From: Anthoceros angustus
Lineage: Eukaryota; Plantae; Anthocerotophyta
Length of the DNA stretch: 64,000 nt
Assembly (NCBI GenBank): GCA_010909165.1
Contig: MU008178.1
Span: forward strand, 1,004,369-1,068,368
Direction: 5' to 3'
This document shows, piece by piece, positions 1-64,000 of this stretch (positions are counted from its first letter, which is position 1; each line of letters opens with the position of its first letter). A program made the position numbers and the translations under genes. The notes below the pieces were generated by a model. The model was not told where the DNA came from, did no database searches, and worked only from the letters and a program-made list of their open reading frames with translations.

Positions 1-1688
1 CATTGAGTACTTTGAAGTAGGTTTTGACAATGAGCTCGAGTGACCACTATCGAATTTGTCTGGTATGCTTTTGATGGGCCTTTAAATTACCTGTACCTGT
101 CTGTGCGCAATTCCTGCTCAGGCAATTCCAGGAGTTGCGAAAATGAAAGAGGGAACGAATCCCGCGACCTGGATGCTGGAAGTCAGTTCACTTGCTGCTG
201 AGGGTGCCTTAGGAGTGGACTTTGCCGAGATCTACGAAAGATCATCACTGTACAAGTACGTAACCATGATTCAGCTTGAAGGCCTTCGATCCTTGGTGAT
301 GTTCCTCCCTTCGGCTTAGAAGGCGTGACATGCTTGGAATGCCTAGCTGATACTGAGGTGAGTGGCTGGGCTACAGGCAAACCGAGGAACTGGTTAAGAA
401 ATTGAGCGTGCCCCCACAAGGTGCCCAGGATCTCTACTTTCCAACAAGATACAGTCTGCCCTTCCTTGAGCAACTGCATGCCTGCTTGTGGAAGCAGATG
501 TGGTCGTACTGGCGCAGCCCTGGCTATAATCTCGCGCGATTTGCTTTCACATTTTTCGCATCAGTACTGTTGGGCACAATCTTCTTGCAAGTGGGCAAGA
601 CTATGTGAGCTATCTGACTGTCTTCCACTTCAAGCAGGAAACTTGCTGGATCAACTAGTACTGTCGGATCATGCTGTTGGATGAAGACAACTATTCGTCT
701 GTATATGTGTGTGAAAAGTATGGCTGCCGACACTGACCATGTCGTCCCATGCTTCAGAGAGACACAGCAGGACCTTCTCAACGTCATGGGTGCCATCTTC
801 GGAGGCACGACGTTCATGGGGATCAACAACGCTCTGAGCGTGCAACCACAGGTCTCAGTGGAGCGGTCCGTGTTCTACCGCGAACGTGGAGCTGGACTCT
901 TCTCTCCCATGGCATATGCGCTTTCCCAGGTAATACATTCTCCGCTAATGCTTTGTAAGCATCCCCGTCGACATCGCTGAGTTTGTCCCAAATTGGGCTT
1001 AGCCGAAACGTCACAGCTCCAGCTCCCACTACGTTCTGTGATGTTTCCAGGTGCTCATCGAGATTCCATTCATCATGTACCAGTCCGTGTCTCATACTGT
1101 GATCGCCTACTCTTTGATTGGGTACTTCTGGGAGCCAGCTAAGTTCTTATGGTACCTGTACATCTCATTCTGCACCTTCATGTCATTCACATTTTACGGC
1201 ATGATGATGGTCGCCATCACTCCAAACCTTCAACTGGCCGCCATTGTGTCATCGTCCTTCTACTTCATCTTCAATCTCTTCTCAGGCTTCATCATTCCCA
1301 GACCGGTAAGTTGCTGACCCTGCCCGTATCGTTCCGCGAACACACTTGGCACAGTTCACTCTGATAGCACTCTGACGATAAGTGCAGATCATGTCTAACA
1401 AACTCCGTGGCCACGCAGAAAATCCCACCATGGTGGATCTGGCTGTACTGGATCTGTCCGACGGGATGGACAGTTACGGGGCTCTTCACTTCGCAGTATT
1501 CAGACGTGGGGAAGAACGTGACCTTGCCTACTGGAGGGCAAATTCCAGTGAATAAGTTTCTGAAGGACAGGTTCGGATTCGAGAGATCGTTCCTACCCGT
1601 CGTGGGCATCGTGGTGTTCGCCTTCCCCGTGTTATTTGCTTCTCTGTTTCTGTTTGCCACCAAGAAGATTAACTTCCAACGGCGATAA
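1..1688 (+). CDS. Full-size ABCG (PDR-type) transporter, 3' part (multi-exon; approx. exons <1-16, 122-256, 378-604, 759-929, 1051-1305, 1419-1688)
   Basis: Spliced peptides [61 protein letters not shown] and the C-terminal ..KKINFQRR* typical of plant PDR proteins; GT-AG introns. Confidence 0.95.
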
Positions 1689-2206
1689 GCTGCCTACCGC
1701 AAGTGATATGCGAGTGCATCCTAGTATGTAATATGTGAAGATATTGTATTCCTGAACTTGCTGTGTGTCCTTTCCAAGCTCGTCGATCTCATACAAAAAA
1801 GGGTGGCTTCCACTCTCCGGGGTATCCTTCTTCTAGAGTCCCACCAGTTCGTACTAAAAGCAAGCCGATCTGACCTGTAGAATAAGAAGGAATGTATCAT
1901 AGTCCACTTGGACGGAGTGTCATGGGACTTGGTACTTCTAACAGCTTGCACGATGTGCTTAAGCCACTTTCACCAAGAGCGTCCACTTCTTGAGGCACCC
2001 CATCAGCGGCTTTTCTTATGAATAGAGGTAGGTTATAGAGGCTAGAAACATAAGATATTCTATAGCTGCCTTAGGACTCGGTCTTGTGGTTAGTTCGAGT
2101 CCCTACAAGATATATCTCCGGGGATCGAAACCCCTCTTGGCAGTTTCTGGACGCCGTTGATGAACGTTATGTAACGCTGCAGAGCACGAGTTTCTAGGTG
2201 TCCTAG

Positions 2207-4100
2207 CTAGGGCAGGCAGAAGGCGAAGAGCTTGTCACCCGGGGTGAGCCCGTAAGGCTGGAACCTGGCGTAGCCTTCGCCGACGAAGGCGCAGCTGTCG
2301 GCGACCGAGAAGCCGCCATAGATGCTGGCGTCGGGCTCATCCGAGCGCCACAGCAGCGCGCCGGACGCGGCGTCGAGCGCGAAGACGGAGCCGGACGGCT
2401 CGGCCGACGTGGTGAAGAGCACGCCGTTGGCGTAGGTAGGAGGGCCGTCGGTCCAGTTGCGTGCGTAGTCGCCCACAGACCAGAGCAGGGAGCCGTTGAG
2501 GGCGTCCAGGGCGACCCAGCCGCCGTAGTTGATCACCTCACCGGACGACAGCGTCCAGTCGAGCAGCGCGGTGTTCACCATGTTGCTGAACACGGCGCGG
2601 CGGCCGTCGGTGGCGCATCCCCATATGGCGCCTCCCGTGACGCCTCCAGGCGCCGCGGCCGTGCCCCAAACCACGGCGCCGGTGTCTCGGTCCAGCGCCC
2701 ACACCGTCCCGCTCTTCTGCCCCGCCACGGCCAGGTCTCTCCCGGCAGGCGAGATGAGCAGGGGAGCCTCCCCGAAGTCGTAGTCGGTCCCGGGGCCGGG
2801 CGGGCAGTTGGGATTGCCGGGGACCAGGCACGCGTACGTCCAGGCGCTGTATCCGCCCAGCACCGTGTGCCATGCGAAGGTGCCGTCGTCCAGGTGCAGG
2901 GCCACGATCGCGTTGGCTCTGTTTTCCGGCTCGATGCACGGGTCGGGGACCTCGGGCTGCGGGAGCTCCTGCTGTGCGGCCTCGCAGGCCGTGACGTTGG
3001 CCGGTGCAGAGTACAGATTGCCGGTGCCCACCAGCAGCAGGCGGCGGTGGACGTCGATCGGGGGGCTGCTCCCCCACACCGCCGCGCCCGAGTACTGCCC
3101 TTGCTGACCGCCGTTGTCCGGGAGCATCAGGGTCTTCCAGATCACTGCTCCTGTGGCGATGTTGATCTTGAGGACGCTGCCTATGAAGGTGCAGCAGAGC
3201 GGCGGCACCGCCGCCACTTCTTGGCCGGACGATGTTCCCACGTAGTAGTACCTGCAGCAGACAAGGTTGCAGCGCTCAGGCAAGCTTCATTGTCCATTCA
3301 TGTTTGCGGGAATATTATGTATCCGTACTTCTCGTAGCATGTCCCGGACATGGTGATCAGCGCCAGGGGTGCGCTCTCCACCTCCACCTGCCACAGGAGG
3401 GTGCCTTTCTTTCTGTTGAAGGCGGCAACAATCGCGGGGCCGTAGATGCCTACAAGCAGGTACTTGCCGCAGATGGTGGGTGTGGCTCTGGCCAACCCCC
3501 CTGCAAGAAGCAATTCATTAACAATACAGAACAGGTGAAGCGACTGCATAATTTGAAGTCTGGAGAATGCAGTGACTGTCGATCTGAGGACCCAATGGGT
3601 CAGTGACGTCTCATTGATGAGTGCCTACCCAAGGTTTCTGTGAGATTGACGGACCACTTAAGGGCCCCCGAGAATTCCTCAACTGCGTACAGATTGCCAT
3701 CCCAGCTTGGGAAGTAGACGACTCCTTCGGCAACGGAAGGCGTGGCTGTGACGTCCCCTTGAGTTTGGAACACCCACTGGAGCCTAAGGTTTCCCACTGT
3801 GGACGGGGATATCCTCCTCTCCTCCACCTGGTTCCGCCAGTTCAGGATGTTGGCTCCATGGTTCTCCCACTGCGCACAGGCAGACCTAGTCATTTAATTG
3901 TGGCCAGCTGCAGCTGCAGCTGCAGTAATTAAGTTGCCTGGATTGCACCAGGTGAACCCTATGAGAAAACTTGTCAGTACCCTAGCAGTAGCTTTCCTGG
4001 CGGTGACGTTAGCGGATCCTGATTTCTTCGCATGCGCAGCACTCGCCACCATTTGCCAGCATACTAGCGTCAAGCCGATTGCAAGCAACGAACGCGCCAT
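2207..4100 (-). CDS. Secreted PQQ-dependent dehydrogenase-like beta-propeller protein (polyvinyl-alcohol dehydrogenase-like), 4 exons
   Basis: Signal-peptide-like MARSLLAIGLTLVCWQMVASA; W-docking repeats (NLYAV..GALKW, VWALDRDTGAVVW, VFALDAASGALLW), GAAVWGSSP, vicinal CC (PPLCCTFIGSV), DYDFG. Confidence 0.85.
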
Positions 4101-5560
4101 CTTGGTGGTGATGCTCACTGCTAGCTGCCAATGCAGCAAATGATGCTAGCTAGCCAGATGGTCGGTCAGTTTGGAACCTGATGGGCTGTGCTTAAGCCAA
4201 ACATATAAACAGATGCTTGTGGCCGTGGGCCGGGAGGTGCGCTGCTACCACCGTGCTTCAGACCTGTGGCGTGACACTGTGATCATGGTTTTTGCAACAT
4301 GAACTGTATGTGCCGACTACCATGCTTTTAGTCACCACTGCCAGACTACGATATCACACCTTAAGCTTGCAATCATGCTAGCAAACTTAATACTACAGCA
4401 AACTTAATACTTTCCTCACTCACGAAGCACAAGCACGGCATGGTGAGTGTAATTGCAGTCACTGTCATGACTACTTCCTATCAGCCGACACCAAACATCA
4501 CTAGTATTCTCTTTTGTTTGATATAGGTATGAACAAAATAGAAAACCAGTGATGGCAGAAATGCAACAAACTGTGATACCACCTGCATGTACCTTCTCCC
4601 GTTAAAACTGAGCTTCTGTCTGGTTTGCAGCTTTCACGAGACACTTGCATAACAAATGAGGTGGGTAGGTGCACCAATCAATCTTTCCCAGCATGTTAAC
4701 TTGTTAACAAGCTTCAGCAGCAGCATAATTAAAGTATGCAGCACTGTGTGAGCCCCCATCGATCCCTGTACGTAGTGAAGGAGAGTTGTCTGACAGCATG
4801 GTGAAGGAGTTGCTGAAACCTTCCTTGCTCCCACATTGGAATCATATTTCCTGTATGTTGATGTTGGTCCTGACATCCCCAGTGATGGCTGTTGAGTCGG
4901 ACGAGTTGGACTTCATCTCAAGCGTGTGCAACACAAAAACAATTCGGCCAAACACCTACTTCGAATCAAACTTGCGAGTAACTCCCTTCAACAAATGTGA
5001 CACCGCATCTTCGGAGGCACTTCTGCCTACGGTGAGGCCGTCTGCCATGCTGGCTTACAAGTACAGCAGTGCTTTGTTTGCTTGGGCTATTTAATTTGAA
5101 AGACCATATTGGGACTTCTGCGATCGAACAGTGGGCGCCAAGGTGCAGTTGGCCAGCTGCTCCATCCACTATGAAGCCTTCAAGTTTTGATGATACTCAC
5201 CCCGGGCCCAGCCGTACCATGTGCATCAGGCACAGGTTTGACAGCTATGTGCCTGTAAGATGTGTCTTTGTAGACTTTTGTATGTTGACAAGTTTGTTTA
5301 AGGCTATGAGCCAACGCGTTTTAGGCAGGGGGGCTCCCCTTTACTCCCGCACCCTTGGTGCCACAGTGCTCCGTGACATGCTATACTACCGTGGACAAGG
5401 ATCCCAAAGATGGAGGTCTCGAAACGCACACCAGCATTTCAAGAAGGAGTTTGCTTACTGACCCCCTCCAGCTTGACTCAATGGGGTGAAGAATGTGTAC
5501 ACGACCTATCAATGATTTTTGTCATCCAGATTCGGAAAACAAGGGAGGTTTTGCAAATTC

Positions 5561-7639
<2,079 letters not shown>

Positions 7640-8024
7640 GATTCACCTCCTGCTGCCCTGCACTTCCCTTCCCAGGCACCCAGGCTTCCAATCTCCTGCG
7701 AAAGAGAGATCCCGCGGTCGAACCGGATCCGCCTTTCTATCTACCCCCTGGGCCTCCAGGCCTCCCAAGAGATGGACCACAGAGAGATTGGGATCAGGAG
7801 GCAGAAAGAGAGTGGATCACATTTTGGGTTTTTGCAAGAGATTGAGAAATTGCGTTGAGACGACGAGGATTTTTGTGCTCAGTCGGTAAGGCAGCTTGTG
7901 GGACCGTTGGAGATGGGCAAAAGCAGTGGCCGGTGTTGTCGCCTGGCCTGCCTGACACTGGAGCGCCACAAACCGAAGTTACTGGCCTCCTTGTCGAGAT
8001 AGCGTTCCAGGTATAAGTCCGCAC

Positions 8025-8030
8025 CACGTG
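8025..8030. promoter_or_regulatory. G-box (CACGTG) upstream of GAPB
   Basis: CACGTG about 390 bp upstream of the GAPB ATG; single hexamer, could be chance. Confidence 0.3.
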
Positions 8031-8399
8031 TTTGGCCTACAAATGCTACATGGATCTTTCTCATCCTTTTCCGTTTTTCCTCTCTCCGTATCACTCGTCT
8101 TTGGATCGTTTCCTTCGTTCCCGCACCACTACCTGATGTGCTTTGTCACATTTGAAGCCCCACCAAACTGAAGCAACGAACTCGTTATTCTCAAAACGCA
8201 CAAGCGCCGAACGTCAATCAACCCACGGCCAAATTAAAGAGATATTAGTAAAAGGAAAACCAGATTTAAATACCTAGTTAGGAAAGGACATGGTTTTATT
8301 TAAGTGAATTCGGAGACTTCAAAGATATGTCAAAGTAGACATCAAAGTCCCACACTGGGAATTTGATCTGGAGTAACCGCGAAAGACGTAATTAAACTG

Positions 8400-11300
8400 G
8401 GCGCTTCGTTCTTCAAAAAAATAGGGCCTTAATAATGCCATATCTTCTAGCAAGCGCATGCAAAGTGGTGTGTTTAATGTTTGTGCCCGTGGACCCTCTT
8501 CGCAAGACTCTCAATTTGCAGTCAACTTCCCAAGTGGTGTCGTCCAATAGTTTAAACATGGTATTGTACAAGTCGGGTGAGACTCGGCTTTCCTCTCCGG
8601 CTGAAGTAGACGCCTCCCCAACACCTCATGGAGGCTGTAAGCACTTCCCATACCTCCACACCCTTGGTGATTGACCCACCACCTTGCCCTTGCCCATGCT
8701 GTCCGCTGCAATTGCCGCTCCGTCGACCGCACCGCCACATCTCTAGACTCCCCAACGTGTCACCTATATGCTGCCGGTTATCGAGCAGGATATCTTCACT
8801 TCTCGTGTGGCTTCCACCACTTGCTGTCCTCCTGTCGTCCATGGCTTTCTCTATTGCCAAGCCTTTGCCCCTCCTTCGGCTCTACCGGCCCTTGAATCCC
8901 TCTACCCACTACTAGGAAAAGGATACATTTACCACAAACATTACTATGGTTTTTACAACGGACATTACTACTTTTGTAGTAAAACACCAATAATAAACAC
9001 AAATCGTTAGCGTTAGCATTAGCGTTAGCCACGCCCATCCACCCATCGTCTAAGACATTATTTTTAAGGACGGCATCAATGACCTTGTCATCGTATGCAT
9101 TGGTTGGATAACTTGCCTCAACCAACAGGTTCCACACATTAACAGCCTTGTCAATCTCCCCCTATGAATTAACCTGCAGACCCAAAGCAGGACTTGTTAT
9201 TTTGGAATTTATCCAAAATGCTCGCAGCTCCACCAGCCAGTTTCCGTGATTGGTGCCAACAGCTTTGATCTCATCCACATTTAGCTCCCTCTCAAACATT
9301 CCTCTAAACGTGTCCAAAACCCACGCCGCCGCCCCCATGCCCAAAGCAGGAGTAGGTATTGCTCCCCTTATCCTTCACCCTCTTCATGGCAGCAACTTTT
9401 TGCTGGCTAGGGGCTACAATGCCATCCATCTTCTTCTTCTTCTCCCTCAAAAACACCTTCCAATACTCTGGCTTTACACTTTTTAGAACATAGCTTGGAT
9501 TTCCAAAAAAATTCCGGGCCTCCTTTCCCACATTGTTCCGCCAATGAGTTGATGAGTGCGCCTGATAGCCAGAGGTGCACATCTATGTGGACTTCATTCG
9601 TCCAGCATGTGAAGCATGTGCCCAAAGTGCAATTTGATGCTGATCATGTGAGCTCAATCCCCGTTCAGGCTAATCGGACACCCTTGCCTCAAGCCCTTGC
9701 AGATGAAGAGCCTGCCGGCGATTGTTTGAAGCATGGTGAACATGAGCATGAATCTATTGAAGCAAATGGTGGGAGAAGCAGCAGCCAGATGCACTTAGTA
9801 TGTCTAGGCCACCCGCCAAGGCAAGGAGTGGACTTTTGGCCAGGGTGGATAAGTTAGGCTATAATGAGGGAGTCTTTGGCAAGAGTGCTAATCCCACTCA
9901 AAGGCATGAAAAATCGAGGCCTGAATGACTTGGAAAATCGAGGCCTGAAAAGCCTGAAAAATTGAGGCTTGAATGGCCGGGAAAATCTAGGCCTAGAAAG
10001 TCGCCACGTTTCATGCCTGAAAAATCCAAGCTTGAATGGCTTGAAAATTTCAAGCCTAAACAATCCAAGCTTGAATGGCTTGAAAAATCCAAGCCTTAAC
10101 AATCCAAGCTTGAATGGCCTGAAAAATCCACGCCACAATGTGAACCAGGCTTGAACACAAGTGGGGTACACAACAGCAAAATTAAAAGCTTACTGGCCGG
10201 ATGGAGGTGTTCTAGAAGCACCTCTTGTTCTAGATCGGGCTTCCTTTTCCGCTTGGTACCCCTTGGGCCCTTCTTGTCGGTAATACGACATTCTTCTGGA
10301 ATACACAGTTCACTGCATTATGAGGAAGATAATAATCTTCCAGCACACCATCTAGAAGGGCACTGTCTGCAGCGTGGTTGGAAATAGGCGCCACTAAAGA
10401 CAATTTAGGGCCTGCGCTTTTCTTTGACTATGGTGCTGCTAATGTGAAGGATTCATCTATCGGGACTCCCCCAGCTTTTTGCCAATGAAGGATAGGGTGC
10501 ATTTTACCATCCGCTGGCTCTGCAATCCTCTCATTTGTGTTTTCTCGAGTTAAACTGAAAAACTCTTATCGTTAGAGCTCTGCACTGTAGCCGCCTAATC
10601 TTCTCCTGCCACCACCAGAACATCATGGTTAGTCGCCAGAGTCACCTCGCCAAATCCCGACCGTTCTGCAGCACTAGTTGTATACAGTCCATGTGAAACC
10701 TTGTTGCTCACATCCGCCGCGCAAGACCCTAGGCGAGGAGTTGTGACACGTCATCCGTAGTGCCCCATATTTGGGGCCACAACGTTGACCTTAACCTTCA
10801 CACGCTGGCGCCCTTCCTAGTCGATCTCGCTATCGGAGGACACATGCGTTTTCTCGACAAACTCCTCATCGGAACACATTTCCTTACCCACAGAGATTCG
10901 GCACCCTTCCACACCTTATGATTCCGAGGATGTAGCGGCTGCTATTGCAGGAACTGTGCTGCTTGTGCATAGTTCCTGCAATAGCAGCCTCCTCGTTTAA
11001 GTCCTCGGCCCCATCCGGGTTTGCACACTCGGTCGCTGCTGATGCCCTAACACTGGCGGCATGGGTCGCGGGGCCTTCGCCACGTTTGGGCAACGATTTG
11101 CCACGCCTGGACCTCCCAGCGCCATCCTGACCATAGCATCCAAGCAAGCTCTTTCCTCTGCCCCGCCCGCTGGGTGCATCTGCCTCGATCGCCCGTCCTT
11201 GTGCTAAGTTGTCGCACCCGGAAGCTGTCTCAGGTCATGCACACACGGCCCCCTCGTCGTCAGTAGCATCATCCGCCTTCGGGGCCTAGGTCCGGGACTT

Positions 11301-11930
11301 CCTCACGTGAGTCCACTTACCTCTAAGGGCTTGGGCGCCCGGCCCAAAAATCGACTTGGCACCCCCAAATTCTTATTCTTCATAGACAACATTGGGTGTG
11401 ATGCATTTCTTCCTAGCAAGACAGCATTGACCATTGCATCTACCGCGCACAAAGCTGCCATTGCTAAGTGCCTGGTCTCCAAGTCCTTCTCGGCATGGAG
11501 CTCCATCTTCTATTACTCCCATCGCTGGCTATGAGAAACAAGAGCCTGAAGAGGACGACACGCAAATAGACGCAAACTGTGTGTTGGCCGGCCAATGCCG
11601 GCCAAATGGACTTACCCTTGTCTCTCACCACGCTTGCTGAGGTGTACTTCCTGCAGCTTGGACTTCTATTGCCAAACAATCAAGAGTGACATAGGATGAC
11701 CGGTGGATTGCTAACAGGGCTGTGAATAGTGAGATGACAACAATGTTTACTAGGAAGACGGGTTTGTCCAAAGACAAAGTGTCTTCCTAGGCCGCGGTGT
11801 GAAACCCCAGCGGGATATGACGAGCCCATAGTCCAGTCTTCCCGCTCAAAGCAATGGTAGGAATTTCTTCCAATCTCTAATTGCCACGCCACCTGGTGGC
11901 GGATATCTGCCGTGCGATTTTCTTCCATCC
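8400..11930 (-). mobile_element. Decayed coding-like region, probably transposon-derived (possibly CACTA TnpA/Ptta-En/Spm-like)
   Basis: Chain of short frameshifted minus-strand ORFs, e.g. KPEYWKVFLREKK..SQQKVAAMKR..CFGHGG; no intact host gene; internal tandem repeat. Confidence 0.3.
9905..10130. repeat. Degenerate tandem repeat built on AATCCAAGCTTGAATGGCTTGAA-like units
   Basis: Visible repeated units; minus frame reads (H)SSLDFSGLDF-like repeats. Confidence 0.8.
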
Positions 11931-12289
11931 TGTTTTCCCTCTAGTGGGGATGGGACTCAAACTCCAAAAATATCTTGGTAAATTAGCACATTAGGGTGAA
12001 AGCATGATTTGGTGGTACACTTGGTTACTATTGAGAGATGAGAGAGAGTCAAAGTTTCATTAAATTAATATTTTACGTTTTATATTTACCTATATTTTTA
12101 TTTCATTATAATGAAATAAAAATAGTCAACTATAAATAGTTGACTTTTTTTTATCTTTCTTTTAACTTATCTATTTTTTACTTGTTTTGAGGTCAGAGAC
12201 CCTTACCTCCGGCCTCACGCCCTCTGCTTCCTCCTCCCGCCTCCACTCGCTTACATGTGCGTCACGGAACTTGACTTTGGTCTTGGTCA

Positions 12290-13200
12290 CGCCCTCTCAC
12301 TCTGCTGGAGGCCCTCTGCCTGCTGCTGAGGCCCTCTCTGCAGTCTTGGAGGCCCTCTGCTGCTGGTGCTGGAGGCCCTCTGCTGCTGCTAGTCACGCCC
12401 TCTGCTTTCTGCTGGTCTGCCTCTGCACTCTGCTGGTCACGCCTCTGCTACTGCTGCTGGTCCTGCCCTCTTCTGCTGCTGCTGCTGGAGGCCCTCTGCT
12501 CCTACTGCGAGTCCTACCCTCTGCTACCGCTGGTGCTCATGCCCTTTCTTCTTTGTTCTTTGTTCCTACCCTTTGTTCTTCTTGCTTGTCACCCTATCTT
12601 TGCTGCTTCTGGAGGCCTTCTCTGACTCTGCGAGTCCTACCCTCTGCTACTGGTGCTCACCTATGTTCTTTGCTACAAATTTTATTCCTTGGGAGAAGGA
12701 CGTCATTGGAGCCTGAAGGCCGAGAGCTTGGGAAGCTTGGGAGCTTGGGAGCTTGGGAGCTTGCTGGTGTTGGTGCTCCTGCCCTCTGCTGGTGCTGCTC
12801 CTCCTGCTCCTGCCCTCTGCTGGTGCTGCTCATCTTGCCCTTTGTTGGTGTTGCTGCTCCTGCACTGTGCTAGTGTTGGTGTTGCTGCTCATGCACTGTG
12901 CTAGTGTTGGTCTTGCTCTCGCCTTTGTGCTAGTGTTGGTGTTCTTTGCTCACCTTTGTGCTAGTGTTAGTGTTCTTTGCTCTTACCTTGTGCTAGTGTT
13001 GGTGTTCTTGCTCATGCCGTGCTAGTGTTGGTCTTCTTGCTCTCGCCTTTGTGCTAGTGTTGGTGTTCTTTGCTCATGCACCTTTGCTAGTGTTGGTGTT
13101 GCTGCTCTTGCACTCTGCTAGTGCTGGTGCTGCTGCTCCTGCACTCTGCTAGTGTTGGTGCTATCAGCTGCTCCTGCCCTCAACTGTTGTTGTGCTCTTG
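12290..13200. repeat. Low-complexity degenerate repeat tract (GCCCTCTGCTG and GCTAGTGTTGGTG units)
   Basis: Many imperfect copies of these units. Confidence 0.8.
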
Positions 13201-13674
13201 CCCTCTACGGGGTGCTCACAAGAGCTAAAGCATGCTAGTTTTTGCTTAGTTTGTGAAGCATGCTGGTTTGTGCTTTTCTTAATCTGTTGCTAAAGCTTTT
13301 CATTGCAGCTATTGTGGCTTGAATCAGCAGCAGGTTCATCTACCACTGCTGCTGCTACCGCGGGCCATTTAGGTCAACATCAAGGACAAGGTGCTGGGAT
13401 GTCTGCATCTATTTATAGTGACATGGTGGCGTCTGATGAGGAGATTGTAGGAATGAAATGGAATCGGAAGCGTGCTTTGAAGAATGCTGTGACTCGATAA
13501 GCCAGTGTGACGAAAGCCTTGGAGGACGTACCCAAGTGGAAACACTCGACTTGGTGTTGGAACACTGGAGACTTTGTCCTGTGAGAGGAAGGGGTGGGGT
13601 TGAAGGAGGCAGTGGGAGGCCGATCGTCTTTGACCTCTTTGAAGGTACGGGCCAGGCTTACGGTGGAAAGGATG

Positions 13675-14315
13675 CATCATCATGACACTAATCTCTGCAC
13701 TTGGGTTTAGCGTATGATTAGCATTAATTAATCTAATTACTTATCTTTACGTAAGTAATTAGTATTAATTAATCTAAAGCACTTATGTTAATTAAGCATT
13801 AATTAGTGTTAATCAAACATGGTTAGCAATAGCTAAGTGGATAAGCTCAAGTAATATGCTTTGGCATATTTCTTGCATATTATAGTGTATCCTTAGGATA
13901 CAATAGCTAAGTGGATAAGCTCAGGTAATATGCTTTAGCATATTTCTTGCATATTATAGTGTATTCTTAGGATATTTCCGGCATATGCTGATGCCAATAC
14001 GATATCTTAGGAATATGCTTATGCCAAGGGCTAGTATATATAGACCCTTTCACAGAGGACAAGCTCAGATCATAGTTTGTCCTCTAGATATGCAATGCAA
14101 AGGTGTTGTGAGGAGGCCAAAGCTATGACTCCGAGAGCAATGTGTGAGGAATTTGTATGTTTTTCTCATGGAGAGAGTGTGTTTGTGCCACGATATGCGA
14201 GCTACTCCCTCCTGTTGTTATTGGTTTGCACCTATATCTGCGTATTAGATTTGTTTTGCTTGGTTGTCTGTTGAGAAAGTGCTCATAAAAATGCAAATGC
14301 TAACCTCGTTCAACA
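13675..14315 (+). mobile_element. LTR family copy 1 (degenerate solo-LTR-like) with an internal 74-bp tandem duplication (13827-13900 / 13901-13974)
   Basis: Colinear with 47643-48201 (e.g. CAATAGCTAAGTGGATAAGCTC, TATATATAGACCCTTTCA, GAGGAGGCCAAAGCTATGACTCC); ends ..CAACA. Confidence 0.85.
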
Positions 14316-14869
14316 GATCTCAAAAGTTTTCAGAGAAGGAGTGGCGGTACATCGATGACCTGATGTTCCATATTTACGGTGACCAAGCTAGTGGTGGTGG
14401 CCAAAAAATCCCGAGGTTGATGGCCTTGGGCATCCTTGTGGAGAAAAAAATGCATAAGGCTGTAACCTGCTTAGCCTTCAAACAGGAAACAAATGGGAGG
14501 AAAGCCTTGAAGGAGGAGAAGAAGAAGGGTCACGCAGGGGAGAAGGAGAAGAAAGTGGATGTCCAGTTGGAGGAGACCCCTGATTCACAAGGCCTTATAA
14601 TAAGGTCACACAATAAGGGGAAAGGTAAGAGGGCTTTGATTGAGCTTGTGTCTTCAGACTCTGAGGACATCGATGAGGAGGTGAGACAGGGCGACGCTGG
14701 TACGGAGCAAGAGCAGGAGGACATGCTTGCCAAGGAGCGTGAGGAAGAGCTTATTCCTGAAAAGGAGGTGGAGAACACTATGGAGGATAGAGAAGAGGAG
14801 GCAGGGGCAAAGTCAGGTGGGTCTTTTTCTCGTTTCAGTTGGTTGATTGTTGTGAAATGTTTTTTGTGA
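14316..14869 (+). pseudogene. Transposon-associated ORF remnant with acidic/charged tail, interrupted upstream by the LTR insertion
   Basis: ORF 14264-14869 begins inside the LTR; the frame appears to continue upstream of the LTR (..RWKG|SQKFSEKEWRY..) with stops. Confidence 0.4.
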
Positions 14870-15338
14870 TATGTTTGAGCTTGATCCTTGACATGAATAG
14901 CCTTGTGTGCTAGAGCCTTGACACCCACATCCTTATGTGTTAGACCTGAACAAGTGAATGCATGGCCTTGAGCAGTCCTAGCAATGAGTGCTGTGTGTGA
15001 CTGCGGTCTGTGTTAGATGATTGGTCCAGATGTTTGTCTATATGCTCTAAAATTACTTGAGCTTCTTGGTCTGGCTGTGAACTTGGTGGTGTAGCTTCTT
15101 GAGCTTATGGTAGCTTCTTAAACTTGGTAGTACAGTTTCATGAGCTTATAAGCTGATGCCTCCAAAGAGTTCCACCAGCACTATGTCGTCTTCACGAGGT
15201 CGGCATGTGATTACTTGGGTTTAAGTCACAAACAGGCTCAACCTTAGGCAAGAACTTACAGGAGTTCTCCGGGCTCATAGGACACTAGTCCTCTTGCACC
15301 GTCCTGCACCGCTTTTGCACGGCTCATTGCTGCAGTCA

Positions 15339-16208
15339 CTAGCTCCATCCTGCTGACTGAAGAAGCTTCTCTGAAGGTGGTTGCAACCCTAGCTTGTCTT
15401 CATCCTCCTCGTCAATATCCTCCCTTAGGTCGGCTACGGTTAGACACACACCAAGAGGTTCAAGCAGGTATGGCGTGTCCATCACCACGGCCCCAAACAC
15501 TGGGTAGACGCTATTGGCCATGAGGTTCTTATGATCCTTGCCATGCAGCTGCAGAGGGATGCGAGCAATCCGTTCATCAGTTTTGCTCCAGCATCTCTAG
15601 CCTGGTCGATAGTAGATTGTCTCCGTCCACAAATCCGCCATCACTCCAGGTTTGTACAAAGCGTCCGCTCCTAGCAAGACATCAAATGTGTCTGCATTAG
15701 TGACCAAGCAATGTACCTCAACAAAGGTGAAGTCAGCTATTCTTGGTTTGAATGAAACTTTCAGCTTGTACCTCGTCACCTCCAACATATACTCTGGGGT
15801 CCCAGCTGCGGTCTGGATCCTCCACTTGGTTTCCTTCAACCTGTCTTGGTGGAGACCCAACGCTTCCTTCCCTCTTCTTCTAACAATCATCGACTGTGCT
15901 CCGGTGTCAATCAACACCAACCTTGGTGCGAATCCATTGATTTCAATGTGCATCTCCCGATTGTTGACCAAAACCACCCCTGCTCGTGCAACATTCCGCT
16001 TCTCCACATAAATGCTTGGCTCAGAGGTCAACAATAACATCATTGTTTTCTGCTGTAGCACATCGTGGACACTTGCTTCGTCTTCAAGAATTGTAGATCG
16101 CAAGGTTAGTCCCCTTTGGCACGGTGCCAATGGTTGGTTCTTTCCCTTTTTCGTTGTGAGGTCGATGGGTTTTTCCATCTTTACATAAAGTCTCCACATT
16201 CTCTCCAC
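15339..16208 (-). mobile_element. LTR-retrotransposon gag-pol fragment: retropepsin aspartic protease
   Basis: LVLIDTGAQSMIV catalytic motif plus downstream DVLLGAD; in-frame stops beyond. Confidence 0.8.
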
Positions 16209-16956
16209 GTTCCCCCTCCCCCCTTCTGATCTGGCTTGAAGCTACATGCACGATCGTTGGTAACAGGATCCATTCAATAGGTTACTTTACGCAAACGCCC
16301 ATCAGGAGCCCTGTTTGCCGACCTTGGCCTTGACGTGGAGGACGAGGACAGGTGTGAAGGGAAGGGCTATCGCAGGAGGTGGCACACGATGGCCGTGTGC
16401 TTCATTCCTCCTTTCCAGCAAGGGTGCTGGCTACAGGTGCCATCCTCAATTTGTGACTGGAGACGCAAGGGATGTTCCGTTTTGCGGCTTGGGATGTTAG
16501 AGTGTCTCCGTCCAGGTTTGATCCCTGGCCAGACATCGCTCGGCATAGCAAGCCGTTTTTGTGATCTCGGAAGCACATGCTGGATGCTGTCGGAGTGGAC
16601 ATGAGAGTCTATCATCAGGTGCTAGTGCCTCCCAGCGGAGTGGAGTCAATGGCTGCTGTGGGAACACAGCCTTCAACATTGACACTGAGATTGTGGCTGC
16701 TTAGTTGTCCACGCCATCCCGACTTCAGGCACACTAGGGCGAAGGATACTTGCAGGCCTACTTGGATTCTTCTCCATCCAGCCTTGCCGGATGCTCCGCT
16801 GCGCGCTGGGGTGAGACCTTTTCACGGCCTCGCCTGCGAGACTTCAGAGAATGAGCAGTAATCTATCCCCCATATGTGTCTAGCTTAGTAGCCAAAACGC
16901 AATGTGGTTTATGGGGATTTTATCTGGTGGTACTCTGTACTGATATGTAGCTTGGT

Positions 16957-19900
16957 ATGCGGGGTGTTTTCAGGATATCATGCCAAGTAGAGAACCTGTG
17001 CAAGGAGGGACTGTTAGACAAGGCACTGGCTGCCCTGCAATGCATGGACCAGCAGGGTTGTGTGCCTTCTGTGCATCTTTATAAGATACTCCTGCAGCTG
17101 TGCATGAAGAAGAAGGCCCTTGCTGAGGCTAAGCAGATATATTCCCATTTTGCAAATCATGGACGGGATTCAACCAGGTTCTTAAGTGATCTTGCGGTGA
17201 CCACATTGGTGAAATGTGGGGGCCTTGCTGATGGACTCCAGTTATTTCGAAGCCTTGCACGTCGAACTGTCTACTCTTGGACAGCCATTATCTCAGGGTA
17301 CATGAATGCTGGATTTTGTCGGGAGGCGGTCTTATGCTATGAGCAAATGCAGCAGGAAGGTGTGAACCCTGACAAATACACATTTGTCAGCCTACTCAAG
17401 GCGTGCAGCAGGTTAGAAGACTTACAAGAGGGCAAGCGTATCCATGCAGATGCCGTGAGATATGGGTATGACTCAGATGTGTTCGTCGGAAGCACCTTGG
17501 TGACCATGTATTCAAGCTGTGGGAGCATGGTGGATGCAGAACAAGTGTTTGACAAATTGTCCCAGCAAGATGTTGTGTCATGGACCACCATGATTGCCGC
17601 ATATGCTCAGCATGGTCAAGGAGAAAAAGCGTTGCAGACTTATTGGAGGATGCAAGAGGAAGGGGTTAGGCCCAACGCCTGGACGTGTGTCAGTGCTCTC
17701 CAAGCTTGTGGTGCCCTTGCGGAGAAGGAACAAAGTGCTGTTGTAGACGGACAGAATGTTAAATTGGAGTTTCTGCAGAACGTCAAAGGCATTCATGCTG
17801 AAGCTGCCGGGAGGGGTTTTGTGAGTGATGTATTTGTGGGTAGCACTTTGGTTAGGATGTATGCAAAGTGTGGGGGCATAATGGATGCTGAGTTTGTATT
17901 TCATCAGTTGTGCAAGCGTGATGTAGTTTTATGGACTGTGATGCTTGCAGCATACGCTCAGCAGGGACAGGGTGCAAAGGCACTGCACATTTTTCGGCAA
18001 ATGCAAGACGAAGGGGTCATGCCAGATGCTCAGACCTTTGGCAGCATTCTCCAAGCATGTGCCGTGATTGCAGAGCAAGAGGAAAGTGCATATGTGGACG
18101 GGTCATATGTGAAGACGGAGTCACTTCAGATAGGGAAGGAAGTTCATGCTGAAGCTGCAAGCATGAATTTCGACTCAGATGCATTTGTCGGTATGACATT
18201 GGTTAACATGTATACAAAGTGTGGCAGCATCAGGGACGCACAGCAGGTGTTTGACAAGCTGTCTCAGCGGGATGTGGTGTCATCGACTGCAATGATTGCA
18301 GCATACGCTCAGCATGACCAAGGACGAAAGGCCTTGCAGATTTATTGCAGAATGCAAGAGGACGGGGTCAGACCAGATACATGGACCTTTGTCAGTGCTC
18401 TCCAGGCTTGTGGCATCCTTGCTGAAAAAGAGGGACATGCCATTGTGGACGGTAGACATGTGCACGTGGAGTGTTTGCAGAAGGGGAAGAGTATTCATGC
18501 AGAGACTGTTAGGAGGGGTCTAGAATCAGATCCATTTGTAGGGAACACATTAGTTAGTATATACGCAAAATGTGGGAGCATGAAGGATGTAGAATACGTG
18601 TTTCTTGAATTATCTCACCGAGACAGGGTATCATGGAATGCAATGCTCACAGCATACATTCTACAGGACCAAGGTGAGGAGTGCTTACAGATCTATGAGG
18701 ATATGCAAGCAGAAGGCATCAGACCTGATGCCCGCACATTTGTTAGTGTTCTCCAAGCATATGGAATCCTGTCCGAGAAGGAGGAGGCTACACTGCTCGA
18801 TGGGCAGAATGTCAGGGTGGGCATGCTACAGAAGGGGAAGATATTGCATGCTGAGGCAGCGGGCAGAGGTTTCGGATCAGACATTTTCATTGCTAGCAGT
18901 TTGGTTAACCTTTATGGAAGATGTGGGAGCATCAAGAACGCAGAGCAGGTGTTTGATGGTTTGTCTGAGCGTAATGTAGTGTCATGGACAGCAATGCTCA
19001 CAGCATATGCTCATCAAGACAAAGGGGAAGAAGGATTGCACATTTATGAGCAGATGCGAGAGGCACAGGTCAGGCCGGATGCTCATACGTTTGTGGCTGC
19101 TCTCCAAGCATGTGGCAGTGTTGCGGAAGTAGAAAGCAGTGCACTTGTGGATGGTCAAAACATCAAAGTGGAGTCCCTGCTCAGGGGAAAGGACATACAT
19201 GCAGGAGCTGCAAGTATGGGCTTTGAATCAGATGTCTTTGTTGGTAGCACTTTGGTCAGCATGTATGCAAAGTGTGGGAGCATCAAGGATGCAGAGCAGG
19301 TGTTTGACAGATTATCCCAGCGCAACGTGGTCTCATGGACTGCGATGATTGCCGCATGTGCGCAGCAGGGACAAGGAGAAAGGGCTTTGCAACTATTTGC
19401 CCAGATGCCAACAGAAGGTATAGAACCAAATGAGGCTACATTTCTCGCTGTCCTAGAAGCTTGTGGCACTACAGGGGCATTGAACGTCTGCCGGCAGACA
19501 CACCGTATTATTTTGGAGAGAGGGCTTGAGCACAGTCCTTTCGTGGGGAACAGTCTAGTTCATGCGTTTAGCAAATGCGGAAGCATGCAGGAGGCTCAGG
19601 AAGTTTTCGACTCACTCTCTGACCCCGATGTGGTGTCATGGAATGCGCTGATCGGTGGCTATGCCCGCAATGGAGGTGTGGAGAACAGTTTAAGATGCTA
19701 CGAGGACATGCATCTGGCAGCTGTGAAACCAGACAGATACACATTCATAGCCCTGCTTTCCGCCTGCAGTCATGCCGGGATGGTGGACAAGGGATTGGAA
19801 TACTTCGAAGCCATGAGCAGAGAGCACGGCATTCCTGCCGAGCTGGAGCACTATGTCTGTATTATGGACCTCGTGGCTCGAGCCGGACTGTTCAGCAAGG

Positions 19901-20301
19901 CTGAGGATTTGCTGTCGGGAATGCCAATGGAGCCTGATCTGCGCGTGTGGCTTTGTTTGTTGGGTGCATGCCAGAAGCACGGTAACGTGCTCCTGGGAAG
20001 ACGGGCCTTCGACGGTGCCGTGGGCATAGATCCAGAACATGCTGCGGCCTACGTGCTCATGTCAAACATCTACGCCCATGTTGGCATGTTTCACCTCGCA
20101 AAGGAAGTTGACGAAATGAGACAGGAAGCCGCGGCCTGGAAGGAGCCCGGGGAAAGCTGGATCGAGTATAGGCAGGAGGTGCACACATTCCTGGCGGGAG
20201 ACAAGAGGCACCAACAATCCGCTTTGGTGGATGGGTTGCTGAAAGAGCTAAGCGCAAGATTGAAGGACCCGGGGTCATTCGAGCAATTGTGTCACCTGTA
20301 G
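16957..20301 (+). CDS. PLS-class pentatricopeptide repeat protein with five long 'LL' motifs, E1/E2 and E+ (PG box), no DYW deaminase; organellar RNA-editing specificity factor
   Basis: 1114-aa ORF of P-L-S triplets (DVVSWTTMI../PDxxTFVSxLxAC../DVFVGSTLVxMYxKCG); C-terminal VWLCLLGAC, AAYVLMSNIYA, KEPGESWIE..HTFLAGD; true 5' end may include an upstream exon. Confidence 0.93.
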   Translation: MRGVFRISCQVENLCKEGLLDKALAALQCMDQQGCVPSVHLYKILLQLCMKKKALAEAKQIYSHFANHGRDSTRFLSDLAVTTLVKCGGLADGLQLFRSLARRTVYSWTAIISGYMNAGFCREAVLCYEQMQQEGVNPDKYTFVSLLKACSRLEDLQEGKRIHADAVRYGYDSDVFVGSTLVTMYSSCGSMVDAEQVFDKLSQQDVVSWTTMIAAYAQHGQGEKALQTYWRMQEEGVRPNAWTCVSALQACGALAEKEQSAVVDGQNVKLEFLQNVKGIHAEAAGRGFVSDVFVGSTLVRMYAKCGGIMDAEFVFHQLCKRDVVLWTVMLAAYAQQGQGAKALHIFRQMQDEGVMPDAQTFGSILQACAVIAEQEESAYVDGSYVKTESLQIGKEVHAEAASMNFDSDAFVGMTLVNMYTKCGSIRDAQQVFDKLSQRDVVSSTAMIAAYAQHDQGRKALQIYCRMQEDGVRPDTWTFVSALQACGILAEKEGHAIVDGRHVHVECLQKGKSIHAETVRRGLESDPFVGNTLVSIYAKCGSMKDVEYVFLELSHRDRVSWNAMLTAYILQDQGEECLQIYEDMQAEGIRPDARTFVSVLQAYGILSEKEEATLLDGQNVRVGMLQKGKILHAEAAGRGFGSDIFIASSLVNLYGRCGSIKNAEQVFDGLSERNVVSWTAMLTAYAHQDKGEEGLHIYEQMREAQVRPDAHTFVAALQACGSVAEVESSALVDGQNIKVESLLRGKDIHAGAASMGFESDVFVGSTLVSMYAKCGSIKDAEQVFDRLSQRNVVSWTAMIAACAQQGQGERALQLFAQMPTEGIEPNEATFLAVLEACGTTGALNVCRQTHRIILERGLEHSPFVGNSLVHAFSKCGSMQEAQEVFDSLSDPDVVSWNALIGGYARNGGVENSLRCYEDMHLAAVKPDRYTFIALLSACSHAGMVDKGLEYFEAMSREHGIPAELEHYVCIMDLVARAGLFSKAEDLLSGMPMEPDLRVWLCLLGACQKHGNVLLGRRAFDGAVGIDPEHAAAYVLMSNIYAHVGMFHLAKEVDEMRQEAAAWKEPGESWIEYRQEVHTFLAGDKRHQQSALVDGLLKELSARLKDPGSFEQLCHL

Positions 20302-20677
20302 AACTGTAAAGCGGCTGCGCAATGCATGCGGTAAGTTGAATACATGCATTTGGTTGTGGGCTGGAAAATTTTCTTCCTTCCTCGTTTGATGGAACACGAC
20401 CAGTCTCTCCAATGTAGGTAGCATACAAAATCAACGCAGGCCAATCTTGAGAAGGGAAAACAGAGCCTCTCCCTACAAGTCTGGAACAGTGAGAAAATCA
20501 AGGTGGTCTGTGGACCTTCTATCACGCTCTCAGCTGCTGGATCTAAAAGGTCCGACGAAGGGATCATAGGGGTCGATCGGATTGTGCAGGGAGTCGCTCT
20601 GGCTGGATTGCGCCTGTCTCTTACAGACGCAGCCCCGCTCCGGGCACCGTCTGACGACAGGCCTTGCGATTCTAGTG

Positions 20678-21364
20678 CTAGTGGCGGCGACGGTGCCTCC
20701 GACGCCGGTGTCTGCGATGCCTTCTCTTGCCCCTCTTGCCCTTGCGGCGACGATGGTGGCGACGGAGCCGTCTCCTTTTCTTGCGGTGCCGCCTCCCGCG
20801 CCGGCGCTTTTTGTGTCTCATTTTGCGTCTCCTCTTCCTGCGCCGGCCTCCCTTCCTCCTCCTCCTCCGCTTCCCCTTCCCCTTCCCCTTCCTCCTTCCC
20901 TTCCTCCTCCTGCGTCGTCTGTGCCTGCGGCGTCGGCCCACGCGGTGGCCTTTGCGTCGTCGCCGCTTCTTTCCCTCACCTGCGTGCGGGAGCTTGTACC
21001 CCGTCTTGCCCTTCACTAGCTTGCCGGTTCTCACGGCGCGGCGGAGCTGGCGCATAAGGTGCTTGCGGAAGCCCTTGGGCATCCCGCCCGGGTGGTGCTT
21101 GTACTTGTCCACGCAGAATCTGATGACCGTCTTGAGCTTCAGCCCATTGCGCTTGTGGATGTGGGCGAAAGCGTCGCGGATGATCATCTTGTAGGTCGGG
21201 TGGCCCTTGTGTCGGGTGCCACGCCGGGAGTGGTGCTTGTGGCGCTTGTGTCCATGGGCGCTTTTGCTCCTGCTCCTGCTCCTGCTGTGGCTTCCCCGCC
21301 GCCGTTTTCTGTGATGGTGTACCGGCGCTGCAGCCGGAGCTGCAGCGTGCGCGACCCCGTCCAT
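20678..21364 (-). CDS. Protamine-like sperm nuclear basic protein: histone H1 globular (winged-helix) domain with Arg/Lys/His-rich tails, intronless
   Basis: HPTYKMIIRDAF..NGLKLKTVIRFCVDKY..FRKHLMRQLRRAVRTGKLVKGKTGYKL (H1/H5 globular pattern); N-terminal SRSRSRS; C-terminal ~95 aa almost only R/K/H/G. Confidence 0.88.
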   Translation of the reverse strand: MDGVAHAAAPAAAPVHHHRKRRRGSHSRSRSRSKSAHGHKRHKHHSRRGTRHKGHPTYKMIIRDAFAHIHKRNGLKLKTVIRFCVDKYKHHPGGMPKGFRKHLMRQLRRAVRTGKLVKGKTGYKLPHAGEGKKRRRRKGHRVGRRRRHRRRRRRKGRRKGKGKGKRRRRRKGGRRRKRRRKMRHKKRRRGRRHRKKRRRLRRHHRRRKGKRGKRRHRRHRRRRHRRRH

Positions 21365-21657
21365 GGATCAATTCACTCCGATTCCCCCTCAGGCCTGGGC
21401 TCCATGGCTGCACACTGGTGCTCCGCGATGCGGGCTGCGATTTCGGCAGGGTGTCCACCCTCTGAGGGTCCCGATTCCTTGGCGCCACTTGGCCTTCCAG
21501 CCGCTTTTAAAGGCTGCGCCCGCGCCCCGAGCTCGCCATTGGTGGCCTTGCCGCCGCCACGGATCGCGCTGCGCCTGACGGTCAGGATTTGCTCCAGCCG
21601 CCATGGATTCCAGCAAGCGTCGCGCTCCATGCGACGCAACGTTCGGGGTTGAGGCCC

Positions 21658-21733
21658 AACCGACTTACCGGCCAACCGCTGTCATGTTCAAGGGATACCA
21701 ACCGTTAACGATCTCCGGTGGCCTTGAACCGTC
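21658..21733. promoter_or_regulatory. Cluster of four AACCG (MYB/DUO1-type) sites upstream of the protamine-like gene
   Basis: AACCGAC 21658, AACCGCT 21674, AACCGTT 21700, AACCGTC 21727; the last three fit AACSGYY (RRCSGTT on the gene strand). Confidence 0.65.
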
Positions 21734-23267
21734 GGGTCAGTCTTGGGGGAGAGCGAGAACCTCCGGCCGAGGGGATGTCTAGTGAGCGCTTAGGGCATCG
21801 AGGAGCCGTGGGCAGGAGGAGGAGATCTCTAGACAACTGGGCGGGGGAAGGAACATCTTTGGATCGATACATGCAGGTAGCACCCGGTCGGCGCGGCATC
21901 GGACGGCCGGGATGTGGTGACAGGTTTAAGGACTGGTCTGACGATCGTGCATCGTCTTCCTTGTACAAGGGTTCGTGTTTCTTTCATGCCTCATATGAAC
22001 ACATGTGCCTTTGTTTAATTGCAGGGTAGGAGTAAGTGGTCGATCGGCGGCACCTCGTCGCTGCCACAGGTGCGGGATCTCAGGTAAGTATACTAATCCA
22101 ATTCTTATTGAGTGCATTGTGCAAGGTGTCGAGGCCAAGTCGCCAATTTTGCAAGCCGTGACAGCCTCCGAGGTACAGGTATTCCAAGACAAGCAGGTTC
22201 ACAAACTCATGCACTGACGGGGACATTAATCAACTGTAACAACACAACCTAGGCCTCTTACTTGTTGAGAATATCCAGCAAGATCTGGTGGTGATACCCT
22301 TGGAAGTATGAGATAGTCCAGTTTAACTATTTGACTCGACACTTGTCCTTAGACATGTGACTGCACGTCGACTTATGTTCCTTGAGTCAGTAATATATAG
22401 ACCCTTTCATGTTCTTAAGCTATGTATGTACTCGGTCGCTCGCTCTCTCGGGACCGCAATTCTTAGTTCTCACCTAGCCTGACAAGGTAACAACTCCGTC
22501 AGACAGTGTAAGGGCCTCCAGCACACACGCACGCACCGAGCCAGTAAGAGGTCTGAACCTTCAAGCTTTTACTTCCTACTCTTCTCAGGGGCAGGTGATT
22601 AGATACCGACAACAAAGGCTGTAAGAGATCTTTTTCAATTATTAATTCGTCGTTAGAGGTAGGTATAATCTTGGTGTATACCCATGCAGAGCCTGTAAGA
22701 AATCAATTCACGACCTATTTATTTGTCGTTGGAGGCAGATATTACCAGACAAAGAAAGAAACTCCAGTACAACTTTGACATCCGCCCTTGAATGTACCCC
22801 CAAGACTGACGGTAGGTTTACCTTTGCCTTGTACCCAGACCTGATTAGCGATAAGCGCCAGAGTCTGTTCGTCCCTTTCACCCTGAGGGGCCTGAGGCCA
22901 TCTGAGAGGATCTCCACACTCCAAGTGGTAGAAGCAGAAACAGCTCACCATCGAAGGTAAAGGTTCCCAGGTAGAGGTGTTCCAATCCTGTTGATATAAG
23001 GTGAGGCGAAACCATAACTAACCTGGCATAGTTCCCCGGTATATCCAAGGACCAATCTACTTCATGAAGCCATTGACAAGCTGCACATAAGACTGAGTGC
23101 CATGCGTAGGACCAAGAGTGCCCCAAACAGTACCCCAGGTGAGGATAGGTAAGAGATAATCTAACATCGTACTTCCCTTCTGCAATTCAGAAGCACATTC
23201 CCTAAAAGATACCTCATGTCATGACCGTACAGGAAGAACTGTCAAAGTTTGCGAACTGAGGAGGGCC

Positions 23268-25565
23268 TTACATTTGCACCGTATTTTTTTTCTCGAACTT
23301 TTGGGCAAAATTTCTCAACACTAGAGCATCTCTGAAAGAGAAGTAGTCTTCGAGACTTGCTTTTGCCCAATGCTTACAGTAGTAGTCATCCGTAACTGCA
23401 AGACATTTCATTGGAAAAGGCCCCTTTGGTAACCTCTGCAAGGCTATCAGAAATCTGTGTCGGGGTTTGATCCTCTGGTCAAGAGACAAAGAGAAATAGG
23501 CTGGAAAGCTGACCACTGTTTGCACTCCACCCTTGAGTTCCCTGACTAGATACGCGTACTTGGGCTTCAGAGAGTTCTCAACAGACAACGAAAATACCTG
23601 CAAAATTGGTACAAGCTCTCAACCTTAGCAAGAGCAGTGACTTGTCACGGCAAAGTATAAGATCAAGACAGATAATAAGCTAACACAATGACCGACAAAC
23701 CTAGTATACCTGTGTCATCCGCGTGAGGACCTTCAAAACGTCCTCTTCACTCATACCGATACTCCTCAGGAACTCAATTCGTGGTCGAATACCCTCCTCA
23801 ACGCTGTAGTGCAACAGTTGTGGATGTTTTGTGACGATCTTCGCCAGAGTCACCTTTGTCACTTTCATTTCCTGTAAGAAAAATTCTACTTGAGGCTCCA
23901 ATGACTCTTCGATGCTCTGAGTCAGTACTTGAGGGCTCCTTGTCACCACTTTGGGGATGTCGAATTCGCTAATCCCCACAACTTTCCGTAGAAAGTCAAC
24001 TCTAGGTTTCAGAGAGTTCTTAAGACTGCACTCCAGTATCGAAGGCCTCACCCTTATCATCTTCCCTACGGTTACTTCAGGTATCCCCAGGCTCCTAAGG
24101 TATTCTATCTTCGGTTTTACCATGCTGTCAACTCTATACTCCAAAATTTGTGGATGCTTTACTATCAACTTACTCAAGAACTTAGATTTAATACCCAAGC
24201 TTCCTAAGAACTGAACTCTACCTTTCACCGCATCCACTCTAAGTTGTAAACAGGCCCTATTACGTTCAGCAATCCTTTGAAGGTCTTCATCCCCTAGACC
24301 TAGTGAGAGGAGGTATTCCACCAGTGGCAGGTACTTGTCATCTATGCTAAGTTGCCTTTGTAAAGACTCGAGCCTTGTATCTACAATATTACTGCTATCC
24401 ATCTCCTGCAAGGGCAAACAATTGTCACAGCTTGCTGAAAATATCACACCCCACAGAACCCAATGTGCTGCCTAAAATGCTCAGCTTTCGCTACCAGAGA
24501 TACTCCAAACAGTCAGGGCGTGGTTGTCAACAAACTCAAATCTTCTGCTCTGATTCTCATAGCTAGCAGTAAATCGATCCTACCAGACGTCAGTCAGCTA
24601 GCATACCCAAATTTTTTACTGGAGCAGAACCAGGGCCAAGATTGTGATTCTTACATTAGGTGGCGCTCGTAGATAGGAGAACGGCTTTCGTGGCATTCTC
24701 CTCATCGAGGAACTCGATGGTTTGGTTGTCCGCTGGCCCTCTTTTTGTGGGGCAGTGAGCCTAAAGGTTGTGACATTTTGATATTTTGGCTGTCGAACCA
24801 TTCGATACACTTGCTCTTCCCACTGCTTCCTCGATAGGGTCCCCTGCCGCTTGTCCAAAGTCAAAGATCCACGAAGATTGACCTTCTGTGCATGTCCAAG
24901 CGGGTATTGCACCTTTAACTCTTCACTATCAGCCTTCCTGATGATTCCATGTCCCTTGTTCTGTTCCGCATTCAAGGTGCTGACGGGTTTGCCAGTGGAT
25001 TTCAGATTAGCTCTTCCCACCTTGTTCCCTTTCCTCAACCCACCCCTTTGGACATTCTCTGGCAACTCAGAAATCTGCGAGTCTTCCAATCCTGACTCCA
25101 CATCCTGTACCGACAGAACCATAATAGTGGACACCTCACCGTAAGTCTCATTGGGTAGAAGGGTGTGGATTCAGCGAGATAACCAACTTGCCTCATCTCT
25201 ATATACTCAAATCATCAAATGCTTGTTGCCTACTGCCTGTCAGTGATGCTCACGACAGGTACAGTGAGCCCTGATAAATGCAAGGTGTTCAAGAATGTGA
25301 CCTGAGAATCAACATCAAAGGAGAGGAGGCTCTCATCTTCATCTTCAGGGCTGAAAGTCAGCAGCGGTTGACCATACCGGGAGCGCCGATTGGGCTTGGA
25401 GATCTGAGGATTCGACTGCACAGAGACTGCAACTTCAGCACGCTCACCCGACGGCTGCCAAGGAACCCAGGCTGCGAAGCTGCTCGGAGGACCAAGGCAG
25501 AAGAAGGAAGACTGCAACCTGGGCGAGCTTGAAGGTGCGCACCACAACGGAGGGGCCAAAGCCAT
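23268..25565 (-). CDS. Organellar mTERF protein, mTERF9-like (about 4 exons)
   Basis: mTERF repeats (HPQILEYRVDSMVKPKIEYL, SPQVLTQSIEESLEP, HPQLLHYSVEEGIRPRIEFL), YFSLSLDQRIKPRHRFL..KGPFP; plastid-transit-like N-terminus with SNP..RRSRYG. Confidence 0.9.
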
Positions 25566-26948
25566 GCCGTCGACAGATCAACCGTCATCGAGATCTGTCA
25601 CCTAAGAGCGAATCCCAGGAGCAGCGGACCTTAAGACATAGCTGCCCTCGGATGCCTGCCGCCAGATTAACGCAGCCCAAACTCCAGCACGGCATCCAAG
25701 ACCTCCCGAGTCTCCTCGACAGGTGCGTTCCGCAGTCACTCGTCAAATCCCTTCTACCTTCCAAGGCCTGCCAAGGCTTCGAGGGCCTGTGCTGTTCAAC
25801 AGCCCATCACATGAATTCCCCTGGACGAGGGTTTTTTGTTTTACGAAATTGGATTCCTGAATTGAAATTAACAAGAAGAGCCTTGTCGTTTGCTGCAGAA
25901 CAGGTACCTACTCTGCGGGCGCAACAAGCAGACAAAGTCTCCAAAGAAACGTGCAATGCATAGGGAGACGTGCTGTATGACAAGGTTGAGAGCTAGAGCC
26001 GAGCATCTTGATGATTTCCAGGCACCTTGTCATGCCTCAAGGCAGAACATCCTGCTCGAATGAGAACATCCAATTCAGAACGTACCTTACATCTTTCTCC
26101 GAGGCACATGTACAGACCCAATAACAAAACCAAATCGCGGAGTGCAAGCGAATTAAACACGGAAATTATCTGCCTACAGGACAGTGTTATGCTTGAGGAT
26201 TGCGGCCAAGTGGGGCCCTTACGTTTGCTGCTCTGTTAATCATGGTTGTACCTACGCGGAGAGGTGACTTACAATTGCGGGCCGGCTGTTATTAGCTGCT
26301 TTCCACTAAGTGGTCAGTCAAAGCCGGGCCTTGATCGCTTGCCCTGCCATCGCTGATCCATTTTGCATCGGCGGTTGTGGGCACCGAGCATCGCACGCCT
26401 CCGACGCTCCCACATGCCAATTTGCTGCATCTGTGCAGCATCGTGAGCTCTGGGCTCACCCAAGGTTTAAGAAAGTAAGCCCTCGTGCCTCCCCCACGTC
26501 TGTCTGTGTTGGGTTGAATCCATGGGCTTGTCGATCGCAGGACAACGTCTTGGAACAGCCTTTGCGCAGAAATAACCCACAACGTGCAGCTCCCAACTTC
26601 CGCAATGTGCTGGGTCTCGGGGATCAATTTGGCTAAGCAGGGAGCTGGATTGGGCTGTGAGCTGCCCTGTTGTGTTGCCTGCTTGAGACTTCGGACTTTG
26701 AGCTTTGTCGATCGGGGAGGGATTCAGGGCGATGGGCTTGCCTGCCCGCTGCTCTGACTGGTTCTGGGTGGGTGACTGGATCTTGTGATGCAATGGGCGA
26801 TCTCGATGCGCGTGGTAGTGGGCATGCCAGAGTCGACCGGTGAGGTCTTCAGAGAAGGCAGTGGGTATGTGTCGATGCGATTGCCATAACTCATCTGCCG
26901 GGTCTGTGCGGGATCATCCTGGCGACAGTGGGCAATACGGATTGAATT

Positions 26949-39120
<12,172 letters not shown>

Positions 39121-40438
39121 ATCGGCTGAAGCCTCTGTTGAGCATCATCACAGGTGAAGCAGGGACTGACACCCTCGTCAAAATGTGTGGCAGATTCTTT
39201 TGTGTTTCAGCTGTAAGGATTGGTTCATCCTGCACCTGTTGTTGTTTGTTTGAGTCCACGGCAGCTGCACGTATCGTGGACGAATGGTCTCGAGCGTCTG
39301 ATGGACATAGCCGAGGTACTTAGCTCTGAAGGATCTGCGGAGCCCCGTTTGGAGATTTGAACGAACCTGTCTAACCTGTTTTGGCCCGGCCGATTGGTGC
39401 AGATAACAAGCGCTGGCTGTTCTAGCGTCCCACTGAGCGGGTGACCGACGCCATGGCCCGAGATTGTGGAGCCATGGGCGCCGACATGGAGTACCGGCAT
39501 GAGGCAGTGCTGTGGCCGGCGAACAGTGCTCACAGTAGATGACACAAAAATGCTAGTGTAGTTTATGGAGCTTCCACCTGAAATACAGACTCGAGCGAGC
39601 AAGGTTGTGAAGGAAGGACAAAAGGCTCGCCACCCGAGTCCGGTGTCCATGGGGTTGGGAACTTGGGAATCGGATGTGTACACCGGCATTGCAGTCGATT
39701 GGCGGGTTGTGTTTGTTGGATGCCACAGAACTGTGCCACTGTATCCATAGCGTCGGTGGCAGCACATCGGCTGCCTGGAGCATCCGTGCATGTACAGTGC
39801 TGCAGTGTGATTCCACTGTCGATGCTGTCCGTTTGGACAGATGCAGAAATCATAGTTTAAACGTCAGCACAGGTCTCAGGTGCCCTAGCCCGGTCCCATC
39901 ACCCACAACCCCATTTCGGAAGGATCTCTTGCGTGTCGGGCCATGACTGGAACAAGCAACATCTCAGACAACGTTATGCATATGCTTCCCGATCCCACAT
40001 CCCCCAGCAGTGCTGTAAAACAGACGTTCGAGAAATCAGACAGCGATGGTGGCGTGCACTAGACTACTCCAAATATGCCCTCTTGGTTGCAGCAGTGCAC
40101 TGTGCTCGCCATCTGCAAATCGAAGCCCGACTCCTTACCCGTTGGCGGGCCCCACGGCAGGAAGAAACGTCTTACCTACCGGCTCTATCCACGCCGCACG
40201 CGCCCCTCCTTCCTAGAACAGGCCCAAAGTCCCGACCTCGTCCGCTTTGCTGCTAGCCAAGTGGCGGGGTTAGGTCGAAACTTGGCTAATTTTAGGGGGG
40301 AAGTTGCGTGTACGGCCGGTAGGTACGTCCCGGTGGGCCGGTCAACAAGGGTCGGCTGACCGGGTAGGGCCCCACCGTCACCATTATTCACAGCTGTGCT
40401 GGAACCGGGATTGCGCGGCCTGCTTCCGGTTGGTGTTT

Positions 40439-40601
40439 ATCCGGGCAATGCAGTGCTATATTTTTGTGCTGGGAATGCGGGCGGTCAAAGCACAGATGCG
40501 ATTAACGGGAAGGGAAAGGATCCGGGTAATGCAGTGTTATATTTTTGTGCTGGGAATGCGGGCGGTCAAACCGCAGGAGGCGATTAACGGGAAGGGAAGG
40601 G
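40439..40601. repeat. Direct tandem duplication (2 x ~81 bp) upstream of the peroxidase
   Basis: ATCCGGG(C/T)AATGCAGTG(C/T)TATATTTTTGTGCTGGGAATGCGGGCGGTCAAA..GCGATTAACGGGAAGGGAA starting at 40439 and 40520. Confidence 0.9.
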
Positions 40602-40746
40602 AAGGGAAGAGAAGCTGAAGCTGAAGCTGAAGCTGCGTGCGTTGTCGATGATGAGGAAGCCGGGCCCCGAGCAACGTGCTGGCCACCACTGCCAGGCTGG
40701 GCCTGGACGAGGGTGGCCCCGGCGCCGCATCCTCGCCCATGTCCCC

Positions 40747-40753
40747 TATAAAA
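40747..40753 (+). promoter_or_regulatory. Putative TATA box of the peroxidase gene
   Basis: TATAAAA in GC-rich context about 160 bp upstream of the ATG at 40908. Confidence 0.55.
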
Positions 40754-40907
40754 CGGCTCCGATGTCAGGATCATCTTCAGGCCTCGACTCCCGCGGTTGT
40801 CACCCGGTCCCGGATCGGATCACCGTTGACAGCGAGAGATAGACCCGGGGGAGGCTTCTCCTGACCCTGCCTCGGCCTCTGCCTCTGCCTCCAGAAGCTT
40901 GCCCGCC

Positions 40908-42236
40908 ATGGCTGCTTCCAGGATTTTCTGCCTCTCGCTTTTCCTTTTCCTGGCCGTGTTCGACACCCACCTCCTCACTGTGGCCGCCCAGCTCCAGTAC
41001 AACTACTACGCCAAAACCTGCCCCCAGGCCTACGACATCATCAAGAGCGAGACCTACCGCTACTACAAGATTCACGGCAACTACGCCACCTCCGCCTACC
41101 GCAACATCTTCCACGACTGCGCTGTCGACGTACGTATCCCGCCTGCTGTCTGCGTGCTGCCTTGCGTTGCCTGCATTCGCATTCTGTGTGCTGGCTTCTG
41201 TCGGTTTGTTGGAAAGAAGTTGGAGGAGCAAACAATTTGCAAAGAGTTGAGATTTGGGACTTGTGTGTTCCAGAAATGCGATGCCTCCATCTTGCTGGAT
41301 GGGACTCCCGGAGTGCCCAATGAGAGGGCGTCCTTCAAGAACTTCGGGCTCAGGAACTTCAAGTACTTCCACTCGCTCAAGGCCACCTTGGAGAAGGCGT
41401 GCCCCGGCATTGTGTCCTGCGCTGATCTCGTTGCCCTCACCGGAGTTTACAGTGTGGAAATTGTAGGTGTTGGGTCCCAGTTCCTGTCACCGGTTTTGCG
41501 ATGATGCAATGGTCCACCCCTGCGGCTCACATTTTTCTTGCTGCTGCAATCTCCAGTTAGGAGATATCTACGTGGAGATCAAGACCGGGAGATTGGACGG
41601 GTCCGTCACCCTGAAGGAGCACGCCGACAGCCAGCTCATCAGCAAGGATGCTTCCACAGCCGAGGTCCTGACCAGGTTCAAGGAGCTGGGCATCAACACC
41701 GAGCAAGCTGTCGCTCTTCTTGGTATGTGCCAGTTGCCCACAATTTCTGCACCGGTCATAGGTCATCCGTATTTGAGTACTGCTCATTGACAGTAACATT
41801 GCGATCCCCGGGTGTGAATCGTTGTGCAGGAGGGCACTCTGTCGGACGGGCTCACTGCCAGAATCTCAACTCCAGACTGTATCCCACGGTGTCGCCCGAC
41901 TACTTCCTTCCAGGCCTTGGAGCTTTCCTGCTCAAGAGGTGCCCGGAGAAGCAGCCTGCCAAGCCCACCGACCCCTTCTACGCCAGGTTCGATGAGATCA
42001 CGCCTATGGGGCTGGACAACAACTACTTCAAGAATCTCATCAATGGCAGGGGGCTTCTGCACGTCGACAGTCAGCTGTACTCCGACCCCATCACCAAGCC
42101 CTATGTCCTCAAGTTTGCCAACGACAACGAATACTTCAAGCAGGTGTTTGGGGCGGCCATCAAGATCTTGCTGGAGTTCAATGCTTTCACAGGGCCCGGC
42201 GGCAAGGTGCACAAGAACTGCAGGACAGGCATCTGA
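40908..42236 (+). CDS. Class III secretory peroxidase (PRX21/PRX42-like), 4 exons
   Basis: Signal peptide, QLQYNYYAKTCP, RNIFHDCAV/CDASILL distal motif, CPGIVSCADL, GGHSVGRAHC proximal His, DNNYFKNL; classical 3-intron layout. Confidence 0.93.
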
Positions 42237-44346
42237 GCTGTGAGATCCTACCCACACATGTAGGCTTGTTTTGGGCAGTTTGTATTATGTGTCTCATGCG
42301 TATTTTGAGTGGGGCCACGGTACCAACGGTGGCCAAAAATTATTTGCCTCTCTGCCACATTTGTCTCAAGTGTGAATAACTGTAGTGAAACATTGGAGTA
42401 ATAAGGTTGTACATCTCTGTCTCCTGCTTCCCCTTCCATGGCACTAGACTAGTACTGCTGTGTCTGGACTGCACGTCACCTCGCATGGTAGCTCACGCAC
42501 AACTGCGTAACATCCCCATGTTATCACTATGTCCGTACAAGTCTGATGGATGGATAAGCGATGGATGACCAGATGCGTACACCCATCCATGACGAAAAAG
42601 TTAGAGATAGACTAGAACAGCCCTTCGGATTTGCAAGGGGTGCTCTCCTGCCTCCTTCTGTGGTTAGACCAAAACACAAGGACGCACCTTCTGACAAGCT
42701 GTCCACATGATGGTGTACCTTACAATAGGAGCTCCAAAAGGCGAAGCATATCACAGGCTGACTGTGTTCGATGCTGTCAGTCAAGGTCCCGCATTAACGC
42801 AGTGTACATACATAGACATGGGTACAAGTTACAACCATACATGTCATGATCCAGTAGAAGAAGAAGAAGAAGAATTTTATTTAAGTCCACTAAGGACGGA
42901 TTTCCGTCATGGGACTTGGTGTGCCTAAGCTACTTGCACCAAGGGCATCCACTCCCTTTAGGCACCCCATCTAAGTACCGATCCAAGCTCAGGATGCTTA
43001 ACCACGGCATTGTTATAAATGTGTCTCCATTTGGCCTAGGCCATTTGGTCACAGTAGCCATGATCCTCAACGAACTCTGTGGTGCACCATGCACTAAATA
43101 AAATTGAACAGATGCCGCAGTTGGGCATCACACGATCACAGCCTACAGGCCTTTCCACTCGGTGCGCATCAAATCTGTAGACTCCGGGAATCTCGCTCCT
43201 AAAAATGTCCAGGGTTGAAAGAAATGTATCCATTCCTACAGAGCCTTGTCGCGTCGTGGGCTGCCTGCCAGGTTTTGCAGTGCAATCAACTGGCAACATC
43301 GTGTGAGAGGAGGTTGGGGTCCGGGGAACCAGGAATCTGGGGTTGGTACTGGATCAGATGAGGACTCGGAGTTGTGCTGCTTTGGTCTCCGTAGATGCGG
43401 TGAGTGCACTGACAATGCAACTAGGCTACATACACACATACATGTGTAGCTGGATGTCGACGGCAATGCCTGCAGGCTGCTGGCACTCCGAGTCTTGCGA
43501 ATGACCATCTTTCGCAGTGCATCTCAATTCTACATCTTTTTCATGTTTGTCAACGCACGCTTGGATAATTTTTGGGAGGCTAGTTGTCGGCAGGTTTGCG
43601 GAATTTTGGTTTTCAGTTCACCTGAAATGACAACTCGCGCTGCAGTGGGTGTGATTGCGATACGACACGAGAAGCTCGCACAGAGCTGGATCAGGGTGTA
43701 GCGGATTTCATCTTCAAGCCTTGAAATGCCCTCCGGCTACTCGGAGCTGAGCTGATGGATGTGCACACGCACGTACAGTTTCGACTCATGGACGGGAACG
43801 ATCGTGCGATAGGGTTGAGACAGTTGCAACATGCAGCGACTCTCGTCTGTTCTGGACACAACTCACACAAGGAGAACCGGAGCTTACCGTATGGAAAACC
43901 TTGGAAATCCGGGAAGAATGGGCGGCCTCGAGGGCACGGCTGTTTGGACACACTTAGTGACTGGGGTCGTTACACAGCGCAGCACTTCGATGGATTCGTA
44001 AGGAGTAATGGCATTCAGCGCCCCGGTGTCTGAACGTAAGTAGGCTATTCCTGGGAGTCGCTGGAAGGAGGGCACATGATCAAACTCTTATAACCATTCA
44101 GCCACTAAGTACAGGAAACAGTTCCCCATTTTTAAACCTCCGTCTCCATCCAACCATTACATGGGAAAAGCACTCAGCCGTTGTTGTCAGCTGTTCGCTG
44201 GGAACAGAAAGAACCCTCCGTGAACTTGGCATACAAAGAGGTCCTGTCCTGTGTGCAAGTGTTATACACTCACAAACCTGTGATACTTGCCCACAGAAAC
44301 AGACAAAGGCCCAGTTCTTGTGATTGGTAGCAATTTTTAATGGCTA

Positions 44347-45614
44347 TCATTCTGAGGCTGTACGGCCAGATGGAAAATAGACACCCTCTGCTGCAACCCA
44401 GATGCTTTGGGATGTCTTCTTCGTCACCCCGCACACCTGCCACACAGAGAACTAACTACAAGTGAGCAAGTGCTCCTTCAAGACGGCTGTACAGCATCAG
44501 GACAGGAGTGGTTCAGCAGTTGTGGCACGTGAGACATACCTCTTGCTGGCCAGCAACAATGCGACTGTATTTCTTGTCGTGGCTGTGCAAATAGCCACCA
44601 GTATCTACATGTTGTAGCCGGACCTTCTGATCCCTAAGCCACACGTCTTCCTTGCCTTCGATTTCAAGCCTAGCATGATAATCGAACAAAATAAGACTTC
44701 TCCATAGCTAACAGATTTAAGTCAGACAACTTCAAATTGCTCTAGCTGGACAGCTGCATCCAAATCAACAAGATAGCATAGCAAAGACTTATGAATGGAT
44801 GGAAGACCATCAGCCAACACGTTGATCACTCTATCTGAGGCTAACATGACATGAAAATACACTACCTCCAATGATCTCCGGTGTCACTTTGGCCATCTCC
44901 TCCAAAGCAACTCACCTGCAATGTGGCGGACACGAAGTGAAACCCCTAGTAACATAAGGACCGACAATGAGTCACAACCTATGTGTGGTAGGATGTGCCA
45001 GAGATTTTACCTCCAAATTCCCAGAGATGGGAGATTGGTGAAGATGGCTGTGCAGCCATTTCCTTGTCCGAGCGTGTTGTAATCGCACTGTTGAACCATC
45101 CGGAATCAGCTCTCCCTGTCGAGGTTCACCACCTACAAGGTGTACCACCTGGGAAGACAAGCCCGTTCAGTTTAGATTTCACAACTGATACTGCAAGCAG
45201 CTCATCCAGTAGCCTACAAGCTTTTGTGAAAATAGCCTACAAGCAATTGAAACCCTCACCCAGTAGCTGTTAGCATCCTCCACGCCAGGAAAGCCAGTAA
45301 CAGATTGCTGCCCGCTCCCCGTCCCATAGGGCACCTCATGGGAGTGCAACCGAAACTTGGTTTTGTCATGCATCAGCTTGATCAAGCTGCCGTGAGTAAC
45401 CTGGAACACAAATTGGTGACAATATCAAAATTCCCACAACTCCGTCGAGTGCAAATACACAAACCTAACCCTACAAGCCAATTCACGACAGACAGACACC
45501 AACCTCTGAGCCCTCAGGCGCAGCATCAACCACTGTGGGGGTGGGAGCATCTTGGAAAGGTGTGGTTCCTCCCAACATAATGCAGACCACAATGGCCAGC
45601 GTCGAGAACGCCAT
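44347..45614 (-). CDS. SDF2: Stromal cell-derived factor 2-like ER protein (three MIR domains), 6 exons: 45614-45504, 45400-45260, 45148-45011, 44915-44866, 44669-44540, 44436-44347
   Basis: Spliced: signal peptide, VTHGSLIKLMHDKTKFRLHSHEVPYGTGSGQQSVTGF..ANSYW, RLQHARTRKWLHSHLHQSPISGNLEVSCFG, SDTGDHWR, VRLQHVDTGGYLHSH, WVAAEGVYFP; all introns GT-AG and in frame. Confidence 0.93.
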
Positions 45615-47642
45615 CCCTAACAGCGATATAAGCAACAAGTGTGAACTCCAGAGAGGAGGAGGCTTCTTCGGCTGGGCACGACTCCTTTTGCGTGAGGGCT
45701 GCGTGGCAGATCTGGCAGAGGCCGTGGGGGTGGGTGGAGGGACCTGCTGCCCCCGCGGCCTCGGCTGTGCACCCTCGGCCAGAATGCCAGATCGTTCACC
45801 CCTGCCTGCTGGAGCCGTCCGACCGTAATTCCCCCCCGCGTCTGAAAAGGCTTTACCTCCCGGTTCCCCACCTTCTGATGCTCTCGGTGGTTGGTCAGTC
45901 CGCGGAGGCAAACCACCGTTCGCCTTTCCTGCAGTTCCCTCGTTTGGTGTTCGCTGACTCGTCATTGGCTGCTGGACGTGGCCTTCGCGAGCTGGCACCA
46001 TTTTATTGGTTGCAAACTTGGATACCTGAGCAGCCACCTGGGACGTTCGCTCCGGGTTTGTTCGATATCCGTAAAACCCCCTTTATACCATGTTTAAGTC
46101 GTAAATATTGGCGATTGGAGAACTGTACCTAAAGCTGGACTGACTGGACCTTGCAGCGCAAGCCCGGTTTCCGAACCGGTCCAAAAGGGTTTTTATTTCT
46201 TCTACAAAGAATTCAGGTAAAGGATATGAAGCGTCCTGGCTCCTGGGTTTCATCGGTCCAAGCTTGTCGCCCTGTGCCCCAAGTACAGACAAGAATGAGC
46301 GTTTTCCATTAGCTATCAGCATCAGCACACGGTTGCACCTCAGTTTTCATCGAGATAGGTTTGGACTGCTGGAGAGTGACAATGTCACGGAGATAGGTTT
46401 GGAGCATAGGATTGTGTCATTTTCAAAGAGATGAGCTTGGAGTATGGAAGAATGGCAAGTTTACGGAATTCCGAGCCGAGGAGAGTGCCGACTTGGATAG
46501 CCCCCGCCTAACCTACGCCTCAACATCTGGAGACACGAAAAAAGGTTTACAACACGCGCATCATAAAATGGTTAAACAATACACGCATCAAAACACTACG
46601 ACAACGACTTCATAACTTCAAAGACTTCAAAGACTTCATAACTGCAAAGACTTCATAACACATTTTTCAACTTCACTTACAACCTCACGCTGTGATGTAC
46701 ACATTACAGCCGTTAAAATTTTGAGAGCTTTGAAATGTTTGAAATTTTGAGAGCTTTGAAATGTTTTAAAATATCTAAGTATAATTTTCTGTAAATCTGA
46801 GAGTTATGAAATGTTATAAAACTTTTAGGAGCTAGCTTCCATGCTATACTATGTGCACAAGCCAAATTGATGTTATATGACCAATTTGACATAATAAATA
46901 TATTTTTAAATATATATCAAAATATGAATAATATGATCCAAGATAACAAATTGACGACATGCATTTATAACTCATTTACAATATGCAGGTACTACGATAT
47001 TTTATTACTCTTCCCTAATATGCTTTAGACGATATATGTAATATATTTGCAATATGTAGTTATATTTTATTTGTATTTAGAATCAAAATAATCATATCTA
47101 AATTAAAAAAATTATCTAATATTTTCATGTATTATATACGGAACAAGTAAGAAGCCATACATAAAAGGAATAACTCTAGATAGTTAGTAAGTTAAGAGGT
47201 TAATGGTGATGAGACTTTGCTTAGAGCTAAGGAAAGCTAGCCTAATTAAGGCAATTACTTAGAGGTGAAGTAAGCCTCCCTATACAAAGGGATGAGGCTA
47301 GTCCTGAAAAGTTTTCGGTATCACTTGCACCACACTCTTGTTGAGAAGGATTGAGGTGCTTAGAGTCTATGTGTGTAAAAGATCTTTCAGGAGGAGATCA
47401 AGAGGAGATTGCACATTGACTCCTTAGCATAGACCACAACTATTGGCCAATGCTCATCCCTCCAAAGGACTTCCATGCTTTCAAGGGTAGGTTAATCATC
47501 TTCACATTCAGTTGTGATGCTTGAATAAGCAAAGGTTGAGTTATTCATACAACCAAAGGTGGACTTGTTCTTGCTTAGCCTTGGTGTACGAGTCTTTGGG
47601 AAATATCAATCGACTTAAAGAATAGGTGTTCAAGGAGGAAGG

Positions 47643-48201
47643 TGTCATGCCGTGTGACACTAATCTCTGCACTTGGATTTAGTGTTTGATTAGCATTAAG
47701 TAATCTAATCACTTATCTTTAAGTAAGTAATTAGTACTGAGCTTATGTTAATTAAGCGTCGATTAGTGTTACTTAAATATGGTTAACAATAGCTAAGTGG
47801 ATAAGCTCAAGTAATAGGCTTTAGCATATTCCTTGCACATTATAGTGTATTCTTAGGATATTTCCGGCATATGCTGAAGCCAATAGGATATCTTAGGAAT
47901 ATGCCGATGCCAAGGGCTAGTATATATAGACCCTTTCATAGAGGATAAGCTGAGATCATACCTTGTCCTCTAGATATGCAATGCAAGAGTGTTGTGAGGA
48001 GGCCAAAGCTATGACTCCCGAGAGAGATGTGTGAGGAATTGTGGGTTGTTCTCGTGGGGAGAGTGTGTTTGTGCCACGACGTGCGAGCTACTCCATCCTA
48101 TTGTTATTGGTTTGCACCTATACTTGCGTATTAGATTTGTTTTGCTTGGTTGTCTGTTGAGGAAGTGCTCATATGAATGCAAGTGCTTACCTCGTGCGAC
48201 A
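47643..48201 (+). mobile_element. Solo LTR (LTR family copy 2) with TG..CA termini and a 4-bp target-site duplication AAGG
   Basis: Starts TGTCATGC, ends GTGCGACA; AAGG at 47639-47642 and 48202-48205; internal TATATATA. Confidence 0.88.
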
Positions 48202-48607
48202 AAGGAAAGAATGCGAGGATGATGGATCCCTCCAGTTGGCGGATATGTCAAAACGGGCGGGTCTACAGTAGGCCGGACTCGGAGAAGGATGGAATCACTA
48301 TTGGTTCACTCAAGAAGGAGGTACAAGCCTCCAACTCGTCGGGCTTCAAGAATCCTTCCACCTCATGCTGGCTGAAAGCTCGACAAATAGGCGGCAGCTT
48401 CTCCCTAGCAAACCAATTGTGGTTTCATCCTTCTCCAAGGTCAGCCTACCTTAGGCTCGACGGACATGACGTATCTAACAACTGTAAAAATCCATTATCC
48501 TTGTTTTCTTTTCCTCCTCATTGAACACCTGTTCTTTAGGTCAATTAATATTTAGGAAACACTCCACCAAGCCTATCTTTGCTTTGCGACAAAGGCTATT
48601 ATTGAAC

Positions 48608-48665
<58 letters not shown>
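48608..48665. repeat. (ATT)n microsatellite
   Basis: Pure TAT/ATT run. Confidence 0.97.
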
Positions 48666-48667
<2 letters not shown>

Positions 48668-49425
48668 GTCCTAATCTTGGATGATTACTTAAAATATGTA
48701 GTTGATTCCTTGTTCTGTACACAACCTTTTCACTTCCATCTTCATACCATGCTCCTCTTGTATGATGTAAATCATATTTCAAAGTAGGTGAAGAAGATGT
48801 GTTATTAGATGTCGGCAGAATGTTAGAGTTTGATTGTTTAGATAATGAAATATCCAATTTATCAAAAAAATTTAATTAAATTAAAAATTTTATGTTTTAA
48901 AATTCCTATTTCAGTATTAGTTTCTAGAACTTTGAAGATGACTTATTTCTGATCTATTGTTAACAAGAATGTTGTGAGTTGCTATTATCCTACGGGTTAG
49001 AAATTGAGGAAGCAATAGGGCCAGCACACATATTAGGAATATGTAATGAAAGATTAATTCTAATGCCTTGACGTGCATTGGATTAAAAACTCATAGTAAA
49101 GCACGTTTGGCAAGGTTGGTTAGCTTTCCTTGATCTGCATTTGTAGTAAGGTCAGAGACAATGAAATTTGCTATGTAGATATAGGTCTCTTTTATTGTTC
49201 TGTCTATAACCTCTGGTTTTCTATTACTTCTAAACTTGTGACTCCTATTTACTACTTCTGCCCACTTCTTCGGGATGCCCTTCATGTCTGTGACTTTGAA
49301 GGTGAATACTTCGCTGAATTCCCCTAGTAGCTATTTGAGCCCTTCCCTCAGGTCCTTCGACATGCCCTTCTTGAACTTTAGGAACTTGCCTGGCCTCACC
49401 TCCACATCTTCCACATCGTCAGGAT

Positions 49426-50050
49426 TCACCGTATCACGTTCCCGTGCTGCCTCACTACGTCCGAACCCTTCGTCCTCCATTCGTGGATGATCCTCGCGCA
49501 TTCCCCATTCCCGAAAAAGCTCGTCATAGGTGAATCAAGTAACCCCTTCAATGTCCGCCGCCTCCTCGTCAGCGTGGTCCGGCTCCTCCTTGTCAACGTC
49601 CAGTGCTTGGCTCGTTGAGGCGTCCACCCGGAAGCAGTCAATCACCTCCGCTCCAAAGGCGTCCCTTCGATAATCCATCTCTTCCTCGGACCACCGGATT
49701 TTGGAGAAGGGGTATGCTTCGTGCGTGCTGTCGCATTCGGCATCAGTAGTGTCCTCGGCGGAGGTATACCCGTCAGTGGTGCTCGCAGTCTCCCCACAGT
49801 ACGTGTTCTTGCTCCAGGTGATCGCCACTCTTCCTTCTCTCACCTTGGGATCCCAGTCCACCGGTTTGAAGTGGATTTCTTTCCTTCCGAAGTGCAGTTT
49901 CGTTTGAGCCAGACCGAGCCAGGGTCGTCCCACCAGCACCTCATACCCCAAGGGTCCTCTAGGTTTGATGACTACGAAATCCAACGTATACGGTGCGCCA
50001 GCTATGTAGTATGTGAAGGAGGGGGACCTGGCTTCCTTTACGACAGTCGC
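49426..50050 (-). mobile_element. Gypsy-like protease C-terminal half and downstream linker (fragment)
   Basis: LDFVVIKP..YEVLVGRPWL motif; catalytic DTG/DSG half absent. Confidence 0.65.
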
Positions 50051-50054
50051 CACA

Positions 50055-50229
50055 TATATTTTCCAGGCAAGCTTCACCTAAGATGGATGGGCCCATACCA
50101 AGTGGTGCAGATAGGACCACGCCGGGAACTGGCCATGGGGCCACTCGCACGTGCATAGTGAGCAGGCAATAAGACCGATTTAGGAGTGTAATAAAGGCAC
50201 TACCTCGGAACGTAGTGTAAGAGGGGGGT
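50055..50229 (+). mobile_element. Gypsy-like integrase C-terminus (GPY/F motif) followed by a polypurine tract
   Basis: FPGKLHLRWMGPYQVVQI; AAGAGGGGGG at 50219-50228, followed within 2 nt by TG. Confidence 0.65.
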
Positions 50230-51360
50230 TGCCATCCCAGTAAAGTGATCTTTCTTTTAGGGTTGATGCCGCGTTACACTTGCAGACTTTTGTGAGTCCA
50301 GTACTAACGCGAGTCCCGAGTCACTGAGTGAGTGGACTACTCTGGAGAGAATTATCTAGATTCTGGTGACGGACCCTAACGCATGGTGGTGAGTGCAGGT
50401 GTGGAGAACCCAGGACCCCTACTCTTCCGTGGCAGGATCCCGACGGCCGGCGGACCGGAACGGGCGTAGTTAATTAGTCACCAGAGAGGGCGTGTAGAGC
50501 CTGGACTGGACGGACTGGTGAACGCAACGCGAAGGTGCTGCAACCCACACACACCGGGACATGCAATTTCAACAAGACACCTCTGGGTGCGGACGAGGAC
50601 GACAAGAGGGGAACGACGAAGGAGCTAAGAGAGAGAGAGAGAGAGAGAATCTTGGAACGAGAACGAGTCCTTAAACATTCGGCCATACCGGGCCTGTACA
50701 GTAATGTACTAGTGAGATGCAACGTAAATCGCGCGGTTGTAACCCGGTGCGTGATATGGACGCTGGGGGTGTAGTGGGTAATACAAACCCTGGATCGGCT
50801 GTGAAGCGGATAGTCAATCTAAAAGTGGTTCCTCCACCTCACGGTTCGGTCTGCAGTGCGACCGCGGAAGACGTGCGAGGCGGACGGTGTCGACCGCAGC
50901 TGGAAGCTGTTAGCGGGTAGCCGAGCGCAGATGAAGGGTAAGTTAGGCGAGCCGAGTAGGAAATCGCAAGCGAACGGGAGGATCATTTCCTTGGGAATGG
51001 ACCCCATACCACAACGACACGTGGTCAGTGTACGCCCGGCTGGCCTTCAGCAAAAGTAGTACCACAACGGGATTGATCGGCTCCGGGAGGTTGGAAGCTG
51101 AGTCTCGGAAATGACTGTCTTCTTTCACGATTCGTGGGTACGTAAGAGCTTGGCCGCGTTCAGGCCAAGAACCCATGCAGTAACAAACTGTGGCTACTGG
51201 TTATGAGGTTCTTTACACGTTTCTACATGTCTAATTTCCTATTTATGTATTTACCTAATTAATCATGTGCGCGTTATTACGGATCCCGTTCCATTCGTTC
51301 TTGACATGCTTTTGTGTCCCGAGTCTATCTGGATCCAAGCTGGTCATCTGCTGTGACATA

Positions 51361-51780
51361 TGGTATCATGGCTTAAGGTCTCACGGTCTCATATACCGCA
51401 AGGTCTCAAGGACTGCTATCTCAAGGTCTCACAGTATGAAACACAGACTTGCATCTTAAGGTCTCACATCTTGCATCTTGATGTCTCACTTGAACAAAAA
51501 CTCATATAGTGGCTCATGGTCTTAAGATGCGGGCCTCAAGGCCTCACTCTAGCTACGGCATACGCTATCATACTCTAAGAAATGCGGCCTTACATAGGTC
51601 TTATTTTAAGAAACGTCTTTCATGGCTCAAGGGCTTACTCTAAGAGGTTTTATTTTAAGAAACATCTTCCATGGCTTAAGGGCTTACTCTAAGAAACACG
51701 GCCATAAATATGGCTCAAGGTCTTACCCCAAAAAACAAGGCCTTGCAACCTCAAGGTCTAATTGACCAAAAACCCTCAGA
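51361..51780 (+). mobile_element. tRNA-Met-type PBS-like site followed by degenerate short repeats (CTCAAGGTCTCAC / TTACTCTAAGA)
   Basis: ..TGTGACA-TA-TGGTATCA resembles an LTR end plus the PBS TGGTATCAGAGC. Confidence 0.45.
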
Positions 51781-52923
51781 AAATTTCCAGGGAGTATGGA
51801 AGTAACACTTATAGAGCGTTAACATTTATATAAGGCACATTTTTCGAGGGTAGAGTGTATCTCAAACTACCGTTACGTGAGCCCACCTCCCCGTGTGACA
51901 GGGGCAGTGGGGATGCAGACCTTCCGTGAATGTATGCCCTAAATGTATGAAAACTTTCTTTCCCACCCTGCACGAACATTTTCCATTCCACGAACTGGAT
52001 CCAGACTCCCTCCATACGGGATATGATGGATGAGAGGCCATGCAGGCCATCGGCGGCGGCCTATGTGACGAGGCAGCAGCAGGCCGGGCCGAGGGCCGAG
52101 GGCCCCAAAAGAATCCAGAGCTGGAGAAGGCACGGCCGACACGCGGTCGGTGCAGCCCACCACGGCAGCGCGTTTGGAGGTCCACGAGGACGCGTGTCCA
52201 GCTCGGATCTCGCGTGCTCACGCGAACCCGCTCGAGGAGTAAAATAAAAACACGTATATCTGTGCACAATAATAAGTGTGTCAGGAGGCGGGCGTGGAAT
52301 GGATGCAGGATTCCAGTTCCAGAAGCACCTCGGAGGCCCTCCGCTGACAGTTACAGTGACACCGCTCTAGCCTGCCGCACATGGGTCAGGATGGCCAGGT
52401 TTGGCAGGGCCTCCAGTCTAATCTCCCTCTCCCTGGGATGGAAGTTGAGGGAACGATCCAGCATCGTACTCCTGGCGTGAAGAAACCCCACCGCGGGCCG
52501 GCGATCCGATCGCTCTTGGGCGGGTCGAGCTCCAGCTGGTGCGGGCCCTCTGCACTGCGAATGCGTCGCCCTGGGCTGCGTGTGTGTCGCCCAACTTGGC
52601 CAGCATGGGGGATGAGGTCTTGAGTCGCTGCTCCCGTCATCCGTGCCACTCGGATTTGATCGCTACTGCGTCCTGGATATGGCCCGGATAGGGGACGCCG
52701 GTTGCCGCTGCCCGGAAGCCACAGCCTGAGCAGTTTCGCCGCCGCCGCCCTCGCCGCCTGCTGTGCTAGGCTGCGGGCATTGCCTGCCAGAGGGGTCCGT
52801 GGGCCGGGGGGAGCTTGGAGTTGACGGTAGCCAGGGTTGCTGGGTTCGGGCCGCCATGGCGGCGCACTGAGCTTGGCCGAGGTGGGTCAGCAAGGGCAAT
52901 TTTGGGTGCTAGCTAGCTTCAGC

Positions 52924-54782
52924 ATGAGCTCGCAGGAGAGTGTGAGATGGGGCTCGGATGGGGGGTCGCAGGAGGAGGCCCCCAGCTACATGAAAGTGGC
53001 CACGGGGAATCTGGTGGCCTCGCTGCTGCGCGATAACTCGGACACGGTGCCTGATGTGTTTGTGCTGAGAGAGCGGGGCCAGCCGGATGGACCTGGACCT
53101 GGACCTGGACCTGGAGTGGAGCACGCGGGTGTGCCCATTTTTGATCTCGCTGCTCTGGGGAAGGAGGCGGGTACGCCTGAGCACGACAGGCTGGTTGCGG
53201 ACATCGTGAGATCGAGCAAGGAGTGGGGTTGCTTCCAGATTACCAATCACGGAATCCCCCTGGAGCTCGTGGAAGAAGCCCGGCACCAGGTTTTCCGGTT
53301 CTTCTGCCTGCCCTTCTCCCACAAGGCCCGGATTTTCTCGCCTCCCAACAGCTTGATGGGTTACGCGTGCGGAGGGAATCGTACGTCTGGTTTTCTATGG
53401 CAGGAAGGGTTGGCGATCAATGCCACGGAGGAGTGCCTGGTGGATTGTGCACGGAAGGTATGGCCTGAAGGGAACGATGAATTCAGGTATACATTCACCC
53501 CACCCCCGCATCCCAGGACTGGCGTTTGCTTGCTGCCTGCTGATGCACCTGTCGTCTAGGTTTGATGGGTAGTTGGACCTGCTCTTTCTTCTACAAGATA
53601 AAGAATGTGTGAGGATGGAAAGGAAAAATGTCAGACACAGTCGCTAGTTCATGCTTCTTCATGGTTGTCTGCCGCCCAAGGACCACCTCACAGCATTTGA
53701 TGCTTCATAGGTTCCGGGTGTTTGAAAAGCTGGCTTTAGCTTACCAAATGCCTGCCAACTTACGGACTAACTATGGGGGGTAAAGTAGTGGATGTACTAC
53801 AAATGCCTTGTCGCGCACCTGCGTAGTTGTGCTTCCTACTGTCTCTCACTCCTTGTTTGGGCCTTTGCAACAGTCGTGTGGTGGGAGCCTACGTCAACTC
53901 AGTCTCTAAGCTTGCCATGCAGCTTCTAGAGATCCTCACAGCTGCTTTGGGAGCGAGTGATCCTCATTTTTTGAACAAGGTCTTTGTGCCTGGATCTTCC
54001 ACCGTTAGGTTCAATTACTACCTGCCATGTCCTCAACCCTCCGCCACGTATGGTTCCAGTCCGTTAACAGATATCCAAGTTCTTGCCATTGTGCACCCTG
54101 ATGAAGTGGCAGGCTTGCAAGTGAAGAAGGACGGGAAATGGATCCCTGTGCACTCACGAGCCGACTCGTTTGTTGTCAACATTGGCGATGCTCTTCAGGT
54201 ATGCAGTCTGGGGGCCCGCCTCGGAGTCTTTGTGCTAGGTTACTGCTCCCTTTGGTCTCTACATGGTTGTAGTTGGCTAGTTTTCAAGTCTGCCAGCTGT
54301 TAAAGTGGTAGGGATACCTTTTCAGTCCTCCACCTGTCTGCAAACAGTTGCTCGTGGGATCTTCTTAGCCAGCAACACCTGAAGTGTTTACACTCTACAC
54401 TTCACAGGATGCCATCTAGCCACCTGCCAGTGCCTGAAGTCTATGCTCTTGAGGTGGTTAGTTAGGGCAGAGTACACGACAAATCTGATGCCCTCGCTTG
54501 CCTCCTGCGGTGCAGGTATTCAGCAATGATAGATACGTGAGCGTGGAGCATCGAGCCATCGTGAACACAAGCACAACATGGCTGACGATGGGTTACTACT
54601 TGACCCCATCAGATGAGACGGGAGTCACTCCTCCACCGGAGCTGGTCACCTCTGAACATCCCCAGCTTTACAAGCCATTCACCTATGCAGAGTACAGCAC
54701 CCGGATGTGCAACAAGGTGTTGTCACCAGTGTTCAAGTACCTGGGAAAGACGGCGCTCAACAGGTATCGACTCGGTGGGTAG
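52924..54782 (+). CDS. 2-oxoglutarate/Fe(II) dioxygenase (DOXC), catalytically divergent; exons 52924-53486, 53874-54198, 54516-54782
   Basis: DIOX_N (VPIFDL..EWGCFQITNHGI), NYYLPCPQP, GLQV..W..FVVNIGDALQVFSNDRY.SVEHRA; HxD reads L-T-D and RxS reads W-L-T. Confidence 0.88.
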
Positions 54783-55171
54783 CGCTGTCAGTAGACATGG
54801 TGTGTACAGAAATTGCAATCAGTCCAGAGATTGTCTACGGTACAGACTAACTCAATTCTTTCAAATGTTGCGCGTGATTTATTTTCACCGCCTGCCAGTG
54901 CTAGAAGGGTCCGACGACGATGTGCAGCGCATTGACATTTCTTGCCTTAAGATGCACTCTACCTAGCTATCAAATGTAACATCTGTGTAACGTTGCCTCT
55001 TACTTTTCCACTCAAAATTACACAGTTCAGAATACCTTACTTTGCTCGACGGAGTCAACGTCTGGGAGGAGTTAGTCTACGTACCCTAGACCTTACATCT
55101 CTCCAAATCCAAACCATCAATCTCAATCGAGGGTTAATGAAATAATGTACAAACCAGGCCACAGCTACTCC

Positions 55172-57334
55172 TTACATTTCGATGACAGTCCTCTGATAGC
55201 CTCTTTCCGCCACCAGCCGGTCCAAGTAAGCCAGAACCGCGTCTCGCCGCTTCATGAGCTGCTCGACCTCGTCCTGCGAGAGAAAGCCCTGGAACCTCTC
55301 CGCCACCTCCTGCTTCTCCAGGAAGCGCAGACGGAGATAGGTTTTGGCGGAGACGCAGCGCACGGGCCCGGTCTGGAAGGCGTTCTCGTCCGTGAGGGAC
55401 ACCACGGCCTCTTTGCGGAATCCGGCCGCGTGGTCGATGAGCACCGGGAGGGACTTGAAGCGGTCGGCCCAGTGCTCGCCGAAGAGGAAGTGGCCGTGGT
55501 GGCGGTCGCTGTTGTTGAGCAGGCAGTCGAGGATGCGGGTATCGCTGAGGAGGCGGGCGACCGGTACGCCCCAGTTTGTCGCCGGGACTCGCTTCAGCTC
55601 CTTGCTGTTGCGCACGTAGTAGACGAAGGCGCCCTCCTGGAAGTGCTTGGAGCACTTGAGCTCGATGCGGCCGCGGCGGTAGGCCACCGGCGGGACGTAG
55701 TCCATACCCAACAGCAGGTTGAGCTCGTACGCCACCCACTCCACGGGCGCCCGGTGCCAGCCCTCGGCGTCCCCGTACGCCCGCGGCTTGAACAGCGCTT
55801 CCATCTTCTCCCCCGTCCGCTCCTCCTGCAGCTGCACGATGAAGCTCTCGTGGCCGAATTTGCTCGGCGGGTCCATTGGCCGGGATCCCACGATCTTGCC
55901 GTGCGCCAGGATGTCGACGATGCGAGCGTGCCGCTCTGCGCACACCGGGTCTGCAGAGAGCCGGGACTGCTGGATCCGAGAATGCCGCACCGCCTGCGCC
56001 GTCTCCACCAGAGTCTGCATCGCCAGAGCCACGTAGTCGTCGCTGTCCAGGCCGGTGATGAGGCAGCCATCGCCAGTGCACCGCACCGAGGTCTCCATGG
56101 TCACCACCGCGGTTTTTCTCAAGTCGTCCTTCTTTATCACCGTCTTGGTGCAGGAGAGCGCGCCCGGATGTGCCACAACGCATTCCATGCTCTCCGAGAG
56201 GCTGGTCATGGAGCTCACATCCATCTCGTCGTCTGTGGTCTGCTCGGACGTCTCCCCCTCGGACTGCTCCGACTCCGAGCTCGACTGCTGCAACCCGTTC
56301 GAATTCGTGTTCCAGCCGTCATCCGAGCTGCGGCTCTCTTTGAGGTAATTGGCGATGTCCGCAATGTCCCCGCTCGCCTGGTCCTCCACCTCGCAGGCAG
56401 CGTCATCCTCGGATCCGGAGCTCGAGTCGGTGGCGCGTTGCAGCTCCTGAATCAGACTGGTTGACTTGCGGACTTGACCCTCGGACCGCTTCACCTCCTC
56501 CAGCTTTTGCATGATGGCCAGCTTCTTGAGCTTCACCGCCTCGATCCTGGCCTCCTGCGCTTTGGAATTGAGGGACTTGGTGGTCTCCAGCAGCAGCTCC
56601 TGGAAGTCCTTCATCTGCTTGCTCATCACCTCGTTCTGGATCTGAATGGTGTGGATGTTGGAGAGAATGCCCTGCAAATCCACATCCAGCTGGCCGGCGT
56701 TGTCCTGAGACTGTTGCAAGGCGGAATCCAGGCTGAATTTGATGCTCCCGGAAGCAGAATGTGGGGCTCCGACAAGCAACTGCGGCCCTGAGCTGCTCTC
56801 CACGTCCGGAGCCACATCAAGCAGGCCTCCGGCGGGAGCAACATTGATGGGAGATCCTGCAGCAGCAGCAGTAGTGCCAGGAACCGAGAGAGGGGACGGT
56901 GAAGCACTGAGATAAGGGGAACTTGCCTCATCGGTAACAGACGAAAAATCGGAGCCCGAGTTGGAGAGCGAGTGGCGCGTCATGCGGTATTGACTCAATC
57001 CCGCTGGAGAGTAGCGCATACCCAGCGCCACCTTAGCGGGAGTGGTACAAGGCGCAGCAGCGCTGGCACCGCCAGTGGAAGATGCGGGAAAGGAAAAAGA
57101 CACAGTGAGAAAAGGCGAAGCTCCGGTTCCGGTTCCGGTTCCGGCTCCGGCTTCGGCTTCGGCTCCGGCTCCAGCCACAACTCCTCCTCCTCCTCTTCCC
57201 AGGCCCTGCATCAAATTGAAACCCCGGTTGTGCCCGCACAGCTGCTGCTCCTTGATCCGGAAGCCAGACCGGGGAGAAGAAGCATCGGACACTACTGTGA
57301 GCCATAGCTTGTTGGCATGTGCCACCACCTCCAT
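55172..57334 (-). CDS. Intronless atypical kinase (PI4K type II/Fam20-like fold) with long low-complexity N-terminus and a coiled coil
   Basis: ALFKPR, EWVAYELNLLLGMDYVPP, ILDCLLNNSDRHHGHFL, VLIDHAAGF; first ATG at 57334 within a 725-codon open frame. Confidence 0.78.
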   Translation of the reverse strand: MEVVAHANKLWLTVVSDASSPRSGFRIKEQQLCGHNRGFNLMQGLGRGGGGVVAGAGAEAEAGAGTGTGTGASPFLTVSFSFPASSTGGASAAAPCTTPAKVALGMRYSPAGLSQYRMTRHSLSNSGSDFSSVTDEASSPYLSASPSPLSVPGTTAAAAGSPINVAPAGGLLDVAPDVESSSGPQLLVGAPHSASGSIKFSLDSALQQSQDNAGQLDVDLQGILSNIHTIQIQNEVMSKQMKDFQELLLETTKSLNSKAQEARIEAVKLKKLAIMQKLEEVKRSEGQVRKSTSLIQELQRATDSSSGSEDDAACEVEDQASGDIADIANYLKESRSSDDGWNTNSNGLQQSSSESEQSEGETSEQTTDDEMDVSSMTSLSESMECVVAHPGALSCTKTVIKKDDLRKTAVVTMETSVRCTGDGCLITGLDSDDYVALAMQTLVETAQAVRHSRIQQSRLSADPVCAERHARIVDILAHGKIVGSRPMDPPSKFGHESFIVQLQEERTGEKMEALFKPRAYGDAEGWHRAPVEWVAYELNLLLGMDYVPPVAYRRGRIELKCSKHFQEGAFVYYVRNSKELKRVPATNWGVPVARLLSDTRILDCLLNNSDRHHGHFLFGEHWADRFKSLPVLIDHAAGFRKEAVVSLTDENAFQTGPVRCVSAKTYLRLRFLEKQEVAERFQGFLSQDEVEQLMKRRDAVLAYLDRLVAERGYQRTVIEM

Positions 57335-58649
57335 AGCCAGCAGCTTCAAGCCAGGCTATTAGGCAGTGAAAATGAATCTTGAGCGGCTCAACAAGCCTAG
57401 CCCGGCGCCGACGCCTCCTCTTTCCCGCCTCCGGCTCCTCACCGTCACAAAAGGGAGCCGGGGGAGACGGAGCGACCGCAACAATTTCTGTTGCTGTGCG
57501 GCGGTAAGGATCGTCCTCTCGGTATCATCGTCTCAAAGAGTGGATGAGAAAAATTTCAAGATTCAGTCTCCCCTCCCCGCTCCTCCCACTTGAGCTTATC
57601 CCCTCCTGCAAGAAACGCACACTGGCCCGAGCAGCCGCGCACGCTGAAACCCCAGGCGCAACATTCGCGTGAATTCTCCAAGCCGGGAGCTTCTTGGAAC
57701 GGGAAACGAGATTTTTGCACAGCACACGAAAGGACCAGGGATCAGCCTCACCTTCACTGTCCGGATGCACCTTCCGGATGAGGCGATCTGTGTGAATCAG
57801 GCAGTCATGCCCGGCGCGGTGACAGCGTGACACTTCCTTCCCCGGGCCGCCGCTCCCCGCTCCCCACTGCCCGGCCCGTGCTGGAGTGCCAGGTGCAACC
57901 AACCAACTGGTGCGTGATTTACAATTCCGCGCTTGCAATGCTAACTTGGTGTGGAGGCCATATGCATGGACCATGGTGAAGCGGTCAGAGGCTGCCAGTG
58001 CCGGAGGCGGGCCCGATCTCACTGTGTGCCCATCCCCGTGCTGAGACACTGTTTGGATCTGCATTAGGCACCTCATCAGCCCTGATTACCCTCCCGAATC
58101 CGACCAGAAGAGCTGCCGCACCGCACACCAAAATATCGCCCTCGTCCTGATTGCAGATATTTCACGCAAACCTGCCAGCCGGAGCCCCATTGGCCGGAGA
58201 GCAGGGACGGCACTGGCCTCCAGGCATCCGGCCCCGGCCCCGGCCCAGTTTCCCAAAAGCGAAAGCGTAACGTGCAACAGAACTCGACCGGGGCCCGGGG
58301 GCCCCGCCCGGCCCGAAAGAAGCGGGAAAGAATCGTTATCGGGATCCTGTGACACACAAGCCACGCCGGCCAAAGCGCCCGGTGAAGTGAACTCTGCCGC
58401 GAGAGAAGAACCCAAAACAAAGGCAACGCAAGGACGGAAGAAGCGAGTCGTGAAACAACCACAAATCGCGACCCCGTCAATCTTACTCTTGTGCAAATCT
58501 TACTCACGGTAAATAGATAACGCCGTCTCGTCTTCTGAATCGGAAGCCACAGTGGGCAGAGATCCGTGTCAGCGGGTGGCGTGAAGATTCGTCTCCCGCA
58601 ATGTTCTGTCTTGGGGGGCATTTGAGCTGGTAGCTCGGGACGAGTCGTC

Positions 58650-60084
58650 ATGGCGGCGGTGGCGATGCCGGGCGCCATGGACGGGCTGGCCCCGGGCTTT
58701 CTGTGGCCGCCCCCCCCAGCGATTCTGAAGGAAATTGATGAGAAGGAGGAGGAGCAGCAGCAGCAGCAGCAGGATGTGCCGCTCTTCGACCTCTCTATTC
58801 TTGAGGGTGGGGGCGAGGCGGGCAGGGCGAGGCTGGCGCGGGAGGTGGGGCAGGCGGCTCGGGACTGGGGCTTCTTCCAGATCGTGAACCACGGCGTGTC
58901 GTTGGACCTCGTGGAGCACGTGGAGGCCCTGGCGCGATCCCTGTTCGCGCTGCCCTTCGAGCAGAAGCTGGCGGGGTGCTGCCCCGGCCCGTCGGATGGA
59001 TCCTCCGTGGGATACCGGGTCGGGGGCGTCCCCGAGCCCCTGCCGCGTGCACCCGTCCTGCGCAGGAGCTCCTCCAACCTCTTCCTGTGGCAGCAGAACT
59101 TCACCGTCTTCAACGACCCCGGGATTATCCAGCACTACTCCAACAGAATCTGGCCCGACCCCGACCGAGCCCAGGAATTCAGGTATCCAGCTGCAGGCCC
59201 GGCGTGCGATGTGATTCCGTTGTCAAAATTCATCCCTTGGCAATGCGCTTGCTGATCGATCACCGGAATGGATGGGATGGGATGGGATTGGATTGGATTG
59301 GATTGGATTGGATTGGATTGGATTGGGTTGCATGGAACACAGCGCCAGGCTGGGGGAGTACGTGATGGCGGCGGAGAAGGTGGCGAAGCAGATGGTGGAG
59401 CTGCTGACGGAGGCGCTGGGGCCCGGGGTGGAGCGGGATTGCATCACGCGCTACTGCGGCGGCGCGGACAGTTTCACCACGCACCGTCTCAATTTCTACC
59501 CCAACTGCCCGGAGCCGTCCAAGAGCATCGGCGTGGTGCCGCACTCCGACCCATCCGTGCTCACCGTGCTGCACCAGGACCACGTGGGCGGGCTCGAGAT
59601 CCTCAAGGACGGGCGCTGGGTTTTCGTGAAGCCGCATCCCGGGGCCTTCGTCGTCAACGTCGGGGACATTCTCCAGGTGACCATCCCAATCGTCTCGTCT
59701 CTCGCTCACCGACGTCGTAAGCGCTGAATTCATCTCAATGCTGGTGGACGTGTCTGTGTTTAATTTCGTGCTGCTGGGTTGCAGGCTGTGAGCAATGACG
59801 TATATCCCAGCGTGATGCATCGAGCGCAGGTGCATCCCGACACGCCCAGGCTGTCCATGGCCTTGTTCTACTCCCCCCTCAAGGACGCCACCGTGGCGCC
59901 CTTGCCCCAGCTGCTCGACTCTCACCACCCGCCCGTTTACAGGCCCTTCACCTACGCAGAATACCTCGCCTTGTTCAAATCGCGGCAGCCCAGCAGCAAC
60001 AGCCTCCTTGCCTACGTCAGGGCAGATTTTTGTGACGACCGTCGGCAGACCAAGGACTACGGTAGCGAGGATGTTGATTCTTAA
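58650..60084 (+). CDS. 2-oxoglutarate/Fe(II) dioxygenase (DOXC), canonical active site; exons approx. 58650-59183, 59344-59676, 59785-60084
   Basis: VPLFDL..DWGFFQIVNHGV, NFYPNCPEP, PHSD (HxD), VMHRA, RLS (RxS). Confidence 0.92.
59270..59324. repeat. Compound (GGATG)n(GGATT)n microsatellite in intron 1 of the second 2OGD
   Basis: Direct reading. Confidence 0.95.
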
Positions 60085-60149
60085 ATCTTTTCTTTAACTT
60101 CAGATATGTGAAGTGCTCGCTCATGCTATTCTGGGGGCCGAGATAGGAA

Positions 60150-60992
60150 TAAGGGACAATATCCAATGTCAGCGAGGTCTGCATACTCTTCAGACTTCTC
60201 TCTTCATTCGGAGGTGTCCAAAATGTCTGCTCCAGCCCCACACGCTTGAGCAGTAAGCCCATCGAAGAGCAAAGAAATACCTTTAGACTGAACCTTGCAG
60301 AGAAAAACGACAGGCTGCAAGCCATATGGCAACATGCTTTCACCTCGGCTTCATCTGTAGCTCACTCTACAATACCAACCTTGTTTTGCATCTGTACGGA
60401 CGACAGTGCAGCAGTATCATGGTGACCGTGTACACTGGATACTACACTTGACTCCCTGTCACACCCATTACCTTTGACACTATCTTACGAACTTCGGCAC
60501 AACTTGGACGAGAAACCAAAGACTGATCAAGGGCATCAGCTAACTTATTAAAATCTTCCAGGTCAACATAGGGTGATGCTCGATCCCATTTTGCATCTTC
60601 ATCATCGGGGTCTGCTCATATTGTCTCTGAGAGGCAACGAATGGGAACGTTTCCCTGCTCGCTGAAGACATCACTAATATAATGGGGCAAAAGCCTCACG
60701 GAGTTCAGTGTTTGAATAGAAAGGGGAGGACCTGTAGACTAGTGCTTCCAAAGTGCCCAGCTGTAGGCTTCTCTAAGGCCTTCAATCTGCTGCAGACGAA
60801 GAACGGAACCATCACATTGACCACAATGCAAGGCGTTTCCTTAAAGCTGAAATATCCTTTGGATTCATTTGTGCCGCCGCACAGTACAAGTCAAATGCCC
60901 TCTTCCTGTTCCTCATGTACCAGGCCAAGTGTATGAAGGGTGCCTGGGATATATGGCTCCAGTACGACCACCTCCTGGACAAGTTTTCTCGC
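60150..60992 (-). pseudogene. Unprocessed pseudogene fragment of TFIIIC subunit 3 (GTF3C3/Tfc4-like TPR protein)
   Basis: Exon 60992-60816 ARKLVQEVVVLEPYIPGTLHTLGLVHEEQ/(frameshift)RKRAFDLYCAAAQMNPKDISALRKRLALWS; exon 60661-60472 EQGN..CLSETI*ADPDDEDAKWDRASPYVDLEDFNK..; GT-AG boundaries retained. Confidence 0.7.
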
Positions 60993-62138
60993 CTGGACTA
61001 GCCACCTCAACCTTAAAGTAAGACCATGAGGTATCCACTGCTTAGTGCTCTGCTGGCACTGCAGGCTCCATTGCACCTCCACCCGCCTCCCTGTCTGAAG
61101 CTTGTGAAGTCGCATATTCTTGTGCTAGTAAGAGGTTTCCTTCACTTCGAGTGCAAAGTGCATGCCATAACAAGAGTTATGTATCACATTCACACAAGGC
61201 CTTTTCTTAATGCAACTTTGCATGCATGTACCCACAGAAGAATGAGACCAACTTGTCTCATGGAAGTATTGGAAGCAACATTTGCGAGATGGGAATGACG
61301 CTGGTGCAGATTAGTTGGTGCAGATTAGTTGGTGCAAGGCGCAAGATGAGGAGGGGAAGATCTTCTGGGCCCAATGATGTACTGCAGTACTGTATTCTTC
61401 AGTTCAGCAGCAGGCACTGTCGCTGTTGTTGGAAAGCTAGTGCGTGGGCATTGGCCGAGCATTTGTTGGGGTTTCTGCTTGCCTTCATTGGTTCAGCACT
61501 GGTCCCTGTGGCCTCCGGAAGCGGGTCCAGCAAAGAGCCCCTCAAATCAATTGCTGAAGAATGGAGTCGACCTCATTTCGCAAGGCCCTCTTCGCTTCAC
61601 ACGGATCGGAGCAATGCTACTGTTTAATGGATGATGCTTGTTTACGTGATATACAAACCACCTAACACGTTCTAACCTCTTCCACGTGTGAATCCCATTT
61701 CTTTTCAGAAATGCAACAAAACTCACTATTGTGTTTACTTGCTATGATGTTTGTAAAAGCTAATTATTTTATTCAATAAAATACAAATAATAGAATTTAA
61801 TTTCAATATAATATGAAATTAATTATTAATATCATCACTATCCTAGTTTGTATTTCTATGAATAACTATTATAGTTATATTTTATTTTTCTTACTTTTTA
61901 GTAAAATTAAAATATCTCATACACTATAGAACAACTAATTGCATGATATAATGCATCGTGTGCAAACCCTCTTTTTAGAGATTTCGGATATATTAAACTT
62001 CAAACAATCGAGACAATTTTGAACATACTTAAGCTTTAGAACACAACCTTCTTGGATGAACAAGGTCACATCGCTACCATCATCTAGTGATAAAGCTGTT
62101 GTACCTTCATTATGGGTGATATAACTATTTATAAGAGA

Positions 62139-62323
62139 ATAAATGGTTTTAGTAAAAGGATATCTATCCAAAATTTGAGCACTCGTTGCATAAATAGTTT
62201 CAATAAAAGGATATCTATCCAAAATTTGAGCACTCGCTGCATAAATGGTTTCAGTAAAAGGATATCTATCCAAAATTTGAGCACTCGCTGCATAAATGGT
62301 TTCAATAATAGGAAATCTATCCA
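62139..62323. repeat. 51-bp tandem repeat, 3 full copies plus a partial
   Basis: ATAAATGGTTTCAGTAAAAGGATATCTATCCAAAATTTGAGCACTCGCTGC-like units starting at 62139, 62190, 62241, 62292. Confidence 0.95.
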
Positions 62324-62469
62324 ATCGTAGGAGCGCGATTCTTCGGCGTGACATACCCAGTACGTGTGTGCTTGCATCAATGAGCGGCCAAATGCAGTCC
62401 AAAAGTAGGACTCTCAATGCGCTCGGAGAGATGAGGAATCAAGATGCCGTGATGTGTGCATCACATCGT

Positions 62470-63047
62470 ATACGAGCACTTCCTCAATGCATAACTATGC
62501 AAAACAAATCTAATATGTAAATATAGGTGTAAACCAATAACAATAGGAGGGAGTAGCTCGCACGTCTTGGCACAAACAAACTCTCCCCACGAGAACAACA
62601 CGCAAATTCCTCACACATCGCTCTCGGAGTCATAGCTTTGGCCTCCTCACAACACTCTTGCATGGCATATCTAGAGGACAAGGTATGATCTTGCAAGGAA
62701 TATGGTATAGCATGTTACTTGGAATGAGGTTGTCCTCTGTGAAAGGGTCTATATATACAAGCTCTTGGCATCATCATATTCTTAAGATATCCTATTGGCA
62801 TCAGCATATGCCGGAAATATCCTAAGAATATACTATAATATGCAAGGAATATGCTAAAGCATATTACTTGAGCTTATCTACTTAGCTATTGTTAACTATG
62901 TTTAATTAATACTAATCAATGCTTACTAAACATAAACACTTTAGATTAATTAATAGTAATTACTTATTTAAATATAAGTAATTAGATTAATTAATGCTTA
63001 TGAAACACTAAACCCAAGTGCAAAGATTAGTGTCACACGGCATGACA
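62470..63047 (-). mobile_element. LTR family copy 3 (inverted orientation)
   Basis: Reverse complement matches 47643 onward, starting exactly at TGTCATGCCGTGTGACACTAATC; small internal insertion near 62690-62730; 3' terminus diverged. Confidence 0.88.
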
Positions 63048-63406
63048 TGTGGGAGCCGTTCAAGGTGAACAACCTTTTGGCTTATCCTAGGATGTGCCTC
63101 CTTAGAAAACTCTTGTGGAGTTGACATGTGCACCTTTGATATAATGGTTGTTTGTGATATCTGTTCTAACCCTCCTTGCCGCTAGATTCCTTCATCACTA
63201 GGTGGAGCGCAATTGGCAAGGGGCCACGTGGACGGTGCTGAGAGGAGAACGGGCATGGAGCGCACCAGGACCGCAGGGTTGCCGCGCGCGTTATGGGCGG
63301 TGCATGACCCAAGTACATGCGCCAGGACGGCGGCGGCGTAAGGCTAGAGTACGCGATGCAAGACTGGCGATTCTGAATAAAAGGACGCCCTCCCACGCTT
63401 CGCCAT

Positions 63407-63593
63407 TTCCAACGCTCGACGCTGAGAGAAGGCCCTTCTCTCGACCGACCGATGGCGCATTACTTGGCGATCATCTCGCCTTCCGGCGCTATCTCTTCCA
63501 ACGCTCGACGCTGAGAGAAGGCCCTTCTCTCGACCGACTTCTCGGCCAGGTCACTTGCGCTCGAGCATCTCGGGCGCTTATCTCTTCCAACGC
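63407..63593. repeat. Direct repeats (period ~89 bp) each containing the palindrome GAGAGAAGG-C-CCTTCTCTC
   Basis: TTCCAACGCTCGACGCTGAGAGAAGGCCCTTCTCTCGACCGAC at 63407 and 63496, partial third copy near 63575. Confidence 0.85.
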
Positions 63594-64000
63594 CTAGGGC
63601 AACCACGGCCATCTCTCGAATCGAGCGCCATCGCGCGAACGAAGGAGAGCATTGTTGCCCACCACCTCCTCACAGCATGGGCATGGGGGCCCAAGAAGGC
63701 GGCGGAGGTCTGGGAGCCCTAGCGCTTAGTGGAGAAAAATATCGTCACCAAGCGCTACCTAGATTTCGGACCCTGGCTGGCGGAGGCAGAGGAGCTGGTG
63801 GAGGACTGGCACATGGACATCTTGCAGGCGGTATGGACCTTCGACAACATAACTGGTCCGGAGTATGCAGGAAGATCTTGGCCAACAAGCCAAAAATGCT
63901 CCAAGAGCTTGAGGGAAGACCCGAGGAGATGGACCGTGGAGGTCCTGCGAGCGATCTACAATAGGCCGGTGGACAAGATTGGGGGCGTAGTTCCGAAGCC

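Follow-up and report, generated by a model that had tools for sequence, protein, structure and literature searches.

A probable H1-derived, protamine-like sperm protein encoded in the genome of the hornwort Anthoceros angustus

Sperm condensation in bryophytes and ferns relies on protamines or on protamine-like proteins (PMC9668745). In Marchantia, three papers that cite the original work of D'Ippolito 2019 (PMC13251019, PMC11607694 and 10.1101/2025.03.22.644562) describe the protamines as cleavage products of H1 histones specific to sperm, and the expression of MpPRM depends on MpDUO1, a dependence reported as genetic only (PMC6290024). That protamines derive from histone H1 is a long-standing hypothesis, for which the direct plant evidence comes from one liverwort. 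Protamines derived from H1 have thus been published for a bryophyte, and the kind of system described here is not new; in the literature we searched, which did not extend to the primary Marchantia protamine papers, we found no description of a hornwort protamine. A second bryophyte lineage carrying a near-pure protamine tail on an H1, the gene being preceded by clustered DUO1 sites, would tell whether sperm compaction in plants had one origin or several.

A linker histone domain in an arginine-rich protein

In the 64-kb stretch of the Anthoceros angustus genome that we analysed (the window), a minus-strand open reading frame that requires no intron encodes a protein in which arginine makes up 32% and lysine 15% of the residues (Table 1). 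Open reading frames on the plus strand of the same segment were set aside as shadows of this frame, being Pro/Ser/Cys-rich antisense readings with a stop in the plus frame. The Pfam family PF00538 (Linker_histone) matched aa 55-122 with 27.6 bits (curated cut-off 22.4; E = 3.6e-6), and the GH1 winged-helix domain recognised in this way places the protein in the linker histone H1/H5 family. When the domain was used by itself in a full HMMER scan, 62 proteins matched at E<=0.001, most of them 33-45% identical to it and none close, and those that bear a name are plant histone H1. All 62 are Lys/Ala/Pro-rich, and in none of them does arginine exceed 10%, as compared with 32% in the Anthoceros protein.

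Table 1. Features of the protamine-like H1 gene and its upstream region (positions within the window)
Feature	Position	Strand	Description
CDS, H1-derived protamine-like protein	20678..21364	-	ATG at 21364, stop codon ends at 20678; 228 aa, intron-free, 28 kDa, R+K 48%, net charge ~+105
N-terminal arm, aa 1-54	21203..21364	-	Ala/Pro-rich leader, followed by a region rich in His/Arg/Lys; contains all seven serines of the protein
RS block, aa 25-35	21260..21292	-	11 residues; candidate SR-protein-kinase sites
Linker-histone globular (winged-helix) domain, aa 55-126	20987..21202	-	Core and basic residues retained; G-L-K in place of the plant G-S-S
Non-basic linker, aa 127-131	20972..20986	-	Five residues; E130 is the final acidic residue of the protein
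Protamine-like C-terminal tail, aa 132-228	20681..20971	-	97 aa, ~13 kDa; 73 Arg+Lys, 10 His, 11-12 Gly
GC-rich, CpG-undepleted island	20678..21900		GC 0.63-0.65; CpG o/e 0.91-0.95 vs 0.42-0.62 in neighbouring genes
DUO1-consensus cluster (predicted sites)	21658..21733	-	Three exact RRCSGTT at 21674-80, 21700-06 and 21727-33; near match at 21658-64
CCAAT-like element	21542-38	-	178 bp upstream of ATG; consensus likeness only
TATA-like element	21511-05	-	147 bp upstream of ATG; consensus likeness only
Upstream ORF, ten codons	21373..21405	-	Strong start context; stops 8 bp before the main ATG

Alignment of the domain with 57 of the 62 matches revealed that its hydrophobic core is kept, as are the basic residues (K/R) at aa 82, 101, 108, 115, 118, 120 and 124, and that the invariant G-S-S motif of plant H1 is replaced by G-L-K. 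The domain is more basic than these 57 relatives (22 K/R, including 9 Arg, vs means of 16 and 2.6), and it contains the only cysteine of the protein, C84. A structure model (pLDDT 79) consists of three helices and a short wing; its top structural matches are H1.0/H5 (probability 1.0, TM 0.67-0.76, E 0.002 or weaker), and its TM against plant H1-like Atlas clusters is 0.85. Because the model was built on an alignment of H1 sequences, this agreement is not independent of the sequence match, and we regard the predicted structure as compatible with the H1 fold. The linker-histone winged-helix core named in the original prediction is thus borne out by the Pfam score, the plant H1 matches and the H1.0/H5-like model together.

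Searches for closer kin returned little. A word-index search found no orthologue with either the domain or the whole protein, a blank that is uninformative on longer or shorter kin; the exact protein sequence was absent from the protein collection searched, a PDB sequence search gave no significant match, and MpPRM was absent from the matches of every homology search we ran. A metagenome scan with the single domain had no matches, and one with the domain alignment recovered 73 H1 loci, every one of them with a Lys-type tail (Arg <=11%). In a tree of the domain the query sits on a branch of 4.29, as compared with a median of 0.36, and cannot be placed, as the long branches meet; a branch of this length is as expected for a fast-evolving sperm protein. 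When compared by language-model features, which we treat as a lead only, the nearest Atlas clusters were mollusc H15 (0.90), one named protamine-like (0.84) and histone H5 (0.83).

The presence of histone H5 among the nearest proteins, by features and by structure, could point to an Arg-rich H1 variant that acts like erythrocyte H5 in other condensed or dormant cells, such as those of spores or desiccated tissue, and the cell type is not deducible from composition alone. H5-type and stress-type H1 tails retain Ala, Pro and Ser, however, none of which occurs in the tail of the Anthoceros protein, and the promoter carries a cluster of DUO1-consensus sites (see below). We therefore consider this explanation improbable.

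The protein has seven RS/SR dipeptide steps, and six of its seven serines fall inside a single RS block, a comparable version of which is absent from all 62 plant H1-type matches; the block is a candidate substrate of SR-protein kinases. The original prediction of an SR-repeat N-terminus holds in so far as the RS block is present, but this block spans only 11 residues and no long repeat domain exists. RS dipeptides and Arg/Gly-rich low-complexity stretches, both found here, are typical of RNA-associated proteins, and the globular domain has lost its otherwise invariant G-S-S motif, as might be seen in an RS/Arg-rich nucleolar or RNA-binding protein that uses its H1 domain as a chromatin anchor and replaces no histones. 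Such a function is very unlikely, given the brevity of the RS block, a net charge of ~+105 over 228 residues, a tail lacking both acidic and aromatic residues, and the lack of any RNA-binding family among the Pfam results.

Composition and coding constraint of the tail

The tail was predicted to comprise ~95 aa of nearly pure R/K/H/G, with arginine in place of the Lys/Ala/Pro of normal H1 tails, and both expectations were confirmed. Within its 97 aa, R+K+H account for 85%. Over aa 133-228 the composition is R 57%, K 18%, G 11% and H 10%, only three residues are of other kinds, and there is no Ala (0%), Pro (0%), Ser, Thr, Cys, Asp, Glu or aromatic residue. The R+K+H share of 0.85 lies far outside that of nucleotide shuffles (mean 0.32, maximum 0.45; n=5000), and the runner-up among 96-codon stretches across the window reaches 0.46.

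All six kinds of arginine codon are present in the tail (32 CGN and 23 AGR), which argues for selection at the level of the protein. We rejected a simple-repeat origin of the tail on the same ground, as a DNA repeat would not yield all six. In 38 of the 41 positions that are not arginine the residue is K, H or G, vs an expectation of 29-41% had one-step changes in Arg codons been retained at random (P<1e-11); the test is a rough one, since it takes arginine as the background, yet the difference is wide. Selection has kept Ser, Pro, Leu, Cys, Trp and Gln out of these positions, and K, H and G are the three one-step neighbours of arginine that fill its non-Arg positions. On a plain reading of the sequence, the histidines may be taken as tolerated basic stand-ins for arginine. 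The suggestion that they serve as Zn ligands is weakened accordingly: histidine is a one-step neighbour of arginine, and the tail, with its 10 His, has no Cys. The joint occurrence of Cys and His in the Arg-rich part, which defines Zn protamines of the P2 type, was not found, and His-only binding of Zn by the tail may be envisaged.

A frameshift origin of the tail was also rejected. Neither of its two alternative frames is Lys/Ala/Pro-rich (Lys 4%) or reads as an H1 tail, and a normal H1 tail recently shifted in frame is therefore not its source. The possibility that the gene is a decaying H1 retrocopy, its tail a functionless product of simple-repeat slippage or a frameshift, draws on the missing intron (two canonical plant H1 genes that we inspected have one of ~90 bp), on the long branch in the domain tree and on short purine-rich repeats in the tail, but it is very unlikely in view of the open frame of 228 codons, the domain's retention of its hydrophobic core and of its basic residues, a GC3 of 0.92 in the domain, the mixed Arg codons, the unlikeness of the other tail frames to an H1 tail and the promoter-like CpG island.

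Predicted DUO1 sites, the upstream region and neighbouring genes

The DUO1 consensus is RRCSGTT (PMC6290024), a short MYB-type motif. Upstream of the protamine-like H1 gene, the DUO1-consensus sites all read in the same direction as the gene: three exact ones share a 60-bp span, 310-370 bp ahead of the ATG, and with the near match included the cluster spans 294-369 bp upstream. The window holds 20 distinct RRCSGTT sites, about half of the number expected from shuffles, and these three form its densest cluster. The occurrence of at least three sites in the 500 bp upstream had P=0.009 in 5000 dinucleotide shuffles, which take local CpG richness into account, with a weaker enrichment over longer spans (P=0.05 at 1 kb, 0.15 at 1.9 kb). 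A simulation of the tight spacing of three sites gave values of 2e-5 to 1e-3, depending on span and density, which ignore local composition and refer to a span picked after the data had been seen. We rejected the possibility that the cluster is a by-product of tandem repeats, as no repeat family covers it. Whether DUO1 binds the promoter of a protamine gene could be examined directly at this cluster.

Between the predicted DUO1 sites and the coding sequence lie TATA-like and CCAAT-like elements (Table 1). A short upstream ORF begins downstream of the TATA-like element, in a start context stronger than that of the main ATG. Delayed translation is common for protamine messages, and this upstream ORF is a candidate translational brake that could impose such a delay.

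A perfect 14-bp inverted repeat (21736-21749 and 22797-22810, arms 1047 bp apart) adjoins the cluster; the DNA inside it contains no long ORF and could be the remnant of a small transposon. The genes of the window are compact, and those next to the protamine-like H1 gene are of plant type. On the other side of the protamine-like H1 gene, and convergent with it at a distance of 376 bp, lies an intron-free PPR gene of the PLS/E class (16957-20301, plus strand; 1114 aa, no DYW domain). Five to six of its triplets measure 117 aa instead of 101, a mark, in our reading, of the long-L PPRs found in hornworts, lycophytes and ferns; a literature search for a link between such triplets and a lineage yielded no usable paper. 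A spliced mTERF gene (23268-25565, minus strand) has a best match that is 57% identical and clusters with Physcomitrium MTERF9. As judged by eye, the window also includes a plastid GAPDH with a CP12-like C-terminal extension, of the GapB type (5561-7639, minus strand), a very large multi-exon gene with the look of a BEACH/WD40-domain protein (28284-39120, plus strand) and two retrotransposon aspartic-protease-like fragments (15597-16208 and 49535-50077, minus strand). Two 2-oxoglutarate dioxygenase-like genes (52837-54590 and 58650-59727, plus strand) flank a long minus-strand ORF (55172-57349), coiled-coil towards its N-terminus and kinase-like towards its C-terminus, the exact sequence of which was absent from the protein collection.

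Proposed function and relation to known sperm proteins

The gene is best explained as encoding a PL-type nuclear basic protein that descends from H1 and packs DNA in the swimming sperm of a seed-free land plant, a reading to which we assign a probability of about three in four. The protein combines an H1-related winged-helix core with an Arg/Lys-rich composition between that of H1 and that of protamines, and none of the defining features of PL-type proteins that we tested failed; the Lys/Ala/Pro-rich C-terminal tail of canonical somatic H1 is not present. Of the sperm-condensing protein originally proposed, the H1 origin and the protamine-like composition stand, and the role in sperm gains independent, though indirect, support from the DUO1-consensus cluster and from the Marchantia literature.

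In the mechanism that we envisage, the clustered RRCSGTT sites would allow DUO1, a sperm-lineage MYB factor, to activate the gene in spermatids. By analogy with animal PL proteins and protamines, the RS block would be phosphorylated, keeping the protein soluble until loading, and the winged-helix domain would then load it onto linker DNA in the manner of H1. The 97-residue Arg-rich tail is expected to neutralise and cross-link DNA, displace histones and condense the sperm nucleus. It might further be cut at the short linker, as in Marchantia, to give a free protamine of ~13 kDa; we put the chances of such cleavage at about even, and the five residues of aa 127-131 would be the sole obvious place for it. 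A bolder version, in which DUO1 acts directly on this gene, MpPRM finds its hornwort counterpart in it, a module leading from DUO1 to an H1-derived protamine dates back at least to the bryophyte ancestor, and one genome holds the steps from H1 through a cleavable precursor to a free-standing protamine gene, is tentative and in our view rather doubtful.

Canonical plant somatic H1 has the same tripartite layout as the Anthoceros protein, with a globular domain that is 30-45% identical, and differs in its Lys/Ala/Pro tail, its G-S-S motif and its intron, as opposed to the Arg/Lys/His/Gly tail, G-L-K motif and intron-free gene of Anthoceros. Bivalve PL proteins carry RS repeats, and an RS block N-terminal of the core is common to the animal PL type and the Anthoceros protein, in which R+K amount to 48%. 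A winged-helix core with Arg/Lys-rich arms is likewise shared with animal PL-type proteins (bivalve PL-I and the H1/H5-like precursors of tunicates and spiders; PMC11607694, PMC10046793). In the Anthoceros protein, however, serine is limited to the short block, the tail is far purer in arginine and the core is of the plant H1 type, and because of this core we regard the likeness as convergent. For a tunicate sperm protein a frameshift origin has been described, of which the Anthoceros tail bears no sign.

A histone H1-like protein of the lycophyte Selaginella moellendorffii (XP_024539071.1) is also encoded by an intron-free gene and has a divergent H1 domain (35% identity over 69 aa), an Arg-rich tail (26% R, 19% K) and many RS dipeptides. 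It differs in that its tail retains Ala, Pro and Ser, with almost no His, and that its RS block is C-terminal; a DUO1-site cluster was sought at its gene and not found, and its grouping with the Anthoceros domain in the tree reflects the meeting of long branches. Arg-shifted, intron-free H1s are nonetheless present, by sequence, in a second seed-free lineage. The Selaginella protein, annotated merely as histone H1-like, is itself a candidate lycophyte PL-type sperm protein.

MpPRM and the male-germ-specific H1 precursors of Marchantia polymorpha (Higo 2016; D'Ippolito 2019), as represented in PMC6290024, PMC13251019 and 10.1101/2025.03.22.644562, are likewise H1-derived, Arg-rich and from a seed-free plant. 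They belong to another lineage than the hornworts, and cleavage and C-terminal di-aminopropane modification are, in the same sources, features of Marchantia; the Anthoceros tail, by comparison, extends to the C-terminus and lacks both Asp and Asn. The link to DUO1 is a genetic dependence in Marchantia, and in the Anthoceros gene a candidate one, in the form of a promoter motif cluster.

Follow-up and report, generated by a model that had tools for sequence, protein, structure and literature searches.

A cluster of MYB-type sites upstream of a protamine-like gene

Four AACCG cores are packed within 76 bp upstream of a gene for a protamine-like protein in the Anthoceros window (the whole 64-kb stretch of DNA analysed here). 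We propose, with a probability of roughly 45%, that they are functional MYB sites, clustered in the proximal promoter, through which, most likely, a DUO1 orthologue would switch on a sperm-chromatin protein. Under this proposal, the DUO1 orthologue of a seed-free plant would be made in the cells that form spermatids and would occupy three or four RRCSGTT-type sites upstream of the protamine-like gene. Its binding would activate the gene at a late stage of sperm formation, and the Arg-rich product would then condense the sperm chromatin. From the sequence, we infer that a MYB factor binds the sites, that this factor is DUO1 and that the gene is expressed specifically in sperm. The 76-bp fragment could reveal whether the link between DUO1 and sperm chromatin is direct and common across land plants; if another MYB factor reads the sites, or none does, the resemblance would be a mere coincidence of motifs.

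The sites were compared with the RRCSGTT consensus of DUO1 and with three other plant MYB motifs, namely CNGTTR (the generic MYB site type I), YAACSGMC (GAMYB-type) and GKTWGGTR (the AC element). All four have their AACCG core on the plus strand and are given here as features of the minus strand, on which the gene lies. Site 1 (21658..21664, minus strand) reads AACCGAC on the plus strand and GTCGGTT in gene orientation; it satisfies CNGTTR, not RRCSGTT, and it alone among the four sites matches YAACSGMC (CAACCGAC). Site 2 (21674..21680, minus strand; AACCGCT on the plus strand, AGCGGTT in gene orientation) satisfies both RRCSGTT and CNGTTR. Site 3 (21700..21706, minus strand) is the palindrome AACCGTT/AACGGTT, which satisfies RRCSGTT in both orientations and CNGTTR as well, and it overlaps an AC-type element, GGTTGGTA, that matches GKTWGGTR. 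Site 4 (21727..21733, minus strand; AACCGTC on the plus strand, GACGGTT in gene orientation) satisfies RRCSGTT, not CNGTTR. The RR/YY positions fixed by the DUO1 consensus differ between the sites, with site 1 failing them. Sites 1–3 are embedded in the heptamer CCAACCG, three of whose five occurrences in the 64-kb window are found here.

The cluster lies 294–369 bp upstream of the ATG (at 21364, minus strand). RRCSGTT has four matches in the 2-kb spacer that separates the protamine-like gene from the next gene, an mTERF gene, when the palindrome is counted twice; all four fall between -316 and -369 from the ATG, and the remainder of the spacer has none. The initial annotation had described four same-orientation AACCG cores within 76 bp upstream of the gene, and our recount returned the same count, coordinates and distances. 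The three AACSGYY (RRCSGTT) matches that it had listed were found again at 21674 (AACCGCT), 21700 (AACCGTT) and 21727 (AACCGTC).

Two trivial origins of the cluster were rejected. Against a repeat origin, the window showed zero tandem or dispersed repeats beneath the cluster and zero second copies of the region, and the search for a coding or RNA-family origin gave zero Pfam and zero Rfam matches over the cluster.

The protamine-like gene and its putative promoter

The gene that the cluster would serve is an intronless ORF of 228 aa (20678..21364, minus strand), with an in-frame stop codon 6 nt ahead of its ATG. A linker-histone globular domain was detected at aa 55–122 (Pfam PF00538, E 3.6e-6, above the gathering score), and the tail that follows (aa 123–228) is composed of 52% Arg, 18% Lys and 10% His. 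The predicted protein has, as PL-type H1-derived sperm proteins do, a linker-histone winged-helix domain and an Arg-dominated tail. Its nearest Atlas clusters, which are based on language-model features and serve as a lead only, were mollusc H15, arthropod 'protamine-like' and H5. Word searches of sequence collections, with the whole protein and with the domain alone, returned no orthologue of the gene, and exact look-ups of this protein and of its PPR neighbour returned no match in the collections. An exhaustive HMMER search with aa 1–135 retrieved ordinary plant H1 only, at 33% identity or less, with no Arg-rich protein among the matches.

The protamine-like gene is flanked by a PPR gene (16957–20301, plus strand) and the mTERF gene (23701–25134, minus strand). 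The mTERF gene faces the cluster with its 3' end, and the PPR gene lies on the far side of the protamine-like ORF. Neither can therefore take the cluster as its promoter, which makes the protamine-like gene the sole recognisable candidate.

Several elements between the cluster and the ATG help to place the transcription start. A TATA-like TTTAAAA (21505..21511, minus strand), putatively part of the core promoter, is found 147 bp before the ATG, and a CCAAT box (21538..21542, minus strand) precedes this element by about 30 bp, at -178. Elsewhere in the window, a different gene shows a comparable spacing between a TATAAAA and its ATG. If transcription started upstream of the cluster, the leader would contain five upstream ATGs, so that a start between the TATA-like box and the gene is the more probable. 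From the positions of the TATA-like element and the CCAAT box, the spacing of the TATAAAA in the other gene and the count of upstream ATGs, we infer a transcription start near 21480, and the cluster would then be situated about 180–250 bp upstream of it. The putative 5' UTR would include an upstream ORF of 10 codons (MEPRPEGESE; 21373..21405, minus strand).

Oct, hexamer and nonamer motifs are characteristic of replication-dependent plant histone promoters. None of them (Oct, CGCGGATC; hexamer, ACGTCA; nonamer, CATCCAACG) was found in 21365–23400 on either strand, nor was an E2F site found upstream of the protamine-like gene. A bacterial-type promoter scan, a type of scan irrelevant to a plant gene, detected no promoter-like site.

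Departure of the cluster from chance expectation

AACCG is under-represented in the window, whose two strands together hold 48 copies where dinucleotide shuffles have 80.6 ± 8.5, and AACSGYY is likewise depleted over the whole window (22 observed, 40.7 expected from dinucleotide shuffling). The scarcity of these words window-wide makes their local accumulation more conspicuous. At least four same-strand AACCG within 75 bp never occurred in 1000 dinucleotide-shuffled versions of the window, and at least three same-strand AACSGYY within 60 bp occurred in 6 of 1000. We also generated order-3 Markov sequence in two sets of 20 Mb, the model being trained on the window for one set and on the GC-rich tiles of the window for the other. 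AACCG quadruplets were absent from these 2 x 20 Mb, and RRCSGTT triplets numbered zero in the window-trained set and three in the set trained on GC-rich tiles. When the local composition was retained by shuffling 600 bp around the cluster (63% GC), the observed count was reached in 97 of 5000 shuffles for AACCG, of which 4 were observed and 1.1 expected, and in 13 of 5000 for AACSGYY.

When all 1024 pentamers were scanned without preselection, the AACCG cluster took rank 29, and every entry ranked higher was low-complexity sequence, a microsatellite, or a duplication that was either tandem or short and local. The scan p of the cluster, about 5e-5, rises to about 0.05 once the 1024 pentamers are corrected for; this value and the other cluster statistics apply to a motif that was picked with the DUO1 hypothesis already in mind, and the shuffle and Markov backgrounds are smoother and less clumpy than real genomes. 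The four-site cluster is real and, by these simple models, non-random.

It is rather unlikely, in our estimate, that the cluster has no function and represents a neutral local surplus of a single short word within GC-rich spacer DNA, which drew notice because it was being looked for. Such a surplus would agree with the modest excess of AACCG under local composition and with the p of about 0.05 that is left by the correction. It sits less easily with the zero occurrences in 1000 shuffles of the window and in 40 Mb of Markov sequence, with the placement of all sites on the same strand and the identical 7-mer in three of them, and with a position that is right for a proximal promoter.

A second accumulation of the core was seen elsewhere in the window, where three minus-strand AACCG at 57122–57166 belong to a hexanucleotide repeat of TCCGGT/TCCGGC units. 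This repeat is a coding microsatellite within the minus-strand ORF 55172–57349, which has a weak Fam20C-like match, and is no site cluster.

Comparison with known DUO1 targets

The DUO1 sites of Arabidopsis were reportedly defined by Borg in 2011. DUO1 proteins are R2R3 MYBs distinguished by an additional lysine between R2 and R3 (PMC6290024). The RRCSGTT consensus was derived from protein-binding microarrays (Higo et al. 2018, PMC6290024), and the same study reported that expression of the protamine-like gene MpPRM requires MpDUO1 in Marchantia (PMC6290024). The initial annotation had relied on both points, describing AACSGYY/RRCSGTT as the reported DUO1 site and MpPRM as dependent on DUO1, and both are indeed found in that paper. 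The promoters of DUO1 targets contain one to three RRCSGTT motifs within 2 kb, and those of MpGCS1 and MpGEX2, which are independent of MpDUO1, contain none (PMC6290024, Supplementary Table 1). At MpTUA5 and MpTUB4, MpDUO1 ChIP signal was observed close to the transcription start, with the motif at the same place (Inoue et al. 2026, PMC12938844), and a 2.7-kb MpPRM promoter is active in sperm (PMC6171868). As far as D'Ippolito 2019 is cited in PMC12849711, bryophyte sperm contain H1-derived protamine-like proteins, and liverworts possess male-specific H1-derived protamines.

None of PMC6290024, PMC12938844 and PMC6171868 reports that DUO1 binds a PRM promoter directly. As far as the published reports found go, the link between DUO1 and PRM in Marchantia is one of expression dependence only. 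Our literature search found no published dissection of the sites in the MpPRM promoter, and no publication that pairs DUO1 with AACCGTC.

The Anthoceros cluster resembles the promoters with DUO1 sites (HTR10, DAZ1, GCS1 and GEX2 of Arabidopsis; DAZ1, TUA5 and TUB4 of Marchantia) in its short RRCSGTT motifs, of which those promoters have one to three each, near the transcription start (PMC6290024; PMC12938844). As with HTR10 in Arabidopsis and PRM in Marchantia, the target here would be a putative sperm-chromatin gene. Unlike in the known DUO1 promoters, the Anthoceros sites are concentrated, three to four in 76 bp, on one strand and with an additional common CC flank; the lineage is neither Marchantia nor a flowering plant. 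The predicted protein, like MpPRM and the liverwort protamines, combines a fold of the linker-histone type with an Arg-rich tail. It differs in having no close relative detectable by sequence; its best matches are plant H1 of the ordinary type, at no more than 33% identity.

If at least one RRCSGTT in the proximal upstream region is taken as the mark of a DUO1 target, the protamine-like gene has three such sites, with four matches. In how many sites it has, where they lie and what they read, the cluster fits DUO1 targets. The DUO1-type cluster in front of the protamine-like gene is best described as a prediction, plausibly a further case of a known type. The initial annotation had read it as a candidate module of a DUO1 sperm regulon. 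Those parts of its reading that concern a non-random cluster, the three RRCSGTT sites and their proximity to an H1-derived Arg-rich gene held up; the assignment to DUO1 specifically is not supported by the sites, which do not single out this factor.

A bolder form of the proposal holds that DUO1 acts on the protamine-like gene directly, by way of a dense same-strand array, and that this layout recurs before other protamine-like genes of the genome. We regard this form as doubtful. If it were true, DUO1 control of H1-derived sperm protamines would be ancestral and hard-wired in the land plants with swimming sperm, and the 76-bp module would represent a minimal sperm-specific enhancer.

Other MYB factors as readers of the cluster

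In its sequence, the cluster does not single out DUO1 among MYB factors, because three of the four sites fit CNGTTR equally well and the common CC flank falls outside the DUO1 consensus. The generic CNGTTR, with three of four sites, does neither better nor worse than the DUO1 consensus (also three of four), and YAACSGMC fits one of four. DUO1 sites are in this case indistinguishable from other MYB sites, and the DUO1 reading is, for this reason, a testable prediction and no discovery.

The module could accordingly be functional and have a different reader, namely a GAMYB-type (subgroup 18) R2R3-MYB, a 3R-MYB or a MYB that binds AC elements, in which case nothing specific about a DUO1 circuit would follow. 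We consider this unlikely. The CCAACCG shared by sites 1–3, all of which match CNGTTR, would suit such a factor, and the common CC flank is on the side that the DUO1 consensus leaves free. Site 1, through YAACSGMC, resembles GAMYB-type sites, and site 3, through GKTWGGTR, an AC element; each of these two motifs fits a single site only. Site 4 departs from the generic and the GAMYB-type motif, matching neither, and fits RRCSGTT instead. A 3R-MYB would be expected to act through the MSA element of G2/M genes, YCYAACGGYY, which is usually repeated; this consensus had zero matches upstream of the protamine-like gene, and its AACGG core occurred once, in the palindromic site 3. The class of protamine-like genes is, moreover, already known to depend on DUO1 in Marchantia (PMC6290024), and no report of the control of protamine-like genes by generic or GAMYB-type MYB factors was found in the literature.

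A very unlikely alternative, that the sites belong to an unannotated plus-strand transcript that begins within or crosses 21600–22100 or to the relic of a mobile element, can draw on the short plus-strand ORFs 21603–21782 and 21718–22029, which span the cluster, and on a splice-donor-like AGGTAAGT at ~22083, and is opposed by the lack of Pfam matches to these ORFs and of Rfam matches to the region, by the single occurrence of the region in the window, with no second copy, and by the absence of terminal and tandem repeats.

Relatives of the neighbouring gene and other features of the window

The PPR neighbour had no orthologue in the collections. Its best relatives, mostly Logan contigs, are at most 50% identical to it and include matches from lycophytes, ferns and conifers (also 50% identity or less); the identity of these relatives points to a seed-free land plant as the lineage. 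Three Logan contigs with PPR relatives (40–50% identity), which come from runs SRR33208241 and SRR33208242, were looked up and compared for synteny as four loci (L001–L004). None of the four contained an H1-like gene or DNA in common with the cluster region, and all were non-syntenic with the window. On one of the contigs, an mTERF gene adjoins a PPR gene, yet the arrangement is not collinear with that of the window.

Beyond the mTERF gene, a run of long ORFs on the plus strand (28284–39120) encodes Neurobeachin/BDCP alpha-solenoid, PH-BEACH, BEACH and WD40 domains. These ORFs are the very long exons of a single large BEACH-domain gene and do not belong to a retroelement. At 40470–40600, a direct duplication of about 70 bp gives way to (GGGAA)n and (GCTGAA)n runs, upstream of a TATAAAA (~40739) and of an ORF that starts at ~40908 and has a signal-peptide-like N-terminus. 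Microsatellites were also observed at 48597–48662, (ATT)n, and at 59269–59322, (ATTGG)n.
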